64,000 nt of DNA from Escherichia phage vB_VIPECOOM01. Under the pieces are notes generated by a model. The model saw only the letters and a program-made list of their open reading frames with translations, did not search any database and was not told the origin of the DNA. The translations under genes were made by a program, and so were the position numbers. Of this stretch, positions 1 through 64,000 are shown piece by piece (position 1 is the first letter of the stretch; the number at the start of each line of letters is the position of its first letter). The stretch is taken from the sequence record OQ721909; one strand, 5' to 3'.

Positions 1-60
1 GATATTGTAAGTGTATATGCGAAAGTCGCATCTCGTTTCTAATTTTAAAGGTTAACACAA

Positions 61-1626
61 ATGACTATCAAAACTAAAGCTGAACTTTTGAACAAATGGA
101 AGCCATTACTGGAAGGTGAAGGTTTACCGGAAATTGCTAATAGCAAACAAGCGATTATCGCTAAAATCTTTGAAAACCAGGAAAAAGATTTCCAGACAGC
201 TCCAGAGTACAAAGACGAAAAAATCGCTCAGGCGTTCGGTTCTTTCTTAACAGAAGCTGAAATCGGTGGTGACCACGGTTACAATGCTACTAACATCGCT
301 GCAGGTCAGACTTCTGGCGCAGTAACTCAGATTGGCCCAGCTGTTATGGGTATGGTACGTCGTGCTATTCCTAACCTGATTGCTTTCGATATTTGCGGTG
401 TTCAGCCGATGAACAGCCCGACCGGTCAGGTATTCGCACTGCGCGCAGTATATGGTAAAGACCCAATCGCTGCCGGCGCTAAAGAAGCATTCCACCCAAT
501 GTATGGTCCAGATGCAATGTTCTCTGGTCAGGGTGCTGCTAAGAAATTCGCTGCTTTGAAAGCAAGTGATACTCTTGAAGTTGGAACTATTTACACCCAC
601 TTCTTCCAGGACACCGGTACTGTATATCTGCAAGCTACAGAAGCTAAACAAATTGATTCCACTGCATCTGACGCAGCTAAATTAGATGCTGAAATTAAGA
701 AACAAATGGAAGCTGGTGTACTGGTAGAAATCGCTGAAGGTATGGCTACTTCTATCGCTGAACTTCAGGAAGGTTTCAACGGTTCTACCGATAACCCATG
801 GAATGAAATGGGCTTCCGTATCGATAAACAAGTTATCGAAGCTAAATCTCGTCAGCTGAAAGCTGCTTACTCTATCGAATTAGCACAAGACCTCCGCGCT
901 GTTCACGGTATGGATGCTGATGCTGAACTGTCTGGTATTCTGGCTACCGAAATCATGCTGGAAATCAACCGCGAAGTTGTTGATTGGATTAACTACTCAG
1001 CTCAGGTTGGTAAATCTGGTATGACCCTGACTCCGGGTTCTAAAGCTGGTGTATTTGACTTCCAGGATCCGATTGATATTCGTGGTGCTCGCTGGGCGGG
1101 TGAATCCTTTAAAGCTCTGTTGTTCCAGATTGACAAAGAAGCAGTTGAAATTGCTCGTCAGACCGGTCGCGGTGAAGGTAACTTCATTATCGCTTCCCGT
1201 AACGTAGTTAACGTTCTGGCTTCAGTTGATACTGGCATTTCTTATGCTGCACAGGGTCTGGCTACCGGCTTTAACACTGATACTACCAAGTCAGTATTTG
1301 CGGGTGTTCTGGGTGGTAAATACCGTGTATATATCGACCAGTATGCTAAACAGGATTATTTCACTGTAGGTTATAAAGGTCCGAACGAAATGGATGCTGG
1401 TATTTACTATGCTCCATATGTAGCTCTAACTCCGCTGCGTGGTTCCGATCCGAAGAACTTCCAACCAGTAATGGGATTCAAAACTCGTTACGGTATCGGT
1501 ATCAACCCATTTGCAGAATCCGCTGCTCAGGCTCCGGCTTCTCGCATCCAGAGCGGTATGCCTTCTATTCTGAATAGCCTTGGTAAAAACGCTTACTTTA
1601 GACGTGTATATGTTAAAGGTATCTAA
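61..1626 (+). CDS. 23: Major capsid protein gp23
   Basis: 521-aa ORF with ATG start; N-terminus MTIKTKAELLNKWKPLLEGEGLPEIANSKQ and the rest match T4 gp23 as I recall it; hairpin terminator follows. Confidence 0.97.
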   Translation: MTIKTKAELLNKWKPLLEGEGLPEIANSKQAIIAKIFENQEKDFQTAPEYKDEKIAQAFGSFLTEAEIGGDHGYNATNIAAGQTSGAVTQIGPAVMGMVRRAIPNLIAFDICGVQPMNSPTGQVFALRAVYGKDPIAAGAKEAFHPMYGPDAMFSGQGAAKKFAALKASDTLEVGTIYTHFFQDTGTVYLQATEAKQIDSTASDAAKLDAEIKKQMEAGVLVEIAEGMATSIAELQEGFNGSTDNPWNEMGFRIDKQVIEAKSRQLKAAYSIELAQDLRAVHGMDADAELSGILATEIMLEINREVVDWINYSAQVGKSGMTLTPGSKAGVFDFQDPIDIRGARWAGESFKALLFQIDKEAVEIARQTGRGEGNFIIASRNVVNVLASVDTGISYAAQGLATGFNTDTTKSVFAGVLGGKYRVYIDQYAKQDYFTVGYKGPNEMDAGIYYAPYVALTPLRGSDPKNFQPVMGFKTRYGIGINPFAESAAQAPASRIQSGMPSILNSLGKNAYFRRVYVKGI

Positions 1627-1641
1627 TCTTTGACGATTTAA

Positions 1642-1662
1642 GGGACCTTCGGGTCCCTTTAG
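1642..1662 (+). terminator. Rho-independent terminator after gene 23
   Basis: GGGACC-TTCG-GGTCCC stem-loop (UUCG tetraloop) followed by a T-rich tract, 15 nt past the stop codon. Confidence 0.6.
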
Positions 1663-1674
1663 TTGTTTTTATGG

Positions 1675-1682
1675 TATAAATA
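1675..1682 (+). promoter_or_regulatory. T4-type late promoter (TATAAATA) for gene 24
   Basis: Exact TATAAATA about 28 nt upstream of the gene 24 ATG; coordinates approximate. Confidence 0.55.
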
Positions 1683-1709
1683 AATCATATAAACCAAAAG
1701 GAAAGCGCA

Positions 1710-2993
1710 ATGGCTAAAATCAACGAACTTCTGCGCGAATCAACCACAACGAATAGCAACTCAATCGGTCGCCCAAATCTCGTTGCTTTGACTCGCGCTA
1801 CCACTAAATTAATATATTCTGACATTGTAGCAACGCAAAGAACTAATCAACCTGTTGCTGCTTTTTATGGTATCAAATACCTTAACCCAGATAACGAATT
1901 TACGTTTAAAACTGGTGCTACTTACGCTGGCGAAGCTGGATATGTAGACCGAGAACAAATCACAGAATTAACAGAAGAGTCTAAATTAACTCTCAATAAA
2001 GGCGATTTATTCAAATATAATAATATCGTTTATAAAGTATTAGAAGATACACCATTTGCTACCATTGAAGAAAGTGATTTAGAATTAGCTCTTCAGATTG
2101 CAATTGTTCTTTTAAAGGTTCGTCTATTTTCTGACGCAGCGTCAACAAGCAAATTTGAAAGCTCTGATAGTGAAATTGCTGATGCTAGATTCCAGATTAA
2201 TAAATGGCAAACCGCGGTTAAATCTCGTAAACTTAAAACTGGCATCACAGTTGAATTAGCACAAGATTTAGAAGCAAATGGATTCGATGCTCCTAATTTC
2301 TTGGAAGATTTGCTTGCAACTGAAATGGCGGATGAAATCAATAAAGATATTCTACAGTCTTTGATTACAGTATCAAAACGCTATAAAGTTACAGGAATTA
2401 CTGATACTGGATTTATTGATTTGAGTTATGCATCTGCGCCTGAAGCTGGTCGTTCATTATACCGAATGGTGTGTGAAATGGTTTCGCATATCCAAAAAGA
2501 ATCAACTTATACTGCAACGTTCTGTGTTGCTTCAGCTCGTGCCGCTGCGATTCTTGCTGCATCAGGTTGGTTAAAACATAAACCAGAAGATGACAAATAT
2601 CTTTCACAAAATGCCTACGGGTTCTTAGCTAATGGTTTACCGCTTTATTGCGATACTAACAGCCCATTAGATTATGTAATCGTTGGTGTAGTAGAAAATA
2701 TCGGTGAAAAAGAAATTGTTGGATCAATTTTCTATGCTCCGTATACAGAAGGTCTTGACTTAGATGACCCTGAACATGTAGGTGCATTTAAAGTTGTAGT
2801 TGATCCAGAAAGCTTACAACCATCTATCGGTTTATTGGTTAGATATGCTTTATCTGCAAATCCTTACACTGTAGCAAAAGATGAAAAAGAAGCAAGAATA
2901 ATTGATGGTGGAGACATGGATAAAATGGCGGGTCGTTCAGATTTGTCTGTTTTATTAGGTGTTAAATTACCAAAAATTATCGTCGATGAATAA
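1710..2993 (+). CDS. 24: Head vertex protein gp24
   Basis: 427-aa ORF; N-terminus MAKINELLRESTTTNSNSIGRPNLVALTRA matches T4 gp24; sits directly downstream of gene 23. Confidence 0.95.
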   Translation: MAKINELLRESTTTNSNSIGRPNLVALTRATTKLIYSDIVATQRTNQPVAAFYGIKYLNPDNEFTFKTGATYAGEAGYVDREQITELTEESKLTLNKGDLFKYNNIVYKVLEDTPFATIEESDLELALQIAIVLLKVRLFSDAASTSKFESSDSEIADARFQINKWQTAVKSRKLKTGITVELAQDLEANGFDAPNFLEDLLATEMADEINKDILQSLITVSKRYKVTGITDTGFIDLSYASAPEAGRSLYRMVCEMVSHIQKESTYTATFCVASARAAAILAASGWLKHKPEDDKYLSQNAYGFLANGLPLYCDTNSPLDYVIVGVVENIGEKEIVGSIFYAPYTEGLDLDDPEHVGAFKVVVDPESLQPSIGLLVRYALSANPYTVAKDEKEARIIDGGDMDKMAGRSDLSVLLGVKLPKIIVDE

Positions 2994-2999
2994 AACAAA

Positions 3000-3020
3000 G
3001 GGACCGAAAGGTCCCTTTTT
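3000..3020 (+). terminator. Rho-independent terminator after gene 24
   Basis: GGGACC-GAAA-GGTCCC hairpin (GNRA loop) followed by TTTTT. Confidence 0.6.
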
Positions 3021-3022
3021 AT

Positions 3023-4027
3023 TTAACTTACCAATTCAATCCAAGCCGGACGAAGTACATCTTGTACCATTTTAACTAATTCCTTTTTAATCAAAGAAGG
3101 ATTATCCGCTTGAGTTAAAGTAATACCTTCACGAGAAGTTTCTTCCAAAATATCTTGAACAGTTAGTCCCATCACCTTTCCAAAATCCTTTGGACCAATT
3201 TCGCCAATTTTAGAAATAACGTTATTTACTCGGTTCAGTGTAACGTAGCAAGCTAAAATTCCCAGCAATTTATTATCAGCTTCTGACAGCTCAACTTTAG
3301 CTTTAATAGGCTTATCAGACTTTTTCTTTTCGCTAAATTTAGAGTTCTTGCATTTAATCGCTACACGATTGCCATTAGGCATCCAAGAAGGATAACAAGG
3401 TTTCAATACATATCCTTCAGCAGTAAATACTTCGCCTTTTGCTTCGGCATTCCAAACGCATTTATTTGCATCAACTAATCCAGCGTGGTCTACCGTAAAA
3501 TTATAATCCTGGACGACAGAATCTAAATCATTTGGCAATTTAATAAGGTCTTCAAATTTACCACGACCTAAAAGTGGAGCCATTTTAAATTTAAATGTAT
3601 TACAGAATGATTCCATCATATAATCATCGACATAAGTCACATCACCACTTTCGGTAGTAACAATAATGTCAAATACATAAAAATCTTTATCGCCATAATC
3701 GACATTCTTCTGAATGCCAGGTCCAGCAAATTCACCGAAGACTTGATAAGATACAACTGCTGAAGTTTCCATAATATCTTGTACTGCTTTAATGGAATCA
3801 GCATAATTCTTTAAAATAATTTCATACCCAAAGAAATCTTCAGCAGGAAGAATCAGTCCAGTACGTTTAGCACAAGTTGCTTTATCACGCTCAATAATCA
3901 ATGAAAAGTTTGTACCGTGAATCTTTTCACGAGCTACCCATTCGCCACCAGTCAATCCTAAACTGTAAAGTTTTTCAATGAATTTAGAATTGTAATGATT
4001 TTCAAGACTGCTATACTTTTTAAACAT
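3023..4027 (-). CDS. rnlB: RNA ligase 2 (Rnl2)
   Basis: 334-aa ORF; N-terminus [19 protein letters not shown] and the EKIHGTNFS lysine-adenylation motif match T4 Rnl2. Confidence 0.93.
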
Positions 4028-4036
4028 AATTAATCC

Positions 4037-4315
4037 TCAAAATGTAATTTCTAACCAATCACCATCACGCTGGTCACTATTGACTTTAAAGCTAAATCCT
4101 TCTTTTCTCAGCCAATCACCAATTTCTTCAGTAATCAATTTATCGCGAGCAGTACAATAATAACTAAAATATGTTTTACCTTGTTCAGCTGCTTTATTAG
4201 CAAGTTCCGAAAAATCTTTAATAAAACACTCTAGTTTAAACTGTTTACTTTTAAGTGCTTTTTCGCGCAATTGATTAGCAAAAGATTCATTTTCATAAAG
4301 ATCATACTGTTCCAT
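4037..4315 (-). CDS. Hypothetical protein, 92 aa (position of T4 24.2)
   Basis: ATG-initiated ORF overlapping the next gene by 14 nt in a tightly packed minus-strand block; identity by synteny only. Confidence 0.55.
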   Translation of the reverse strand: MEQYDLYENESFANQLREKALKSKQFKLECFIKDFSELANKAAEQGKTYFSYYCTARDKLITEEIGDWLRKEGFSFKVNSDQRDGDWLEITF

Positions 4316-4517
4316 TTTTCACCTTTTTATTAATATGTCTTTTTCTATAGACAACTTTTTCTCGAGTCTCAAATTTATTCTTAGCAGTCATAGCTCGAGC
4401 CCATAATACAGCCACTTCCTTTGCCTGTAAGTTCAATTCACGAGCAATTTCAATGAATGACTTTCCAGACTCATGGAGTGTAAACACCACAACCTCAGTT
4501 CTCATAATCAATCTCAT
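4302..4517 (-). CDS. Hypothetical protein, 71 aa (position of T4 24.3)
   Basis: ATG-initiated ORF in the same co-oriented block; identity by synteny only. Confidence 0.5.
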   Translation of the reverse strand: MRLIMRTEVVVFTLHESGKSFIEIARELNLQAKEVAVLWARAMTAKNKFETREKVVYRKRHINKKVKNGTV

Positions 4518-4586
4518 GTTATCGAGTTGGTGCCATTATATACATCGTTTTCTGACTATGTTTTGCGTGCTTTCAAAATGAAGAAA

Positions 4587-4600
4587 GGGGCCGAAGCCCC
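4587..4600 (-). terminator. Stable C(UUCG)G hairpin downstream of hoc (putative terminator or 3' stabiliser)
   Basis: GGGGC-CGAA-GCCCC on the plus strand, giving a GGGGC-UUCG-GCCCC tetraloop hairpin on minus-strand RNA 6 nt after the hoc stop; U-rich sequence follows. Confidence 0.4.
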
Positions 4601-4605
4601 TGAGA

Positions 4606-5736
4606 TTATGGATAGGTATAGATGATACCAGTTTCTAAAGCAGTTTTATGAATGATGTATCCATTACGCGATTCTTGAACATCAACTTCCGGATAGTCTT
4701 TCATCATCTTCTGAAGAGTGTAACGATGCAAGTAGTACTTACTATCTGGGTCGTCAGTTTTCCAATCTTTACCTTCTTCAGTCATTTTTTGGATTTCATC
4801 CATAACCCACCAACCGCACCAGATATAAGCTGAAGTACGATGTGGAAGAGGATGAACATAAGGTAATTCACCTTCTGGTTCCGGAGCAACTTTATCAGTT
4901 ACCTGAACTTGACCTGTTGTTTTAACTGTTTTGCTATCATAGTCAGTTGCTGTAACGACAGCAGTAACTTCAATAGTTTGACTTCCAACAGATGAGGTAT
5001 CGATAGTATATACGTTAGTTGACCCTTCTACAGGAGAAGAATCTTTCTTCCATGAGTAAGTAATTTGTGCTGCGTCAGGTGCGCCAGTAACATTAGCAGT
5101 AAATGTAGCCGAAGCATCTTGCTGAACGTTAATAGAAGGAGGAGTCAATGTAACCTGTGGATTCATTGTCTTCTTATTAACCGTCAATGATACTTCATTA
5201 GAAGTAACTTCCTTTGCATCATAATCTGTCGCGGTTACTTGAGCTACGCATTTAATTCTTTTTACTCCACTTGTAGTTGGAGTATAGCTAAATGTAGCGG
5301 AAGTTGCTTCACTAACAGGAGAATCATCTACATGCCACTGATATGTAGCAGATGCACCTGATGGTTGAGAAGCTAAGACAGCAGTAAATTCAACAGGAGT
5401 TCCAATTACTCCAGCAGCAGGACTAGCAGGAGTTACAGCTAAGGTAGTTGTCTGTGTCTTATTTTGAACTGTGATAGTTGTAGAAGCTTCTGCTGTTTCA
5501 GCCTCAGCTTCTGGAACTGTGTTTGTTGCAACTACTTTAATAGTCTTTTGACCGGCAGGTCCTTTTAGTACATAACTAAAAGTTGCTTCAGTTCCATCTT
5601 GTGGAACATCATCTACAGTCCAAGCATAGGTAATAGTTCCACCTCCAGTTTCACCACTGGGTGTAGCAGTAAACTGCTGAGTCTGATCTATAACTCCAGT
5701 AGGTGTTTTAGGAGTTATATCAACTGTAAAAGCCAT
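4606..5736 (-). CDS. hoc: Hoc, highly immunogenic outer capsid protein
   Basis: 376-aa ORF with tandem Ig-like repeats and a conserved C-terminal capsid-binding segment (PYVHPLPHR...WCGWWVMDE) as in T4 Hoc. Confidence 0.9.
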   Translation of the reverse strand: MAFTVDITPKTPTGVIDQTQQFTATPSGETGGGTITYAWTVDDVPQDGTEATFSYVLKGPAGQKTIKVVATNTVPEAEAETAEASTTITVQNKTQTTTLAVTPASPAAGVIGTPVEFTAVLASQPSGASATYQWHVDDSPVSEATSATFSYTPTTSGVKRIKCVAQVTATDYDAKEVTSNEVSLTVNKKTMNPQVTLTPPSINVQQDASATFTANVTGAPDAAQITYSWKKDSSPVEGSTNVYTIDTSSVGSQTIEVTAVVTATDYDSKTVKTTGQVQVTDKVAPEPEGELPYVHPLPHRTSAYIWCGWWVMDEIQKMTEEGKDWKTDDPDSKYYLHRYTLQKMMKDYPEVDVQESRNGYIIHKTALETGIIYTYP

Positions 5737-5745
5737 AAGTTATCC

Positions 5746-6426
5746 TTATTTTAATGTTACGAAAGAAGAGTTGCGTGTTTCACGAATTAAAACTGATCCG
5801 TCACGGTTAATGTAGTAAATTAAGCTAAATAAAGTTTGATGTGCCGACGCGTGTTCAAAACTAGTTGGGTGAGATTTCCAATCCGGAGTTTCAGCAATCC
5901 ACTGGTAAATCCACCAAGGAACAGTGCAGAATCCTGGATTTTTTCCAATCAGCTGAAGATTCGGACTAAAGTTTTCCGGAAGAGTAAATACAGACGGCTT
6001 TTCAGATTCAATAATCTCAGCTACGGCCTGCTCGAATTTTTCTTCAACAAAAGGAGTATCTTCAATCAAAACATCGGTATTTTCAGGAATTTTATCCGTT
6101 TCTACTACTTCAATTTTAATGTCAGATTTAAGTGGAGAATCAATCAGAAGTGCTGCTTCTGGATTGACTTCTTCATCGTCATATTTTAATCCCTCTGCAG
6201 CATCAGCAGCATTAATTAAGTCTTTAATAGATAACCCATCAGTCTCTGGCATAGGTTCACTAGCGAGCTTCTGGAGGGCTTCTTCAATATCAATAACGAT
6301 ATTATCAAAAGATTTATTCTTTTTGACCTTTATACCAAACTGTTCAGCATATTCAGCTAATTTAGCTTTAGCTTCTTTATTATCATCAAGAGCCTTCAGC
6401 TCTGCAATATAATCTTTATCTATCAT
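5746..6426 (-). CDS. inh: Inh-like acidic protein (prohead protease inhibitor position)
   Basis: 226-aa acidic ORF between hoc and uvsW, where T4 encodes inh; assigned by synteny and size rather than strong sequence recall. Confidence 0.6.
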   Translation of the reverse strand: MIDKDYIAELKALDDNKEAKAKLAEYAEQFGIKVKKNKSFDNIVIDIEEALQKLASEPMPETDGLSIKDLINAADAAEGLKYDDEEVNPEAALLIDSPLKSDIKIEVVETDKIPENTDVLIEDTPFVEEKFEQAVAEIIESEKPSVFTLPENFSPNLQLIGKNPGFCTVPWWIYQWIAETPDWKSHPTSFEHASAHQTLFSLIYYINRDGSVLIRETRNSSFVTLK

Positions 6427-6439
6427 AATATTTCCTCAG

Positions 6440-6447
6440 TATAAATA
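6440..6447 (+). promoter_or_regulatory. T4-type late promoter (TATAAATA) for uvsW
   Basis: TATAAATA about 30 nt upstream of the uvsW ATG; uvsW is a late gene in T4. Confidence 0.5.
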
Positions 6448-6476
6448 TAGATATATTTATTACATGGTATTTAGAC

Positions 6477-7988
6477 ATGACTGACATTAAAGTACATTTT
6501 TATGATTTTAGTCACGTGAGAATTGATTGTGAAGAAAGTACATTTCATGAACTCCGTGATTTCTTTAGCTTTGAAGCTGATGGGTATCGTTTTAATCCGA
6601 AGTACAAATATGGCCACTGGGATGGACGAATCCGTCTTTTAGATTATAATCGCCTTCTTCCATTTGGCTTAGTCGGGCAAATTAAAAAGTTCTGCGATAA
6701 CTTTGGCTATAAAGCTTGGATTGACCCACAAATTAACGAAAAAGAAGAATTATCAAGAAAAGATTTTGATGAATGGCTTTCTAAATTAGAAATCTATTCA
6801 GGAAATAAAAGAATTGAACCGCATTGGTATCAAAAAGATGCAGTGTTCGAAGGATTAGTTAATCGTCGTAGAATTCTTAATCTTCCAACATCCGCAGGTA
6901 AATCTTTAATTCAAGCTTTGCTTGCACGTTATTATTTGGAAAATTATGAAGGTAAAATTCTTATCATTGTTCCAACAACTGCTTTAACAACTCAGATGGC
7001 TGATGACTTTGTTGACTATCGTTTATTCAGTCATGCAATGATAAAGAAAATCGGCGGTGGAGCATCAAAAGATGATAAATATAAAAATGATGCACCGGTA
7101 ATTGTTGGTACATGGCAAACTGTAGTAAAACAACCGAAAGAATGGTTCTCACAGTTTGGAATGATGATGAATGATGAATGCCATCTTGCCACAGGAAAAA
7201 GTATTTCATCTATCATATCAGGTTTAAATAACTGCATGTTTAAATTTGGTCTATCAGGTTCATTGCGTGATGGCAAAGCTAATATCATGCAGTATGTTGG
7301 AATGTTTGGTGAAATATTTAAGCCAGTAACGACTTCTAAATTAATGGAAGATGGACAAGTAACTGAGTTAAAAATTAATAGTATTTTTCTTCGCTATCCC
7401 GATGAGTTCACTACTAAATTAAAGGGAAAAACTTACCAAGAAGAAATAAAAATTATTACTGGGCTCAGTAAAAGAAATAAATGGATCGCTAAATTAGCTA
7501 TTAAACTTGCACAAAAAGATGAAAACGCTTTTGTCATGTTTAAGCATGTATCACATGGTAAAGCTATTTTCGATTTAATTAAAAATGAATACGATAAAGT
7601 TTATTACGTATCAGGAGAAGTTGATACCGAAACACGCAACGTAATGAAAACCCTAGCTGAAAACGGTAAAGGAATAATTATAGTAGCTAGTTATGGTGTA
7701 TTTTCTACTGGTATTTCAGTTAAAAATCTGCATCACGTTGTTTTAGCGCACGGTGTTAAATCTAAAATTATTGTATTGCAAACAATAGGTCGCGTATTAC
7801 GTAAGCATGGTTCTAAAACAATCGCAACGGTCTGGGACCTCATTGATGATTGTGGCGTCAAGCCAAAATCTGCTAATACGAAAAAGAAATACGTTCATTT
7901 GAACTATCTTTTAAAACACGGCATTGATCGTATTCAGCGCTACGCAGATGAAAAATTTAATTACGTAATGAAAACAGTTAATTTATAA
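6477..7988 (+). CDS. uvsW: UvsW helicase (SF2, recombination and replication-fork processing)
   Basis: 503-aa ORF; Walker A PTSAGKS and DECH box; N-terminus MTDIKVHFYDFSHVRIDCEE matches T4 UvsW. Confidence 0.95.
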   Translation: MTDIKVHFYDFSHVRIDCEESTFHELRDFFSFEADGYRFNPKYKYGHWDGRIRLLDYNRLLPFGLVGQIKKFCDNFGYKAWIDPQINEKEELSRKDFDEWLSKLEIYSGNKRIEPHWYQKDAVFEGLVNRRRILNLPTSAGKSLIQALLARYYLENYEGKILIIVPTTALTTQMADDFVDYRLFSHAMIKKIGGGASKDDKYKNDAPVIVGTWQTVVKQPKEWFSQFGMMMNDECHLATGKSISSIISGLNNCMFKFGLSGSLRDGKANIMQYVGMFGEIFKPVTTSKLMEDGQVTELKINSIFLRYPDEFTTKLKGKTYQEEIKIITGLSKRNKWIAKLAIKLAQKDENAFVMFKHVSHGKAIFDLIKNEYDKVYYVSGEVDTETRNVMKTLAENGKGIIIVASYGVFSTGISVKNLHHVVLAHGVKSKIIVLQTIGRVLRKHGSKTIATVWDLIDDCGVKPKSANTKKKYVHLNYLLKHGIDRIQRYADEKFNYVMKTVNL

Positions 7989-8013
7989 GGGCTCCGGCCC
8001 TTTGGAGAAAAAG

Positions 8014-8244
8014 ATGTTACTAGAATTTAAACAATTTCTTTATGAAGCTTCTATTGATGAATTTATGGGTAAAATTGCCTCTTGCCAAACATTAGAAGGT
8101 CTAGAAGAACTTGAAGCTTATTATAAGAAAAGAGTTAAAGAAACTGAATTAAAAGATACTGATGACATCTCTGTGAGAGATGCTTTGGCAGGAAAAAGAG
8201 CTGAATTAGAAGATTCAGACGATGAAGTAGAAGAAAGCTTTTAA
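8014..8244 (+). CDS. uvsW.1: UvsW.1-like small acidic protein
   Basis: ATG at 8014 with a GGAG RBS 6 nt upstream (the ORF track begins at an upstream TTG); 76 aa, just downstream of uvsW as in T4. Confidence 0.6.
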   Translation: MLLEFKQFLYEASIDEFMGKIASCQTLEGLEELEAYYKKRVKETELKDTDDISVRDALAGKRAELEDSDDEVEESF

Positions 8245-8245
8245 A

Positions 8246-8277
8246 TTAAAAAAAGGCCCAACCAAAAAGGAAGGGCC
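8246..8277 (-). terminator. Putative terminator after the 55-aa ORF
   Basis: GGCCC...GGGCC inverted repeat followed on the minus strand by a T-run (plus-strand A-run at 8246-8254). Confidence 0.35.
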
Positions 8278-8300
8278 AAAACTATAGACTAAAGGTCACA

Positions 8301-8468
8301 CTATAGCAAAAGTTGTGTTTCATTTAATTGTTCTTCCGAACTTTCTGAAACTGGTAGTTCTTTAATGTAATTATAGCAAGGCCCAGGATGTACAGGACCT
8401 TTGTCTGTTTCAACAACCAATGCAGAATCGATTGGAGTTTTACAGACAACACAAATCTTATCTGACAT
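8301..8468 (-). CDS. Small Cys-containing protein, 55 aa (position of T4 uvsY.-2)
   Basis: Hand-translated MSDKICVVCKTPIDSALVVETDKGPVHPGPCYNYIKELPVSESSEEQLNETQLLL; GGAG RBS 6 nt upstream of the ATG; below the ORF-track size cut-off. Confidence 0.5.
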   Translation of the reverse strand: MSDKICVVCKTPIDSALVVETDKGPVHPGPCYNYIKELPVSESSEEQLNETQLLL

Positions 8469-8496
8469 GATTGTCTCCTCTAAATTATATATCTAT

Positions 8497-8721
8497 TTAT
8501 ATAACTCTCATATGCATATCAATGCCCATATCTTTAGAATAAAAATATTCATCAAGATATCCGGCAAATTTTCCTTTAATATAAAGTACATCTTCACCGC
8601 ATGGGTGGTCGGCCAGAATACGAATATCCTGACGCTTGAGATTATACTTTTTCATTAAGAATTGAATTTCCGTTTCAAATTCTTCTTCATAATTAAAAGC
8701 ATCATCAATGCTATATTTCAT
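8497..8721 (-). CDS. Hypothetical protein, 74 aa (position of T4 uvsY.-1)
   Basis: ATG start overlaps the uvsY stop by 1 nt (TAATG), indicating translational coupling. Confidence 0.55.
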   Translation of the reverse strand: MKYSIDDAFNYEEEFETEIQFLMKKYNLKRQDIRILADHPCGEDVLYIKGKFAGYLDEYFYSKDMGIDMHMRVI

Positions 8722-9134
8722 TATTTTCCAGCCTCAAATGCTCGCATGTCTTGAATATGCTTAATAGCAAATCCACGTGATTTAATAGCATCAAGAGCTC
8801 CGCTACAGAAATCCAATAAAATTCCCCAATATTGTAATGAAGTATCAACTTTTAAAACATCCTTATCAGCTGATAGAACTGTCTTCATTTCTGATTTCTC
8901 ATAACGGTCCATACTAAATTCATCACCATCTCCTCGTCCCGAGTAGTAGTCTAATTTAGCTTTAAGAGCAACTTTTTTCTGTGCGTCAATTCTAAGCATT
9001 TCCTTTTTAATACTTGAATGCTTATTGAGCCATTTACTATATAACATCACATTATTAGCTGCTTCATACTGTAATTTAGTCGAATCTATAAACACATCTT
9101 TCTTCAATTCTTCTTGAAGATCTTCTAATTTCAT
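8721..9134 (-). CDS. uvsY: UvsY recombination mediator protein
   Basis: 137-aa ORF, MKLEDLQEELKKDVFIDSTKLQYEAANNVMLYSKWLNKH, near-identical to T4 UvsY as I recall it. Confidence 0.95.
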   Translation of the reverse strand: MKLEDLQEELKKDVFIDSTKLQYEAANNVMLYSKWLNKHSSIKKEMLRIDAQKKVALKAKLDYYSGRGDGDEFSMDRYEKSEMKTVLSADKDVLKVDTSLQYWGILLDFCSGALDAIKSRGFAIKHIQDMRAFEAGK

Positions 9135-9174
9135 ATTGTTCTCTATTCAATTGTTATTGGATGGACTTAGATTC

Positions 9175-9200
9175 ATTATACCACGTTTATACGTGAAGCA
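9175..9200 (-). promoter_or_regulatory. MotA-dependent middle promoter for uvsY
   Basis: Minus strand reads TGCTTCA (MotA box), 13 nt, then TATAAT, about 40 nt upstream of the uvsY ATG; matches the T4 middle-promoter architecture. Confidence 0.5.
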
Positions 9201-9599
9201 TTATACTCTGTTACTGGAAGCCAGTTGTAGTTTTATCTGCTCAATATCATCAGGGTTATCGATGACCGAAAAGCGTATTTCTACTATCAGAGTATAATCA
9301 TCATAAACCGGTATTACATTAACTGCTAATTTATCAATACGTGGCTCGTAGTTTCTTACTGCGCTTTCAATGTTACGCTCAACAGTATCAGCAGTAAGAG
9401 GAGTCATATTCTCAAAAAGCTGATCAGATAAATCACATCCAAATTCCGGGTCAAATGGTCTCGACCCTTTTCTGGTTGTAATAATTCCCAAAAGGCTATT
9501 TTTAATTGACCTTAATCCAAGAGATCTAGAAACATCTTTGTCCCAATCCATTTTCATTTCTGGGTCAATGTCAGAATAAAGCTTATTAATATTTGCCAT
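9201..9599 (-). CDS. 25: Baseplate wedge protein gp25
   Basis: 132-aa [57 protein letters not shown], matches T4 gp25. Confidence 0.93.
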   Translation of the reverse strand: MANINKLYSDIDPEMKMDWDKDVSRSLGLRSIKNSLLGIITTRKGSRPFDPEFGCDLSDQLFENMTPLTADTVERNIESAVRNYEPRIDKLAVNVIPVYDDYTLIVEIRFSVIDNPDDIEQIKLQLASSNRV

Positions 9600-10225
9600 T
9601 ACAATAGCTCAAAGAATTCTTTGAGTCCTCTTATTACATGAGCGTGAGATTTTCCACACTCTGGACATTTAATTGGAACAGCCAAATAAACAGTAGGCTT
9701 TAAAAGCATATCTTTTATAGCTACAATATCTGACTCTGTGATGATAGAATATAAATCTTCCAACTCTTTTTCATTTAAGTCTTCAATTGGAATGCTTTCT
9801 CCGTTAGCATGAATCGTTTCTATACATGATACTATCATGTGGGCTATGTTTTTATCATCAAAAATTTTAGGGTAATGGAACTTAATTTTAATGTCACCCA
9901 GTGTATACCAGAGGTCTTCTGGTGCATCTATTCGTGTATGTAATAGATTTATATGGGTTGGTATTTCAGTTCCACAGGTGCACTTCCAGGAGTTTTCGTG
10001 ATTAACTTCTCCAAGAGAATGTGCCCATAAATGAATCAATAGTAGTTCTGATTCTTGGCGGTTTAAATCTTTTGCATTTGTACAGTCTTTGATTAGCTTT
10101 TTAACGATCTCTTCTACTGAACCGTTCTTTTTAGCAGTAATAAGTTCTAGATATTCTTTAAGAGTAAATGCGCGACAGTTGATTATTTTAGAACCAACTC
10201 TCACATCAAATTTGTATTCATACAT
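9599..10225 (-). CDS. 26: Baseplate hub protein gp26
   Basis: 208-aa ORF directly upstream of gene 25 with a 1-nt stop/start overlap; same size and position as T4 gp26. Confidence 0.88.
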
Positions 10226-10246
10226 ATTTAGCTCCTTTATTTATCA

Positions 10247-10258
10247 TATTTATAAATA
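10247..10258. promoter_or_regulatory. Palindromic divergent late promoters (genes 26/25 leftward, genes 51-54 rightward)
   Basis: TATTTATAAATA reads TATAAATA on both strands, 18-22 nt from the ATGs of gene 51 (+) and gene 26 (-). Confidence 0.5.
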
Positions 10259-10275
10259 GAATAAAAGGAGCATCT

Positions 10276-11025
10276 ATGGCAAACATTATTCGTTGTAAAT
10301 TACCAGATGGTGTTCATCGTTTTAAACCATTTACGGTAGAAGATTATCGAGATTTTTTGTTAGTTCGAAACGATATAGAACATCGGTCACCACAAGAACA
10401 AAAAGAAATAATTGCTGATTTAATTGCTGATTATTTTGGAGACTATCCGAAGACTTGGCAACCATTTATATTTTTGCAGGTATTTGTAGGGTCAATAGGT
10501 AAAACTAAAGTACCGGTCACATTTGTATGTCCAAAATGTAAAAAAGAAAAGACAGTTCCATTTGAAATATATCAAAAAGAATTAAAGGAACCTGTTTTTG
10601 ATGTAGCTAATGTTAAAATTAAATTAAAGTTTCCTTCTGAGTTTTATGAAAATAAAGCAAAGATGATTACTGAAAATATTCATTCTGTTCAAGTAGATGA
10701 AACATGGTATGATTGGAAGGAAATTAGCGAATCAAGTCAAATAGAACTTGTTGACGCCATCGAGATAGAAACATTAGAAAAAATTCTCGATGCAATGAAT
10801 CCTATTAATTTAACATTGCACATGTCGTGTTGTAATAAGTATGTAAAAAAATACACTGATATAGTAGATGTGTTTAAGCTATTAGTTAACCCAGATGAGA
10901 TATTTACTTTTTATCAAATTAATCACACACTTGTAAAAAGTAATTATAGCTTAAATTCAATAATGAAAATGATTCCTGCCGAGCGCGGATTCGTATTAAA
11001 ACTGATTGAGAAGGATAAACAATAA
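10276..11025 (+). CDS. 51: Baseplate hub assembly protein gp51
   Basis: 249-aa ORF with Cys pairs (CPKCKK, CCNKY); same size and position as T4 gp51; stop overlaps the gene 27 start (TAATG). Confidence 0.88.
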
Positions 11026-12200
11026 TGAGTATGTTGCAACGCCCTGGATATCCAAATCTCAGCGTTAAATTATTTGATAGCTACGACGCTTGGAGTAATA
11101 ATAGATTTGTTGAATTAGCTGCTACTATTACCACATTAACTATGCGGGATTCTCTTTATGGCCGAAATGAAGGAATGCTGCAGTTTTATGATTCTAAAAA
11201 TATCCATACAAAAATGGATGGAAATGAAATAATTCAGATTTCTGTAGCTAATGCAAACGATATTAATAATGTTAAAACAAGAATTTATGGATGTAAGCAT
11301 TTTTCCGTGTCAGTAGATTCAAAGGGTGATAACATCATTGCTATTGAATTGGGAACTATTCATTCTATAGAAAATCTTAAATTTGGCAGACCGTTTTTCC
11401 CTGATGCAGGTGAATCTATAAAGGAAATGCTTGGCGTCATTTATCAAGATCGCACATTATTAACTCCAGCGATAAATGCTATAAATGCTTATGTTCCTGA
11501 TATTCCATGGACTAGCACATTTGAAAACTATTTGTCGTATGTCAGAGAAGTTGCTCTAGCTGTAGGAAGTGACAAATTTGTATTTGTATGGCAAGACATC
11601 ATGGGAGTTAACATGATGGACTATGATATGATGATAAATCAAGAACCATATCCAATGATTGTCGGTGAGCCATCTTTAATAGGTCAATTCATCCAAGAAT
11701 TAAAATATCCATTAGCATATGATTTCGTTTGGTTGACTAAATCGAATCCTCACAAACGTGACCCAATGAAAAACGCTACTATCTATGCGCATTCGTTTTT
11801 GGATTCTTCATTGCCAATGATTACTACAGGAAAGGGAGAAAACTCTATTGTAGTGTCAAGGTCAGGTGCTTATTCTGAAATGACTTATAGGAATGGATAT
11901 GAAGAAGCTATTCGTCTTCAAACTATGGCGCAATACGATGGCTATGCTAAATGTTCTACTGTCGGTAATTTTAACTTAACCCCTGGCGTTAAAATTATTT
12001 TTAATGATAGTAAAAACCAATTTAAAACAGAATTTTACGTTGATGAAGTCATCCATGAATTATCCAATAATAATTCAGTAACTCATCTATATATGTTCAC
12101 TAATGCAACGAAACTGGAAACAATAGACCCAGTTAAGGTTAAAAATGAATTTAAATCTGATACTACCACTGAAGAAAATAGTTCTTCCAATAAGCAATAA
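11025..12200 (+). CDS. 27: Baseplate hub protein gp27
   Basis: 391-aa ORF; size, position and sequence consistent with T4 gp27. Confidence 0.92.
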
Positions 12201-12678
12201 AGAAGTTTCTATTCCTAAAATGGGTCTTAAACATTATAACATTTTAAAAGATGTTAAAGGTCCTGATGAAAATTTAAAACTTCTTATTGATTCTATTTGT
12301 CCAAATTTATCACCGGCAGAAGTTGATTTCGTTTCTATTCATTTATTGGAATTTAATGGAAAGATTAAATCTCGTAAAGAAATAGATGGTTATACTTATG
12401 ACATTAATGATGTTTATGTATGTCAAAGATTGGAATTTCAATACCAAGGAAATACATTTTATTTTAGACCGCCTGGAAAATTTGAACAATTTTTAACTGT
12501 GAGCGATATGTTATCCAAATGCTTGCTTAAGGTCAATGATGAAGTTAAAGAAATTAATTTTCTTGAGATGCCAGCATTCGTTTTAAAATGGGCAAATGAT
12601 ATTTTTACAACTTTAGCAATTCCTGGCCCTAATGGTCCAATAACCGGAATTGGCAATATTATTGGATTATTTGAATGA
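12145..12678 (+). CDS. 28: Baseplate hub distal protein gp28
   Basis: 177-aa ORF overlapping the gene 27 3' end; ATGA overlap with gene 29; same size and position as T4 gp28. Confidence 0.88.
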
Positions 12679-14447
12679 AAAAGCCACAAGAAATGCAAAC
12701 GATGCGTAGAAAAGTTATTTCAGATAATAAACCAACACAGGAAGCGGCTAAATCCGCTTCCAACACTTTATCTGGACTTAACGATATATCTACGAAATTG
12801 GATGATGCTCAAGCTGCTTCTGAATTAATTGCTCAAACTGTCGAAGAAAAATCGAATGAAATAATTGGAGCAATTGACAACGTAGAAAACGCAGTGAGTG
12901 ATACTACTGCCGGTTCTGAGTTAATTGCTGAAACTGTTGAAATTGGCAACAATATTAATAAAGAAATCGGTGAATCGCTCGGGAGTAAATTAGATAAATT
13001 AACGAGTTTATTAGAGCAAAAAATTCAGACAGCCGGAATTCAACAAACAGGAACTAGTTTAGCTACGGTTGAAAGCGCTATTCCTGTTAAAGTTGTTGAG
13101 GACGATACAGCTGAATCTGTGGGTCCTTTATTACCGGCTCCTGAAGCAGTTAATAATGATCCTGACGCTGATTTTTTCCCTACCCCTCAGCCAGTTGAAC
13201 CCAAACAAGAATCACCAGAAGAAAAACAGAAAAAAGAAGCATTTAACTTAAAATTATCTCAAGCTTTAGATAAATTAACAAAGACGGTTGATTTTGGATT
13301 TAAGAAATCCATTTCAATTACTGATAAAATATCAAGCATGTTATTTAAGTATACCGTCAGTGCTGCTATTGAAGCTGCTAAAATGACTGCAATGATATTG
13401 GCTGTTGTTGTCGGAATAGACTTGTTGATGGTTCATTTCAAATATTGGTCAGATAAATTTTCACAGGCTTGGGATTTGTTTAGTACAGACTTTACTAAAT
13501 TCTCTAGCGAAACCGGAACATGGGGTCCTTTATTACAGAGCATCTTTAGTTCTATTGATGAAATTAAAAAATTCTGGGAAGAGGGAGATTGGGGCGGTTT
13601 GACGGTAGCTATTGTAGAAGGGCTTGGAAAGGTTCTTTATAATTTAGGAGAACTTATTCAGCTTGGAATGGCTAAATTATCTGCGGCAATTCTTCGAGTT
13701 ATTCCTGGTATGAAGGATACTGCTGATGAAGTAGAAGGAAGAGCACTAGAAAATTTCCAAAATTCTACTGGAGCATCTCTCAATAAAGAAGACCAGGAAA
13801 AAGTTGCAAATTATCAAGATAAACGAATGAACGGAGACCTTGGTCCGATAGCAAAAGGATTAGATAAAATTGCGAACTGGAAAACTCGTGCATCTAACTG
13901 GATTCGTGGCGTTGATAATAAAGAAGCACTAACTACTGACGAAGAACGTGCAGCAGAAGAAGAAAAATTAAAGCAACTTTCACCAGAAGAAAGAAAAAAT
14001 GCTTTAATGAAGGCTAATGAAGCCCGTGCCGCGATGATTCGTTTTGAAAAATATGCTGATTCGGCTGATATGAGTAAAGACTCAACAGTTAAATCAGTTG
14101 AAGCTGCCTATGAAGACCTTAAAAAACGGATGGATGACCCAGATTTAAATAATTCACCGGCAGTTAAAAAAGAACTTGCTGCTAGATTTTCTAAAATTGA
14201 TGCTACATATCAAGAGCTCAAGAAAAATCAGCCTAATGCCAAACCTGAAACTTCTGCTAAATCGCCAGAAGCAAAACAAGTCCAGGTAATAGAAAAGAAC
14301 AAAGCACAGCAAGCTCCTGTTCAACAAGCATCTCCTTCGATCAATAATACTAATAATGTTATTAAGAAAAATACTGTCGTTCATAATATGACACCCGTAA
14401 CGAGCACGACTGCTCCTGGTGTATTTGATGCGACTGGAGTTAATTAA
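12675..14447 (+). CDS. 29: Baseplate hub protein and tail-length determinant gp29
   Basis: 590-aa ORF with long coiled-coil and low-complexity regions typical of tape-measure-like gp29; same size as T4 gp29. Confidence 0.92.
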   Translation: MKKPQEMQTMRRKVISDNKPTQEAAKSASNTLSGLNDISTKLDDAQAASELIAQTVEEKSNEIIGAIDNVENAVSDTTAGSELIAETVEIGNNINKEIGESLGSKLDKLTSLLEQKIQTAGIQQTGTSLATVESAIPVKVVEDDTAESVGPLLPAPEAVNNDPDADFFPTPQPVEPKQESPEEKQKKEAFNLKLSQALDKLTKTVDFGFKKSISITDKISSMLFKYTVSAAIEAAKMTAMILAVVVGIDLLMVHFKYWSDKFSQAWDLFSTDFTKFSSETGTWGPLLQSIFSSIDEIKKFWEEGDWGGLTVAIVEGLGKVLYNLGELIQLGMAKLSAAILRVIPGMKDTADEVEGRALENFQNSTGASLNKEDQEKVANYQDKRMNGDLGPIAKGLDKIANWKTRASNWIRGVDNKEALTTDEERAAEEEKLKQLSPEERKNALMKANEARAAMIRFEKYADSADMSKDSTVKSVEAAYEDLKKRMDDPDLNNSPAVKKELAARFSKIDATYQELKKNQPNAKPETSAKSPEAKQVQVIEKNKAQQAPVQQASPSINNTNNVIKKNTVVHNMTPVTSTTAPGVFDATGVN

Positions 14448-14455
14448 GGAATAAT

Positions 14456-15550
14456 ATGGCAATTGTTAAAGAAATAACTGCTGATTTAATTAAAAAGTCC
14501 GGTGAGAAAATTTCAGCCGGACAGAGTACTAAATCAGAAGTAGCAACTAAAACATACACTGCCCAGTTTCCAACTGGGCGTGCTAGTGGTAATGACACTA
14601 CAGGGGACTTCCAGGTAACAGATCTATATAAGAATGGATTATTATTTACTGCATACAATATGTCATCTAGGGATTCTGGAAGTCTTAGATCGATGAGATC
14701 TAACTACTCTTCTTCATCTTCGAGTATTTTACGTACAGCCAGAAACACTATCAGTAATACAGTATCAAAACTGTCAAATGGATTAATATCAGATAATAAT
14801 TCAGGAACAATAAGTAAAGCACCTGTTGCAAATATTCTTTTACCAAGATCTAAATCCGATGTTGATACATCATCACATAGATTTAATGATGTTCAAGAAA
14901 GTCTTATCAGTAGAGGCGGAGGTACTGCTACTGGTGTGTTAAGTAATATTGCTTCAACTGCAGTATTTGGGGCACTGGAAAGTATAACGCAAGGTATAAT
15001 GGCTGATAATAATGAACAGATTTATACGACAGCCAGAAGTATGTATGGCGGTGCTGAGAATAGAACTAAAGTGTTTACATGGGATTTGACGCCACGTTCA
15101 ACAGAAGATTTGATGGCTATTATTAATATCTATCAATATTTTAACTATTTTTCTTATGGTGAAACGGGCAAATCTCAATATGCTGCTGAAATAAAGGGGT
15201 ATTTAGATGATTGGTATCGTTCTACATTAATTGAACCTTTATCTCCGGAAGACGCAGCTAAAAATAAAACACTATTTGAGAAAATGACATCGAGTTTAAC
15301 TAACGTTCTAGTAGTTTCAAACCCGACAATTTGGATGGTGAAAAACTTTGGTGCAACATCTAAGTTTGATGGAAAAACGGAAATATTTGGCCCATGCCAA
15401 ATACAGAGCATCAGATTTGATAAAACACCTAATGGTAACTTTAACGGATTAGCTATTGCTCCAAACCTCCCTAGTACATTTACTCTTGAGATTACTATGA
15501 GAGAAATTATCACGTTAAACCGTGCTTCTTTATATGCGGGGACTTTTTAA
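14456..15550 (+). CDS. 48: Baseplate tail-tube cap protein gp48
   Basis: 364-aa ORF; same size and position as T4 gp48. Confidence 0.9.
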   Translation: MAIVKEITADLIKKSGEKISAGQSTKSEVATKTYTAQFPTGRASGNDTTGDFQVTDLYKNGLLFTAYNMSSRDSGSLRSMRSNYSSSSSSILRTARNTISNTVSKLSNGLISDNNSGTISKAPVANILLPRSKSDVDTSSHRFNDVQESLISRGGGTATGVLSNIASTAVFGALESITQGIMADNNEQIYTTARSMYGGAENRTKVFTWDLTPRSTEDLMAIINIYQYFNYFSYGETGKSQYAAEIKGYLDDWYRSTLIEPLSPEDAAKNKTLFEKMTSSLTNVLVVSNPTIWMVKNFGATSKFDGKTEIFGPCQIQSIRFDKTPNGNFNGLAIAPNLPSTFTLEITMREIITLNRASLYAGTF

Positions 15551-16515
15551 TGTATTCTTTAGAGGAATTTAATAATCAAGCAATAAACGCAGATTTCCAA
15601 CGTAATAATATGTTTAGCTGCGTTTTTGCGACAACTCCATCAACTAAAAGCTCTTCGTTGATAAGTTCAATTAGCAACTTTTCTTATAATAACTTGGGTC
15701 TAAATTCAGATTGGTTAGGATTGACTCAAGGCGATATTAATCAGGGAATTACCACGCTAATTACCGCTGGCACACAAAAACTGATAAGAAAATCAGGGGT
15801 TAGTAAATATCTTATTGGTGCCATGAGTCAACGTACAGTTCAAAGTTTATTGGGCTCATTTACAGTTGGTACATATTTAATCGACTTCTTTAATATGGCA
15901 TATAACTCATCTGGATTGATGATATATTCCGTAAAAATGCCAGAGAATAGATTATCCTATGAAACTGACTGGAACTATAATTCTCCTAATATTCGTATAA
16001 CTGGGAGAGAATTAGACCCTTTGGTTATTTCATTTAGGATGGATTCAGAAGCTTGTAACTATCGTGCAATGCAAGACTGGGTTAACGCTGTTCAAGACCC
16101 AGTAACTGGACTGCGTGCTTTGCCGCAAGATGTCGAGGCAGATATTCAGGTTAATCTTCATGCTCGTAATGGATTACCTCATACTGCTGTGATGTTCACC
16201 GGATGCATTCCAGTGTCAGTGAGTGCTCCTGAGTTATCATATGATGGAGATAACCAAATAACTACATTTGATGTTACTTTTGCGTATAGAGTCATGCAGG
16301 CTGGGTCGGTTGATAGACAAGCTGCGCTTGAGTGGCTTGAATCTGCTGCTATAAATGGCATCCAAAGCGTTCTCGGAAATAGCGGAGGCGTTACTGGATT
16401 ATCTAATTCGCTTTCACGACTTAGTAGATTAGGAGGAACTGCGGGAAGCATTTCAAACATTAGTACTATGACGGGAATTGTCAATTCGCAAAGTAAAATA
16501 TTAGGAGCAATATAA
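15550..16515 (+). CDS. 54: Tail-tube initiator protein gp54
   Basis: 321-aa ORF with TAATG overlap to gene 48; same size and position as T4 gp54. Confidence 0.9.
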   Translation: MYSLEEFNNQAINADFQRNNMFSCVFATTPSTKSSSLISSISNFSYNNLGLNSDWLGLTQGDINQGITTLITAGTQKLIRKSGVSKYLIGAMSQRTVQSLLGSFTVGTYLIDFFNMAYNSSGLMIYSVKMPENRLSYETDWNYNSPNIRITGRELDPLVISFRMDSEACNYRAMQDWVNAVQDPVTGLRALPQDVEADIQVNLHARNGLPHTAVMFTGCIPVSVSAPELSYDGDNQITTFDVTFAYRVMQAGSVDRQAALEWLESAAINGIQSVLGNSGGVTGLSNSLSRLSRLGGTAGSISNISTMTGIVNSQSKILGAI

Positions 16516-16519
16516 CAAT

Positions 16520-16546
16520 GGGGACCGAAAGGTCCCCATATTTTTA
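16520..16546. terminator. Bidirectional terminator between convergent gene 54 and the leftward Alt-region genes
   Basis: GGGGACC-GAAA-GGTCCCC hairpin flanked by T-rich sequence on both strands. Confidence 0.5.
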
Positions 16547-16834
16547 TTTGCGGAATGAAATAAAAGCAGCAACTGAAGCAACTAAACTGTCTTCAATATA
16601 AACTTCAATTTTTACCGGAGCTTCTGATTCAAATTTACCTGTTACTACACCTTGGAAAATGCTTTCAGTCTGTTCTGGCTTTGAAAAATTTTCAGAAGGA
16701 AAAATTCCGAACTTTTTATCTGTTCCAAAAATTTTGATAAATTCATCATAAACTGCTTCATTAAAAGCATTATCAGCAGGAATAACGCCTTCAACTACAA
16801 GTTCTTGACCTAAAAAGCGCAAAGAAGATTTCAT
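16544..16834 (-). CDS. Hypothetical protein, 96 aa (position of T4 alt.-3)
   Basis: ATG-initiated ORF downstream of an early-type promoter; identity by synteny. Confidence 0.55.
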   Translation of the reverse strand: MKSSLRFLGQELVVEGVIPADNAFNEAVYDEFIKIFGTDKKFGIFPSENFSKPEQTESIFQGVVTGKFESEAPVKIEVYIEDSLVASVAAFISFRK

Positions 16835-16865
16835 TTTGTGTTCCTCATGTTATGTAAGTAAAATT

Positions 16866-16895
16866 ACTATAACACAACACGAGGGACTTGTAAAC
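16866..16895 (-). promoter_or_regulatory. Early-type sigma70 promoter
   Basis: Minus strand reads GTTTAC, 18 nt, TATAGT, about 30 nt upstream of the 96-aa ORF; part of a ~50-bp cassette repeated upstream of alc. Confidence 0.4.
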
Positions 16896-18952
16896 TACAT
16901 TTTGAACTTTTTAGACATTCCGTTGATGTTAACCAAAGAAGCCAAGATTTGAGAAACTTCGTTTTCCTCTTCTTTTGATTCTTCTACAAGGAATTGATTA
17001 AATCCAGCCATTGGACGAACTTCACCAGTTTCCATCAGATGGTCGCCATCATATACCGATTCTTCTAATTGTTCAGAAGGAGGAACGATTGTGCCTTCGA
17101 CTAGATACTTATTATAAGCAGTTTCTTTCATCATGTACGTACTCACTTTATTAATCTTCAGTAGAATTCCACGTGGTAGAATAATTTCAGCTTCTGATGG
17201 AAATCCTGATAAATGACCTGGAACGATAACTTTGATTCGCTCAGCTCCTTTAATTACCATACCAACGCTAGTTTCAGCATCTTCATTCGCATAAGCAGAG
17301 CGACTGCCCATATGCATCAAATCTTCTGCGTCAACTGAACCTTCTCCTTCACCAGAAAATACTGCACCGGAATCATCTAGAGCCATATAGTTTTTACCAT
17401 ACTCACCGAAGATATTTGGTTTAAGCGATGTGGATACGAAGTTCTTGAAATAAAACATTTTATTTTCAATATTATGGCGTAAAGTTTTGAAAGTAACTTC
17501 TTGTCCACGGTAAAGTGTAGTTCCTGGAGGAAGAACTGAACCTTTAGCAAAGGCAGAATCCATTGTCTCGATGTGTTTAATAGCTCGTTCCATATATTCT
17601 TCACGGGTAGAATCTGGTTTACCTAAAAGGAACGAGTTCATTTCAACATATGAATCTGCACAATAATCTTCAATTACATCAGATTCAGCTTGAGTCAGTC
17701 CTTTTGGAGTTACTTCGGTGCTTGCGTATTCATATGCCTGGGCGGCAGATTCATTAATCAATTTATAAATGCCATTCATGACAAATTGAATAATAGCTAC
17801 CTTTTCATCTGGCGTGGCTTTAGAACCTTTAACTAAATCATTAACAATTTTCTTAATAACATCAAAGCTGTTAGAAATATTAATATCAGAAAGATCACTT
17901 AAAATTTTATCAGTTTTATAATCAAAAAATTCTTTATTCTTTAAATATTCTTGAGAACCTTGATATGTTATATCGCTCTGTAATTTAATAGATGGATCAC
18001 GTAAACGTGCATGAGCCAATGCAATATGATTTCGGAAGCTTTCTAGTTCATAATCGTTAGATTTAAAACGAGAAGCGCTTCTCATACCACCTATAGCTCC
18101 TTTGCTGAAGTTTGAACCAATTTGAATAACGCCAGAGTTCATTGATCCTTCTGCTTTATATACCGGAACTTTAGATTCAAACTCTTGATATTTCTTAGCA
18201 GCGAAGCTATCGCCCTGAAGTGAAGCATCAACAGTAGAATATTGAGCTTGTGCTGCTAATCGACGACTAATTTTAGTTTTCTGAATAACAGCTTGATCCG
18301 TGCGCTTATCATTTTCTAAAGCAATAGAAGCAGCAACAGCAACAGCTTTAGGAACAGCATTACCCGTTTTAACGTCTACATAAACATCACCAACCTTTGA
18401 TTCAACTTTTGTGAATAACTCAGTTGAAATAGGAGGTACACCTGGAATGTCTTCTAAATTGGCATTTTTACGGTAAACCATAATATATGCATACTTTTTA
18501 TCGTAATCCCAGATTTCCTTTAAAAGAACATATCGACCTGCTCCTTTAGTACGTACTAAACGGTCGGCAATAACTTGCATTTGACGAGCTGCGCCGTTTG
18601 TTTTACTCTTTAGTACGCGGAATAAGCATGCATCAATTTTATACTGTTTCATTGTTTGAAGAGCAGTATCAAAAACCGCATTAATGACACCAATTGGGTT
18701 TCCACCCAAGTTTTTAAGTTTAACTAATGATAGTTTTTCATTGACACCTATCATTACGATATGCATCATTTTATCGCCTGGCTTAACGTTTTTATTTGTA
18801 TCACCACCAGAGGTGTATGTACAAAATCTAAATCCAGGAAGCACACTTTCTTCACCGGCTTGAATAGCAAAAATTTGAGGTATTTTATGCTTAGGATTTA
18901 AGTTAACAACCGGCGCCGAAGCGCCGTCAAATAATTCTGTAATAAGTTCCAT
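16895..18952 (-). CDS. Alt-like ADP-ribosyltransferase paralogue (685 aa)
   Basis: N-terminal ~230 aa strongly similar to the adjacent Alt (MELITELFD..., KIDAC, GRYVLLKEIWDYDKKYAYI); C-terminal ART motifs YRGQ, FVSTSL and SEAEIILPRG retained; central region divergent. Confidence 0.85.
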   Translation of the reverse strand: MELITELFDGASAPVVNLNPKHKIPQIFAIQAGEESVLPGFRFCTYTSGGDTNKNVKPGDKMMHIVMIGVNEKLSLVKLKNLGGNPIGVINAVFDTALQTMKQYKIDACLFRVLKSKTNGAARQMQVIADRLVRTKGAGRYVLLKEIWDYDKKYAYIMVYRKNANLEDIPGVPPISTELFTKVESKVGDVYVDVKTGNAVPKAVAVAASIALENDKRTDQAVIQKTKISRRLAAQAQYSTVDASLQGDSFAAKKYQEFESKVPVYKAEGSMNSGVIQIGSNFSKGAIGGMRSASRFKSNDYELESFRNHIALAHARLRDPSIKLQSDITYQGSQEYLKNKEFFDYKTDKILSDLSDINISNSFDVIKKIVNDLVKGSKATPDEKVAIIQFVMNGIYKLINESAAQAYEYASTEVTPKGLTQAESDVIEDYCADSYVEMNSFLLGKPDSTREEYMERAIKHIETMDSAFAKGSVLPPGTTLYRGQEVTFKTLRHNIENKMFYFKNFVSTSLKPNIFGEYGKNYMALDDSGAVFSGEGEGSVDAEDLMHMGSRSAYANEDAETSVGMVIKGAERIKVIVPGHLSGFPSEAEIILPRGILLKINKVSTYMMKETAYNKYLVEGTIVPPSEQLEESVYDGDHLMETGEVRPMAGFNQFLVEESKEEENEVSQILASLVNINGMSKKFKM

Positions 18953-18955
18953 GAT

Positions 18956-21052
18956 TTATCCTTGAACGAACTTGTAAGGCATGTTTGTAATATCTATGCA
19001 AGACGCAATAATTCCAAGAGATGATTCTGCTTTCTGTTTAACATTTGATGAAACAAATGATGCAAAGTCAACTCTGTCTTCTATTTCAATATCACCTGTC
19101 ATTGCAACCAATTCACCAGTTTCCATTAAATGGTCTCCATCATAGATTACCGATTCGGTGAGTTCTTCCGTAGTCATAACTTCAGCTTGAATGAGTTTTG
19201 TATTATTAGATGTTGTTCCGTCATTATTGGAAGCATCAGTTATTTTATTAACTTTGACCATCAATCCGCGTGGTAAAATAACTTCAGCTTCAGTTGCTAT
19301 TCCGAGACTTCCTGGATATACAACATTAACTTTATGAGCTCCATCAATTGCCCATCCTATTTGAACTTTAACGTATTCAGGATTTTCTTTATACGCTCTT
19401 ATTTCGTTTGGATTAATAGTTATTCCTTCTTCATTTTTATCAACTGTTAATTCATTGCGAGCTTCTGGTTCTAAAAGACCAATACCAGCATGCGTAATTC
19501 CAAAACGTCCAAAAATGATAGGAGTTAAAGAAGTAGATACAAAATTTCTGAAATAGAACACTTTATTTTTAACTAGTGCTTCGTATATAGGAGCAGTCAT
19601 ACTTTGAGCACGATAAACTGTAATGCCTTCTGGTATACGGTCACCATTTTCAAAGGCTGAATCTAAATTATTTATCGCAGATTCAATTTCTTTTTCACTC
19701 ATTACATCATATCGTTCTGGATTATAGCGTCCTAAAAGAAGATTATTGATGTCAGTATATCCTGATCCACAATACTCTCTAATGCCGCGCTTTTGCGATG
19801 GAGTATATTTAGAACCATCACGGGCAATAGTAATATCAATCATTGGACCTGCACCAATTCCAGAAAAGCTATAAATCATTCGTTTGAGGAATTTAGTTTT
19901 TGCTGCGTTCCAGGAATTTTTAGTTATTTCTTCCCAGACTTCATCTGGCTGTCCTTTACGGGTTTTATTATGTTTATCAAGCCAAGTATCTTTATATTCT
20001 TCAAAGAATTTATTAATAGCTGCTGCATACTTCTCTAAACATTTTATTGAAGTAGTTGGTTCATTTTTGATCGCGTTAAAAATTACATCTTTAATTTTTT
20101 CAGAAACTTCATTAACCTCACTTTTTGAAAAGAATTTATAGTCATAGTGAAGTTCATCTGCAGTCCCTTCGGCAATAATTTTTGCTGCCTTAGTTTTAGA
20201 AGCTAATGAATTAATTCCAAGTTTCATTTCTTCCGCTTCGGGAATTAAAGGAGCTGTAGCAGGTTTATTGAAATTAGCTGCAGTAGATTCATACTTCTGG
20301 AATAATTCACTTTCAAATCTAGAAGATTCCAATGACTGACTTTGTGCAATTGCTCTACGGGAAATTTTAACTTTAACTATTACAGCTTGGTCAGAACGTT
20401 TATCGTTTTCTTGCGCAATAGATGCTGCAATTGCCTCATTTTTAGTTACTTGAGCTCCAGTATCTTTATTGATATAAACATCGCCGACCTTCGATTCAAC
20501 TTTAGTAAAGAGCTCGGTACTAATTTCTGGAACTCCTGGAATGTCTTCTAGTGATACATTTTTGCGATGTATAAGAATATATGCATACTTTTTATCGTAA
20601 TCCCAGAGTTCCTTAAGAAGGACGTATCTGCCACCTGAACGACTACGGATAAGTCTATCAGCAATAACTTGAATTTGTCGAGCTTGACCAGCAGTTTTAG
20701 ACTTAAGAATACGGAGCATACAGGCATCAATTTTATACTGACGCATCGTCTGCATTGCAACAGTAAAAACTGAATTGATATAATTAATTGGGCTTGGACC
20801 GAGACCTTTTAATTTAGCAATTGAACCTTTAGCAGTTAATGTAAAAGGAACAATATGCATCATTTTATCGCCCATTTTTAAATCGCGATTAGTATCACCT
20901 CCAGATGTATAGGTACATAAACGAAAGCCTGGTTGTTCAATTGCGTCATCAACATGAACTGAAAAAATTTGCGGTATTTTCTTCTTTGGATTTAAGTTTG
21001 TAATCGGAAGAGTAGTATCTTCGTCAAATAATTCTGTAATGAGTTCCATCAT
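18956..21052 (-). CDS. alt: Alt ADP-ribosyltransferase (capsid-packaged, modifies host RNA polymerase)
   Basis: 698-aa ORF matching T4 Alt (MELITELFDEDTTLPITNL..., ART motifs YRAQ, FVSTSL, TEAEVILPRG). Confidence 0.93.
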   Translation of the reverse strand: MMELITELFDEDTTLPITNLNPKKKIPQIFSVHVDDAIEQPGFRLCTYTSGGDTNRDLKMGDKMMHIVPFTLTAKGSIAKLKGLGPSPINYINSVFTVAMQTMRQYKIDACMLRILKSKTAGQARQIQVIADRLIRSRSGGRYVLLKELWDYDKKYAYILIHRKNVSLEDIPGVPEISTELFTKVESKVGDVYINKDTGAQVTKNEAIAASIAQENDKRSDQAVIVKVKISRRAIAQSQSLESSRFESELFQKYESTAANFNKPATAPLIPEAEEMKLGINSLASKTKAAKIIAEGTADELHYDYKFFSKSEVNEVSEKIKDVIFNAIKNEPTTSIKCLEKYAAAINKFFEEYKDTWLDKHNKTRKGQPDEVWEEITKNSWNAAKTKFLKRMIYSFSGIGAGPMIDITIARDGSKYTPSQKRGIREYCGSGYTDINNLLLGRYNPERYDVMSEKEIESAINNLDSAFENGDRIPEGITVYRAQSMTAPIYEALVKNKVFYFRNFVSTSLTPIIFGRFGITHAGIGLLEPEARNELTVDKNEEGITINPNEIRAYKENPEYVKVQIGWAIDGAHKVNVVYPGSLGIATEAEVILPRGLMVKVNKITDASNNDGTTSNNTKLIQAEVMTTEELTESVIYDGDHLMETGELVAMTGDIEIEDRVDFASFVSSNVKQKAESSLGIIASCIDITNMPYKFVQG

Positions 21053-21072
21053 ATCCTCTCTAGTGTTTATTC

Positions 21073-21080
21073 TATTTATA
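21073..21080 (-). promoter_or_regulatory. T4-type late promoter (TATAAATA) for alt
   Basis: Minus-strand TATAAATA about 20 nt upstream of the alt ATG, consistent with late expression of a packaged protein. Confidence 0.5.
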
Positions 21081-21085
21081 AAATT

Positions 21086-21103
21086 AAAGGCCCGAAGGCC
21101 TTT
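21086..21103 (-). terminator. Hairpin terminator after the 62-aa ORF
   Basis: AAAGGCC-CGAA-GGCCTTT hairpin right after the stop codon, followed by T-rich sequence on the minus strand. Confidence 0.45.
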
Positions 21104-21290
21104 AATAATCTAGTGGTAAGAGAGTACGGTATATTTCAAACTTCGGACCTTTTTCATAGGCATCAAATGTTTCTGTAAATTTATTATAAGCATATGCATC
21201 TACAAATTCAAGAACGATTTGTGATACAGAAGTAGAAACATCTCCACCTTCTTTTTGAGCCACGACAATTGTTTCTAAGTAAGCTTTCAT
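21102..21290 (-). CDS. Hypothetical protein, 62 aa
   Basis: ATG overlaps the DNA ligase stop codon (ATGA), indicating translational coupling; followed by a terminator hairpin. Confidence 0.55.
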   Translation of the reverse strand: MKAYLETIVVAQKEGGDVSTSVSQIVLEFVDAYAYNKFTETFDAYEKGPKFEIYRTLLPLDY

Positions 21291-22747
21291 AGACCAGTTA
21301 CCTCATGAAAATCACCAAATACATCCTCGAATGTATTAGCTTTAGTTTTATCTTCACGTAAACGAATCGCAATTGGAAGAAATAATTTAACGTAATCAGT
21401 GCGGCCATCAGATTTTAACCAACCATTGCATTCGCACTCTAGAATTTTTCCAATATAATAATTTTGGTTTTCCATAATGCGAGTACGGTCAAGTTCATGT
21501 GATTTTACACCGGCTTTATCTTTTAAGCCTGAACCTGCATTTACTTTAATTTTTCCACACTCTGATTCAAGAATAAATCCACCTGCTTTAGTAGGGTCTT
21601 TACGGTGAGGATAAATTCCTACAATTTTTAAATCAACATCAATTACTTCTTTAAATTTATAAAGATTTTTTGAACGAGCATTTTCCCACAATCCATCGGT
21701 ATTTTTGAGAATAATACCTTCAAGACCTTGGTCAATATATTTTTTATAAATTACCTTAGCTTCATCTAGGTTATTTACTACCTGGTTTTCAATTAAAATT
21801 ACTTTATCATATCCTGATGTCATTTGTTCTAGTTTAGAAAAACGTACATCATATTTTAAACGAAACGTCGGAAGACCGTATATTTCTACCAACGGAACAT
21901 AATCCCAGACCTGAAACTTCATGCATTTGGCTTCTTTTTCTGAAATAGTTCCCTTTAAAGATTTATTGGCGATTCCATTAGAAGCAGTACGAGATTCAGC
22001 TACTTCGGCAAACTCTTTAGCTTTACTGATTTCAGGAGCGTCAAAAAGAAAATCTAGGCCTTCTGGTTCCTTTTCAACTTGCTCATGGTATACCAATTCG
22101 CCATCAATTAACACACCTTCTGGATGAATCTGGCGGGCTTCAGCGGTCATTTTGATTAACTCTTCCTTAAGAAGATCTAATCCTAGATATTCATTACCAG
22201 CTCGTGATAAAAGACGAACATCATCTAATTCATCACCTCGAACTTCAGCAAAACACCGAGCTCCATCTGCTTTTAACTGTGCAAAGGCTGGAAATTTGAT
22301 ATTCTTACTAATGCCTTTTTCATCATAAGAACTTGCCAGCATTTGAGGTTGTTCAGGAATTAAACCTGGCCAAACTTTGTTTGCAATAGATACTGAAGCA
22401 CCGCATTCAAGGTCTCGCATCATAACTCGACGCAAAACTTCAACATCATCCTTTTTACCATCGGTGATATATCCAGTTAATTCCTCAATTGCTGCATTGC
22501 CAGTTAATTTCCGAGTAGCTAACGTGAATTCAATGAAGTCAAGCATATCGGTAATAGTCAACATTCCAAAACTCTGGGTAGCAATACCAGGTTTAGGCCA
22601 TTTCTTGATATAATACTGTAACCCACGAGAATAAGTCAGACGATATACTCGTTTAAGCAATTCATTATCTTTATTCTTTTCAAGAATTGCTTGCTTCTGC
22701 TTAGTTGATCCAATAGATGCTATTTCATTCAGAATTTTAAGAATCAT
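21287..22747 (-). CDS. 30: ATP-dependent DNA ligase gp30
   Basis: 486-aa ORF; adenylation motif KADGARC; N-terminus MILKILNEIASIGSTKQKQAILEKNKDNELLKRVY matches T4 DNA ligase. Confidence 0.97.
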   Translation of the reverse strand: MILKILNEIASIGSTKQKQAILEKNKDNELLKRVYRLTYSRGLQYYIKKWPKPGIATQSFGMLTITDMLDFIEFTLATRKLTGNAAIEELTGYITDGKKDDVEVLRRVMMRDLECGASVSIANKVWPGLIPEQPQMLASSYDEKGISKNIKFPAFAQLKADGARCFAEVRGDELDDVRLLSRAGNEYLGLDLLKEELIKMTAEARQIHPEGVLIDGELVYHEQVEKEPEGLDFLFDAPEISKAKEFAEVAESRTASNGIANKSLKGTISEKEAKCMKFQVWDYVPLVEIYGLPTFRLKYDVRFSKLEQMTSGYDKVILIENQVVNNLDEAKVIYKKYIDQGLEGIILKNTDGLWENARSKNLYKFKEVIDVDLKIVGIYPHRKDPTKAGGFILESECGKIKVNAGSGLKDKAGVKSHELDRTRIMENQNYYIGKILECECNGWLKSDGRTDYVKLFLPIAIRLREDKTKANTFEDVFGDFHEVTGL

Positions 22748-23013
22748 TGTTCATCCTTCAAAGTTTGATTTACATCTCTATTATAAATCAATTCATCATT
22801 AAGCTCAGGCAAAGACTTATGATATGTAGTTCTAACTTTATTTCCTTGCATCCAGTGCTTGACGTAAATGAAACCTTGCTCTACACATTTTTTAAAAATT
22901 CGTTCGTCTTTTTGAGCTCGGAATTCTGGATTGCATCTAAAAAATTGATTTACGTGACCGTAATCACGTGTAGTATTACCTTCATTTTCATAAATAGTAT
23001 GAACAACAAACAT
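22744..23013 (-). CDS. Hypothetical protein, 89 aa (position of T4 30.1)
   Basis: ATG ORF with start/stop overlaps to both neighbours. Confidence 0.55.
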   Translation of the reverse strand: MFVVHTIYENEGNTTRDYGHVNQFFRCNPEFRAQKDERIFKKCVEQGFIYVKHWMQGNKVRTTYHKSLPELNDELIYNRDVNQTLKDEQ

Positions 23014-23852
23014 TAGAATGCTCCTTGAAAAATATTATCACCACTAGTAGGTCTATTATACAAATACTCTATGCCACCAGGTTTAATATAGTTCCATGTC
23101 TGAAACGGATGTGTCTGATATGGATGATATAGATGATTATAAGGATTTAATCCAGGCGTTCTCCAGGTAGTGTTCCAAGGAAAAGAATCATTTTTAACCA
23201 TCTTCTCAATTAAATCTTTTATAGCTTTTTCACTATCAAAACTTTCTTTATTTTCCTTCGGCGAAAAAAGCTTATTTTCTACATCATTCCATGTATAAAC
23301 TCGCTGTGCAGTTTTTGGAATATTGTCACGCTCTCCTCGAGCCATCCAATAAACTGGAACATTTAATATTTCACTCGCATGATCGCAGTGATGAGCGAGA
23401 TCGTCAATATAACAAATTACGTTATATTTCTCTTTTGCCTTTTTGAACAGCTCTTCTTTTGAAGAATCATGACCACACATCATTACTTCTGAGAAGGCAC
23501 CAGGAAAAAGAGCATTCAAATTAAATTGACGATTCAACAGAGCGTCAATAGAATCACCCAATGCTGTAACAGCTACAAAATTATAATCTTCTTTTAATTT
23601 GTTAATTACACACAGGGCATCTTTATACGGAGACAAGTAACGAATAAAATCTGAACGATTGTATTTTTCAATTAACTTGACGCCAAGTTCTTCGTCACAA
23701 TTAAAGAGTTTACCTGGAGAAATAAATTTCTCATCTTGGATCATTTTTAAAATATGTTCTAATGGAAGATTATATTTCTGAGCAAAATAAGGAAGGCCTG
23801 ATTGCCAGCTTAAACATACTCCATCAATATCAGTTAAAATAGTAGGCTTCAT
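23013..23852 (-). CDS. Hypothetical HAD-like protein, 279 aa (position of T4 30.2)
   Basis: N-terminal DIDGV motif suggests a haloacid-dehalogenase-like phosphatase fold; assignment is inferential. Confidence 0.6.
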   Translation of the reverse strand: MKPTILTDIDGVCLSWQSGLPYFAQKYNLPLEHILKMIQDEKFISPGKLFNCDEELGVKLIEKYNRSDFIRYLSPYKDALCVINKLKEDYNFVAVTALGDSIDALLNRQFNLNALFPGAFSEVMMCGHDSSKEELFKKAKEKYNVICYIDDLAHHCDHASEILNVPVYWMARGERDNIPKTAQRVYTWNDVENKLFSPKENKESFDSEKAIKDLIEKMVKNDSFPWNTTWRTPGLNPYNHLYHPYQTHPFQTWNYIKPGGIEYLYNRPTSGDNIFQGAF

Positions 23853-24307
23853 AGAGAGTCTCTTAATAGGTTTAACACATCAATAAATTCAGCTTCGGTT
23901 AGTATTGTATCATCTTTTGTTAGACCACTAGCCATGCTGTGCTTCAAAACTTTTCCTTTCGAAGCTTGTAATGCATCACGAAAGCCCCTGTTTTGGATCG
24001 CTGCTTCAAAATATGCATTTGTGTATAATTCTTTCCACGCTGGAGAGTATCTTGAAAATGGAACTCCAAGCCAGAACAACGTGCCACGGTCCTGAGCTCT
24101 AGCATAAGACCTTCCAGCTTGTTGCGCATCCAATCCGGACATCCCAAATATACGTCTTTGCTGTTCAACATTTTTCACCTTACATCCTTGGAGGAATCCT
24201 TCGAGACCTCCAAATTGGATACCATCCATAACGAAAGGCCATTGGGCGAAATTACTTAATGCACATGATGGCCATCTAAAATTGCTTCTTATCTCTAGCT
24301 CAGACAT
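23849..24307 (-). CDS. NADAR-like (YbiA-type) protein, about 152 aa (position of T4 30.3)
   Basis: ALSNFAQWPF and EGFLQGCK segments resemble the NADAR signature; ATG at 24307 chosen over the track's upstream TTG. Confidence 0.6.
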   Translation of the reverse strand: MSELEIRSNFRWPSCALSNFAQWPFVMDGIQFGGLEGFLQGCKVKNVEQQRRIFGMSGLDAQQAGRSYARAQDRGTLFWLGVPFSRYSPAWKELYTNAYFEAAIQNRGFRDALQASKGKVLKHSMASGLTKDDTILTEAEFIDVLNLLRDSL

Positions 24308-24506
24308 TTTCAATACTTATAATTTCAACATCAGCCCAATGACCATAGCAAGGAAGACGAAATTCAACTGGCCAGTTAGGGTCCTTTTCTAATATAATAG
24401 ACTTAACTTGTGGTTCTTCATGTTCATCGGTATACGGACCTTTATACGTTACTTTATATGTGACCTTAATGTACTGAATTCCAAAAATCTTATTAATTAT
24501 ATTCAT
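24300..24506 (-). CDS. Hypothetical protein, 68 aa (position of T4 30.4)
   Basis: ATG ORF, overlapping neighbours in a coupled array. Confidence 0.5.
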   Translation of the reverse strand: MNIINKIFGIQYIKVTYKVTYKGPYTDEHEEPQVKSIILEKDPNWPVEFRLPCYGHWADVEIISIENV

Positions 24507-24700
24507 ACTAATTCCTTTAATCCATAGATAGGAGATAATTCATCACCCATACGAAGGTCTTCATTTCCATCTACCCAGGAAACAATATAAGCCTCTTTTA
24601 TTTGAATACCACTCCATTTAAATGGAGGTAGAACCTTAGAAATTAATCCAGGTATACCGACTCCCTTTAATTCAACAGTTTGACCCAAAAAGAATTTCAT
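24503..24700 (-). CDS. Hypothetical protein, 65 aa (position of T4 30.5)
   Basis: ATG ORF with 4-nt overlap to the upstream gene. Confidence 0.5.
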   Translation of the reverse strand: MKFFLGQTVELKGVGIPGLISKVLPPFKWSGIQIKEAYIVSWVDGNEDLRMGDELSPIYGLKELV

Positions 24701-24987
24701 TAGAACCTCATCTGAAAACCATGCGATTTAACATTACCGCCGTCAATATCAGAAATGTTAATTTCACGCGCAATTGAAGGGTCAATGTCAATTTCACGAT
24801 TGAGTTTAGCGATAGTTAGAGTATCGCGCCCATTTACAGTACGGAACTCTAAAGGGCAGACTACATTAACGTAGTTTTTAATCGATTCACTGGTAGGCTG
24901 CAAATGAGCAGGAAGGTCTTTAGGCGCCTTAGAGAAAACCACTTCACAGAAATTTTTGCGGGTATCAAAATAAGTAGTCATAAACAT
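24700..24987 (-). CDS. Hypothetical protein, 95 aa (position of T4 30.6)
   Basis: ATG ORF preceded by a GAGGA RBS and a stable hairpin. Confidence 0.55.
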   Translation of the reverse strand: MFMTTYFDTRKNFCEVVFSKAPKDLPAHLQPTSESIKNYVNVVCPLEFRTVNGRDTLTIAKLNREIDIDPSIAREINISDIDGGNVKSHGFQMRF

Positions 24988-25003
24988 AGTATTTTCCTCA
25001 GTA

Positions 25004-25019
25004 AGGGGCCGAAGCCCCT
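25004..25019 (-). other. Intercistronic C(UUCG)G stable RNA hairpin
   Basis: AGGGGC-CGAA-GCCCCT (UUCG loop on the mRNA strand) between the upstream stop and the next RBS; no U-tract on the mRNA strand, so probably a processing or stability element. Confidence 0.45.
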
Positions 25020-25027
25020 ATTTTATT

Positions 25028-25393
25028 TTAAATATCAAATTCGTTAAGAACTACATCAAAAATCGCTTCAAGATGCTCAGGTTTAGCTCTGTTACTCAGA
25101 ATATGACGAATCCAAGTTTTAACCAGAAGCTTACGATTGACGCCATTCCAGCAAGGATGAGTCCCTAAATCACGTTGACGGAAATCATCATCTAATGCGA
25201 TTTTAAAAGAAGAACCTTCTTTCGTGATTGAAACTGTGATGCCATTTTCAAATCGCATATAAACGTAGTTAGGAGTCATATACTGTTCAATTTCGCATAC
25301 TGATCCATTTTGATGTTTCCAAAGGCAAATAGTATCATTAGAACCTGCAATACCGTTAGAAACATATTTACGTTCAAAGTTGATGTAGTTCAT
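25028..25393 (-). CDS. Hypothetical protein, about 121 aa (position of T4 30.7)
   Basis: Track ORF starts at TTG 25405; ATG at 25393 has a GGAG RBS and is preferred. Confidence 0.55.
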   Translation of the reverse strand: MNYINFERKYVSNGIAGSNDTICLWKHQNGSVCEIEQYMTPNYVYMRFENGITVSITKEGSSFKIALDDDFRQRDLGTHPCWNGVNRKLLVKTWIRHILSNRAKPEHLEAIFDVVLNEFDI

Positions 25394-25429
25394 TTTATTC
25401 TCCAAGATGTTTAATTGTGGTACAGGTAT

Positions 25430-25458
25430 ATAATATCATATCCTGTACCAAAGTAAAC
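25430..25458 (-). promoter_or_regulatory. Early-type promoter with inverted repeat flanking the -10
   Basis: Minus strand GTTTAC, 17 nt, TATTAT; the -10 lies between 8-bp inverted repeats GGTACAGG / CCTGTACC. Confidence 0.4.
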
Positions 25459-25460
25459 AA

Positions 25461-25793
25461 TTATTTTACTACTTTCCAGTGCTGCATGTCAAGTTTACCA
25501 ACTTTTTTCATCTTCTCAATTAAGCGTTCTGCACGTTGGCGAGCTGTAACATAATACCATTCGCCTAATTCATTTTGTTCAATTTTTCCAACGATTACTG
25601 TATTCAATTCATAAATCCAACCAGTAAAGAAATTATGAACTTGAATTGTAAAGGTGAAATCTGTTCCCATACCTTCTGTTGTTTCTACTTCAATAATATC
25701 ACCTTCAACTGCCATTAAGAACCACATAGTTTCATCATATTTACCATTGAAGCATTTAGTTTTAACTGTAGCGTTCAGATTAATCGTTTTCAT
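25461..25793 (-). CDS. Hypothetical protein, 110 aa (position of T4 30.8)
   Basis: ATG ORF downstream of a terminator. Confidence 0.55.
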   Translation of the reverse strand: MKTINLNATVKTKCFNGKYDETMWFLMAVEGDIIEVETTEGMGTDFTFTIQVHNFFTGWIYELNTVIVGKIEQNELGEWYYVTARQRAERLIEKMKKVGKLDMQHWKVVK

Positions 25794-25871
25794 TTTATTC
25801 TCCTTTGCTTGTGTAAGATAATACTATCACAAAGGAACTATACTGTAAACAACTTTGTGCAATCTTTGGAA

Positions 25872-25899
25872 AATAAAAAAGGACTCCCGAAGGAGTCCT
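25872..25899 (-). terminator. Rho-independent terminator after the basic small-protein gene
   Basis: AGGACTCC-CGAA-GGAGTCCT hairpin followed on the minus strand by a run of 9 T. Confidence 0.6.
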
Positions 25900-25903
25900 C
25901 AAC

Positions 25904-26122
25904 TTATGCTTTCTGCTTACCAAAACGAGAAGCATCATCTCGAAGAACCGCACGTGCTCGGCGCATGATCTTCTCAACAGTTTGATTGATACGAGAGTTC
26001 GACCCACGCTTGTAACCAGCGCGTTTAGAATCACCAACTTTCTTTTCAACTGCTTTCTTTGCTTTAGCTTGTTTTGCCATTATAAATTCTCTTTTAAATG
26101 AAAATGCAGGACTTATTGGCAT
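25904..26122 (-). CDS. Highly basic small protein, 58-72 aa (position of T4 30.9)
   Basis: Lys/Arg-rich (MAKQAKAKKAVEKKVGDSKRAGYKRGS...); two candidate ATG starts (26122 and 26080). Confidence 0.5.
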   Translation of the reverse strand: MPISPAFSFKREFIMAKQAKAKKAVEKKVGDSKRAGYKRGSNSRINQTVEKIMRRARAVLRDDASRFGKQKA

Positions 26123-26274
26123 TGCCTGCGCAAGCCCTCAAGGGGAACATAGGTTTTGAGTATTTACCGACAGGATAACCATAAACCTCGTCAACATTCA
26201 AGAGGTACACCGTAAAACAAAGTTCGACGGCTCCTCGATTTTAGCTCACACTAAGGCAGTGAATCTCCAATAAA

Positions 26275-26523
26275 TTACTTCAGTGTTACCACAAAGTGAC
26301 GAACTGCTTTTCGTGCAGCAGAAGCCAGAGGCTTAGCATACTTAAGTTCATCTTTTTCCTGGAGCTCAGCAGCTAATGCAGTTTGAGCAGGATTCAGATG
26401 TTTGAAATAACGCAGGATTTCAAGGGCTTCGGCTTCAACATCAATAGATGCGCCATAGTTTTCGTGACCATTATTCCATGCGTTTCGTTGCAGTTCAAGA
26501 GCGTGTTGTAATTGTTTAATCAT
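26275..26523 (-). CDS. rIII: rIII lysis-inhibition accessory protein
   Basis: 82-aa ORF MIKQLQHALELQRNAWNNGHENYGASIDVEAEALEILRYFKHLNPAQTA, matches T4 rIII. Confidence 0.9.
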   Translation of the reverse strand: MIKQLQHALELQRNAWNNGHENYGASIDVEAEALEILRYFKHLNPAQTALAAELQEKDELKYAKPLASAARKAVRHFVVTLK

Positions 26524-26670
26524 TTAAAAATTCTCGTTAGAGATTAAAACTCGGTAGTCACGTTCTTCTGAATTTCATCTTCTTTCGACAGATCTCTCAG
26601 TTGTAGACTACCACGTAGAATTGTTCGGTTAACTTATTATTCCGACACCCAATTCATATTATTATTTATA

Positions 26671-27006
26671 TCACTTATAAAGACACGGAATAGCTTTATA
26701 GTGACAGGTAACGAATTTTTGTTTAATTTCTTTTGGCTGCTTAAGACCTAGAGCTACAAAAGGATGCGGAACGTTTCGAATTTGACCAACTGGAAGAGAA
26801 GTCAAATCACCAACTTCGCAGAAACCTTCAGGAACATCAGGACCAACAGAGTGAACTACACACAGTTCAGGAACTTCACCTTGAACACGTTTACCGATAA
26901 TGAGTCCTGATTCTGTAACTTCTTCATCACCAGCTTGCGCAGGTTCAGAAACTAAAATAACATATTCACCGACAGCACGAATTGGTAGCTGTTGTACTTC
27001 AGACAT
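26671..27006 (-). CDS. 31: gp31 co-chaperonin (GroES-like, required for gp23 folding)
   Basis: 111-aa [43 protein letters not shown], matches T4 gp31. Confidence 0.93.
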
Positions 27007-27036
27007 CGTTTTTCCTTTTTGTTAACAGATGAATTA

Positions 27037-27061
27037 ATAATAACAAATAATTCTTAAAGCA
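27037..27061 (-). promoter_or_regulatory. Putative MotA-dependent middle promoter for gene 31
   Basis: Minus strand TGCTTTA, 12 nt, TATTAT, about 30-55 nt upstream of the gene 31 ATG. Confidence 0.4.
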
Positions 27062-27062
27062 T

Positions 27063-27371
27063 TTATTTACCAATAAATTGAAGCAAATGCTCAACTTTCA
27101 TACCATTAACGGAAATCAATTTGTCAATAGAAAAACCTCGCCATGCACCAATCTCAACATCAAATACTGGAATCATATCAGTAGATTCTTTCCGAGTAGA
27201 TTCAGTCAATTTACCGGTTTGCATGGTTGGCATAAAGTCTGCATCACGAGTACCTTTCATAGTACGAATAGTACCATCAGACTTTTCAAAAACCACGTTT
27301 GAAATACCCATGGACAATTTAGTTTTCAAAATTTCACGAATTGCTACTTTCTGCTCAGTTGTCAGTTTCAT
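27063..27371 (-). CDS. Hypothetical protein, 102 aa (position of T4 31.1)
   Basis: ATG ORF; synteny only. Confidence 0.55.
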   Translation of the reverse strand: MKLTTEQKVAIREILKTKLSMGISNVVFEKSDGTIRTMKGTRDADFMPTMQTGKLTESTRKESTDMIPVFDVEIGAWRGFSIDKLISVNGMKVEHLLQFIGK

Positions 27372-27608
27372 TTATTTACCTATCACAGTTTTAATATGAG
27401 TTGTTCCACGTTCTTTAAGAGTGGAAAGTAATTTTTGGCATTTTTCTAAATCAGATTTCCAACTATACGGTCTATCAATACAAACCCATTCTGACTTATA
27501 ATACTGCTTCCATTTAGAGAAAAAATATTTCTTATACTCTACAGCAAATGAAATGTTCTCGTTAGAATAAGAACTAATTGCTGTGAGCTGTACCAAACGA
27601 AATTTCAT
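27372..27608 (-). CDS. Hypothetical protein, 78 aa (position of T4 31.2)
   Basis: ATG ORF overlapping the cd stop (1 nt). Confidence 0.5.
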   Translation of the reverse strand: MKFRLVQLTAISSYSNENISFAVEYKKYFFSKWKQYYKSEWVCIDRPYSWKSDLEKCQKLLSTLKERGTTHIKTVIGK

Positions 27609-28189
27609 TATTCACCACAGAATTCGTTGATATTTTCCCAGTTTAACTTATTCAAGTTTTTCTTAGGAACATTAAACACTTCAATACCTGCATTTCGCAG
27701 AATATCATCCCAGCCAGGTTTATTTTTATCGTATGTTTCACAATAAACCAACTTTTTAATTCCAGATTGAGCTATCGCTTTTGCACAATCTGGGCAAGGA
27801 GAAAGTGTTACATACATAGTAGCACCTTCAATTGAAGAACCATTTCGTGCAGCAAACAAAATTGCATTTAGTTCAGCATGAATTTCATTTTTAGACGACC
27901 ATTCAGAATGAGCGCTGCGGTGTTCTTTCGCCAAGACAAAACGATCAGTTGAACCAAATGATACACATTCAGGCTTATGACCTTGAATGATAGTATGTTT
28001 AGGTTTATTCAACAACCAACCTTGCTCGGCAGCATAATCACAGCAATTCACACCGCCTGCAGGCGAACCGTTATATCCAGTAGAAATAATACGTCCATTC
28101 TTTTCAATTACTGCTCCTACCTTCCAGGAGCAACATTTTGATTCTTGTGATACTAAATATGCAATTTGAAGTACTGTACTCGCTTTCAT
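27608..28189 (-). CDS. cd: dCMP deaminase
   Basis: 193-aa ORF with zinc-binding HAE and PCPDC motifs; matches T4 Cd. Confidence 0.93.
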   Translation of the reverse strand: MKASTVLQIAYLVSQESKCCSWKVGAVIEKNGRIISTGYNGSPAGGVNCCDYAAEQGWLLNKPKHTIIQGHKPECVSFGSTDRFVLAKEHRSAHSEWSSKNEIHAELNAILFAARNGSSIEGATMYVTLSPCPDCAKAIAQSGIKKLVYCETYDKNKPGWDDILRNAGIEVFNVPKKNLNKLNWENINEFCGE

Positions 28190-28524
28190 TTCATAATCAC
28201 CAGATAAGCAGATTTAGCAGTTTCAACACGATAAATTTCGTGACGAAGTTTAGTTATACTTTTAATAACAGAACTAATTATATTCTGCCCATCTTTAAAG
28301 CGGTTTTTCTTATCAATAAAAATTGCACCAGCCATCTTTTTGTGAAGCTCAACTGGATACTTCGTCACAATAATAGCATCATACACAGAAGGATGAATAC
28401 TATTCACTAAAGTATCGTTCATCAAAGTTATTCTAATGAACTGAGCTGTTTCAGAGTCAAGCGCTCTATGATCGCCAGTATCATTTTCAAGACAATTATC
28501 AATTATATCAGTTAAATTCATCAT
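28186..28524 (-). CDS. Hypothetical protein, 112 aa (position of T4 cd.1)
   Basis: ATG ORF with 4-nt overlap to cd. Confidence 0.5.
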   Translation of the reverse strand: MMNLTDIIDNCLENDTGDHRALDSETAQFIRITLMNDTLVNSIHPSVYDAIIVTKYPVELHKKMAGAIFIDKKNRFKDGQNIISSVIKSITKLRHEIYRVETAKSAYLVIMK

Positions 28525-28757
28525 AGTACGCCATACACCCTTTGTGCTTCAACTAATCCATCAAAATCCAATTTGAGATGCGTTATTTGGTCACCATCAC
28601 CTGGATTCACAATTACTAATACTGAACGAGGAGTTTCGGTAATAACACGAACCGATGTTTCTGGAAATCGTTCAGAAACCTTATTTACTAATTCCTGAGC
28701 AAATAGTTTAACTTTTTCTTGGAATTCTTTAACAGTAATTGGTTTTTCGCTTAGCAT
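28521..28757 (-). CDS. Hypothetical protein, 78 aa (position of T4 cd.2)
   Basis: ATG ORF, coupled array. Confidence 0.5.
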   Translation of the reverse strand: MLSEKPITVKEFQEKVKLFAQELVNKVSERFPETSVRVITETPRSVLVIVNPGDGDQITHLKLDFDGLVEAQRVYGVL

Positions 28758-29278
28758 GTTGATCCCAGCTCCTTACTTTCAACGTTTTTAACTAATTTGA
28801 CAGAAACTAATTCAGCATCTTGAGTAATCATTACCGGACCTTCTTCATACTCTTCGAGATATTCTAGAGCTTTCTTTTTAGCTTCTTCCTTCGTATCAGT
28901 TTGAGCATAGATATAAAACATACAACCAGTAATACCTACTACTTTCCACTTAATTTCTTTATCAGCTTTAATTTCAAATTTACTGACAGAGTCATCTTTT
29001 TGAACTTCTTCGAAAAAAGAATATTCTAACATATAAGCAATTGAAAATAACGGGCTAACTTTATAGGATTCGCCCATTACATCAACAGCTTTATACCAGC
29101 AATCATCAATTTCACGTTTAATGCTAATAACATTTTTCGCAGGATCTATTTTTACTTTAAATGAATTTTCCCCAATAAACTGGGCAATTCGTTTATTAGC
29201 CCCACAGGTTTCATTAAAAATATCTTTATATCCAGCTTTAAAGCGATAAACCTTATCTTCTTCAAACCATTCGCTCAT
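28751..29278 (-). CDS. Hypothetical protein, 175 aa (position of T4 cd.3)
   Basis: ATG ORF downstream of an early-type promoter. Confidence 0.55.
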   Translation of the reverse strand: MSEWFEEDKVYRFKAGYKDIFNETCGANKRIAQFIGENSFKVKIDPAKNVISIKREIDDCWYKAVDVMGESYKVSPLFSIAYMLEYSFFEEVQKDDSVSKFEIKADKEIKWKVVGITGCMFYIYAQTDTKEEAKKKALEYLEEYEEGPVMITQDAELVSVKLVKNVESKELGSTC

Positions 29279-29308
29279 TTCAATTTCCTCATTTGTTTTG
29301 GTAGAGCT

Positions 29309-29338
29309 ATAATATCACAACTCTACCGTAAAGTAAAC
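29309..29338 (-). promoter_or_regulatory. Early-type promoter with inverted repeat flanking the -10
   Basis: Minus strand GTTTAC, 18 nt, TATTAT; 7-bp inverted repeats GGTAGAG / CTCTACC bracket the -10. Confidence 0.4.
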
Positions 29339-29340
29339 TG

Positions 29341-29616
29341 TTAAATTGCTTTGAATTCTGATGTCTGCGATTCAAAACGAATATCGCCTTTGATAACTAG
29401 CTCAGCATCAAGACCGAACACAACAATGATATGCGCGGAGCCTGGATACAGTGTAATGGCGATAGAATCAACCTGGTCTGGAAGTAAAGTGTTCAATACA
29501 TGAGTCACTTGAGCATGAATTCGAAGCTCAGCTGCGTTATCAAGCTTTTCAAACATATTATTAGCTATAATTTGGCTAAACACTACTTCTACGATTTTAG
29601 AATAAGTCGGAAACAT
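29341..29616 (-). CDS. Hypothetical protein, 91 aa (position of T4 cd.4)
   Basis: ATG ORF; synteny only. Confidence 0.5.
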   Translation of the reverse strand: MFPTYSKIVEVVFSQIIANNMFEKLDNAAELRIHAQVTHVLNTLLPDQVDSIAITLYPGSAHIIVVFGLDAELVIKGDIRFESQTSEFKAI

Positions 29617-29618
29617 AT

Positions 29619-29819
29619 TTACCTCACATAATTTTCTTCAAGCCAATCAATAACATCTAAAGCATTATCAAAAATTGAGCCATCTACTTTGTCTTCTGTT
29701 TCATAATCAAGAACATCTAAGCCTACTCTTCCATCAACAATAGGCCATAAACAAAATAGATATTTCTTTTCTTTTTCAATCTTATCGCAAAGACGATAAA
29801 TCTTTTCTAAGTTATTCAT
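29619..29819 (-). CDS. Hypothetical protein, 66 aa (position of T4 cd.5)
   Basis: ATG ORF; synteny only. Confidence 0.5.
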   Translation of the reverse strand: MNNLEKIYRLCDKIEKEKKYLFCLWPIVDGRVGLDVLDYETEDKVDGSIFDNALDVIDWLEENYVR

Positions 29820-30008
29820 AAGTTTTCCATGGTAAAGGCAGTTTAGTTTTCTTTACTGTTAGTTCAACATCAGGATTCTTTTCTCTTAATTTAAGACATT
29901 CCTCCCAAGCCCTGATTTCACTAGTGAATACGCAAAATTGCCCATCACTAGTACCAACTAAACCACTATTTACAATAACAATAGCCCAAGTTTCATGATG
30001 TAAAGCCA

Positions 30009-30009
<1 letters not shown>
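29812..30009 (-). CDS. Hypothetical protein, about 65 aa
   Basis: Internal ATG at 30009 overlaps the pseT stop (TGATG); the track ORF extends to 30039 inside pseT; start uncertain. Confidence 0.4.
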
Positions 30010-31230
<1,221 letters not shown>

Positions 31231-31234
<4 letters not shown>

Positions 31235-31461
31235 CTATTTTTCTCAACCAATGATTGAATATAATCATGCAGGTCTTTAGATGCTTTACCCCACTTATTT
31301 TGATATTCATTTTTAAGATTAGCACGTGATTGAGCTAATAAAACATCATTAGTTGGAGGTAAAGATTCTAATCGTTGAATCTGGCGACCATAAATCATTG
31401 CAGCCATTTCGGATTCATAAATCAATCCTTTAAGATGTTCAAATTGATGCCATGAAATCAT
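31231..31461 (-). CDS. Hypothetical protein, 76 aa
   Basis: ATG ORF with 4-nt overlaps to both neighbours. Confidence 0.5.
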
Positions 31462-31757
31462 TTACATTTATCCTCTTTTAACTCTTGACGATAATAACAT
31501 ATCATAGTTTTCTGGTCATGCACATATCGTTTTACATCATTAAGCCAAATACGAAATTCCTGGGAATCTTCAAATGGCATACCGACCCAAGCTTTACCAT
31601 CGATAACTTTAACTTGCCAAGATAGTTTAGCTTCATCATATGACTTTATCTGCACAGGCCAATTAGGATGAACTGTTTCTTTCTTTACTTCTAGAGGCTT
31701 TGTCGAACAACCAACTAGAAGACCAATAGATAATATTACTGCTGATAGTTTAATCAT
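31458..31757 (-). CDS. Outer-membrane spanin lipoprotein (o-spanin, Rz1 equivalent)
   Basis: 99 aa; signal peptide with lipobox LVGC (MIKLSAVILSIGLLVGCS); C-terminal Cys residues; directly downstream of the i-spanin with a 4-nt overlap. Corresponds to T4 PseT.2 by my recollection. Confidence 0.7.
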   Translation of the reverse strand: MIKLSAVILSIGLLVGCSTKPLEVKKETVHPNWPVQIKSYDEAKLSWQVKVIDGKAWVGMPFEDSQEFRIWLNDVKRYVHDQKTMICYYRQELKEDKCK

Positions 31758-32107
31758 TTAGAAAGGTCCTGGATGTCTTCTGCAAACTTGTTGAAGGAGT
31801 TGTTGATTTGTTTTTCAACCAATCCTGGTTTATGAGCCACCACATCCGCCTTCTTTGCGTCTTTGCGCAGTTTTTCATTTTCACGCTCAATAGCAGCAAT
31901 TGCCTCACGATTTTTATTATTCATCGCATCAATATAATTATATTGAATTTTTAAATCATTTAATGCTAAAGCGTTTTCATTGGCCGTTTTTGTAATTTCT
32001 ACAACAGACGTTTCTAATCTTTCAATTTTACTTTTTAAAATTAAAGAAGTTCCGCCCAATGCAATTACAATTAATAACAAACCCGCTGTCGTATTACTTA
32101 ATTGCAT
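31754..32107 (-). CDS. Inner-membrane spanin (i-spanin, Rz equivalent)
   Basis: 117 aa; N-terminal transmembrane segment AGLLLIVIALGGTSLIL followed by a coiled-coil periplasmic domain. Corresponds to T4 PseT.3 by my recollection. Confidence 0.7.
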   Translation of the reverse strand: MQLSNTTAGLLLIVIALGGTSLILKSKIERLETSVVEITKTANENALALNDLKIQYNYIDAMNNKNREAIAAIERENEKLRKDAKKADVVAHKPGLVEKQINNSFNKFAEDIQDLSK

Positions 32108-32604
32108 AAAGTTTTAATAACCTCTACAATATCGTCTTGAGAAAGACCGTTAATTAAAATATGATGTTCAGCCGGAGATTTAGAAATTTTAAAGCATGCC
32201 TCAACATCTTCTGCCATATCTGATGCACTACGATTTGGATTACTAATTCCAAGACGATGTTTTCCCGTTAAAGGATTAACGATGATATAGCATTTACAGT
32301 TATTAATATGAACATTAGGTTGAGTCTGATTAATGAACACATCACAATCATATTTTGCAAGCTGATTTTCTAAAAAGACTTTCATCTCCTCAACCGCATC
32401 AGGAAGCATATCACGGGCTTGCTCAAGACGACGATTTCGATATTCTTTAATGGTCGTTTTCCGCTTGACTTGCTTAGCTAAATCTTTCTTAAGATCGGTG
32501 ATATATCCAACTCGACGATTTCCTTTAAATACAGAAATCCCATCTGTAGTATCACCGTATGCTTCAACGACCATTTCAGTAGTAATAAGCTGTAAATCCA
32601 TCAT
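32098..32604 (-). CDS. alc: Alc (blocks host transcription elongation on cytosine DNA)
   Basis: 167-168 aa ORF between the spanins and rnlA, where T4 encodes alc; assigned by synteny and size. Confidence 0.75.
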   Translation of the reverse strand: MMDLQLITTEMVVEAYGDTTDGISVFKGNRRVGYITDLKKDLAKQVKRKTTIKEYRNRRLEQARDMLPDAVEEMKVFLENQLAKYDCDVFINQTQPNVHINNCKCYIIVNPLTGKHRLGISNPNRSASDMAEDVEACFKISKSPAEHHILINGLSQDDIVEVIKTLCN

Positions 32605-32632
32605 AAAGTCCTCATGTTATGTCAGTAAGACT

Positions 32633-32662
32633 ACTGTAACACAACACGAGGGACTTGTAAAC
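32633..32662 (-). promoter_or_regulatory. Early-type sigma70 promoter upstream of alc
   Basis: Minus strand GTTTAC, 18 nt, TACAGT; about 50 bp nearly identical to the cassette at 16846-16895. Confidence 0.4.
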
Positions 32663-32665
32663 AGC

Positions 32666-34253
<1,588 letters not shown>

Positions 34254-34280
34254 AATAAAATGGGCCTTACGGCCCACTCC

Positions 34281-35459
34281 TTAAAAATATTTTTTAAAAC
34301 TCATCATAACTTTATCATCAACATCATTATCAATCTGTGCTACAAGGTAAGATGACAGTTCTACTTCTTGCGGCGCTGATTGAACATTATCAGAATTAAG
34401 GTATTCACGAATCCAAGGATACGGATGTTTAACCGGAGCATCGGTAATTGGGCATGGAAGACCGCACTGTTTCATACGAGATACAGTTAAGTAATCAATA
34501 AAGCTCCACATGCTATTTGTATTTAATCCAGGAACATCACCATCTTTAAATAAATGAACTGCCCAGTCTTTTTCTTGACGGTTAACTTCCATGAAAATAT
34601 CAACTGCTTCTTGTTCACACTCTTGAGCAATTTTAACCCATTCATCACCGTCAGTGCCAAGTTGAAGTTGACGAATAATGTACTGGGTACCTTTAAGGTG
34701 AAGCTGTTCATCACGTGCAATGAACTTCATAATCTTAGCATTACCTTCCATGATTTCCATATTTTTGTGGAAGTTAAAGGTACATGCGAAAGATACGTAA
34801 AAACGAATAGCTTCCAGGGCATTGATTACATGGAGACAGAGATAAAGGGACTTCATTAAAGCACGTTTAGCTTCGGCTTCTTGTTTAATAGCTCGGTTTA
34901 AACGAAAGACAGCATCAGGAGATTCTTTAGCTAGTTCTACAAATTCTTTAGCATTTTCCCATTCACGGGTTTTAATCAGAACATCATCATAATAACGCCC
35001 AATGGATTCAGCACGTTTCATAATAGCTTCATCTAATACAATTTCATCAAATACCTTCGATGGATCAGTATAAAGATTTCGCATGATATGAGTATATGAA
35101 CGACTGTGAATAGTTTCACTAAAAGTCCATGTAGCAACCCATGTATCAAGGCTTGGATCTGAAATTAATGACATAAGTACAGCAGACGGTGCACGACCCT
35201 GAATGCTATCCAAAAGTGATTGATACTTCAGGTTATTAGTAAAAATATCTTGCTGATACTGAGGAAGCTTGTTAAATTGTGCAGCATCCATCATTAAGTT
35301 TACTTCTTCAGGACGCCAGAAAAATGATAATTGCTTTTCGGTTAAATCTTCAAAAACTTTATGACGTTGAATATCATAACGCGCAATACCAAGACCTGAA
35401 CCAAAAAACATAGGTTCTTTTAAAACATCGACTGGATTTGTATTAAAAACTGTGCTCAT
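34281..35459 (-). CDS. nrdB: Ribonucleotide reductase small subunit (class Ia), uninterrupted
   Basis: 392-aa continuous ORF, MSTVFNTNPVDVLKEPMFFGSGLGIARYDIQRHKVFEDL; no intron or inserted ORF. Confidence 0.95.
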   Translation of the reverse strand: MSTVFNTNPVDVLKEPMFFGSGLGIARYDIQRHKVFEDLTEKQLSFFWRPEEVNLMMDAAQFNKLPQYQQDIFTNNLKYQSLLDSIQGRAPSAVLMSLISDPSLDTWVATWTFSETIHSRSYTHIMRNLYTDPSKVFDEIVLDEAIMKRAESIGRYYDDVLIKTREWENAKEFVELAKESPDAVFRLNRAIKQEAEAKRALMKSLYLCLHVINALEAIRFYVSFACTFNFHKNMEIMEGNAKIMKFIARDEQLHLKGTQYIIRQLQLGTDGDEWVKIAQECEQEAVDIFMEVNRQEKDWAVHLFKDGDVPGLNTNSMWSFIDYLTVSRMKQCGLPCPITDAPVKHPYPWIREYLNSDNVQSAPQEVELSSYLVAQIDNDVDDKVMMSFKKYF

Positions 35460-35510
35460 AAATTTTCCGCTTAGTTAATAGTTGGTGACTCGTCCATGAG
35501 TCAAATTATA

Positions 35511-37775
35511 TCATAATTTACAGGATGAACAATCTTCAGCTTTTGGAGTTTCTATTTCGTAATCATCAGTACCGGAACCATCACGAGTATTATGATAATA
35601 GAAGTTTTTAATTCCATAATACCATCCATATAGCATGTCATCAATCATTATTGACATTGGAACCTTTCCTTTTGGAAAAATCTGTGGGTCATAATATGTA
35701 TTCGCTGAAGCTGATTGACATACCCATTTCAGCATAATAGCTACCTGCGTAAGATAAGGTTTATTACCTTTCTTAGCTAATTTCCATGTATAATCATAGA
35801 GGTCTATGTTATGCTCAATATTGGGCACGACTTGATTAAAGGAACCCTCTTTTGATTCTTTAACAGAGACTGGTCCACGTGGAGGCTCGATACCGTTTGT
35901 ACTGTTAGAAACTTGGGAAGATGACTCACATGGCATAAGTGCTGATAATGTGCTATTACGGATGCCAAAGAGCTTAAGGTCTTCCCGCAGCGACGACCAG
36001 TCACAAACGTATTTTGGAGCTGCGATTTGGTCAATCTTTTTATTGTACCAGTCGATAGGTAATTCGCCTCGAGACCAACGAGTGTCTGAATAATATTCGC
36101 AAGGTCCTTTTTCTTTGGCGAGCTTAATGGATGCTTTAATGAGTCCATACTGTAATCTCTCAAACAATTCATGAGTCAAATCGTTAGCGTCTTCATATGA
36201 AGCAAAGTTAGAAGCTAACCATGCAGCATAGTTAGTAACACCTACACCAAGATTTCGACGCTTTTTAGCTTTTTCTGCTTCAGGAACTGGATATCCTTGG
36301 TAATCCAAAAGATTATCAAGAGCACGAACTTGAACTTCTGCTAATTCATTAATTTTATCTTGGTCTTGCCAATCGAAGTTATCTAACACAAATGCAGATA
36401 ACGTACACAATCCAATTTCAGCATCAGGACCATTCACATCATTAGTTGGAATAGCAATTTCACAACACAAGTTACTCTGACGAATAGGTGCCTTTTCACG
36501 AATAAATGGAGTATAGTTATTCGTATTATCAATGAACTGTACATAAATCCTTGCTGTTCCTGATCGTTCAGTCATTAGCAATTCAAACAGTTCACGGGCT
36601 TTAATACGCTTTTTACGAATATTAGGGTCTTTTTCTGCGGCTTCATATAATTCACGGAAACGATCTTGGTCTTTAAAATAAGAATAATAAAGCTCGCCAC
36701 CCATTTCATGCGGACTGAACAAAGTAATGTAGTCGTTCTTTCCAAAACGTTCCATCATTAGGTCATTCAGCTGAACGCCATAATCCATATGACGGATACG
36801 GTTTTCTTCTACACCTTTGTTATTTTTCAAAACGAGAAGATTTTCAACTTCCAAATGCCAAATAGGATAATAAGCAGTAGCAGCGCCGCCACGAATTCCG
36901 CCCTGTGAACATGATTTAACAGCAGTCTGAAAATGTTTCCAAAAAGGAATAACACCAGTATGACGCACTTCACCTGTGCCAATCTTAGAACCTTCGGCAC
37001 GAATCATACCAACGTTAATACCGATTCCGGCTCGTTTAGAAATATACTCAACAATTGAAGCAGAAGCCTTATTGATAGACTTCAGCGAATCGCCTGCCTC
37101 AATAACGACGCATGAACTAAACTGCCGAGTTGGAGTACGACATCCAGCCATAATAGGAGTAGGCAGTGAAATCTGTCGAGTAGATACTGCTTCATAAAAA
37201 CGAATAACATGTTTTAATCTGTCAACAGGTTCATCTTGATGCAATGCCATTCCAATAGTCATAAATGCAAACTGTGGAGTTTCATAAATTTGACCAGTGG
37301 TTTTATCTTTAACGAGATATTTTTCTTTTAATTGCATCGCCCCGGAATAAGTAAATTCCATATCCCGCTCATGCTTAATTTTTGATTCTAAAAATGTAAT
37401 TTCTTCTGCAGAATATTTTGACAACAATTCAGGGTCATATTTACCTTCATTTACACAGTAAGAAATATGGTCAATAAATGAACGGGGCTCATACTGTCCG
37501 TACACATGTTTACGAAGAGCAAACATTAAACAACGTGCAGCTACGTATTGATAATCAGGCTCTTCAACCGAAATAGAATTCGCAGCAGCCTTAATTACAA
37601 TAGTTTGAATGTCATCAGTGGTCATTCCATCACGGAGATATGATTTAATATTTTCATATAATTCATAAGGATCTACAGATGTTCCTTCAGCTGCCCAAGA
37701 TAAAACTTTAATAATTTTTTGCGGGTCAAAGCTCTGAGAAACACCACTACTTTTGATAACATTAATTAATTGCAT
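35511..37775 (-). CDS. nrdA: Ribonucleotide reductase large subunit (class Ia)
   Basis: 754-aa ORF with ATP-cone N-terminus and C-terminal CxxC tail (EDCSSCKL); same size as T4 NrdA. Confidence 0.95.
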   Translation of the reverse strand: MQLINVIKSSGVSQSFDPQKIIKVLSWAAEGTSVDPYELYENIKSYLRDGMTTDDIQTIVIKAAANSISVEEPDYQYVAARCLMFALRKHVYGQYEPRSFIDHISYCVNEGKYDPELLSKYSAEEITFLESKIKHERDMEFTYSGAMQLKEKYLVKDKTTGQIYETPQFAFMTIGMALHQDEPVDRLKHVIRFYEAVSTRQISLPTPIMAGCRTPTRQFSSCVVIEAGDSLKSINKASASIVEYISKRAGIGINVGMIRAEGSKIGTGEVRHTGVIPFWKHFQTAVKSCSQGGIRGGAATAYYPIWHLEVENLLVLKNNKGVEENRIRHMDYGVQLNDLMMERFGKNDYITLFSPHEMGGELYYSYFKDQDRFRELYEAAEKDPNIRKKRIKARELFELLMTERSGTARIYVQFIDNTNNYTPFIREKAPIRQSNLCCEIAIPTNDVNGPDAEIGLCTLSAFVLDNFDWQDQDKINELAEVQVRALDNLLDYQGYPVPEAEKAKKRRNLGVGVTNYAAWLASNFASYEDANDLTHELFERLQYGLIKASIKLAKEKGPCEYYSDTRWSRGELPIDWYNKKIDQIAAPKYVCDWSSLREDLKLFGIRNSTLSALMPCESSSQVSNSTNGIEPPRGPVSVKESKEGSFNQVVPNIEHNIDLYDYTWKLAKKGNKPYLTQVAIMLKWVCQSASANTYYDPQIFPKGKVPMSIMIDDMLYGWYYGIKNFYYHNTRDGSGTDDYEIETPKAEDCSSCKL

Positions 37776-38092
37776 AAGTCCTCAACTTGAAAATCGTCTT
37801 TAAACAATCGGTTAACTATATGAGCTATTATATCACCATGACACGGCTTTGGTTTACATGTGCATCCTAGCCTCATTCCACGTAAAGGCTCTAAATGTGC
37901 TTTAGTTATTTCTCCGGATTTAATTCGACGTATAAAATCTTTTTTGAATAATTCAATGGCAGCCTCCCGGCTGCCAGCATCTTTACCGACGTAATTTCCC
38001 CAAAATGTACCACGGTGAATATTAACATCAAAGTCGGATTTATATTTATTCACTACCTGGCATAGACGGCCCGCGCGGCGATAATTCGTCAT
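37766..38092 (-). CDS. Hypothetical protein, 108 aa (position of T4 nrdA.1)
   Basis: ATG ORF; contains CTCKPKPCH Cys/His cluster. Confidence 0.55.
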
Positions 38093-38309
38093 ATTGTTTT
38101 TCCGTTAAAACAGTAATATCATAGTAACAATCTGAAGAAGTTTTAACTGTAGAAATTTTATTATCAAAATACTCACGAGTCATTTTATGAGTATAATATT
38201 TTTTGCCGTAAATGATAATAGGCTGATTTGGTCCTGGAACTTCTAACTCACTTGGGTTAGGAAGTGTAAAAAGAACTACACCAGAAGTATCTTTAAATCG
38301 TAAAATCAT
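38046..38309 (-). CDS. Hypothetical protein, 87 aa (position of T4 nrdA.2)
   Basis: ATG ORF overlapping the downstream gene by 47 nt. Confidence 0.5.
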
Positions 38310-38327
38310 ATATCCTCACAATTAAAA

Positions 38328-39187
38328 TTACACCGCCATTTTTCCTTTCAAGACACCATGGGACTGATAATCTTTGAGAACGAAATCTCGCGCTGTCATA
38401 TATTCAGTTAACCAATACATTTGAGTTTCAGTATCGCATTGACTGAATCCATTAGGCCAATTAATACTGAGTTTGCACAGGTCCATAGGGGTTCTATTTA
38501 ATATCTCTTTGCATTGCTCAATATGGTTAGAATAAATGTGTGTATTGCCGCCCGAGAATATCAAATCGCCCGGAACTAGTTCACACATGTCAGCAACAAT
38601 ATGTAAGAGAGCAGCATAGCTCGCGATGTTAAATGGAAGACCGAGGAAAACATCTACCGAGCGTTGATACCATTGGAGGTCAAGGTATCCGTTACGAACA
38701 TTAAACTGATAGAACATGTGACAAGGTGGTAATGCCATTTGCTTAAGTTCAGCTGGATTCCACGCTGACACAATTTGACGCCTATCGTTTGGAAATGTTT
38801 TAATACGATTAACAACTTCTACAATTTGGTCTACACCGCCAAAATCACGCCATTGTTTTCCGTAAATTGGACCAAGTTCACCACTATGATATCCTAAATC
38901 TTTTGCTTGATTTTCGTAATTTTCATCCCAAATCGTTTTTCCAGCAATTAAAGATCCATGAGTACGTTTACGTAGATCATTTACGTTAGTACTTCCTGAC
39001 AGAAACCATAGTAACTCAGAAATACATGCATTCCAAGCGAGCTTCTTAGTCGTTACTGCAGGAAAACCTTTAGTTAAATCCCAGCGTAATTTAGTACCGA
39101 ACAAAGCAATTGTTCCTGTGCCTGTTCGGTCATCGGTTTCGTAGCCATTTTCTAGAATATCTTTAATTAAAAATTGGTATTGTTGCA

Positions 39188-39188
<1 letters not shown>
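38328..39188 (-). CDS. td: Thymidylate synthase, uninterrupted
   Basis: 286 aa from ATG at 39188 (MQQYQFLIKD...); catalytic Cys in ALPPCHMFYQF; continuous ORF, so no group I intron. Confidence 0.93.
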
Positions 39189-40213
<1,025 letters not shown>

Positions 40214-40229
<16 letters not shown>

Positions 40230-40573
40230 TGAAAAGGGCCAGGAACATATCCGCTAGAGTTAACCATTTTAACTAAAGTTGCCATTCCTCTATTAACTGC
40301 TTGTGCGATTTCATCAAAAATTTTGTCACTACCACCGTAAAAGTCATTAAAAAATTCTAACGCGTTCTCCCGAACTTTTAATTTACGGCCGACAATTTCG
40401 CCTACAGTAAATTCTCTTCCGCAAAATCCAGTGTAAATTGTAATTACACCCGTTAACTGACTTTCACGGGAATTTATGTCGTGTGATAAATTAATAAAAG
40501 CCGTCCCACGCGCGGTTTTAAGTTGGCAACGAATTTTTACTTGAGTAATTCCAGTTACATGAATGTCAGACAT
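40214..40573 (-). CDS. Hypothetical protein, 119 aa (position of T4 frd.2)
   Basis: ATG ORF; synteny only. Confidence 0.5.
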
Positions 40574-40583
40574 AATATTTTCC

Positions 40584-40826
40584 TCAAACAGACTTTTTCA
40601 CAATTTTCCAATCAGCTTTAAACTGATCAACGTCAGAATAGTAAATCCAGAATCCTGCGCTTTCTCCATCCTCATAAAGAGGGCATCCATCGCATTCATC
40701 TTCCCATCCCATATCACGTAAAAGATGTTCAGCTTTTTCAACAAGTTCAGAATCTTTACCAATGATATTAAAATACCATTTACCTCTAACTTCTGAATCT
40801 TTAATGCTCTGGCGTTGTAATCTCAT
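40584..40826 (-). CDS. Hypothetical protein, 80 aa (position of T4 frd.3)
   Basis: ATG ORF; Cys-containing acidic protein. Confidence 0.5.
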   Translation of the reverse strand: MRLQRQSIKDSEVRGKWYFNIIGKDSELVEKAEHLLRDMGWEDECDGCPLYEDGESAGFWIYYSDVDQFKADWKIVKKSV

Positions 40827-40880
40827 TTTATTCTCCTTAGTTGATAGGGTAATAGTATCACACTACTACCCTGTTGTAAA

Positions 40881-41267
40881 CTACTTTTTGAAAGTTTTTC
40901 GCAAAAGTTCAATGATTTCATCTACATTGTTTTCGTCTACAATGCAGTGAATTTTTGTTACGCCAGAAATCTTGTCTTCGACTTCATCTTCTTCAGAAGT
41001 CGGTTCTTTATACTCGCGGAAACAATAAAACTCTTCTTCACTAAGTTCAAAATAATCATCACCCATACCATCATCATTATAGATTTCGCCATTAGCACAA
41101 ATGATTTCAGTTACATAATCAAATCCATCTAAACTTGATATTGATTTAACTTCAAACCAACCACCATTTTCTTGAATGATGCCGACCATATTAGCATTTG
41201 ATGAACTAATATCAATGAAAGATTTAATACGATGTGGATTTAACTCATATTTTTTGCCAATTTCCAT
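40881..41267 (-). CDS. Hypothetical acidic protein, about 128 aa
   Basis: ATG at 41267 with a GAGGA RBS (the track start at 41282 lacks an RBS); preceded by an intercistronic hairpin AGGGGCT-TGACA-GCCCCT; not recognised from T4. Confidence 0.5.
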   Translation of the reverse strand: MEIGKKYELNPHRIKSFIDISSSNANMVGIIQENGGWFEVKSISSLDGFDYVTEIICANGEIYNDDGMGDDYFELSEEEFYCFREYKEPTSEEDEVEDKISGVTKIHCIVDENNVDEIIELLRKTFKK

Positions 41268-41312
41268 TTTGATTTTCCTCATTTTGATAGGGGCTTGACA
41301 GCCCCTTGATAA

Positions 41313-41540
41313 TTATTGTTCGATCAGTCCCATGTAAAATTCTGCGTCTTCAGCATCCATACCATCGCAATATTCATTAGCCATAAAGCGGGTGAGGTCT
41401 TCAAGAGGACCTTCAATAACAATTTGAATGCTCCAAAACTTAGAATCTTGCACACTTGTGATACTAAGTTCAGGATAACGATTACGAATAATTTCTTCAA
41501 TATATTCAAAATCAACGATGTCAATATCAACTTTAGCCAT
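41313..41540 (-). CDS. Hypothetical acidic protein, about 75 aa
   Basis: ATG at 41540 with a GAGGAA RBS, downstream of an early promoter; the track's 117-aa version runs through the promoter and terminator and is rejected. Confidence 0.5.
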
Positions 41541-41583
41541 ATTGTTTTCCTCTTTAATCGTCAGCAGTATTGCCGATAGTTGT

Positions 41584-41613
41584 ATAGTACCATAGAAGAA
41601 CAGGGATGTAAAC
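41584..41613 (-). promoter_or_regulatory. Early-type sigma70 promoter
   Basis: Minus strand GTTTAC, 18 nt, TACTAT; cassette repeated at 58277-58306 and 62137-62166. Confidence 0.45.
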
Positions 41614-41637
41614 CGTTTTGTGAAAAAAATTTTTGAA

Positions 41638-41664
41638 ATAAAAAAGGGGACCTCTAGGGTCCCC
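41638..41664 (-). terminator. Rho-independent terminator after gene 32
   Basis: GGGGACC-TCTA-GGGTCCCC hairpin followed on the minus strand by TTTTTT, about 25 nt past the gene 32 stop. Confidence 0.65.
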
Positions 41665-41686
41665 AATTAATTAGTAATATAATCTA

Positions 41687-42595
41687 TTAAAGGTCATTCA
41701 AAAGGTCATCCAGGTCCGTGTCATCAGCACTAGATGAACTGCCAGAGCTTGAGCTCATAAAATCATCTTCAGTTTTTGTTTTGAAGTCATCAACATTAAA
41801 TGCATCCAAATCATCAGCAACTTTATCAGCTTTCTTAGCGGCAGTCGCTGCGGCACCACCCATAGCAGCAGTTCCCATAACTTGACTGAACTTAGTGCTC
41901 AATTCTTCAAACGATTTGAATTTATCTTTAGAAGTCATTTCAGAAAGGTCAACCATTTGTTCGAACAGTTCTTTCTGGAAAGATTCATCATCGATGTTTG
42001 GAATCGCAGATTGATTCAGGAATTTAGATTCGTCGTAGTTACTAAAACCAGAAACTTGTTTAACTTTCAGTACAAAGTTAGCACCTTCCCACGGACAAGT
42101 TACATCAACCGGAGTTTCACCCATTTCAACATCAACTGCAATCATTGCATTGATTTTATCCCAGATTTTCTTACCGAAACGGTATTTAAATACTTTACCT
42201 TCATTTTCTGGAGCAGCTGGGTCTTTTACTACAAGAATGTTAGCCCAGTAAGAAGTTTTACGTTTAACAAGACCATACTCTTTATTGTCAGTGTTATACA
42301 AATCATTTTTACTGATGTACTGACATACTGGACAAGAATCGTAATCACCGTGGGTAGATGAACAGTTTTCAATATACCATTTACCATTTTTCTTGAAACC
42401 GTGATTTACAAGAATTGCAAATGGTGCTTGTTCATCATTTTTAGACGGAAGAAAACGAATTACTGCTTGACCGTTACCCGCATTATCGAGTTTCAGTTTC
42501 CACTCGCCTTTATCTTCAGAAGAAAAACCACCTTTATTTCCAGCCAGTTTAGCCATTTGTGCAGCGAGTTCAGCAGTAGATTTACGTTTAAACAT
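41687..42595 (-). CDS. 32: Single-stranded DNA-binding protein gp32
   Basis: 302-aa [20 protein letters not shown]...; zinc-binding Cys/His cluster and acidic C-terminal tail ([12 protein letters not shown]); matches T4 gp32. Confidence 0.97.
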
Positions 42596-42661
42596 TTTTA
42601 TTTCCTTTTTAATTTAATTAACAGTTGGTGCTATGACGATGTATGACCTCATAGCTGGTCA
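42596..42661 (-). promoter_or_regulatory. Gene 32 translational operator (pseudoknot plus A/U-rich gp32-binding leader)
   Basis: Leader reads UGACCAGCUAUGAGGUCAUACAUCGUCAUAGCAC then GUUAAUUAAAUUAAAAAGGAAAUAAAA-AUG, matching the T4 gene 32 autoregulatory leader as I recall it. Confidence 0.55.
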
Positions 42662-42694
42662 GTGAGATAATTATAATCTATTTATAATAAGCAA

Positions 42695-43348
42695 TTAGTA
42701 CTTACAAGATTTCACAGTTTCAATGAAAACATTTTTAGCTTTCTGTGAATCAATATTTAAAATTTTTCTATAAGCCTTTAACTTTATAGAATAATTATTC
42801 CAGACTAAATTATCAGTCTGTTCATCATGTTTATCGATTATATTTAAAAACGAATCAAGCAAGATAAACGTCTCAAACGAAATTATATTCGATTGAAGTA
42901 GTTTAAAAATATAACTTGATTGAACTTTTGGATTATATTCAAAAATTTCTTTAAAAGCAGAAACTTCAACTTTTTTACTAAAATAATAAATGTTGCGAAT
43001 ATCTTCTTCAAACTTAAATTTAATTTGCTTTAAGCGTCCGATATATTCACGATAAAACACAAGTGCATCAGCGTCAGAGATGTCACCAATCCAAGCATCC
43101 TGGTTAGCAACAAGATTGCTTATAAAGATTAAAGCAAGTTCCTTTAATTTATATTTTTCTGATAACTTCTGGAAAAAATACTTATCCCTTCGCTTTTGAT
43201 AAGCGGCATCAGACACCCGCATGCACCAATTATACTTAATTACATCATACTTTCCATTCATATGTTGTTTTATCATTAAGTATAATTTATAAACTGATTT
43301 ACCATCAATGTATCTTTCACCACCAGCAGGCATGCGGAGTTTAATCAT
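42695..43348 (-). CDS. 59: Helicase loader gp59
   Basis: 217-aa ORF MIKLRMPAGGERYIDGKSVYKLYLMIKQHMNGKYD, matches T4 gp59. Confidence 0.93.
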   Translation of the reverse strand: MIKLRMPAGGERYIDGKSVYKLYLMIKQHMNGKYDVIKYNWCMRVSDAAYQKRRDKYFFQKLSEKYKLKELALIFISNLVANQDAWIGDISDADALVFYREYIGRLKQIKFKFEEDIRNIYYFSKKVEVSAFKEIFEYNPKVQSSYIFKLLQSNIISFETFILLDSFLNIIDKHDEQTDNLVWNNYSIKLKAYRKILNIDSQKAKNVFIETVKSCKY

Positions 43349-43683
43349 AGTAGAAAATCTAATGTATTAGTTTTTTCACAGCGAACAACAGAAGGACGTA
43401 AAAGATTTTCGTCAATAGCTTCTGACTGAATTTTTTCAATTATACCCGAAGGAATAAATTTAGCAAATTGAGTTTCAGGAATAGAATTTTCTTCCAAGAA
43501 TGCTGTTGTAGCTTCAAGATAACTCATTCCAAACTCTTCTACCATTTTTTCAATAATAAATCCATTTTCTTGACGATCAAGAAGCTTTGCAATTTCATCC
43601 TTTTCTTTCTTAATTGAAAGTTCTTTTTCTGAAAGACCGGTCTCATCGACCGGACGAATATCATTTAGAGAAAACTGTGTCAT
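43345..43683 (-). CDS. 33: Late transcription co-activator gp33
   Basis: 112 aa from MTQFSLNDIRPVDETGLSEKELS (the track adds 3 upstream codons); matches T4 gp33. Confidence 0.9.
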   Translation of the reverse strand: MTQFSLNDIRPVDETGLSEKELSIKKEKDEIAKLLDRQENGFIIEKMVEEFGMSYLEATTAFLEENSIPETQFAKFIPSGIIEKIQSEAIDENLLRPSVVRCEKTNTLDFLL

Positions 43684-43930
43684 AAAGTTCAACTACCTCT
43701 TCGGTTTCAGCTTCAAACACATCACGGTTATCTTTATGATACAAAGCTAAAAGACGATTAAACATCTTACCATCAACGCCAAGTTCATCTTTGGCACGAA
43801 TTCGAATATCTTTAATTAATTCATTATAACCGGAAATTTTCAGTTTATGATCAGATGCTTCTTTGATAAATTTAGCTAAGTCTTCGCCATGGATAGCTTC
43901 ATCAAATTCAACCATTTCTTTTTTAGCCAT
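43661..43930 (-). CDS. dsbA: Double-stranded DNA-binding protein DsbA
   Basis: 89-aa ORF MAKKEMVEFDEAIHGEDLAKFIKEASDHKLKISGYNELIK, matches T4 DsbA. Confidence 0.9.
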   Translation of the reverse strand: MAKKEMVEFDEAIHGEDLAKFIKEASDHKLKISGYNELIKDIRIRAKDELGVDGKMFNRLLALYHKDNRDVFEAETEEVVELYDTVFSK

Positions 43931-43938
43931 TATTCACC

Positions 43939-44856
43939 TCAAAATTCATTAATGCTATTAGTTAATTTAGAAAGACCCGCTTTTACAAAATATGAATAAA
44001 TTTTGCCACGCGGTGGTAATTTATATGAATTATAGTAATTCACAATGTTTGAAGCAATATTATCAGGAATATAATCAAAGTCAATTAGAACTAAATTTTC
44101 TTTATATCGATTATATTCAGATTCAGTGAGAAGCACCTTAGCTTGCTCACGGTCATTAGCAATAGCTTCAACAATAGATGTTTTCATTGAAGGAGTTCGT
44201 TCACCTTCAACTCTGGTAAACCAAAAGTCAGATCGTACTTTAACTGAAGCAACGTTATCCTTTTTGTCGCCTTTAAGGATTTTAGTCATACAGTCAATTT
44301 CAGCAGAACCACTTTTAATTTTAACCCATTTCTTATGCATCGGTGACCATTGCTTAACATTTGGGTATTTGTGAAGTTGAGTAAAGTCACCATCCGATGA
44401 AATGATTAAAATCTTGTGTCCTTCTAAAGAGAACTTTTTAACAAGAACAGCAACGTGGTCATCTGCTTCATACTTATCAATATCCATAACAATGTATGGC
44501 ATATAAGCTTTCAATTCATCTATAACTTTATGACTGGATTCAAAATAACCTTCCCAGTCCCAAGTAGATTCTTCTCGCGCTTTTCCACGGTTTTTCTTAT
44601 AGTAATAAGCGAAATCACGACGCCAATATCCGGATTTTGCGTTATCGATACACAACACAATTTTAGTGTATCCAAGAGTTTTTGCTTTTTTGACATTAAA
44701 CTTAATTGAGTTCAATATCAAATGACGAACCATTGATAAATTAATTTTTTCTTTATCTGGGAAGTTTACTAGAGCAGTCGAAAGTGCAATTTGACTAAAG
44801 TCAATTAAGCAAATTCCTTCTTTGTAATCTTCATCCAGCATCATTTCTAAATCCAT
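43939..44856 (-). CDS. rnh: RNase H (5'-3' exonuclease, FEN family)
   Basis: 305 aa from MDLEMMLDEDYKEGICLIDFSQIAL (the track adds 5 upstream codons); matches T4 RNase H. Confidence 0.93.
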   Translation of the reverse strand: MDLEMMLDEDYKEGICLIDFSQIALSTALVNFPDKEKINLSMVRHLILNSIKFNVKKAKTLGYTKIVLCIDNAKSGYWRRDFAYYYKKNRGKAREESTWDWEGYFESSHKVIDELKAYMPYIVMDIDKYEADDHVAVLVKKFSLEGHKILIISSDGDFTQLHKYPNVKQWSPMHKKWVKIKSGSAEIDCMTKILKGDKKDNVASVKVRSDFWFTRVEGERTPSMKTSIVEAIANDREQAKVLLTESEYNRYKENLVLIDFDYIPDNIASNIVNYYNSYKLPPRGKIYSYFVKAGLSKLTNSINEF

Positions 44857-44918
44857 ATGAACCTCGTTCAATTAGTGAGATTTCTATTATATACTATCCA
44901 AATCTTAAAGTAAACAAG

Positions 44919-44926
44919 TATAAATA
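44919..44926 (+). promoter_or_regulatory. T4-type late promoter (TATAAATA) for gene 34
   Basis: TATAAATA about 35 nt upstream of the gene 34 ATG in the divergent rnh/34 intergenic region. Confidence 0.5.
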
Positions 44927-44960
44927 CTTATTATTGAAAACACAATAGGAGCCCGGGAGA

Positions 44961-47900
44961 ATGGCCGAGATTAAAAGAAAGTTCAGAGCAGAAGACGGTC
45001 TGGACGCAGGTGGCGATAAAATAATCAACGTAGCTTTAGCTGATCGTACCGTAGGAACTGACGGTGTTAACGTTGATTACTTAATTCAAGAAAACACAGT
45101 TCAACAATATGATCCAACTCGTGGATATTTAAAAGATTTTGTAATCATTTATAATAATCGTTTTTGGGCAGCAACGGATAATATTCCAAAACCTGCTGGA
45201 AGTTTTAATAGAATTCGTTGGAAAGCATTACGTACTGATGCCGTATATACAACCGTATCATCTGGACCATATCAATTAAAATCCGGAGAAGCAATTTCAG
45301 TAGATACATCAGTTGGTAATGACATTGAGTTTAATTTACCACCTTCTCCGCTTGATGGAGAAACCGTAATAATTCAAGATATTGGTGGAAAACCTGGTAT
45401 AAATCAGGTTAAAATAAATTCTTCAAATCAGAGTATTGTTAATTTTAGAGGTGAACAAGTACGTTCAGTTCTAATGACTCATCCAAAGTCACAGATGATA
45501 TTCATTTTTAATAATCGTTTGTGGCAAATGTATGTTGCTGATTATAGCAGAGAAGCTGCGATTGTTACTCCATCGACTGCATATCAAGCACAATCTAATG
45601 ATTTTATCGTGCGTAGATTTACTTCCGCTGCGCCGATTAATATTAAACTTCCGAGATTTGCTAATCATGGCGATATTATTAATTTCGTTGATTTAGATAA
45701 ATTAAATCCACTTTATCATACAATTGTCACAACATATGATGAAACAACTTCAGTACAAGAAGTTGGAACTCATTCTATTGAAGGCCGTACATCGATTGAC
45801 GGTTTCTTGATGTTTGATGATAATGAAAAATTATGGAGATTGTTTGACGGGGATAGTAAAGCACGTTTACGCATTATAACGACTAATTCAAACATTCGTC
45901 CAAATGAAGAAGTTATGGTATTTGGTGCGAATAATGGAACAACTCAAACAATTGAGCTTCAGCTTCCAACTAATATTTCTGTTGGTGATACTGTTAAAAT
46001 TTCCATGAATTACATGAGAAAAGGACAAACAGTTAAAATCAAAGCTGCTGGTGAAGATAAAATTGCTTCTTCAGTTCAATTGCTGCAATTCCCAAAACGC
46101 TCAGAATATCCACCTGAAGCTGAATGGGTGACTGTTCAAGAATTAGTTTTTAACGGTGAAACTAATTATGTTCCAGTTTTACAACTTGCTTATATAGAAG
46201 ATTCTGACGGAAAATACTGGGTTGTACAGCAAAACGTTCCAACTGTTGAAAGAGTCGATTCTTTAAATAATTCTACTAGAGCAAGATTAGGCGTAATTGC
46301 TTTAGCTACACAAGCCCAAGCTAACGTCGATTTAGAAAATTCTCCACAAAAAGAATTAGCAATTACTCCAGAAACATTAGCTAACCGTACTGCTACAGAA
46401 ACTCGCAGAGGTATCGCAAGAATAGCAACTACTGCTCAAGTAAATCAGAACACTACATTCTCTTTTGCTGATGACCTTATCATCACTCCTAAAAAGCTGA
46501 ATGAAAGAACTGCTACAGAAACTCGCAGAGGTGTTGCTGAAATTGCTACGCAGCAGGAAACTAATACAGGTACTGATGATACTACAATCATCACTCCTAA
46601 AAAGCTTCAAGCTCGTCAAGGTTCTGAAACATTATCGGGTATTGTAACTTTTGTATCTACCGCAGGAGCTACTCCAGCTTCTAGTCGTGAATTAAATGGT
46701 ACAAATGTTTATAATAAAAATACTAATAATTTAGTTGTTTCGCCTAAAGCTTTGGATCAGTATAAAGCTACTCCAACACAGCAAGGTGCAGTAATTTTAG
46801 CAGTTGAAAGTGAAGTAATTGCTGGACAAAGCCAAGAAGGATGGGCAAATGCGGTTGTAACGCCAGAAACGTTACATAAAAAGACATCAACTGATGGAAG
46901 AATTGGTTTAATTGAGATTGCTACGCAAAGCGAAGTTAATACAGGAACTGATTATACTCGTGCAGTCACTCCTAAAACTTTAAATGACCGTAAAGCAACT
47001 GAAAGTTTAAGTGGTATAGCTGAAATTGCTACACAAGTTGAATTCGACGCAGGTGTCGACGATACTCGTATCTCTACACCATTAAAAATTAAAACCAGAT
47101 TTAATAGTACTGATCGTACTTCTGTTGTTGCTCTATCTGGATTAGTTGAATCAGGAACTCTCTGGGACCATTATACCCTTAATATTCTTGAAGCAAATGA
47201 GACACAACGTGGTACACTTCGTGTAGCTACACAAGTTGAAGCTGCTGCAGGAACATTGGATAATGTTCTAATAACTCCTAAAAAGCTTTTAGGTACTAAA
47301 TCTACTGAAGCGCAGGAAGGTGTTATTAAAGTTGCAACTCGGTCTGAAACTGTAGCTGGAACGTCAGCAAATACTGCTGTATCTCCAAAAAATTTAAAAT
47401 GGATTGTGCAGAGTGAACCTACTTGGGCAGCTACTACTGCGATAAGAGGTTTTGTTAAAACCTCATCCGGTTCAATTACATTCGTTGGTAATGATACAGC
47501 TGGTTCTACGCAGGACTTAGAACTATATGAGAAAAATAACTATGCAGTATCACCATATGAATTAAACCGCGTATTAGCAAATTATTTGCCGTTAAAAGCA
47601 AAAGCTGTAGATAGTAATTTATTAGATGGTTTAGATTCACTCCAGTTCATTCGTAGGGATATTGCGCAGACGGTTAATGGTTCACTAACCTTAACGCAAC
47701 AAACGAATCTGAGTGCCCCTCTTGTATCATCTAGTACTGCTACGTTTGGTGGATCAGTTTCGGCAAATAGTACATTAACTATTTCTAATACTGGAACGGC
47801 AACTCGTCTGATTTTTGAAAAAGGGCCTCAAACTGGGACGAACCCAGCTCAAACGATGACAGTCAGAGTGTGGGGAAATCAATTCAGCAGTGAATCGGAC

Positions 47901-48830
47901 ACAACACGTTCTACTGTATTTGAAGTTAGTGATGAAACGTCTAGTCACTTTTATTCTCAGCGCAATAAAGCTGGTAATATAACATTTAATATAAACGGTA
48001 CAGTAACGCCGATAAATGTGAATGCTTCAGGAACATTGAATGCGAATGGCGTTGCAACATTCGGTAGTTCAGTTACTGCTAATGGCGAATTTATCAGTAA
48101 ATCATCGAATGCTTTTAGAGCAATAAACGGTGATTATGGATTCTTTATTCGTAATGATGGTGCTAACACCTATTTTATGCTTACTGCATCTGGTGATCAG
48201 ACCGGTGAATTTAATGGATTACGTCCTTTATCTATTAATAATGCATCTGGTCAAGTAACGATTGGTGAAAGCTTAATCATTGCCAAAGGTGCTACTATAA
48301 ATTCAGGCGGTTTGACTGTTAACTCGAGAATTCGTTCTCAGGGTACTAAAACATCTGATTTATACACCCGTGCCCCAACATCTGATACTGTAGGATTCTG
48401 GTCAATAGATATTAACGATTCAGCCACTTATAACCAGTTCCCGGGTTATTTTAAAATGGTTGAAAAAACTAATGAAGTGACTGGACTTCCATACTTAGAA
48501 CGTGGCGAAGAAGTTAAATCTCCCGGTACATTGACTCAGTTTGGTAACACACTTGATTCGCTTTACCAAGATTGGATTACTTATCCAACTACCCCAGAAG
48601 CGCGCACCACTCGCTGGACACGCACATGGCAGAAAACCAAAAACTCTTGGTCAAGTTTTGTTCAGGTATTTGATGGGGGTAACCCTCCTCAACCTTCGGA
48701 TATAGGAGCGATCCCATCTGATAACGGAATAATAGGTAATCTTACTATTCGTGATTTCTTGCGAATTGGTAATGTTCGCATTATTCCTGACCCAGTGAAT
48801 AAAACTGTTAAATTTGAGTGGATTGAGTAA
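44961..48830 (+). CDS. 34: Long tail fibre proximal subunit gp34
   Basis: 1289-aa ORF MAEIKRKFRAEDGLDAGGDKIINVALADRTVGTDGVNVDYLIQ with internal ~40-aa tandem repeats; same size as T4 gp34. Confidence 0.95.
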   Translation: MAEIKRKFRAEDGLDAGGDKIINVALADRTVGTDGVNVDYLIQENTVQQYDPTRGYLKDFVIIYNNRFWAATDNIPKPAGSFNRIRWKALRTDAVYTTVSSGPYQLKSGEAISVDTSVGNDIEFNLPPSPLDGETVIIQDIGGKPGINQVKINSSNQSIVNFRGEQVRSVLMTHPKSQMIFIFNNRLWQMYVADYSREAAIVTPSTAYQAQSNDFIVRRFTSAAPINIKLPRFANHGDIINFVDLDKLNPLYHTIVTTYDETTSVQEVGTHSIEGRTSIDGFLMFDDNEKLWRLFDGDSKARLRIITTNSNIRPNEEVMVFGANNGTTQTIELQLPTNISVGDTVKISMNYMRKGQTVKIKAAGEDKIASSVQLLQFPKRSEYPPEAEWVTVQELVFNGETNYVPVLQLAYIEDSDGKYWVVQQNVPTVERVDSLNNSTRARLGVIALATQAQANVDLENSPQKELAITPETLANRTATETRRGIARIATTAQVNQNTTFSFADDLIITPKKLNERTATETRRGVAEIATQQETNTGTDDTTIITPKKLQARQGSETLSGIVTFVSTAGATPASSRELNGTNVYNKNTNNLVVSPKALDQYKATPTQQGAVILAVESEVIAGQSQEGWANAVVTPETLHKKTSTDGRIGLIEIATQSEVNTGTDYTRAVTPKTLNDRKATESLSGIAEIATQVEFDAGVDDTRISTPLKIKTRFNSTDRTSVVALSGLVESGTLWDHYTLNILEANETQRGTLRVATQVEAAAGTLDNVLITPKKLLGTKSTEAQEGVIKVATRSETVAGTSANTAVSPKNLKWIVQSEPTWAATTAIRGFVKTSSGSITFVGNDTAGSTQDLELYEKNNYAVSPYELNRVLANYLPLKAKAVDSNLLDGLDSLQFIRRDIAQTVNGSLTLTQQTNLSAPLVSSSTATFGGSVSANSTLTISNTGTATRLIFEKGPQTGTNPAQTMTVRVWGNQFSSESDTTRSTVFEVSDETSSHFYSQRNKAGNITFNINGTVTPINVNASGTLNANGVATFGSSVTANGEFISKSSNAFRAINGDYGFFIRNDGANTYFMLTASGDQTGEFNGLRPLSINNASGQVTIGESLIIAKGATINSGGLTVNSRIRSQGTKTSDLYTRAPTSDTVGFWSIDINDSATYNQFPGYFKMVEKTNEVTGLPYLERGEEVKSPGTLTQFGNTLDSLYQDWITYPTTPEARTTRWTRTWQKTKNSWSSFVQVFDGGNPPQPSDIGAIPSDNGIIGNLTIRDFLRIGNVRIIPDPVNKTVKFEWIE

Positions 48831-48838
48831 GAGGTATT

Positions 48839-49954
48839 ATGGAAAAATTTATGGCAGAGTTTGGACAAGGATACGTCCAAACGCCATTTTTATCGGAAAG
48901 TAATTCAGTAAGATATAAAATAAGTATAGCGGGTTCTTGCCCGCTTTCTACAGCAGGACCGTATGTTAAATTTCAGGATAATCCTGTCGGAAATCAAACA
49001 TTTAGCGCAGGTCTTCATTTAAGAGTTTTTGACCCTTCAACAGGAGCATTAGTTGATAGTAAGTCATATGCTTTTTCTACTTCAAATAATACTACATCAG
49101 CTGCTTTTGTTAGTTTCATGAATTCTTTGTCAAACAATAGACTTGTTGCTATATTAACTAGCGGAAAGGTTAATTTTCCTCCTGAAGTGATATCTTGGTT
49201 AAGGGGAGCAGGAACTTCAGTTTTTCCATCAGATTCAGTATTGTCAAGATTTGACGTATCATATGCTGCTTTTTATACTTCTTCTAAAAGAGCTATTGCA
49301 TTAGAGCATGTTAAACTAAGTAATAGAAAAAGCACAGATGATTATCAAACTATTTTAGATGTTGTATTTGATAGTTTAGAAGACGTCGGAGCTACGGGAT
49401 TTCCTAAAAGAACATATGAAAGTGTCGAGCAATTTATGTCAGCGGTTGGTGGAACTAATAACGAAATTGCGCGATTGCCAACTTCAGCTGCTATAAGTAA
49501 ACTATCTGATTATAATTTAATTCCTGGCGATGTTCTTTATCTTAAAGCACAGTTATATGCTGATGCTGATTTACTTGATCTTGGAACTACAAACATATCC
49601 ATTCGTTTTTATGATGCATCAAATGGATATATTTCCTCTACCCAAGCTGAGTTTACTGGGCAAGCTGGGTCTTGGGAATTAAAGGAAGATTATGTAGTTG
49701 TTCCTGAAAATGCAGTCGGATTTACTATATATGCGCAGAGAACTGCTCAAGCTGGTCAAGGCGGAATGAGGAATTTAAGCTTTTCTGAAGTATCAAGAAA
49801 TGGCGGCATTTCAAAACCTGCCGAATTTGGCGTCAACGGTATTCGTGTTAATTATATCTGTGAATCGGCTTCACCTCCAGATATAATGGTACTTCCTACA
49901 CAAGCCTCTTCTAAAACTGGCAAAGTGTTTGGGCAAGAATTTAGAGAAGTTTAA
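48839..49954 (+). CDS. 35: Tail fibre hinge protein gp35
   Basis: 371-aa ORF between genes 34 and 36; same size and position as T4 gp35. Confidence 0.85.
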   Translation: MEKFMAEFGQGYVQTPFLSESNSVRYKISIAGSCPLSTAGPYVKFQDNPVGNQTFSAGLHLRVFDPSTGALVDSKSYAFSTSNNTTSAAFVSFMNSLSNNRLVAILTSGKVNFPPEVISWLRGAGTSVFPSDSVLSRFDVSYAAFYTSSKRAIALEHVKLSNRKSTDDYQTILDVVFDSLEDVGATGFPKRTYESVEQFMSAVGGTNNEIARLPTSAAISKLSDYNLIPGDVLYLKAQLYADADLLDLGTTNISIRFYDASNGYISSTQAEFTGQAGSWELKEDYVVVPENAVGFTIYAQRTAQAGQGGMRNLSFSEVSRNGGISKPAEFGVNGIRVNYICESASPPDIMVLPTQASSKTGKVFGQEFREV

Positions 49955-49959
49955 ACTGA

Positions 49960-49984
49960 GGGAGCCTTCGGGTTCCCTTTTTCT
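49960..49984 (+). terminator. Rho-independent terminator after gene 35
   Basis: GGGAGCC-TTCG-GGTTCCC hairpin (UUCG loop) followed by TTTTTC. Confidence 0.6.
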
Positions 49985-49985
49985 T

Positions 49986-49993
49986 TATAAATA
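49986..49993 (+). promoter_or_regulatory. T4-type late promoter (TATAAATA) for gene 36
   Basis: TATAAATA 24 nt upstream of the gene 36 ATG, right after the terminator. Confidence 0.55.
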
Positions 49994-50016
49994 ATATTAA
50001 AATAAAGGGGCATATA

Positions 50017-50673
50017 ATGGCTGATTTAAAAGTAGGTTCAACTGTGGGTGGATCTGTCATTTGGCATCAAGGAAATTTTCCATTGAATTCAGCCGGTGAC
50101 GATGTACTCTACAAATCATTTAAAATATATTCAGAATATAATAAACCGCAGGCAGCTGATAACGATTTCGTTTCTAAAGCTAATGGCGGTACGTATTTAA
50201 ATAAAGTAATTTTTAATAAAGGAATGACTGTTCCTGGTGCAGGGTCAGGTGACAATGGTATTTTTGCTGGTCCTGGTGATAATGCCACGTATGATACTAC
50301 AAATATGGATATTGTTTCGTGGTATGGTATTGGTTTTAAATCATCACAGGGTTCAGCGGGTAGAACTGTAGTAATTAACACGCGAAATGGAGATATTAGC
50401 TCAAAGGGTGTAATTGAAGCATCACAAATACGCGCAACTTCATTATCACCAGTAAATAATTATGACCTTACACGGAAAGATTATGTTGATGGAGCAATAA
50501 ATATTGTTACAGCAAACGCAAACTCTAGAGTATTACGCTCTGGAGACACTATGACAGGAAATTTGACTGCGCCAAACCTTTTTTCACAGAATCCTGCATC
50601 TCAACCTTCACATGTTCCACGATTTGATCAAATTGTTATTAAGGATTCTGTTCAAGATTTCGGCTATTATTAA
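50017..50673 (+). CDS. 36: Long tail fibre distal connector gp36
   Basis: 218-aa [47 protein letters not shown]; matches T4 gp36 (about 221 aa). Confidence 0.88.
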
Positions 50674-50681
50674 GAGGACTT

Positions 50682-53630
50682 ATGGCTACTTTAAAACAAA
50701 TACAATTTAAAAGAAGCAAAACCGCAGGTCAACTTCCTGCTGCTTCAGTATTAGCCGAAGGTGAATTGGCTATTAATTTAAAAGATAAAGCAATTTTCAC
50801 AAAAGATGATTCAGGCAATGTTATAGAATTAGGTTTAAAATATGGAGGAACAATTGATGGTTCTTTAACTGTTAATGGAAATATAACTGGAACTTTAATT
50901 GGAAATTCTAGCACAGCTACTAAATTGCAAACACCTAGGAAAATTAATGGTATATCCTTTGATGGGTCAAAAGATATCACGCTAACTCCATCTGACATAA
51001 ATGTCAATAGCACAACGTTTATAAAAAATAACGGCGAATTACCGGTTGATGCTAATTTAGATGAGTATGGGCCTGTTGAAGAATATCTTGGGGTTTGGTC
51101 GAAATCTACTTCAACAAATGCGCAACCGGCAAATAAATTCCCAGAAGAAAATGCCGTAGGTGTACTAGAAGTATTTGTGGCCGGTCAATTTGCTGGTACT
51201 CAGAGATATACTGTAAGATCTGGTAACGTATATGTTCGATCTTTGTCTGCTAAATGGAACGGTGTTAACGGTCCGTGGGGAGTTTGGCGTAATGTTCAAG
51301 CGTCAACTCGTCCACTTTCACAAACGATTGACCTTGATAGCTTGGGAGAATTAGAACATTGCGGCTTATGGCGAAATAGTTCAAGTGCTATTGCATCATT
51401 TGATCGCCATTATCCAGAAGAAGGATCAGCCGCACAAGGATTTTTAGAAATATTTGAAGGTGGTTTATACACGAGAACGCAGCGATATACTACCCGCATG
51501 GGTATGGTTTATACTCGTTGTCTCGCTGCCGCATGGGATGCTAGCGCACCCAAGTGGGAGGAATGGAAGCAGGTTGGTCATGGCACACCAGCGACTTTTT
51601 ATGATGGAGATCTGAATGATTTTAAAACTCCTGGGTTATATAATATTTTAGGCACTGATGCCGTTATTAATTGCCCTACAGGTGAAGGTTTACCAGCCGT
51701 TATTGTTGGTTTGCTAGAAGTTAAACAGCGTGCTTCTGGTGGTGCTATTTTCCAAAAATTTACTACTGCCGGAACGGGTGAAACTACTCGCGATCGTATT
51801 TTTGAGCGTGCATATACTGGTGGTGCGTGGGGTGCATGGAACGAAGTATATACATCTTATTCTCTGCCAATTACTTTGGGTATGGGTGGTATTAAAGCTC
51901 AATTATCGGAGTTAGATTGGCAAACCTTTGATTTTGTTCCTGGTAGTATGTTTAGCGTTCCTTTGAACAAAATAAAGAATATGCCAGCAAATATGGATTG
52001 GGGCACGATTGATGGAAACCTGGTTATGTTTTCCGTTGGTCCTAGCGAACATACTGGCACAGGACGTACTGTTCAGGTTTGGCGTGGTACTGTATCCCAG
52101 ACAAACTACCGTTATTTTGTTGTGCGTATAGCTGGAAATCCAGGAAACAGGACTAACACTTGTCGCCGTGTTGTTCTTGAAGACGGATCACATACTTGGA
52201 CTGCTCAACAAAACTTTAGGGGATTGCTAAATATCACCGCTGATATTAATCTTGGTGCTAATAAGAAAATTTCAATTGCTCCGGGAGCATATATTCAAGG
52301 CCCTGCTAGCGGTTCTGGTTCAAATACTTACGCAAATCAGAATACTACTATTGCGCCATTATATCAGGCCATTGACGATTCAAATAAAAACCAGTTTGCT
52401 CCTATTGTAAAACAGAAAAACACTGTAACAAATATTACTATGGCTTCTGGTATGGATATTGCTAGTTCAGAATATCGTATCATTGCTCAAGGTGATTTAT
52501 CCGCTACTGGAACTACAGCTAATGAATTAGCTACATGGCGTTTCTTGCCGTCTGGCCGATTCATGTCACAAAGTCGAGTTTATGCTGGCGCAGCATTCTT
52601 GAACACTGATGGTAACATTGCTGGTTCAATCTGGAAGAAATACAACGATGCAACCAACTTAGACGCTGCTTTGAATACTCGCGTAGGTAAAAGCGGTGAT
52701 ATTATGACCGGACGCTTGACAATTCAAAGCCCAGGTGATTCTATTGTATTATCAGCACCTGCTAGTAATTCTTTGCATATTCGTGGTGACGTAGACGGGA
52801 CTGGTAACTGGTATATTGGTAAGGGTGGTGATGATAATGGATTAGCGTTCTATAGTTATGCTACTAATGCTGGTGTATACATTACAAACGCAGGAGATAT
52901 CACGCTAAGTCCAAAAGGCGTCGAAATGGCTCATGTCAATAACATTCGATTATATGTTCATGGTGAACGTTGGACCGCTAGTCAACCAGGTGATTGGGGC
53001 AACCAATGGCGAGTAGAAGCGCCAATATTCGTCGATCATGGTTATGTTGGATCAGATAGCTATTATCCAATTATTAAAGGAAGAAGTGTAGTCACCAATC
53101 AAGGGTTTGTAACTGCCGTCGATCTTGGTATTCGTCGTGTCCCTAATAATTGGGGACAAGCAATTATTCGTGTTGGATCTGCGGAGGCATCGCCAGCGGC
53201 TGGACACCCTAACGCGGTATTTGAATTTCATTACGACGGTACTTTCTATTCTCCTGGTAATGGTAACTTTAACGATGTGTATATTCGTTCCGATGGTCGA
53301 CTTAAGATCAATAAAGAAGAGTTAGAAAACGGAGCACTTGAAAAAGTATGCCGACTGAAGGTTTATACATACGATAAGGTTAAGTCTATTAAAGATCGTA
53401 GTGTTATTAAACGTGAAGTTGGTATTATTGCTCAGGATCTTGAAAAAGAATTACCGGAAGCTGTGTCTAAAGTTGAAGTTGATGGATCTGATGTTCTGAC
53501 AATTTCTAACTCCGCTGTGAATGCTCTTTTAATTAAGGCTATCCAAGAAATGAGCGAAGAAATTAAAGAATTAAAAACGCCTTTCTTCACTAAAATTGCT
53601 CGCAAAATTAGTAATTATTTTAAATTCTAA
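50682..53630 (+). CDS. 37: Long tail fibre distal subunit gp37 (T2-type, with C-terminal chaperone-like domain)
   Basis: 982-aa ORF; conserved gp37 N-terminus [37 protein letters not shown]; ends in [15 protein letters not shown]...[14 protein letters not shown], resembling intramolecular-chaperone (S74-type) fibre domains. Confidence 0.9.
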
Positions 53631-53662
53631 CAACAAGGGGCTTTGCCCCTTTGGAGAAAATT

Positions 53663-54463
53663 ATGGCAGTAGTTGGTGTTCCCGGTTGGATTGGAAGTTC
53701 ATCTGTAAATGAAACAGGACAACGATGGATGAGTCAAGCGGCTGGTCAATTAAGATTGGGTGTTCCTTGCTGGATGAGCCAATTCGCCGGACGCTCAAGA
53801 GAGATTATTCATACCGTAACAGCAAACCATAACTTTAATGGTCAATGGTTCCGCGACCGTTGCTTTGAAGCTGGCGGTGCACCCATTGTATTCAATATTG
53901 TTGGTGATATCGTTTCTTATTCTAAAGATGTGCCACTTTTCTTTATGTATGGGGATACGCCTAATGAATATGTTGTTCTTAATATTCATGGCGGTGTTCA
54001 TATGTGGGGTCGTGGTGGTAATGGTGGATACACTCACTCAGGAGGCGACGGTAACGGTACACAAGGCGGTCATGTTATTCAAAATGATATCGGTGGACGG
54101 CTTCGTATTTGGAACTACGGTGTTATAGCTGCTGGCGGTGGTGGTGGTGGCGGTATTGCATATCGTCCACACTCAGGGGCAAACTGGCAAGATATCGGTG
54201 GCGGTGGCGGTCGACCTTTCGGTGGTGCTGGCGGTGGCGGTTATTCCGGTGGTGCTGCTTCGTATGAAGGTCCGGGTGGTGGTTATGACTATGGTAACGC
54301 ACACTCCGGCGCAGGCGGTAATGCTGGTGCTGCTGGTCAGAATGCATGGTATGACGGCGGTAAAGTTCTTAAAGTTGGTGTTGGTGGTGCGTCTGGTCAT
54401 GCAGTGTTTGGATCTTCTCCAACTTGGGGTGCTGTTGGAACAATTTACGGACCAAGAGTATAA
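53663..54463 (+). CDS. 38: gp38 receptor-recognising adhesin (T2-type, glycine-rich motifs)
   Basis: ATG at 53663 with a GGAG RBS (track starts at TTG 53651); N-terminus [51 protein letters not shown] followed by poly-Gly motifs separating variable segments. Confidence 0.85.
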
Positions 54464-54493
54464 TTTGAATAAATATCCTTAAAAGGAGGGTCT

Positions 54494-55150
54494 ATGGCAG
54501 CACCTAGAATATCATTTTCGCCCTCTGATATTCTGTTGGGTGTTCTAGATCGCTTGTTCAAAGATAATGCTACCGGGAAAGTTCTTGCTTCCCGGGTAGC
54601 TGTCGTAATTCTTTTGTTTATAATGGCGATTGTTTGGTATAGGGGAGATAGTTTCTTTGAGTACTATAAGCAATCAAAGTATGAAACATACAGTGAAATT
54701 ATTGAAAAGGAAAGAAATGCACGCTTTGAATCTGTCGCCCTGGAACAACTCCAGATAGTTCATATATCATCTGAGGCAGACTTTAGTGCGGTGTATTCTT
54801 TCCGCCCTAAAAACTTAAACTATTTTGTTGATATTATAGCATATGAAGGAAAATTACCTTCAACAATAAGTGAAAAATCACTTGGAGGATATCCTGTTGA
54901 TAAAACTATGGATGAATATGCAGTTCATTTAAATGGACGTCATTATTATTCAAACTCAAAATTTGCTTTTTTACCAACTAAAAAGCCTACTCCCGAAATA
55001 AATTACATGTACAGTTGTCCATATTTTAATTTGGATAATATCTATGCTGGAACAATAACCATGTACTGGTATAGAAATGATCATATAAGTAATGACCGCC
55101 TTGAATCAATATGTGCTCAGGCGGCCAGAATATTAGGAAGGGCTAAATAA
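54494..55150 (+). CDS. t: Holin T
   Basis: 218-aa ORF MAAPRISFSPSDILLGVLDRLFKDNATGKVLASRVAVVILLFIMAIVWYRG with a single TMD and large periplasmic domain; matches T4 T. Confidence 0.95.
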   Translation: MAAPRISFSPSDILLGVLDRLFKDNATGKVLASRVAVVILLFIMAIVWYRGDSFFEYYKQSKYETYSEIIEKERNARFESVALEQLQIVHISSEADFSAVYSFRPKNLNYFVDIIAYEGKLPSTISEKSLGGYPVDKTMDEYAVHLNGRHYYSNSKFAFLPTKKPTPEINYMYSCPYFNLDNIYAGTITMYWYRNDHISNDRLESICAQAARILGRAK

Positions 55151-55423
55151 TTATTTGTTTGTATACATCTCTAGATATCGATATACACCCTCAAAACCCT
55201 CGTTGAATTCGTCGATGAGGGTTTTCTTATCTTCTTGAGTTAATTCAGAAACAATTTTACGGAATGAATTCTGATTTAACTTTCTACCTTCATGCGTTAC
55301 TCCAATCTCATTCAGAAATGCAATAAAATTAGCACGATTCTCAACAATATCTTCTCTGGAAAATTTAATCAAAATAGACGCAACAGTAATAATTTCACGA
55401 ACTGTATCAATATTTTTATTCAT
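55151..55423 (-). CDS. asiA: Anti-sigma70 factor AsiA
   Basis: 90-aa ORF MNKNIDTVREIITVASILIKFSREDIVENRANFIAFLNEIGVTHEGRKLNQ, matches T4 AsiA. Confidence 0.95.
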   Translation of the reverse strand: MNKNIDTVREIITVASILIKFSREDIVENRANFIAFLNEIGVTHEGRKLNQNSFRKIVSELTQEDKKTLIDEFNEGFEGVYRYLEMYTNK

Positions 55424-55435
55424 TAACTATACCAC

Positions 55436-55588
55436 TCAATTAGTTGACTTTGTTATAATATCATCAGACGCTTGATTTGTAAACTGGTCTGTGGTATTTT
55501 CTTCAAAAATTTTTTCTACGAATTCCTTGAACGACTCACGTTCCTGAGCTACATTATGCTCGATTACTTTTTCAAGATTATGACTCAT
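55436..55588 (-). CDS. Small acidic protein, 50 aa
   Basis: Hand-translated MSHNLEKVIEHNVAQERESFKEFVEKIFEENTTDQFTNQASDDIITKSTN; ATG overlaps the arn stop (ATGA); below the track size cut-off. Confidence 0.4.
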   Translation of the reverse strand: MSHNLEKVIEHNVAQERESFKEFVEKIFEENTTDQFTNQASDDIITKSTN

Positions 55589-55863
55589 TCGAAATAATCT
55601 TCAATTTCATAATCAAGGACATAAATCATTATAGTTTTTAATACATCATCAATACTTTTTCCTGGAGCTGGAATTACGTAAAAATATCCCGCCTTTGAGT
55701 TATCTTTATAAGTTCCAATCAAGAAATCATTATTCCCAAGATGTAGTTCTTCAACTAATTCATTAACAATTGAGTGGTATAAATTTGGTAGAAACTTGTA
55801 TAGCTTTTCTAGAATATCAATTTTGATTGTGTATTGAACCACAGATTGAGAATCAATAATCAT
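55585..55863 (-). CDS. arn: Arn (anti-restriction nuclease, McrBC inhibitor)
   Basis: 92-aa acidic ORF MIIDSQSVVQYTIKIDILEKLYKFLPNLYHSIVNELVEELHLGNNDFLIGTYKD, matches T4 Arn. Confidence 0.9.
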   Translation of the reverse strand: MIIDSQSVVQYTIKIDILEKLYKFLPNLYHSIVNELVEELHLGNNDFLIGTYKDNSKAGYFYVIPAPGKSIDDVLKTIMIYVLDYEIEDYFE

Positions 55864-55946
55864 AGACCTTCCCCTTATGTTTCTGTTTGCGATTAGATTC
55901 TTTAAATGCTTTCTTCTTATCTTTGTGGACAGAAGCTTTATTAAAA

Positions 55947-56165
55947 TTATGTTTTGCGACTAAATTGTTCATAATGCTGAATTACCTCTCTTAAACATTT
56001 GCATGTGAATGAAAACTTTTTAGCTACACCACATTCAAATATATGTTCTCTTAAATCACGCGTGTCAGTATATCCCATCTCAACAATAAAATGCCGTATT
56101 AGATTTTTATCTTTATCATTGAGAGAATTAAAATAATCGGATTTTGAATTAATTTCCCTGGCCAA
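55947..56165 (-). CDS. Hypothetical Cys-containing protein, 72 aa (position of T4 arn.1)
   Basis: ORF with TTG start in the track; start uncertain; CxxxxxC...C.C motifs. Confidence 0.45.
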   Translation of the reverse strand: MAREINSKSDYFNSLNDKDKNLIRHFIVEMGYTDTRDLREHIFECGVAKKFSFTCKCLREVIQHYEQFSRKT

Positions 56166-56445
56166 ATTGAATAACCTTTAGTTGACGTTTTAGTTCTTTT
56201 ATCATTTCTTCGTTCATCGCAATATAAAGATCGCGTAAAGCAGGTTTTAGCATTCCATTTACTGGAGAACTAAATGGACATACATAATCTTTTCCTACGA
56301 GCTTTTTGGTGAATTCCATATCACAGAACTGAAATGCCGGTTCATTGGCATAAATTCCCCAATTAGTTGACATCATTTTATTGGCATATTCCAACGCCTG
56401 GATTTGATTCTTAATTCCATCAATTTGAAACTTTTTAATATTCAT
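56149..56445 (-). CDS. Hypothetical protein, 98 aa (position of T4 arn.2)
   Basis: ATG ORF, 1-nt overlap with the upstream gene. Confidence 0.5.
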   Translation of the reverse strand: MNIKKFQIDGIKNQIQALEYANKMMSTNWGIYANEPAFQFCDMEFTKKLVGKDYVCPFSSPVNGMLKPALRDLYIAMNEEMIKELKRQLKVIQFGQGN

Positions 56446-56906
56446 TAGTAAAGGTCCTCAGAGTAAAGTTCTTTTTCACTACCACCGCGTTCAATACGTA
56501 CTTGTCCGGCGTAAGTTGCAATAATCATTGCTTCTTCACGTGTCCAGTAATTGCTATACTGATCAATAAACCCTTGGTCATCATCACAAACTTGCTGAGT
56601 AACTAATTGGGGTTTAACTACATCTAAAACTTCTGCCATATCTTTAGAATAATGACGAGCACCTGGAATAACAAGAGTTCGTCCATCTTTTAATTTAAAA
56701 CGGTTGGCGGCACAAACAATTCGTCGTTGATACTTTTGGTTTTCATCCCAGTATGCGGTCTGCCAACAGATTTCAGGAACTTCTTTCAGAATATCTTCTT
56801 CTGTGCATTTATAACCATGTGCTTTAAATTTTTCAACAAGACTTTCTGGAGTTTCACGAGATAAAGGAACATTCAGCATTTTTAAACGATTAATAAATGG
56901 GTTCAT
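56445..56906 (-). CDS. Hypothetical protein, 153 aa (position of T4 arn.3)
   Basis: ATG ORF; synteny only. Confidence 0.55.
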
Positions 56907-57247
56907 TTAAACCATCCTTTAATACGCTGCCACAGAGTTTTCTGTTGAGCTTTGTTAACACCAATTGAGCGAATAACTGGCTGAGATTCCTGGAATTCTT
57001 TATAATCAGCAAGGTAAATTTCGTAAGCCGATTGAACAAAGGTACTAATCGCTGCCATGAAGTTTTTACGTACACCGCCAGGAGCTACTCCGTTAGGTAA
57101 TTCAGAATTTTCACGAATAATTAAATATAGCCCAGTTCTAACTTTAACAATAGTTCCAAGATAAGCTCCATGATACCAGATATCCCACCCCTCTTGAGTG
57201 GGTTCTGCACAACGACGAAGTTCATTAACAATTTCTAACTTGTTCAT
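56903..57247 (-). CDS. Hypothetical protein, 114 aa (position of T4 arn.4)
   Basis: ATG ORF, 4-nt overlap with the downstream gene. Confidence 0.55.
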
Positions 57248-57257
57248 TATTTATTCC

Positions 57258-57893
57258 TCACAGTTCAGATGCTACGGTGATTACTGCTTCAATGTTTTCT
57301 GCCGAGCGTTTAATGTCAAGATACACATTGCCGTTTTTAGCGATTTTACATGACATTCCAATATCAGTAAATTTCTGAATATGGTGTTCCATCATTTTGT
57401 ATCCAAAAATTCGCATATTTCCATTGTTATTAATTTCAAAATTACGAATTCCGTGAGTGCGTTTTTCTAAAATAGCAAGATAGTTACTGCGGTAAGTTTC
57501 AACCTTTTTAAGAACAAATCCATTTTCATCTAAAAGTTTTAGCATAAGGTCTTTATCTTCTTCCATATCGGAAGTAATCTCACGAGCTTTACGAGTTGCT
57601 CGTTTTTTCAGTAGTTCAGGAGCATTTTCCTGTGCATATAAAGTTGCCGCATTTGAAATAATATCCTGAGCTTCACCAGTAATGATTAATCCATCACCAG
57701 ATTTCTCCACCAGGCCTTTTTTAATCAATACCCCAATATTACTATTAACTACTGCATTACCTAAATCTGGATGCACCTCACGAACTTCTGCGGCTGTAAT
57801 GAAATCTTTCTTAGCAATGGTAATTAAAATCGCAGCAGTTTTTTCATTCAGAACATCGTTAGAAGCTTTGATGATGTAAGTTACTTTAGACAT
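57258..57893 (-). CDS. motA: MotA middle-transcription activator
   Basis: 211-aa ORF MSKVTYIIKASNDVLNEKTAAILITIAKKDFITAAEVREVHPDLGNAVV, matches T4 MotA. Confidence 0.95.
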   Translation of the reverse strand: MSKVTYIIKASNDVLNEKTAAILITIAKKDFITAAEVREVHPDLGNAVVNSNIGVLIKKGLVEKSGDGLIITGEAQDIISNAATLYAQENAPELLKKRATRKAREITSDMEEDKDLMLKLLDENGFVLKKVETYRSNYLAILEKRTHGIRNFEINNNGNMRIFGYKMMEHHIQKFTDIGMSCKIAKNGNVYLDIKRSAENIEAVITVASEL

Positions 57894-57998
57894 TTTAATC
57901 TCCGTTTCAGTTCATTTATTTGATAGGTCTATAGTATCATGTTTAAAGCAGAAGTAAACACTTTTTTGCACTCTTTTTCAAGAGCTCTAATAAAGTAC

Positions 57999-58226
57999 TT
58001 ACTTAATGTTCAGATTACGAACTTCGATTTCGTCTTCATGGGCAAAATCAAACTGTTTGAATTCTGTGTCACCTTTAAATTTAAAAATCATTGTGAAGAA
58101 AGTCAGAACACCAGGTTTTTCTTCACGAACTCCACAGATGTCATATTCAATACCATCTACAACCAGTTTGTTAGCAGTCAGAGCATTTTTAGCTTTAACT
58201 ATTTCGTTTTCGATTTTAAATTTCAT
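57999..58226 (-). CDS. Hypothetical protein, about 75 aa (position of T4 motA.1)
   Basis: ATG at 58226 with a GGAG RBS (MKFKIENEIVK...); the track's longer version begins upstream without an RBS. Confidence 0.5.
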   Translation of the reverse strand: MKFKIENEIVKAKNALTANKLVVDGIEYDICGVREEKPGVLTFFTMIFKFKGDTEFKQFDFAHEDEIEVRNLNIK

Positions 58227-58276
58227 TTTTTTGTATCTCCGGGTTGTTTGTTTCAGTTCATTTATTTGATAGTTGT

Positions 58277-58306
58277 ATAGTACCATAAAGCTTTATGCTT
58301 GTAAAC
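58277..58306 (-). promoter_or_regulatory. Early-type sigma70 promoter
   Basis: Minus strand GTTTAC, 18 nt (containing the palindrome CATAAAGCTTTATG), TACTAT; same cassette as 41584-41613 and 62137-62166. Confidence 0.45.
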
Positions 58307-58325
58307 CGTTTTGTGAAAAAATTTG

Positions 58326-58355
58326 AAATAAAAAAGGGAGAGCCTCGGCTCTCCC
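58326..58355 (-). terminator. Rho-independent terminator
   Basis: GGGAGAGC-CTCG-GCTCTCCC hairpin followed on the minus strand by TTTTTT. Confidence 0.6.
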
Positions 58356-58360
58356 TAAAA

Positions 58361-58510
58361 TTACTGCATGACTGTGATAACTGTCATGATAACACGTTGA
58401 ATTCCGAACGCAAGAAGACCTCCTGCTACGGCAGGAACAACACCTAAACCCGCCAGTAAAATGCCACCAGATACTAATGCAGCGCTTGTAATACCTATGA
58501 ATGGACTCAT
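58361..58510 (-). CDS. Small hydrophobic membrane peptide, 49 aa
   Basis: Hand-translated MSPFIGITSAALVSGGILLAGLGVVPAVAGGLLAFGIQRVIMTVITVMQ; ATG overlaps the gene 52 stop (ATGA); terminator follows. Confidence 0.5.
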   Translation of the reverse strand: MSPFIGITSAALVSGGILLAGLGVVPAVAGGLLAFGIQRVIMTVITVMQ

Positions 58511-59835
58511 TTGATTTCCTCTAAATCTTTGGTGTATTCTGTAACTACATCAGTAGTTTTCCAATATTCGTTTTCTTCTTTTTTAGCTTTAGCTTCTTCA
58601 GCAAGTTTCTTTGCTTCGTCGGAAGTCATATGAAAAATATTCATTCCAACTAGTTTATCAACATAAGAAGAATACATATCAATTTTAGAAAGTTCTTCGG
58701 TCAGTTCTTTGCGAGTTTTACCTTGTACAACAATTTCACCTGAAATTACTTTCTTAATGAAATGTGCCTTGGCAAAGGCTAAACGAAATGCTGATTCAGT
58801 TTCTTTGATTTTGTTATCAATTCGTTTTTGGACATAAGTTTTACGAACTTCAACGAAGTCTTTGATTAAATCAACTACGTTATCGTAAACTTGTAGTTTT
58901 CCTTTCTCATTAATAACGGTAATATTCTGGGAACGACGCTCAATCAACCCGAAGTCTTTCATAATTTTTGCATGGCGTTCTTCTTCGTTATCGCTTAAGG
59001 AATATTCTTTACGGAATTTAACTTTGAAGCCAAAACCATGCTCACCGCAAGCATCATCCCACGTAATGAAACCTTTATCTTCAAGCGGGTCTAAGATTTT
59101 ACTCACATAAGTTTCACGATCATACTTATACGGAATCTCAGTGATATGCATTTGAGTTCGTGAAGTAAACTTGTACGTTCCACGAATTTCATATTGACCG
59201 TCAATTTCAACGACTTCACCGCGAAATTCTGGAAATTCTACCTTCGGTTTAGTTACTTTCTTTCCTTGAAGAGCTTGTAGTACAGCTTTCTTGACAGAAG
59301 AAACGCTATGAGGAAGAATGTAAGTTGCATAACCAGTTGCAATACCGGAAACACCATTAAGAAGAACGGTAGGAATAATAGGCAAATAGAAAGCAGGCGG
59401 AATGTGTTCTTTATCTTGATGTACCGGAGCATATTCAGTATCTTTATATACGCTATAGAAATTTTTACTTACACGAGCAAAAATATAACGACTTGCTGCT
59501 GCTTTTTGAACGGTACGAGAACCAAAGTTTCCTTGACCATCTAACAAAGGAAAGTTATTATTCCAAGTGTTAGCCATCAAAGCCCCCGCATCTTGTGCAG
59601 AGTTTTCACCATGATGATATCCAAGGTCAGCTACACCACCTGCAATAGAAGCAAGTTTGTGAAACTTATCTTTATTTCCTCGCGCCAAATCAAGAGCTCG
59701 AGCAATAACAAATCGTTGAACTGGCTTAAATCCATCAATCATATTTGGAATAGCACGATTTTCAACCGTGTACATAGCATAAGCCAGTGCTTCATTATCA
59801 ATGATACTTTTTAAATCGCGATTATTCAGTTGCAT
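58507..59835 (-). CDS. 52: DNA topoisomerase II medium subunit gp52
   Basis: 442-aa ORF MQLNNRDLKSIIDNEALAYAMYTVENRAIPNMIDGFKPVQRFV (GyrA-like breakage-reunion domain); matches T4 gp52. Confidence 0.95.
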   Translation of the reverse strand: MQLNNRDLKSIIDNEALAYAMYTVENRAIPNMIDGFKPVQRFVIARALDLARGNKDKFHKLASIAGGVADLGYHHGENSAQDAGALMANTWNNNFPLLDGQGNFGSRTVQKAAASRYIFARVSKNFYSVYKDTEYAPVHQDKEHIPPAFYLPIIPTVLLNGVSGIATGYATYILPHSVSSVKKAVLQALQGKKVTKPKVEFPEFRGEVVEIDGQYEIRGTYKFTSRTQMHITEIPYKYDRETYVSKILDPLEDKGFITWDDACGEHGFGFKVKFRKEYSLSDNEEERHAKIMKDFGLIERRSQNITVINEKGKLQVYDNVVDLIKDFVEVRKTYVQKRIDNKIKETESAFRLAFAKAHFIKKVISGEIVVQGKTRKELTEELSKIDMYSSYVDKLVGMNIFHMTSDEAKKLAEEAKAKKEENEYWKTTDVVTEYTKDLEEIK

Positions 59836-59839
59836 AAAT

Positions 59840-59980
59840 TTACCATACTAGTGAATGTAGTGCCATAATAACATCAGAAATGAAAAGCACGACTTGAATT
59901 AATCCGAACATTACTCCATAATATAGCGCTACCAATAAAGTAGCAAGGGCTACCGAGTAGCCCAAGATTTTCTTAATCAT
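59840..59980 (-). CDS. Small membrane peptide, 46 aa (position of T4 52.1)
   Basis: Hand-translated MIKKILGYSVALATLLVALYYGVMFGLIQVVLFISDVIMALHSLVW. Confidence 0.45.
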   Translation of the reverse strand: MIKKILGYSVALATLLVALYYGVMFGLIQVVLFISDVIMALHSLVW

Positions 59981-60131
59981 TAGTAGATAACAACACAAAT
60001 GTTAAATATGCACACATACCCTGGGCTAAAGCTTGTGAAAACACACTGCTAGCATCAATACAGATAGTTAAAACACATGCTACTATCCAACAAATGAATG
60101 AAATAACTCCTAATAATTTTGCAATATTCAT
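59973..60131 (-). CDS. Small membrane peptide, 52 aa (candidate acriflavine-resistance protein Ac, by position)
   Basis: Hand-translated MNIAKLLGVISFICWIVACVLTICIDASSVFSQALAQGMCAYLTFVLLSTND; lies between gene 52 and stp, where T4 ac maps. Confidence 0.45.
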   Translation of the reverse strand: MNIAKLLGVISFICWIVACVLTICIDASSVFSQALAQGMCAYLTFVLLSTND

Positions 60132-60138
60132 ATTTTCC

Positions 60139-60219
60139 TCACTGGCGTCCGAAAACGCCTTTAGTTTTAAGATTGTTACGATAGAACTGCATTACATGTT
60201 CGTTATGGAAATTACTCAT
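60139..60219 (-). CDS. stp: Stp peptide (alters host restriction complex; triggers PrrC anticodon nuclease)
   Basis: Hand-translated 26 aa [26 protein letters not shown], the T4 Stp sequence as I recall it; ATG overlaps the ndd stop (TAATG). Confidence 0.85.
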
Positions 60220-60674
60220 TAGTATGCCTGCAAAACAAATTTAAAGTTATCAGCCAACATACGGTTCATTTCTTCAAGCGTTTGATACTCAGAATGATGA
60301 TTACGAGTAAACGCTAAAGCTAACTGACCTTTTCCAAATCCCGTCGTCAGAGGTTTCATCTTAGAAGCAGGCAAATAAAATACTGTGTATGGAACATTGT
60401 TATTTGCAATAGTACGCGCAAGCTGAGACCGACGCTGACGAATATGACTTAGAACTGCGCTGAATCCTTGCTTAGAACGTTGATTACCTACATAAAATCG
60501 TGCAGATACACACGGACTATCAAATGGACCGCCAAATTTGCTCACTAAAAAGTAAAATCCAGGGTTAGACAAAATGTCTTTATGCGGAGTTCCAAAAACC
60601 CATTCACCGCCCTTGATTGTACCAATAACAGTTGCGCCTGCATTATTCAAATCAGTAACAGTCATATATTTCAT
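60219..60674 (-). CDS. ndd: Ndd nucleoid disruption protein
   Basis: 151-aa [36 protein letters not shown]; same size and position as T4 Ndd. Confidence 0.88.
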
Positions 60675-60733
60675 GTTATTTTCCTCTAATTATTTTCTAC
60701 TCCAAGGCCGCATGAATACACACGGCCGATAAA

Positions 60734-60949
60734 TTAATCGTCGCAGTCGACGCTCAATTCCCAGAACTCTTCTACAGTATAAGTTTCAGTATCATTTTCA
60801 ATACAGAAACGTTCATTACTGTTATTTGCTAAAGTAGCGTTAACTGTCATTTTCTCGCTAGTGCTTTTAAGAGGTGAAATACGAATTAACTGATCACCAT
60901 TATCTAAACAGAAAATTTCACCGACCTTTACATCTTTAAAAATTTTCAT
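60734..60949 (-). CDS. Hypothetical protein, 71 aa (ndd.1 region)
   Basis: ATG ORF; synteny only. Confidence 0.5.
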   Translation of the reverse strand: MKIFKDVKVGEIFCLDNGDQLIRISPLKSTSEKMTVNATLANNSNERFCIENDTETYTVEEFWELSVDCDD

Positions 60950-61064
60950 AATTCACCTCAAGGAGTATAAAATCCAAACGCAGTTGTTGACCATCCCATC
61001 CAGTATGGGAAATTTGCACCAATGTAAAACATAAGAATATAAAACCAACCACTCAGCAAATTCA

Positions 61065-61283
61065 TCATTTTACGCCATTCCAAATTGTTTCAACCACAGA
61101 TTTCAAACCATTTTGGTGAATATCCATTCCGACAACTGCCATCAAATAAATTCCAACTACAACTGAACCCAAGGCGAAAATCAGCATGAAAATGAATAAA
61201 GCTGGAAAAATATTATCAAAAAACCATTCCATAAATGTAAAAGCACTGCGTTTACGCTTCATATTTTCCTCACATAAATCCAA
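61065..61283 (-). CDS. Hypothetical membrane protein, 72 aa
   Basis: ORF with two predicted TM segments (FPALFIFMLIFALGSVVVGIYLMAVV). Confidence 0.5.
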   Translation of the reverse strand: MDLCEENMKRKRSAFTFMEWFFDNIFPALFIFMLIFALGSVVVGIYLMAVVGMDIHQNGLKSVVETIWNGVK

Positions 61284-61518
61284 AGTAAGCGTTTAATACA
61301 TCAATCATTAAAACGATTGGGAATATACTCAAAACTACTAGTATTATAACTACATTCCATATAGCTTTAACAATCTTTTTCATTTTCTGTTCCTCCGTAG
61401 TTGATAGGATAATAATACCACAGAGGAACAGTCTTGTAAACAACTTTTTTAAAAATATTCGTAATAAATGTGAATACCAATCACCACTGCCGAAACTTGC
61501 GCAACCCACCACGCACAA
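61270..61518 (-). CDS. Hypothetical membrane protein, 82 aa
   Basis: ORF with hydrophobic segments; overlaps the downstream gene by 14 nt. Confidence 0.45.
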   Translation of the reverse strand: MCVVGCASFGSGDWYSHLLRIFLKKLFTRLFLCGIIILSTTEEQKMKKIVKAIWNVVIILVVLSIFPIVLMIDVLNAYFGFM

Positions 61519-61626
61519 GCAATAAGTACAGAATTCAAAATTTTCATAATAACCTCATCACAAAAGTAAATGTTAAACAAATTAATGGAATACTAATTAA
61601 CCAAACAAAACACCACCATAATGAAC

Positions 61627-61899
61627 TCATAGTTCAATCTCAGCGATTTTCATTTCATTATTATTAATAGCCGCTTTAAGACTATCTGAAAGAATTACAT
61701 CCCAGTGGTCATTCATATGACCATTAACTAAGCGTGTAATTTCTTCGGGAGTTGAAAAATAAGGCGTATCAGACTCCCAATGCGATAGTCCCAAGCGAGT
61801 ATAAATCATACCTTCATCATCGCTAGAATATTCAACTGACACAAACTCATCAGTTATTTTATGTTTAGCGTAATAAAATTTAAATTTCATTTTACTCAA
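61627..61899 (-). CDS. Hypothetical protein, 90 aa
   Basis: ATG ORF with 4-nt overlap to the upstream gene. Confidence 0.5.
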   Translation of the reverse strand: MSKMKFKFYYAKHKITDEFVSVEYSSDDEGMIYTRLGLSHWESDTPYFSTPEEITRLVNGHMNDHWDVILSDSLKAAINNNEMKIAEIEL

Positions 61900-62102
61900 T
61901 AATCTGCTAAAAGATCGACGATTGCATCACGAAGACACTTATTCGCAATACGTTTAAGAGCAATTTCAGTTTCTGGAGCATTTTGAATAATCATTGAATT
62001 CAATTCAGCCTCAGCAAACTGAAGTTCTTTAACTAATTCAGCTTTATATTTTCCTTGACCTTTCTTAGCTTTTGCTCGTTTTAATTCAGCTGTAGTAAAC
62101 AT
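61896..62102 (-). CDS. Hypothetical protein, about 68 aa
   Basis: ATG at 62102 with a GGAG RBS (the track starts at TTG 62114); first gene after an early promoter. Confidence 0.5.
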   Translation of the reverse strand: MFTTAELKRAKAKKGQGKYKAELVKELQFAEAELNSMIIQNAPETEIALKRIANKCLRDAIVDLLADY

Positions 62103-62136
62103 TTTATTCTCCAAATCCGTATCAGTTGATAGTTGT

Positions 62137-62166
62137 ATAGTACCACAGTCCTTGTGGTATGTAAAC
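62137..62166 (-). promoter_or_regulatory. Early-type sigma70 promoter
   Basis: Minus strand GTTTAC, 18 nt, TACTAT, about 30 nt upstream of the ATG at 62102. Confidence 0.45.
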
Positions 62167-62183
62167 CGTTTTGTGAAAATTTT

Positions 62184-62741
62184 TTAAATGGAAAGATACC
62201 ATCCGTTGTAGTTGCTTTTTCTTACAACTTTACGAAGGTCTTCTCTATCACCGATGAACTTCGGAGTGTACTGGATGACACCTGGATGAATTTCTTTAGT
62301 GTTGAATATAATTATACAGTCAGCGACTTGATGATTCAGAATGGGCCCTAGATTTATTCCAGAACCGTATGGATACTCTCCGCTGCATCCTGTTGTTACA
62401 GAAATCCAACGTGAGTCAGTTTGGTGTGTCTTAACTTCTACACGAAGCCCGCAATATCTTGGATGCGCCAATACATCCCATGCGTATGTATACGGGTCAT
62501 TAACATCCTCTTGGCCTTTGTTAACATACCCGCTCAGCCAATCTGCTACAAAAAACTCTGCATACACAGCGATACGGCATCTTTCAATAACTTCTGCTTT
62601 ATCTTGGTTCGGGTTTTGTTTTAGAGAGTATCTTGCTGTATCAGCAATTTTGACCTTCATTTCACTAGTCAAATCATTGTTCGATAGGGTAAATGTCGGA
62701 ATCTGAAATAGTCTCTGTAAACCCGGATTCGTTTTCTGCAT
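62184..62741 (-). CDS. denB: Endonuclease IV (cytosine-DNA specific)
   Basis: 185-aa ORF between the ndd-region small genes and rIIB; size, position and sequence consistent with T4 DenB. Confidence 0.85.
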   Translation of the reverse strand: MQKTNPGLQRLFQIPTFTLSNNDLTSEMKVKIADTARYSLKQNPNQDKAEVIERCRIAVYAEFFVADWLSGYVNKGQEDVNDPYTYAWDVLAHPRYCGLRVEVKTHQTDSRWISVTTGCSGEYPYGSGINLGPILNHQVADCIIIFNTKEIHPGVIQYTPKFIGDREDLRKVVRKSNYNGWYLSI

Positions 62742-62806
62742 TAAACTTTCCTTTTACGTCGGAATCACTGATGTTAATATAATAAATCATAGTTTCCCTT
62801 AAAACA

Positions 62807-62824
62807 AAAGGGCCGAAGCCCTTT
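62807..62824 (-). other. C(UUCG)G stable hairpin (putative terminator or processing site)
   Basis: AAAGGGC-CGAA-GCCCTTT right after the upstream stop codon; U-rich sequence follows on the mRNA strand. Confidence 0.45.
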
Positions 62825-62827
62825 ACT

Positions 62828-63022
62828 TTATTTGAATTGTGCAATTCTTTTCTCTAAACAATCTGCGTAAGATTTCATTGAAATAAACTGCGAAAGCAGT
62901 AATTCTTGCTCAACTTCATTAATCGTTAGAAACTTTGTGCTTTCTAAAAATTTGCTCAATGCATTAATTTTGAGCATTAATTGATCGTATTCTTCTTTTA
63001 CTCGTGCTTGATAACCTAACAT
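62828..63022 (-). CDS. Hypothetical protein, 64 aa (position of T4 denB.1)
   Basis: ATG ORF flanked by two near-identical hairpins. Confidence 0.5.
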   Translation of the reverse strand: MLGYQARVKEEYDQLMLKINALSKFLESTKFLTINEVEQELLLSQFISMKSYADCLEKRIAQFK

Positions 63023-63036
63023 AATTTTCCTTAGTT

Positions 63037-63052
63037 AAGGGCCGAAGCCCTT
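63037..63052 (-). other. C(UUCG)G stable hairpin downstream of rIIB
   Basis: AAGGGC-CGAA-GCCCTT overlapping the rIIB stop codon; same core as the hairpin at 62807-62824. Confidence 0.45.
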
Positions 63053-63989
63053 ATTTAAATTGTTCAGTAACGTCTTCAACTACTTCGTATTGGCAGGTAC
63101 GCATTTTAGCATCGTTGTAATCAATCGGAATTGATACTACATCGCGAGGATGTACTTTAACTTTTACAACTCGGCTGGTTGAACTGCCAAAGTGACGAAT
63201 ATAAGATTTAGAACACACATGCAGACCACGAGAACAAGTTTGTGTATCATCGTCATTCACACGAGTACGTGGCATTTTAACTACTTTACCAGGACTGTTA
63301 TCAAAAGTATTTGAATGACAGTCAAAGTAATTGCTGCGAACTACTTTCCAAGCATAGAAGTAACCATCTTCTGTAATTTCAATATCGTTTGCTACCAAGA
63401 AATCAAAGAGTCGAGATACCGCTTTTTGGCTTGGGTTTTCCAACAGATTTTCCAAGAACGGAAAATAAAATTCAAAGTTTTCGCCTTTTTCCATCGAATC
63501 GAGAATACGATCAACTAAACCAGACCGCAATTCAATATTTTGATAGAACAAGCTTCCACCTTCAATTCGAACATCACCGGAAATATATTTTTCAACAGCG
63601 CGACGAACGTTAATTTTTTGCGCCGCTTCTTCCAATTTATCTGTAACAAGCAGATTAAGAATTTCCTGGAAGTTTGAATGAGTATTAGGAGTTGCGTTAT
63701 AAGTTACACCATCAACAGTAATTGAAATGAATTTTTTAGATGCATTCCAAATAATGTCAGATTTAGCAACTGGAGCAATAACTGCATCGCTATTAACTTT
63801 AACTGTAATATCACCGCTAATAGTAACTTTAGAGCGCTCAGCTTCTTCAGCATTTTTCAAAACACGACGGATTGTGTCAACCGATACACCTTGCCAATCA
63901 GCCAATTCCTGTTGGGTATAATTACCACTTGAATACAGTTTGACGATTTCAGCTTGTTCGTTTTTGGTCAGGCATTTAATATTGTACAT
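63051..63989 (-). CDS. rIIB: rIIB membrane-associated rapid-lysis protein
   Basis: 312-aa ORF MYNIKCLTKNEQAEIVKLYSSGNYTQQELADWQGVSVDTIRRVLKN, matches T4 rIIB. Confidence 0.95.
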   Translation of the reverse strand: MYNIKCLTKNEQAEIVKLYSSGNYTQQELADWQGVSVDTIRRVLKNAEEAERSKVTISGDITVKVNSDAVIAPVAKSDIIWNASKKFISITVDGVTYNATPNTHSNFQEILNLLVTDKLEEAAQKINVRRAVEKYISGDVRIEGGSLFYQNIELRSGLVDRILDSMEKGENFEFYFPFLENLLENPSQKAVSRLFDFLVANDIEITEDGYFYAWKVVRSNYFDCHSNTFDNSPGKVVKMPRTRVNDDDTQTCSRGLHVCSKSYIRHFGSSTSRVVKVKVHPRDVVSIPIDYNDAKMRTCQYEVVEDVTEQFK

Positions 63990-64000
63990 AATTTTCCTTA

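Follow-up and report, generated by a model that had tools for sequence, protein, structure and literature searches.

A second full-length gene of the Alt family (copy 2), located on the minus strand at 16895..18952 of the 64,000-nucleotide stretch analyzed here (the window; Escherichia phage vB_VIPECOOM01, OQ721909), probably encodes a second packaged and injected arginine ADP-ribosyltransferase that has different host targets and is part of a late two-gene alt operon. Knowledge of injected phage ADP-ribosyltransferases comes almost wholly from T4, which was found to be an atypical genome here, with a broken remnant in place of a gene that remains intact in T2, T6, and about 80% of the Tequatroviruses sequenced. 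In the model proposed, the locus would be a late-transcribed operon for an ancient pair of Alt head protein paralogues, both of which displayed a four-part layout of (i) a 6-residue N-propeptide plus ~235-aa N-module; (ii) a helical center; (iii) a C3/iota-like ADP-ribosyltransferase (ART) domain; and (iv) a C-terminal propeptide. The N-terminal module and C-terminal propeptide would serve as the constant delivery parts, and the center together with the ART domain would form an exchangeable effector cassette. In the infected cell, both enzymes would consume NAD+ and attach single ADP-ribose units to arginines of host proteins in the first seconds after infection, with copy 1 acting as the counterpart of T4 Alt (on RNA polymerase alpha, among other targets) and copy 2 most likely modifying a different set of host proteins, since its center is unrelated and its ARTT loop is different. 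A 1.7-kb deletion has removed copy 2 from T4 and from about 18% of the relatives sequenced.

Organization and expression signals of the alt locus

The phage belongs to the genus Tequatrovirus, and the window was 100% identical to OQ721911, in which both alt genes are annotated as Alt-like and assigned to PHROG 802. By the ORF list, Pfam, and alignments, copy 1 (alt, T2/T6-type allele) was placed at 18956..21049 on the minus strand with 697 aa, and copy 2 on the same strand with 685 aa. The ORF of copy 1 can be extended to an in-frame ATG at 21052 (18956..21052, 698 aa), beginning MMELITELFD with one extra Met; the start used in GenBank and the T4 annotation is the second ATG (21049), which gives the same MELITELFD N-terminus as that of copy 2 from 18952. 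The stop codon of copy 1 (TAA, 18956-18958) was separated from the ATG of copy 2 (18950-18952) by 3 nt (ATC, 18953-18955). The original prediction of two ~690-aa ORFs on one strand, 3 nt apart and with a shared MELITELFD start, was borne out by these coordinates. As both genes are on the minus strand, copy 1 is the transcriptionally upstream gene of the pair. The locus was found between gene 30/alt.1 and alt.-3/gene 54 and under a late promoter, as for an Alt-type head protein. The next gene downstream of copy 2 is alt.-3 (16544..16834, minus strand, 96 aa, DUF5498), near which a putative sigma-70-like promoter (16866-16894) and a putative bidirectional terminator (16518-16539) were read from the sequence.

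A hairpin resembling a terminator, AAAGGCCTTCGGGCCTTT with a T-run after it, was read on the minus strand at 21086..21103, after alt.1 and immediately before the late promoter of alt; this arrangement of hairpin and late promoter was also found in T4. The T4-type late promoter consensus TATAAATA was located by exact-match scan at 21073..21080 (minus strand), 17-24 nt upstream of the copy 1 ATG at 21049. The number of such motifs in the whole window was not above chance (10 found compared with 8.4 expected), and the promoter call is based instead on the conservation of its position with T4. No second late promoter was detected between copy 1 and copy 2 by exact-match scan. A Shine-Dalgarno sequence for copy 2, AAGGA (18959..18963, minus strand), was identified within the final codons of copy 1, at a distance of 6 nt from the copy 2 ATG, a placement that fits co-transcription and coupled translation of the two genes.

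Catalytic signature and divergent centers

Both proteins were matched by Pfam PF03496 (ADPrib_exo_Tox) well above the cut-off of 23.4 bits, with scores of 72.4 bits for copy 2 (E-value 4e-20) and 129.1 bits for copy 1 (E-value 2e-37). The R / S-T-S / E-x-E signature claimed for both copies was confirmed, and neither protein was found to lack the catalytic residues: the motifs were Y479-R480-A-Q, S505-T-S507, and E587-A-E589 in copy 1, and Y481-R482-G-Q, S507-T-S509, and E587-A-E589 in copy 2, with the order and spacing of Arg, Ser-Thr-Ser, and Glu-x-Glu correct in each and the R, S, S, E, and E invariant in an alignment of 18 diverse family sequences. In copy 2 these residues are located in the ART domain (aa 411-625; 17078..17722, minus strand), as delimited by Pfam, alignment, and Foldseek, with minus-strand codons at 17507-17509 (R482), 17432-17434 (S507), 17426-17428 (S509), 17192-17194 (E587), and 17186-17188 (E589), and the aromatic ARTT residue F584 at 17201-17203. 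When copy 1 was aligned to CDTa, the R in 'TVYR' fell on 'TVYRRS' and the E-x-E in 'TEAEV' on 'GEYEV', the Arg and E-x-E of which we take to be the CDTa catalytic residues. An AF2 model of full-length copy 2, which was moderately confident (pLDDT 74, pTM 0.58), was matched by Foldseek, with E-values from 1e-8 to 1e-5, to Vis (E=3.5e-8, TMt 0.72), Certhrax, CDTa, C3, and VIP2, consistent with a predicted ART fold. Based on these alignments, both copies are assigned to the Alt-family R-S-E ADP-ribosyltransferases of the Alt/VIP2 clade. The E-x-E, as opposed to Q-x-E, distinguishes arginine specificity in the R-S-E clade, and it is only from this motif that we infer the NAD+-dependent activity to be arginine specific.

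Copy 1 showed 98% identity to T2 alt, compared with 70-72% to T4 Alt. Its relationship to T4 Alt is a clean mosaic, with identities of 100% in the N-domain, 31% in the central region, 65% in the ART domain, and 96% in the C-tail. By sliding nucleotide identity, the differences were concentrated in a variable cassette of ~1.1 kb (19201..20334, minus strand) that covers the center and most of the ART domain and was 32-82% identical to T4 alt, compared with 95-100% for the 5′ flank and 87-98% for the 3′ flank. Copy 1 was thus classified by its alignments as the alt orthologue of T2/T6 allele type, and its modest overall identity to T4 Alt is explained by the central and catalytic cassette being the T2/T6 allele. 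The claim that only the downstream copy matches T4 Alt was correct in that the gene at 18956-21049 corresponds to T4 alt; that gene is downstream in plus-strand coordinates only, being transcriptionally upstream.

When the two copies were compared by BLASTP, they were 41% identical overall (E=1e-164), with identity distributed unevenly as 68% over residues 1-239, 8% over 239-410, 32% in the ART domain, and 41% in the C-tail. The N-terminal region of ~230 residues anticipated to be common to both copies was therefore recovered as residues 1-239. The center of copy 2 (aa 240-410; 17723..18235, minus strand) is a predicted helical region with 47% identity to Dhakavirus QL01_199. It was 13% identical to T4 Alt and displayed no similarity detectable by BLASTP or hhalign to either T4 Alt or copy 1; for the two copies, BLASTP gave E=10 and hhalign between clade profiles a probability of 0.7%. 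The original prediction was accordingly right that the centers are unrelated, while the ~250 residues it allotted to them were reduced to about 170. The ARTT residue at position -3 from ExE was F or Y in all proteins of the copy 2 clade and P, I, or Q in the copy 1 clade.

In Alt enzymes, target choice is presumed to depend on the center or on the -3 residue of the ARTT loop, the latter by an argument borrowed from the C3/iota toxins. From the unrelated center, and with added strength from the clade-specific ARTT difference, we infer that copy 2 would have a different substrate. It is unlikely that copy 2 is instead a redundant duplicate that acts on what Alt already modifies (RNA polymerase alpha Arg265 and others) and merely increases the amount of enzyme delivered. 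The two copies are alike in family, catalytic residues, N-module, and processing sites, and T4 and 91 records lack copy 2 with viability not obviously lost, all of which would suit such a duplicate; however, the centers are not detectably homologous, the ART domains are only 32% identical with a clade-specific ARTT difference, and both lineages have been kept separately in Tequatrovirus and Dhakavirus under purifying selection, which is unexpected for a dosage duplicate.

Predicted processing and packaging

The N-terminal module of copy 2 (aa 1-239; 18236..18952, minus strand) includes the 6-residue propeptide MELITE (18935-18952, minus strand) and was predicted by AF2 to form an alpha/beta domain (pLDDT 84). 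No close solved structural relative of this module was found. Weak structural matches of the N-domain were observed in unrelated myoviruses, to large proteins whose names refer to zeta-toxin, deaminase, and ParB domains, a hint from the model that the delivery module may be in wider use.

In T4 Alt, which is present at about 40 copies per head and processed to 68.2 kDa (PMC9958956, PMC5694885), the prohead-protease cuts have been mapped by mass spectrometry at both termini, ITE-6 and LTE-619 (PMC5694885). The mass that we calculated for T4 Alt cut at these two sites, 68.2 kDa, agrees with the published value. The N-terminal gp21 motif MELITE-L (ITE-6) was identical in copy 1, copy 2, and T4 Alt. 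At the position homologous to T4 LTE-619, an L-x-E was found in both copies as LTE-632 (copy 1) and LEE-631 (copy 2), the latter predicted as a gp21 site at L629-E-E631 (17060-17068, minus strand) which together with the predicted 54-residue C-propeptide (aa 632-685) spans 16898..17068 on the minus strand. The P1 glutamates E6 and E631 were invariant in the 18-sequence family alignment, and the predicted mature protein of copy 1 comprises residues 7-632 (70.2 kDa). The placement of prohead-protease processing in the N-terminal region was thus right for one site and incomplete for the second, which is at the C-terminus (PMC5694885).

These features bear on whether copy 2 is made yet remains unpackaged or uninjected, acting late in the producing cell or as a catalytically dead structural or scaffold-associated protein, which we consider quite unlikely. 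Presence in the head has been shown solely for the T4 counterpart of copy 1 (PMC5694885, PMC9958956), and no expression, virion-proteome, or enzymatic data on copy 2 or a phage carrying it were found in the literature. Against an unpackaged protein are the N-propeptide identical to that of copy 1, the L-x-E at the homologous C-terminal cut position with its invariant P1 glutamates, and the predicted co-transcription from the late promoter driving alt, while a dead enzyme is at odds with the invariance of all catalytic residues under selection.

The T4 remnant, conservation and known systems

Copy 2 was identified by sequence comparison as the intact form of T4 alt.-1/alt.-2 (NP_049810, NP_049809; PHROGs 23015, 15247), and it corresponds to T2_202 and to the T6 gene noted 'alt.-2'. 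The two T4 products match copy 2 residues 1-55 and 62-118 almost exactly, and the surrounding DNA was about 97% identical between T4 and the window. Absent from T4 are 1,699 nt (16915..18613, minus strand; aa ~114-679 of copy 2), bounded by the imperfect 9-bp direct repeats CTAAAGAGT (18605-18613) and CTAAAAAGT (16906-16914) on the minus strand. T4 also lacks one A of a run at about 18789-18794, and the resulting frameshift splits alt.-1 from alt.-2. The proposed comparison with alt.-1 and alt.-2 therefore revealed both to be the deleted remnant of copy 2. We regard the event as a deletion in T4 because the junction is repeat flanked, a Dhakavirus orthologue is present at the same position, and the long form is under purifying selection; two annotation notes imply the opposite direction, that of T4 RefSeq ('old duplication of the first part of gene alt') and that of T6 ('apparent insertion in alt.-2').

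Full-length copy 2 at ≥95% aa identity was detected in about 395 phage records, including T2 and T6, and the T4-type deletion in 91 records (~18% of sequenced relatives) comprising natural isolates, T4 lab stocks, and derivatives. With dN/dS of 0.02-0.05 in every domain (strong purifying selection), copy 2 is a working gene; its absence from the 91 T4-type records means that any benefit is conditional. As to whether it had been described, the 685-aa gene is no characterized T4 gene, yet annotations of T2, T6, and hundreds of genomes list it under the names 'Alt-like RNA polymerase ADP-ribosyltransferase' or 'hypothetical protein'. Copy 2 is thus already known and widely annotated, and its function appears to be unstudied.

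A main role for injected copy 2 in counter-defence, in which it would ADP-ribosylate and inactivate an immunity or toxin protein of the host instead of aiding transcription take-over, is somewhat unlikely; its patchy retention would in that case track hosts with the target. T4 Alt reportedly ADP-ribosylates the MazF toxin, and the locus varies both in the presence/absence of copy 2 and by exchange of cassettes, a pattern typical of arms-race genes. In addition, the T-even internal proteins Ip1, Ip2, and Ip3 are anti-restriction factors of strain-specific value (PMC12373910), and T4 acquires mutations in the neighboring alt.-3 when it escapes the CmdTAC defence system (PMC11618068). Counter to this, copy 2 is highly conserved within Tequatrovirus (97-98% aa identity, dN/dS about 0.03) and is not diversifying like many counter-defence proteins. 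Returning to copy 2 as a second packaged enzyme with its own targets, we tentatively raise the possibility that two different arginine ADP-ribosyltransferases are injected by the majority of T-even phages, T2 and T6 among them, that alt is a polymorphic-effector system with a constant head-delivery module, and that the second effector was lost in T4, which would have kept its host targets (a defence or stress-response protein, perhaps) from ever being seen. If copy 2 is so packaged and has targets of its own, the first seconds of most T-even take-overs would include an uncharacterized modification, and copy 2 could account for part of the differences among T2, T4, and T6 in host range or in sensitivity to defences. 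In practical terms, copy 2 is a well-defined target for experiments: the gene is clear, its mature ends are predicted, its catalytic residues are placed, and natural null alleles can be compared.

Copy 2 does not represent a new kind of system. T4 Alt (gpAlt, NP_049811), a head-packaged NAD+--arginine ADP-ribosyltransferase, has the same locus, late promoter context, layout, catalytic residues, and gp21 sites; it is 41-42% identical to copy 2 overall, and the presumed target-selecting center and ARTT loop (F at -3 in copy 2 versus P or I) are not conserved between the two. Tandem alt duplication has been published for other T4-like phages (PMC1524935, PMC4177764). The Straboviridae arrays of Dhakavirus QL01 (three genes), JS98/JS10, 44RR2.8t, Bp7, and Acinetobacter ZZ1/Ac42 likewise have adjacent same-strand alt paralogues next to baseplate genes, yet differ from each other in copy number (1 plus remnant, 2, or 3) and in their genome-specific N-modules, which were 68% and 89% identical within a genome versus 42-46% between genera. 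The effector part of copy 2 (center/ART/C-tail) was 47/57/65% identical to QL01_199 versus 8/32/41% to copy 1, and was assigned on this basis as orthologous across genera to QL01_199, the alt.-3-proximal Alt of Dhakavirus. T4 ModA/ModB, R-S-E ARTs that likewise belong to the Alt/VIP2 clade and to this phage group (PMC5512222), are described as small, early expressed, and unpackaged (PMC5512222, PMC9503650), which implies that they would lack the N-module, central region, and gp21 propeptides.

The bacterial C3/iota-Ia/CDTa/VIP2/Vis/Certhrax toxins have the ART fold, R, S-T-S, and E-x-E in common with the phage proteins. The aromatic residue of copy 2 at ARTT -3 is as in the 'GYAGEYE' stretch of CDTa, and the equivalent residue of iota-Ia and C3 is aromatic as well. 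Unlike these toxins, the phage Alt proteins are head proteins with N- and C-terminal propeptides, a 400-aa N-terminal extension, and, relative to the C3/iota spacing, an insertion of ~35-40 aa between STS and ExE; moreover, Alt proteins are delivered with DNA injection, whereas the bacterial R-S-E toxins are secreted.

Organization of the tandem alt locus

Two long ORFs were detected by ORF listing on the minus strand of the window (18956..21052 and 16895..18952), positioned between DNA ligase (gene 30)/alt.1 and alt.-3/gene 54, and the queried 4.8 kb was found by sequence search to be 100% identical to Escherichia phage vB_VIPECOOM03 (OQ721911), a Tequatrovirus. The original prediction of two ORFs of about 690 aa on the same strand with a 3-nt gap was borne out by the ORF listing and the sequence alike. 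Both proteins also begin, as proposed, with MELITELFD when read from the ORFs, including: (i) copy 1 (the alt gene, 18956-21049, 697 aa), when read from its annotated start, the second in-frame ATG (21049), which is used here and in T4; and (ii) copy 2 (the second Alt-family gene, 16895-18952, 685 aa), which directly follows. A tandem in-frame ATG ATG is present at the copy 1 start (21047-21052, minus strand), as it is in T4. The GAGG Shine-Dalgarno sequence of copy 1 is separated from the first ATG by 2 nt and from the second by 5 nt, a spacing that favors the annotated second ATG, and the published six-residue propeptide (ITE-6) is consistent with this start. The late-promoter consensus TATAAATA was located 17-24 nt upstream of the annotated copy 1 ATG, after a terminator hairpin, in an arrangement identical to that of T4. 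No late-promoter consensus was detected between copy 1 and copy 2 by an exact scan of the sequence, and an AAGGA Shine-Dalgarno sequence for copy 2 was found inside the final codons of copy 1.

The neighboring genes were also inspected. Upstream, alt.1 (21102-21290, minus strand, 62 aa) matched Pfam PF24647 'Phage blade protein' (E = 1e-29) and is parted from the alt late promoter by the terminator hairpin that follows it. Directly downstream of copy 2, alt.-3 (16544-16834, minus strand, 96 aa, DUF5498) has a sigma-70-like promoter of its own at 16866-16894; C-terminal extension mutations of Alt.-3 were the route by which T4 escaped the CmdTAC defense system (PMC11618068).

The gene pair is real and its earlier interpretation was essentially right. 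Whether the second copy had been described, a point the original prediction left unsettled, can be answered in the affirmative, as hundreds of public genomes, T2 and T6 among them, already carry the pair with an Alt-like annotation. Annotation of the T4 remnant likewise goes back decades, and reports of tandem alt duplication appeared in 2006 for 44RR, RB49, and T4 alt.-1/-2 (PMC1524935) and in 2014 for ZZ1, Ac42, JS98, and Bp7 (PMC4177764). Copy 2 is a catalogued gene of a known kind that is functionally uncharacterized, and literature searches retrieved no published functional, enzymological, or virion-proteomic studies of it. New to the present analysis are an explicit deletion map leading from the full-length gene to T4 alt.-1/alt.-2, evidence of selection on copy 2, the conservation of both mapped protease sites, and a module-wise orthology pattern with a difference in the ARTT (substrate-recognition) loop.

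Domains, predicted processing, and putative targets

Pairwise alignment of the two proteins (E = 1e-164, 41% identity overall) revealed that identity was unevenly distributed, at 68% over aa 1-239 (the N-module, in keeping with the shared N-terminal region originally proposed), 8% over aa 239-410 (the center), 32% over the ADP-ribosyltransferase (ART) domain at aa 410-625, and 41% in the C-terminal tail. The claim that the centers are unrelated was thus upheld, with no BLASTP signal (E = 10) and an hhalign probability of 0.7% between the clade profiles, but the unrelated part spans about 170 residues and not about 250. Both copies were matched far over the gathering threshold by Pfam ADPrib_exo_Tox and are taken in by PHROG 802 ('Alt-like RNA polymerase ADP-ribosyltransferase'), while no NCBIfam model matched either one. 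A second precomputed Pfam family of the homologues, PF26846, is listed beside PF03496 and was absent from a local Pfam scan of both copies at E ≤ 0.01; presumably, it models the Alt N-terminal region and was introduced more recently. A phmmer search with the copy 2 center found no match among 1.84 billion cluster representatives and was uninformative, as its own family was absent too, a result that most likely reflects which sequence represents each cluster rather than uniqueness.

The catalytic signature was retained in both copies, as predicted, with R480, S505-T-S507, and E587-A-E589 in copy 1 and R482, S507-T-S509, and E587-A-E589 in copy 2, and these residues were invariant across 18 diverse homologues in the family alignment. 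The R and ExE of copy 1 aligned with the 'TVYRRS' and 'GEYEV' stretches of CDTa, which hold the catalytic residues of that toxin. An AF2 model of copy 2 (pLDDT 74) consisted of an alpha/beta N-domain, a helical center, a beta-rich ART domain, and a poorly predicted tail, and Foldseek with the modeled ART domain retrieved Vis, Certhrax, CDTa, C3, and VIP2. Sequence searches of the PDB yielded only weak CDTa/iota matches for copy 1 and nothing at E ≤ 0.01 for copy 2; thus, the catalytic residues of copy 2 were mapped from the family alignment together with the fold search. Relative to C3/iota toxins, both paralogues carry an insertion of about 35-40 aa between STS and ExE (in copy 2 at 17300-17425, minus strand, about aa 510-560, with an equivalent region in copy 1). 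The two insertions are unrelated in sequence, and that of copy 2 is markedly acidic, with pLDDT <50 at residues 516-519 and 533-555.

T4 Alt is a prohead core component of about 40 copies that stays in the head and is ejected with the DNA (PMC9958956, PMC9026906). By mass spectrometry, the prohead protease gp21 was found to remove six N-terminal (ITE-6) and 63 C-terminal (LTE-619) residues of T4 Alt to leave a 68.2-kDa protein (PMC5694885), a mass that our recalculation from the sequence reproduced (68.2 kDa). The original prediction had placed T4 Alt processing in the shared N-terminal region, and indeed ITE-6 recurs in both copies, together with an L-x-E at the C-terminal position homologous to LTE-619. 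The predicted gp21 sites are ITE-6/LTE-632 in copy 1 and ITE-6/LEE-631 in copy 2 (predicted mature masses of 70.2 and 69.2 kDa, respectively), and the P1 glutamates of both sites were invariant in the family. From these sites and the late promoter/Shine-Dalgarno arrangement, we infer that both Alt proteins would be produced late, packaged, trimmed, and injected.

Arginine-specific members of this ART clade are marked by E-x-E in place of Q-x-E. Copy 2 may serve as a second arginine-specific mono-ADP-ribosyltransferase that acts at the very start of infection. The position three residues before E-x-E, which in C3/iota-type enzymes belongs to the ARTT loop for substrate recognition, was aromatic (F/Y) in every copy-2-clade protein examined, and in the copy-1 clade it was P, I, or Q. 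This difference and the unrelated centers suggest, at the sequence level, that the targets of copy 2 differ from those of Alt.

The T4 remnant and conservation of copy 2

Alignment of copy 2 with T4 alt.-1 and alt.-2 revealed that it is the intact version of these two small ORFs, which correspond in a near-perfect match to residues 1-55 and 62-118 of copy 2. The T4 locus was about 97% identical in DNA alignment except for two changes: (i) a 1-nt deletion in an A-run, the frameshift that parts alt.-1 from alt.-2; and (ii) a clean 1,699-nt deletion (16915-18613) bounded on its two sides by the imperfect direct repeats CTAAAGAGT and CTAAAAAGT, of 9 bp each. The T4 RefSeq record describes alt.-1/alt.-2 as 'an old duplication of the first part of gene alt', and the T6 record describes the long gene as an 'apparent insertion in alt.-2'. 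An insertion into alt.-2 was rejected in favor of a deletion in the T4 lineage, based on the repeats at the junction, an orthologue that occupies this position in another genus, and the strong selection on the long form. The T4-type deletion junction was present in 91 of 498 records, among them many independent isolates in addition to laboratory stocks of T4 and their derivatives.

About 395 phage records contain copy 2 at ≥95% amino acid identity, among them T2 (T2_202), RB6, RB68, wV7, and HP3, and T6 has a 685-aa gene at the same position. Pairwise comparison of four orthologues gave a dN/dS of 0.02-0.05 for copy 2, low in every domain and comparable to that of copy 1 (0.05-0.07). That copy 2 is a pseudogene was rejected on the basis of this ratio and of its intact state in about 395 records. 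In the record of Shigella phage sb4 (PQ666542), the two alt genes are each split into several ORFs, as is gp48; these splits are probably sequencing or assembly frameshifts and not biology, and the alt fragments were disregarded given that gp48 was fragmented too. Such records raise the apparent counts of fragmented alt genes.

Mosaic alleles and probable exchange of effector modules

By position, copy 1 is orthologous to T4 alt, but its sequence is mosaic. At the DNA level it was 95-100% identical to T4 between the start and about 20335, only 32-82% identical across a variable cassette of about 1.1 kb (19201-20334, minus strand) that covers the center and most of the ART domain, and again 87-98% identical downstream through the stop. 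At the protein level, identity to T4 Alt was 100% in the N-module, 31% in the center, 65% in the ART domain, and 96% in the tail. The T2 alt was 98% identical to copy 1, which is a T2-type allele; T6 alt, compared by length and position, has 697 aa as well, and the allele is probably common to T6. Thus, T4 Alt, the model enzyme, is a different enzyme from the Alt encoded by T2 and by this phage. The T4-type copy 1 allele and an intact copy 2 can occur together, as in PYPS2T.

The predicted N-domain (copy 2, 18236-18952, minus strand) had no close solved structural relative. Its Foldseek matches were weak (E = 1e-7 to 1e-4, TMq 0.4-0.5); the proteins matched are large, come from unrelated myoviruses, and in some cases have annotated zeta-toxin, cytidine deaminase, or ParB domains. 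These matches may, judging from the model, point to a shared head-delivery module.

Dhakavirus QL01 (KT176190) has three tandem alt-family genes, QL01_201/200/199, within 1-6124 of the examined stretch. The center, ART domain, and tail of copy 2 were 47, 57, and 65% identical, respectively, to those of QL01_199, the alt.-3-proximal gene, compared with 8, 32, and 41% to those of the neighboring copy 1, which argues that the paralogues are older than the split of the genera. The N-modules followed another pattern, with identities of 68% (copy 1/copy 2) and 89% (QL01) within a genome and 42-46% between genera. Recent gene conversion between the N-modules was rejected since their synonymous divergence is saturated (dS 1.4-1.5 between copy 1 and copy 2); the likeness could equally well stem from old homogenization or from co-evolution with a partner specific to the lineage, for example the prohead core. 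Together with the mosaic structure of copy 1, this N-module pattern describes the alt genes, as far as sequence comparison goes, as a putative constant delivery part joined to an exchangeable effector cassette. QL01 resembles the window in this respect, with constant N-modules and variable effectors, as QL01_200 and QL01_199 are 89% identical in their N-modules and only 19-39% identical in their effector parts.

Follow-up and report, generated by a model that had tools for sequence, protein, structure and literature searches.

An intact T4 gp30.3 (AdfN) orthologue in a T4-like Escherichia phage, a predicted NADAR-type DNA guanine-ADP-ribose glycohydrolase

[quoted passage not shown] 2023, PMC11543638), and the gp30.3 proteins appear as phage NADARs in the 2012 classification of De Souza and Aravind, as it is cited in later work (PMC11543638, PMC11125620). 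In vitro, T4 gp30.3 strips guanine-ADPr but not thymidine-ADPr (Cihlova et al. 2024, PMC11125620). [quoted passage not shown] 2025, Nat Commun, PMC11825919). The T4 gene is both necessary and sufficient against DarTG1; its deletion from T4 and T2 abolishes plaquing on DarTG1 hosts, and ectopic adfN rescues RB69 (PMC11825919). Binding of the T4 protein to DarT1 was not detected; the protein de-ADP-ribosylates DNA in vitro, has no effect on DarTG2 and reaches full activity only in T-even infections (PMC11825919). Independently, a transposon screen published as a preprint in 2025 (HIDEN-SEQ) found 30.3/adfN to be conditionally essential on DarTG1 hosts, where insertions were lost, and tk.4 (AdfM) to be conditionally essential on DarTG2 hosts (bioRxiv 10.1101/2025.11.20.689424). 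Finally, a 2026 paper on the T4 NADAR and other families reported that all of them remove guanine-ADPr, and phage NADARs are missing from the cytidine-ADPr-reversing enzymes in its summary table (PMC12945103).

Three other groups of NADARs are useful for comparison. DarG1 has been reported as the NADAR clade closest to T4-type AdfN (PMC11825919), and its chemistry is the hydrolysis of guanine-ADP-ribose on DNA (8bat; E. coli C7 NADAR; PMC11543638). E. coli YbiA is a housekeeping N-glycosidase encoded in a LexA-controlled operon, which confers no protection against DarT1 in cells (PMC11125620). AdfN-Bas32, from a T5-like phage, and AdfN-Bas60, from a member of the Vequintavirinae, are phage-borne orphan NADARs which, like the T4-type enzyme, are guanine-specific and act against DarTG1, but they belong to other NADAR clades, were independently acquired and work outside the T-even context (PMC11825919).

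We analysed a stretch of 64,000 nucleotides from Escherichia phage vB_VIPECOOM01 (OQ721909), hereafter referred to as the window. On its minus strand, an ORF extends over 23849..24313 when counted from a TTG codon, and the ATG located two codons further in yields a gene of 152 aa at 23849..24307, which matches the annotation of gene 30.3 in T4. The original prediction had given exactly these coordinates for a ~152-aa protein, leaving the strand unstated. The encoded protein shares 148 of its 152 residues with T4 gp30.3 (97% identity) in a gap-free alignment covering all 152 residues. The four substitutions, with the residue of the window first and that of T4 second, are M56L, D60A, R107K and M125I; none of them falls in an invariant column of the family, and M125 is the majority residue of the gp30.3 family, T4 having the isoleucine. 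Membership of the phage gp30.3 family was confirmed by Pfam PF08010 (Phage_30_3), whose curated gathering threshold of 36 bits is far exceeded by the score of the protein (233.6 bits, E = 7.2e-70, model positions 1-138 of 138), and by a match to PHROG 652 (E = 2e-51). The reading frame is uninterrupted and terminates where that of T4 does.

With regard to its genomic position, the gene lies between 30.4 and 30.2, upstream of ligase gene 30, as in T4. The neighbours follow the T4 order (NC_000866) 30.8-30.7-30.6-30.5-30.4-30.3-30.2-30.1-30 (ligase), with every gene on the minus strand. The placement in the 30.x cluster therefore holds, the genes around adfN including those for DNA ligase gp30 (21287-22747), 30.1 (DUF3045, 22744-23013), 30.2 (a HAD-like hydrolase, 23013-23852) and 30.7 (PF06919, 25028-25405), all on the minus strand. 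From 30.6 through the ligase gene, each gene overlaps or abuts the next. At 24300..24307 (minus strand), the stop codon of 30.4 overlaps the start codon of adfN (AAAATGTCTGA, read directly and from the ORF coordinates), and at 23849..23852 (minus strand) the adfN stop overlaps the 30.2 start in an ATGA arrangement (CTCTATGAAGCC, from the sequence and the ORF coordinates). This layout is compatible with translational coupling. A scan of positions 21000-28000 for promoter and terminator consensus sequences returned 26 sites, compared with 24.4 expected in shuffled sequence, and was thus not above chance. A PADLOC search returned zero matches for the adfN protein or for its neighbour 30.2.

The gene is 100% identical to its counterpart in Escherichia phage vB_VIPECOOM03 (OQ721911), a T4-like Tequatrovirus, and so is the surrounding 24-kb stretch. 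In OQ721911 the gene is annotated as 'hypothetical protein, phrog_652'. We also noted that two genes for Alt-like RNA polymerase ADP-ribosyltransferases are annotated in the deposited record within positions 12000-36000 of the window. The phage's own protein ADP-ribosyltransferases and a predicted DNA de-ADP-ribosylase thus share one 24-kb stretch, without any functional link being implied.

The gene differs from T4 adfN at 29 nucleotides, 22 of which occupy third codon positions, and only four amino acids are altered as a result; this pattern points to purifying selection in the adfN frame. Counted by codons, 20 changes are synonymous and 4 are non-synonymous. Together with the full-length PF08010 match, the signature of selection identifies 23849..24307, on sequence grounds, as a real gene and not a chance ORF.

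T4 is also annotated with an 'internal translation' product, 30.3', whose 75-aa frame corresponds to 23944-24171 of the window (minus strand, +1 frame within adfN). We considered it as a second product of the locus and rejected it. Of 13 other alleles, 8 have ACG, ATT or ATC in place of the ATG, and among the five with an ATG, one is interrupted by a stop. In every case the amino-acid identity of 30.3' (62-83%) is lower than the nucleotide identity (81-96%). Of the 19 codons of the 30.3' frame that differ between T4 and the window, 18 are non-synonymous, compared with 3 of 17 when the 30.3 frame is read. Judging from these patterns, 30.3' is probably not a coding gene.

Homologues of the protein are widespread. 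A tblastn search found them in 1509 of 50,697 phage records, from phages of Escherichia, Klebsiella, Shigella, Aeromonas, Acinetobacter, Vibrio and others; among the matches listed for these records, almost every one is annotated as 'hypothetical protein'. When 1.84 billion cluster representatives were searched with a family profile, 1655 clusters were recovered at E <= 0.001. Among the recovered sequences are several longer metagenomic proteins with gp30.3-type NADAR domains (P0095, P0122, P0131, P0176, P0189 and P0228), one of which, P0095, has a tandem arrangement of three matched stretches in 480 aa. The fusion partners found in a Pfam scan (BspA-type LRR, Lgt, GDSL lipase and FtsW-like) are mixed and provide no functional hint. 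These proteins suggest either that cellular genomes also contain the 'phage' subfamily or that gene calling has created some of the fusions artificially.

Natural broken alleles of adfN recur in T4-like phages (database proteins P0007, P0014, P0015, P0016 and P0036). In phage SV76 the protein is truncated at its N-terminus and lacks both E36 and the SNF motif. Frameshifts have joined the 30.3 and 30.3' frames into hybrids in vB_Eco_NR1 and in one metagenome protein, and deletions have produced 30.8::30.3 (vB_EcoM-RPN226) and 30.7::30.3 fusions. In addition, L008 and the tblastn matches H35 and H36 cover only residues 1-144. Such alleles, like that of RB69, fit a counter-defence gene that is useful under some conditions and can otherwise be dispensed with. 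Given how common frameshifts, N-terminal truncations and deletion fusions are in T4-like phages, and that the RB69 allele is itself frameshifted, the allele in the window might be non-functional as well. We regard this as highly improbable, since the protein is full length with the T4 stop, keeps the 19 invariant residues of the family and the C-terminal helix, and is substituted in variable columns only; the excess of synonymous over non-synonymous codon changes also argues for continued selection.

The assignment to the NADAR superfamily was examined by profile and structure comparisons. A profile search had originally been proposed as a check of the NADAR relationship, which was borne out for the family but not for the protein searched individually. 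In a single-sequence Pfam search at E <= 1, the protein matched only PF08010 and not the NADAR family PF08719; phmmer against the PDB sequences returned only noise, and an NCBIfam search returned nothing. In contrast, a profile built from 67 full-length members of the gp30.3 family (34-88% identity) matched E. coli YbiA (2b3w) with E = 0.007 over the SNF...E...Q...K region, and 11 of the 67 relatives individually match PF08719, with a best E = 1.5e-7. Reciprocally, several YbiA-family proteins bear PF08010 matches. When the alignment of the 67 sequences was compared with a 40-sequence alignment of the YbiA family, hhalign gave a probability of 97.3% (E = 2.6e-11, 123 columns) and paired S18/N19/F20, E36, Q40 and K43 with S30/N31/F32, E48, Q52 and K55 of YbiA, respectively.

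The structural comparison agreed with the predicted relationship to YbiA. The AlphaFold2 model of the protein (pLDDT 92.8, pTM 0.88) retrieved only three solved structures from the PDB with a Foldseek probability above 0.1, and all three are NADARs with probabilities of at least 0.99: 2b3w (YbiA), which is the best match (E = 6e-5, TM 0.67 by query), 8bau, a Phytophthora (P. nicotianae) NADAR with ADP-ribose, and 8bat, a DarG1-type NADAR from Geobacter lovleyi. Against BFVD, Foldseek returned gp30.3-type proteins at TM of at least 0.9, followed by dozens of proteins that are annotated with a NADAR domain and belong to phages or giant viruses. Membership of the NADAR superfamily (YbiA fold, a helical core with small sheets on its flanks) is thus supported by profile and predicted-fold evidence, on which it has to rely because the protein gives no direct match to the Pfam NADAR family or, as a single sequence, to the PDB.

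The same alignments locate the residues that are likely to matter for catalysis. Nineteen residues are invariant among the 67 family members (P13, L17, S18, N19, F20, F25, E36, G37, F38, Q40, Q50, G58, A61, G65, A112, H123, T134, L136 and T137), and K43 is conserved in at least 90% of them; the allele in the window retains all 19. The two segments that had been singled out as resembling a NADAR signature, LSNFAQWPF and EGFLQGCK, are both present, and profile alignment identifies them as the canonical motifs. The first (residues 17-25; 24233..24259, minus strand) contains the invariant L17, S18, N19, F20 and F25 and aligns with FSNFAAWPI of YbiA. The second (residues 36-43; 24179..24202, minus strand) contains the invariant E36, G37, F38 and Q40 as well as K43, and aligns with E48/Q52/K55 of YbiA; its E36 and K43 correspond to the catalytic residues, the Glu and Lys of NADARs that contact ADP-ribose, and the substitutions E36A and K43A reduce the function of T4 AdfN (PMC11825919). 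A predicted C-terminal alpha-helix (residues 138-151; 23855..23896, minus strand) is intact in the AlphaFold2 model and is lost in the allele of the DarTG1-sensitive phage RB69, which carries a frameshift; truncation of this helix reduces activity (PMC11825919). The protein of the window and T4 AdfN have E36, K43, H123 and this helix in common; they also occupy the same genomic position and differ by substitutions at non-conserved positions only.

His123 (23939..23941, minus strand) marks the phage (gp30.3) NADAR subfamily. In the last strand, phage NADARs carry a histidine where YbiA has a glutamate and DarG1 an aspartate (PMC11543638, PMC11125620), and His123, which is invariant and located in a predicted strand (residues 120-123), fits this phage subtype, while its hhalign pairing differs by one residue. 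In the published alignments the phage histidine replaces the catalytic glutamate (PMC11543638, PMC11125620, PMC12945103), whereas hhalign places H123 opposite the neighbouring, near-invariant H126 of the YbiA 'VEHT' sequence, with E125 facing a gap. A shift of one residue along a beta-strand would flip the direction of the side chain.

YbiA shares the SNF and E-x3-Q-x2-K motifs with the protein of the window and is its best structural match, and the family profile matches the YbiA family. A YbiA-like housekeeping role could therefore be envisaged, in which the protein would act as an N-glycosidase on reactive intermediates of the riboflavin pathway and would have no part in counter-defence. 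However, identity to YbiA is only ~18-24%, the WGDGG loop is absent, and the invariant Glu125 of YbiA has no counterpart, the gp30.3 family having K/x-His. Furthermore, no riboflavin genes were found near adfN among the ORFs or in profile searches of the neighbours, and the T4 orthologue de-ADP-ribosylates DNA and has a phenotype directly tied to DarTG1 (PMC11825919). The housekeeping role is largely refuted by the T4 genetics, and we consider it extremely improbable.

The comparison with DarG1 is closer in chemistry, but the architecture differs. The fold is the same, whereas the protein of the window consists of the core only, with 152 aa compared with 219 aa for 8bat; it has no N-terminal extension, its SNF motif starting at residue 18, in agreement with published descriptions (PMC11825919, PMC12945103), and it carries a histidine instead of the catalytic aspartate. 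No darT1 gene adjoins adfN, whose neighbours are 30.4 and the HAD-like 30.2. Because it lacks both an adjoining darT gene and the N-terminal extension, AdfN does not strictly qualify as a DarG1 antitoxin. The T4 enzyme cannot replace DarG1 in uninfected cells (PMC11825919, PMC11125620), where it fails to rescue DarT1 toxicity (PMC11125620).

It is very probable that the gene encodes a functional AdfN, that is, a minimal 152-aa NADAR which is orthologous to T4 gp30.3 and would counter DarTG1. This assignment is based on the allele being intact, keeping E36, K43, H123 and the C-terminal helix, and differing from T4 at four variable positions. Integrity, orthology, NADAR fold, motifs and the conservation of the catalytic residues were observed for the gene itself, and the activity and the anti-DarTG1 role come from published experiments on T4. 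With its four substitutions confined to non-conserved positions, the protein would be expected to behave as the T4 protein does. In a host with DarTG1, DarT1 would attach ADP-ribose to guanines of the phage DNA and thereby block replication; AdfN would hydrolyse the guanine-ADP-ribose bond, so that unmodified DNA would be restored and the phage could replicate. As its target would be the modified DNA and not the toxin, AdfN may be described as a phage-borne orphan type IV antitoxin. The thymidine ADP-ribosylation by DarT2 would be left unreversed.

The original prediction had proposed that the gene could counter DarT-like host defence by reversing guanine ADP-ribosylation of DNA. This role has been experimentally demonstrated for the 97%-identical T4 protein (PMC11125620, PMC11825919, bioRxiv 10.1101/2025.11.20.689424). 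Its scope is narrower than DarT-like defence in general, as it covers DarTG1, which modifies guanine, but not DarTG2, which modifies thymidine, and the T4 enzyme is fully effective only in a T-even infection. The earlier interpretation is therefore supported, yet the idea had already been published and is not new.

Anti-DarTG1 activity could also be one role among several if the substrate is broader or different, for instance guanine-ADPr on RNA or the products of other guanine ADP-ribosyltransferases, such as pierisin/ScARP-like enzymes or further defence toxins. Representatives of all NADAR families have been reported to remove guanine-ADPr from RNA in vitro (PMC12945103), and AdfN, acting on the modification, should not discriminate between the toxins that produce it, a point raised by the authors of the T-even study (PMC11825919). 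The large size of the family, with its 1655 clusters at 50% identity and its presence in 1509 phage records from many host genera, is consistent with such a breadth. On the other hand, a phenotype in vivo has so far been seen only with DarTG1 (PMC11825919, bioRxiv 10.1101/2025.11.20.689424). A wider substrate range is thus conceivable but rather doubtful. We know of no other guanine ADP-ribosylating defence system in E. coli, which also counts against it.

Even if the gene encodes a functional AdfN, the dependence of the T4 enzyme on its infection context requires consideration. Non-T-even phages are helped only weakly by T4 AdfN (PMC11825919). Since the enzyme gives such weak help and fails in uninfected cells, a model in which the enzyme alone suffices is incomplete. 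DarT1 variants differ between hosts. The T-even factor needed for full activity of T4-type AdfN might be the downstream gene 30.2, putatively coupled in translation, which would make the two genes a small module for repairing or cleaning ADP-ribosylated DNA beside the ligase; we consider this very unlikely. In T4-superfamily phages the 30.3-30.2-ligase linkage is kept down to ~41-45% AdfN identity, but it is not found in ~60 more distant loci. Besides T4, adfN is linked to 30.2 in 19 of 82 related loci, all from the T4 superfamily, and 30.2 is absent within 4 kb of adfN in the others.

The product of 30.2 itself (23013-23852, minus strand) carries a 'hypothetical' annotation and matches no Pfam family. 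Sequence conservation and a structural model identify it as a hydrolase of the HAD superfamily. D8-x-D10-G11, T96, K132 and D150-D151 are invariant or nearly so in 38 homologues, and the AlphaFold2 model, in which residues 1-190 exceed a pLDDT of 90 and a C-terminal region of ~80 aa is of low confidence, matches HAD hydrolases in Foldseek, among them 5'(3')-deoxyribonucleotidases.

As the function has already been published for a 97%-identical orthologue, the finding is an ordinary one; it adds no new biology to the published work on T4, and its contribution is the correction of an annotation. Database annotation trails the published work, as the product is still described as a 'hypothetical protein' in the deposited record. 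The Tequatrovirus studied here carries an intact predicted counter-defence gene against DarTG1, and this is useful for the prediction of host range, for example for phage therapy cocktails directed against DarTG1-carrying E. coli.

Follow-up and report, generated by a model that had tools for sequence, protein, structure and literature searches.

The g37-g38 region of Escherichia phage vB_VIPECOOM01 raises the question of how the tip of its long tail fibre is assembled and which host receptor it recognises. The DNA analysed here, referred to as the window, is a stretch of 64,000 nucleotides from this phage (record OQ721909). Its T-even long-tail-fibre locus occupies positions 44961-55150, where open reading frames and Pfam matches give the gene order g34-g35-g36-g37-g38-t. 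The region is best read, with a probability of roughly 0.93, as the module that forms the distal tip of the long tail fibre in a Tequatrovirus and belongs to the Ox2/T6/T2 'gp38-adhesin' type, working through the assembly and host-range steps proposed below.

Gene Order and Transcription Signals

Over the g37-g38 stretch, the window and Escherichia phage vB_VIPECOOM03 (Tequatrovirus; record OQ721911) are 100% identical; in that record, g37 is annotated as the long tail fibre distal subunit. The sole paper on that phage is a genome announcement (PMC10508110). The features of the module are collected in Table 1.

Table 1. Features of the g37-g38 tip module and its boundary (window coordinates).
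Feature	Position	Strand	Description and basis
g37, long tail fibre distal subunit	50682..53630	+	ORF, 982 aa plus stop
Predicted autocleavage site R869^S870 in VYIR^SDGRLK	53286..53291	+	Motif alignment to S16 site
Peptidase_S74 intramolecular chaperone domain of gp37	53289..53627	+	aa 870-982, 113 aa, extreme C-terminus
Small GC hairpin AGGGGC-UUU-GCCCCU	53636..53650	+	Between g37 stop and g38 Shine-Dalgarno
g38, receptor-recognising adhesin	53663..54463	+	266 aa plus stop; Pfam, PDB homologues, Ox2 identity
gp38 N-terminal attachment domain, W9/W22/W37	53663..53788	+	aa 1-42, Pfam Gp38_N
Recombination junction, a51/T6-like 5' part to Ox2-like specificity block	53950..53975	+	Identity shift, maximum chi-square
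gp38 specificity block	54008..54397	+	GRM1 GRGGNGG (aa 116-122) through GVGGASG (aa 239-245), hypervariable segments between
Gene t (holin)	54494..55150	+	Pfam Phage_holin_T E=3e-117; downstream boundary of module

A search of the tail-fibre locus for T4 late promoters (TATAAATA) finds them upstream of g34 and g36 only. Because no late promoter lies directly 5' of g38, this gene is probably co-transcribed with g36-g37. A terminator and promoter scan calls no terminator around g38, and the single sigma-70-like site that it detects there is located at the g38 stop. The hairpin in the g37-g38 spacer, which is not called as a terminator, has a minimum free energy of -14.5 kcal/mol that is not significant on folding (z = -1.6), and it may be incidental.

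The C-Terminal Chaperone Domain of gp37

gp37 is described as trimeric (PMC3157838; PMC6851490), and residues 693-736 of the window protein match the Pfam gp37_trimer family. Its last 250 residues, chaperone domain included, share 96% identity with Ox2 gp37. A preliminary description of this DNA had likened the gp37 C-terminus to the self-cleaving chaperone domains of other phage fibres. The C-terminal peptides that it quoted are found in the 982-aa ORF at 50682-53630 (+), and the likeness is borne out by a Peptidase_S74 match, a Ser/Lys pair and homology to S16 gp37 (6F45). When the C-terminus is compared with Peptidase_S74 (PF13884) using Pfam, residues 870-928 match profile positions 1-57 of 58 with E=1.1e-11 and 45.2 bits (cut-off 22). 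A phmmer search with the gp37 tail retrieves 6F45_A (S16 gp37) at E=1e-4 and the tail fibre 8JOV at E=0.026; the comparison with the MYRF ICA domain 7DC3 is not significant (E=0.86).

The domain opens at Ser870 (53289), five codons beyond codon D865 at 53275, where the stretch singled out in the preliminary description begins. In the Peptidase_S74 domain family, a Ser/Lys(i+5) dyad is catalytic (PMC3742443), and the gp37 domain fits this dyad, with serine as its first residue (S870) and lysine five residues downstream (K875). Residues S870, D871, R873 and K875 do not vary among six gp37 tails (window, Ox2, T6, T2, fFiEco06 and 215Ecol030PP), and the S-D-x-R-x-K motif is kept in tails down to 45% identity (T2). 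Cleavage of S16 gp37 occurs at DLNVS^SDRRIKK, which has been aligned with DVYIR^SDGRLKI, the string found in the window gp37 (PMC7917993). Judged from these sequence features, the C-terminal domain of gp37 very likely self-cleaves in this phage.

gp38 as a Predicted Receptor-Recognising Adhesin

The start of g38 is the ATG at 53663, with GGAG upstream at 53653-53656, whereas a TTG at 53651 marks just the mechanical start of the ORF. The gene closes at 54463, where the stretch singled out in the preliminary description also ends. Two Pfam families match the protein, GP38 (E=3.2e-66, 223.7 bits) and Gp38_N (E=1.4e-19, 70.2 bits), both scored with a cut-off of 25 bits; like the Peptidase_S74 match in gp37, these cannot be put down to chance. 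Residues 38-266 align with the receptor-binding domain of PP01 gp38 (PDB 9V85, E=4e-61) and residues 5-263 with S16 gp38 (PDB 6F45_D, E=3e-43), while 256 of 266 residues (96%) are identical to Ox2 gp38 (X05675). Together with an alignment of eight sequences, these matches uphold the earlier proposal that gp38 is an adhesin with a conserved N-terminus followed by glycine motifs and variable segments.

Three tryptophans of the N-terminal domain, W9, W22 and W37, are invariant in eight homologues, including T2, and align with the tryptophans of S16. In the published structure, gp38 is a monomer with a polyglycine-II sandwich, and its tryptophans act as prongs inserted into pockets of gp37 (PMC6851490). 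A single-sequence AlphaFold2 model of the window gp38 reaches a mean pLDDT of 32.6 and is unusable; the fold is therefore assigned from the sequence, through homologues with solved structures. By homology to 6F45_D and 9V85, gp38 is predicted to adopt the polyglycine-II sandwich fold.

From these elements, an order of assembly can be proposed. gp37 would form a trimeric beta-helical fibre, aided by its own C-terminal 113-aa Peptidase_S74 chaperone domain. Once the trimer is complete, the Ser870/Lys875 dyad would cut between R869 and S870 and release this domain, and the freshly exposed trimer tip would then be capped by a single gp38 molecule. The N-terminal three-helix domain of gp38 would seat W9, W22 and W37 each in one of three equivalent gp37 pockets. 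The glycine-rich motifs are expected to form the polyglycine-II sandwich, from which the variable segments would protrude as loops for binding an outer-membrane protein. Host range may then evolve through point changes in the loops and through homologous recombination in the conserved sequence next to the specificity block.

Mosaic Structure of g38

Recombination has left a visible trace in g38. Positions 53631-53949 show 0 mismatches in 319 nt to phage a51. To Ox2, by comparison, the g37-g38 spacer and the 5' 290 nt of g38 are only 71-86% identical (85.7% within g38); the allele is thus a recombinant. From 53950 to 54463 the pattern is reversed, with 97.3% DNA identity to Ox2 and about 52% to a51 and T6. 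T6 g38 itself is 96-100% identical to the window as far as GRM1. Maximum chi-square analysis places the breakpoints at 53951 (Ox2), 53975 (a51) and 54025 (T6, inside GRM1). This clean a51/Ox2 junction provides a further natural example of the whole specificity block being swapped as a single unit.

The preliminary description had regarded the GGN-repeat DNA as a likely substrate for recombination or slippage. Recombination is supported by the sharp mosaic junction, although its placement at the repeats holds only in part: the junction in the window lies about 55 nt upstream of GRM1, the first of the glycine motifs, in a conserved stretch that is not glycine-rich, and the T6 breakpoint alone falls within a glycine motif.

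Receptor Specificity

Since the specificity block shares 97% identity with its counterpart in phage Ox2, OmpA is favoured as the receptor and is the most likely candidate on sequence grounds; the loops of OmpA are bound by Ox2 and K3 in a study that distinguishes 'type 1' and 'type 2' OmpA classes (PMC12032242). Within this block, three amino acids differ from Ox2, namely N174 (K in Ox2), G193 (R in Ox2) and Y230 (S in Ox2). All four variable segments equal those of Ox2 save for two residues. Ox2 itself reportedly becomes fully infective only when it can use more than one receptor (PMC3157838). Among the 36 gp38 records at least 95% identical to the window protein, Ox2 is the only one from a phage with published receptor data.

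The three substitutions (K174N, R193G and S230Y) might instead redirect recognition to another porin or to LPS, or broaden it to include one of these, which is possible but rather unlikely. A single gp38 change, Q206L between RB51 and RB68, switches the receptor from OmpF to OmpW (bioRxiv 10.64898/2026.04.02.716166), host-range mutants of Ox2 offer a precedent as cited in PMC12892980, and two of the three differences do sit in variable segments. Moreover, gp38 proteins at least 97% identical are found in phages whose recorded hosts include Shigella, Yersinia and even Pseudomonas. Against such a shift, the remaining sequence of the four variable segments is that of Ox2, and two systematic studies find that phages with similar gp38 share a receptor (PMC12032242; bioRxiv 10.64898/2026.04.02.716166). 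The allele is also common in natural coliphages, with nine records at 99% identity or more. OmpA remains the favoured receptor assignment.

There is a small chance that this widespread natural recombinant, which joins an a51/T6-type attachment half to an Ox2-type specificity block with N174, G193 and Y230, reads other OmpA loop variants than laboratory Ox2 does, or reads an extra receptor. If true, such an altered range of OmpA variants or receptors could have helped near-identical gp38 to spread among phages recorded on E. coli, Shigella and Yersinia. In practical terms, the adhesin sequence names OmpA as the likely receptor of a phage that has been put forward for therapy.

Glycine Motifs and Length Variation

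Glycine makes up 38% of gp38 residues 110-250, with runs at G158-164, G179-183 and G190-193. In the alignment of eight gp38 sequences, down to 48% identity, the glycine motifs are invariant and keep a constant length, and substitutions and all indels fall between them. This agrees with the published architecture of GRM and HVS elements, in which the glycine motifs are strictly conserved (PMC3157838).

Replication slippage that alters the number of glycine codons is a very improbable main diversifier of the adhesin. The GGN triplet runs on which it could act are indeed present in g38, including seven Gly codons at 54133-54154, four of them perfect GGT, with TRF scores of 30-81; however, these direct repeats are short (13-30 nt) and imperfect. 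Since none of the aligned homologues differs in length within the glycine motifs (0 indels, with variation by substitution only) and the literature describes these motifs as strictly conserved, the slippage part of the earlier proposal is unsupported.

Relation to Known Tail Fibre Systems

The tip module as a whole is already known (PMC3157838, PMC7917993, PMC6851490). Processing of T2 gp37 was published in 1986 and the design of glycine motifs and variable segments in 1987-89 (PMC3157838); the Ox2 form of the adhesin was sequenced in 1987, recombination at conserved motifs followed in 1998, and the S16 structure in 2018. As a discovery the module carries little weight, with an identical stretch already deposited and both design and structure already in the literature.

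Among known systems, the nearest is Ox2 (X05675; Henning laboratory, 1987-1991), which has a gp38 of the same 266 aa and the same gene order 37/38/t. The window differs from it in the a51-type sequence of the spacer and the 5' 290 nt of g38 and in the three specificity-block residues.

In T2-type tips, gp37 is processed and then capped by gp38 (PMC3157838, which cites Drexler 1986 for T2 gp37 processing). T2 and T6 share the architecture of the window, with Peptidase_S74 at the gp37 C-terminus. The module had been labelled T2-type, and this label holds for the architecture; the allele is specifically Ox2-type (96%), as identity to T2 gp38 reaches no more than 48% and T2 uses the receptors OmpF/FadL (PMC3157838). 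T6 has the N-terminal half of gp38 in common with the window but differs in the specificity block (about 51% DNA identity) and in its receptor, Tsx (PMC3157838).

The S16 tip complex (PDB 6F45; Dunne et al. 2018) resembles the window in its 113-residue C-terminal gp37 IMC with the S-D-x-R-x-K motif. According to the account in PMC7917993, which cites Dunne 2018, autocleavage of this IMC exposes the gp38 docking surface. Three Trp prongs, a beta-helix and a polyglycine-II sandwich characterise the structure of S16 gp38 and are predicted for the window gp38 by sequence homology. S16 is far more distant than Ox2, as the E-values for gp38 (3e-43) and the gp37 tail (1e-4) indicate, and its loops and its Salmonella host differ.

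T4 shares the position of the locus and the proximal fibre parts gp34-gp36. Unlike the window, its gp37 bears its own receptor-binding tip, and its gp38 is an unrelated 183-aa assembly chaperone (PMC6851490). That the window gp38 is likewise a mere assembly chaperone, with the receptor-binding site in gp37, is extremely improbable and is rejected: g38 does occupy the place that gene 38 has in T4, and a homologue with 99% identity is named 'distal long tail fiber assembly catalyst' in one database record, but BLASTP against T4 gp38 gives a best E=9.3 (no detectable similarity), T4 gp38 lacks Pfam GP38, T4 gp37 has Collar and Phage_fiber instead of Peptidase_S74, and almost the whole of the window gp38 is homologous to adhesins whose structures were solved at the fibre tip. 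The departure from the T4 arrangement that the preliminary description pointed out is evident in these domain and similarity differences.

Among more remote relatives, the Peptidase_S74 domains of endosialidases and MYRF belong to the same family, share the Ser/Lys(i+5) dyad and likewise stand C-terminal to a trimeric beta-helix. The domain in the window is carried by a tail-fibre shaft, not by a sialidase or a transcription factor, and by analogy its removal from gp37 would also create the docking site for a separate adhesin.

Organization of the locus

The region belongs to the standard T-even long-tail-fibre locus. The preliminary description had placed a T2-type host-range module at 53275-54463, from five codons ahead of Ser870 (53289) of gp37 to the g38 stop codon, and the peptides it quoted are found in the gp37 translation. 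The analysis supports this interpretation and refines it in three respects: the gp37 chaperone domain and the gp38 adhesin are present, but the allele belongs to the Ox2 type and not to the T2 type in particular; the recombination junction lies also in a conserved flank; and slippage is without evidence. The ATG of g38, at 53663, is preceded by GGAG at 53653-53656. Escherichia phage vB_VIPECOOM03 (OQ721911, Tequatrovirus), represented in the literature by a genome announcement only (PMC10508110), is 100% identical across the g37-g38 stretch, and its record annotates g37 as long tail fibre distal subunit and g38 as host-specificity tail fibre protein. In the hinge protein gp35, aa 58-120 match Pfam ILEI (interleukin-like EMT inducer, PF15711; E=3e-8, 34.4 bits, cut-off 27), an unexpected family name for such a protein.

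Genes of the long-tail-fibre locus and segments of the g38 mosaic, with identity to three phages
Feature	Coordinates	Strand	Product	a51	T6	Ox2
g34	44961-48830	+	1289 aa			
g35	48839-49954	+	371 aa			
g36	50017-50673	+	218 aa, Pfam Phage_T4_gp36			
g37	50682-53630	+	982 aa			
Spacer	53631-53662	+		100%	100%	70.6%
g38	53663-54463	+	266 aa			
g38 5' part	53663-53949	+		100%	95.8%	85.7%
Stretch ahead of specificity block	53950-54024	+		70.7%	98.7%	97.3%
Specificity block	54025-54463	+		51.8%	51.3%	97.3%
t (holin)	54494-55150	+	218 aa, Pfam Phage_holin_T, E=3e-117			

Mosaic structure of g38

Comparison with Ox2, T6, a51, UGKSEcP2, G2540, 215Ecol030PP, and T2 reveals a sharp mosaic, in agreement with the proposed recombination. 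Phage a51 shows no mismatch over 53631-53949 (0/319 nt), and maximum chi-square analysis places the breakpoints at 53951 (Ox2), 53975 (a51), and 54025 (T6). These identity switches and breakpoints show that the attachment half of the g38 allele is of a51/T6 type and is fused to a specificity block of Ox2 type (the glycine-rich motifs, GRMs, and the hypervariable segments between them), all variable segments of which have been transferred together as one unit. Movement of the block as a whole is in line with Tetart et al. 1998 and Trojet et al. 2011, the latter reporting 14 chimeras with no exchanges between GRM1 and GRM5 (PMC3157838). The suggestion that glycine-repeat DNA is the site of recombination holds in part: the T6 breakpoint lies within the first glycine motif (GRGGNGG, 54008-54028), but a junction is also present at conserved flanking sequence. 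The glycine-motif DNA consists of short imperfect direct repeats. Its slippage, also suggested earlier, finds no evidence among eight aligned homologues, in which the glycine motifs are constant in length and every indel falls in the variable segments.

Mosaicism extends into the 3' part of g37, where the best match (~100%) passes from T6/UGKSEcP2 (52800-53140) to G2540/Ox2 (53080-53320), while a51 and 215Ecol030PP fall to 53-60% identity near 52900-52990. This fine-scale mosaicism (52800-53320) occupies the tip region upstream of the chaperone domain.

The gp38 adhesin

Gp38_N (aa 1-42, E=1e-19) and GP38 (aa 47-266, E=3e-66) together cover approximately the whole of gp38, which also matches the PP01 gp38 receptor-binding domain structure 9V85 (E=4e-61) and, over aa 5-263, Salmonella phage S16 gp38 (6F45_D, E=3e-43). 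It shares 256 of its 266 residues with Ox2 gp38 (X05675). Starting at aa 116, the sequence alternates between conserved glycine motifs and variable segments as previously described, exactly as in Trojet et al. 2011 (PMC3157838), with glycine making up 38% of aa 110-250. The expected contrast with the T4 arrangement is borne out, BLASTP finding no similarity to T4 gp38 (E=9.3). A single-sequence AlphaFold2 model was unusable (pLDDT 32.6).

In S16, three Trp 'prongs' fix monomeric gp38 on the gp37 trimer (PMC6851490); W9, W22, and W37, invariant across the eight homologues, are their counterparts. The DNA of this N-terminal domain (53675-53800) contains internal direct repeats (53675-53691/53759-53775, 82%; 53726-53755/53771-53800, 70%). 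Because these encode repeated Trp-containing units, such as GVPGWIG and RWMSQAAG, they suggest that the three-pronged, pseudo-threefold attachment domain may have originated by internal duplication.

The gp37 chaperone domain

A profile search with hmmscan, the kind of check called for in the preliminary description, confirmed the auto-chaperone likeness of the gp37 C-terminus: aa 870-928 match Peptidase_S74, the 'chaperone of endosialidase' family (E=1.1e-11, 45.2 bits vs a cut-off of 22, 57/58 profile positions). The last 129 aa match the S16 gp37 chain of 6F45 (E=1e-4) and tail fibre 8JOV (E=0.026); the match to the MYRF autocleavage domain (7DC3) is weaker and non-significant (E=0.86). This Pfam domain is likewise C-terminal in gp37 of T2 and T6, whereas T4 gp37 lacks it.

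Autocleavage at DLNVS^SDRRIKK removes the last 113 residues of S16 gp37, the intramolecular chaperone, and uncovers the surface on which gp38 docks; the same study aligns this site with DVYIR^SDGRLKI (PMC7917993), a string found exactly in the gp37 described here. The predicted released fragment (aa 870-982) likewise has 113 aa. In this family, the catalytic dyad consists of the domain's initial Ser and a Lys five positions further on (PMC3742443), here S870 and K875. The predicted cleavage-site motif is unchanged in the six aligned tails (this phage, Ox2, T6, fFiEco06, 215Ecol030PP, and T2), including that of T2, whose overall identity is no more than 45%. For T2 gp37, proteolytic processing was described by Drexler et al. 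in 1986 (cited in PMC3157838).

Proposed mechanism and precedents

Homology points to a four-step mechanism in this phage. The gp37 trimer would form with the assistance of its own chaperone domain, after which the Ser870/Lys875 dyad would cut the R869-S870 bond. A single gp38 would then be placed on the exposed tip via its three Trp, and its polyglycine-II core would hold the variable loops out to OmpA. Every element of the module is already established in the literature, through gp37 processing (1986), the Ox2 adhesin gene (1987), the glycine-core/loop model (1989), recombination at conserved motifs (1998), modular analysis (2011), crystal structures (2018, 2026), and receptor prediction from gp38 sequence (2025-2026).

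Transcription and spacers

Late promoters of the T4 type (TATAAATA) precede g34 (44919) and g36 (49986); none was found directly ahead of g38. A GC-rich hairpin (AGGGGC-UUU-GCCCCU, 53636-53650), whose fold is statistically not notable, separates the stop codon of g37 from the Shine-Dalgarno of g38; it might reduce g38 expression relative to g37, the fibre requiring three gp37 to one gp38. Its spacer is fully shared with T6 and a51 and only 71% identical in Ox2.

The otherwise identical OQ721911 carries a 127-nt tandem duplication (49861-49992 vs 5053-5311 of the OQ721911 stretch L001) spanning the g35 3' end to the g36 late promoter, the TATAAATA copy at 49986 being included. The g35-g36 spacer is consequently 189 nt there and 62 nt here, the latter spacing recurring in a51, UGKSEcP2, G2540, and 215Ecol030PP. 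The duplication could be an assembly artefact of the record or real.

Receptor

Ox2, the sole phage with near-identical gp38 for which published receptor data were found, reportedly binds extracellular loops of OmpA (PMC12032242). The assignment of OmpA as receptor is the least certain step of the proposed mechanism: three specificity-block residues differ from Ox2 (positions 174, 193, and 230) and a single gp38 substitution can switch receptors (bioRxiv 10.64898/2026.04.02.716166). Nine deposited records carry the same gp38 allele at >=99% identity, so that it is a common natural form. A 97%-identical gp38 occurs in Yersinia phage PYps5T (MT828552) and in the Tequatrovirus-sized record 'Pseudomonas phage PsgM02F' (OR584013). 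The latter lists Pseudomonas coronafaciens pv. garcae as its host, a surprising label for a phage with an adhesin of Ox2 type.
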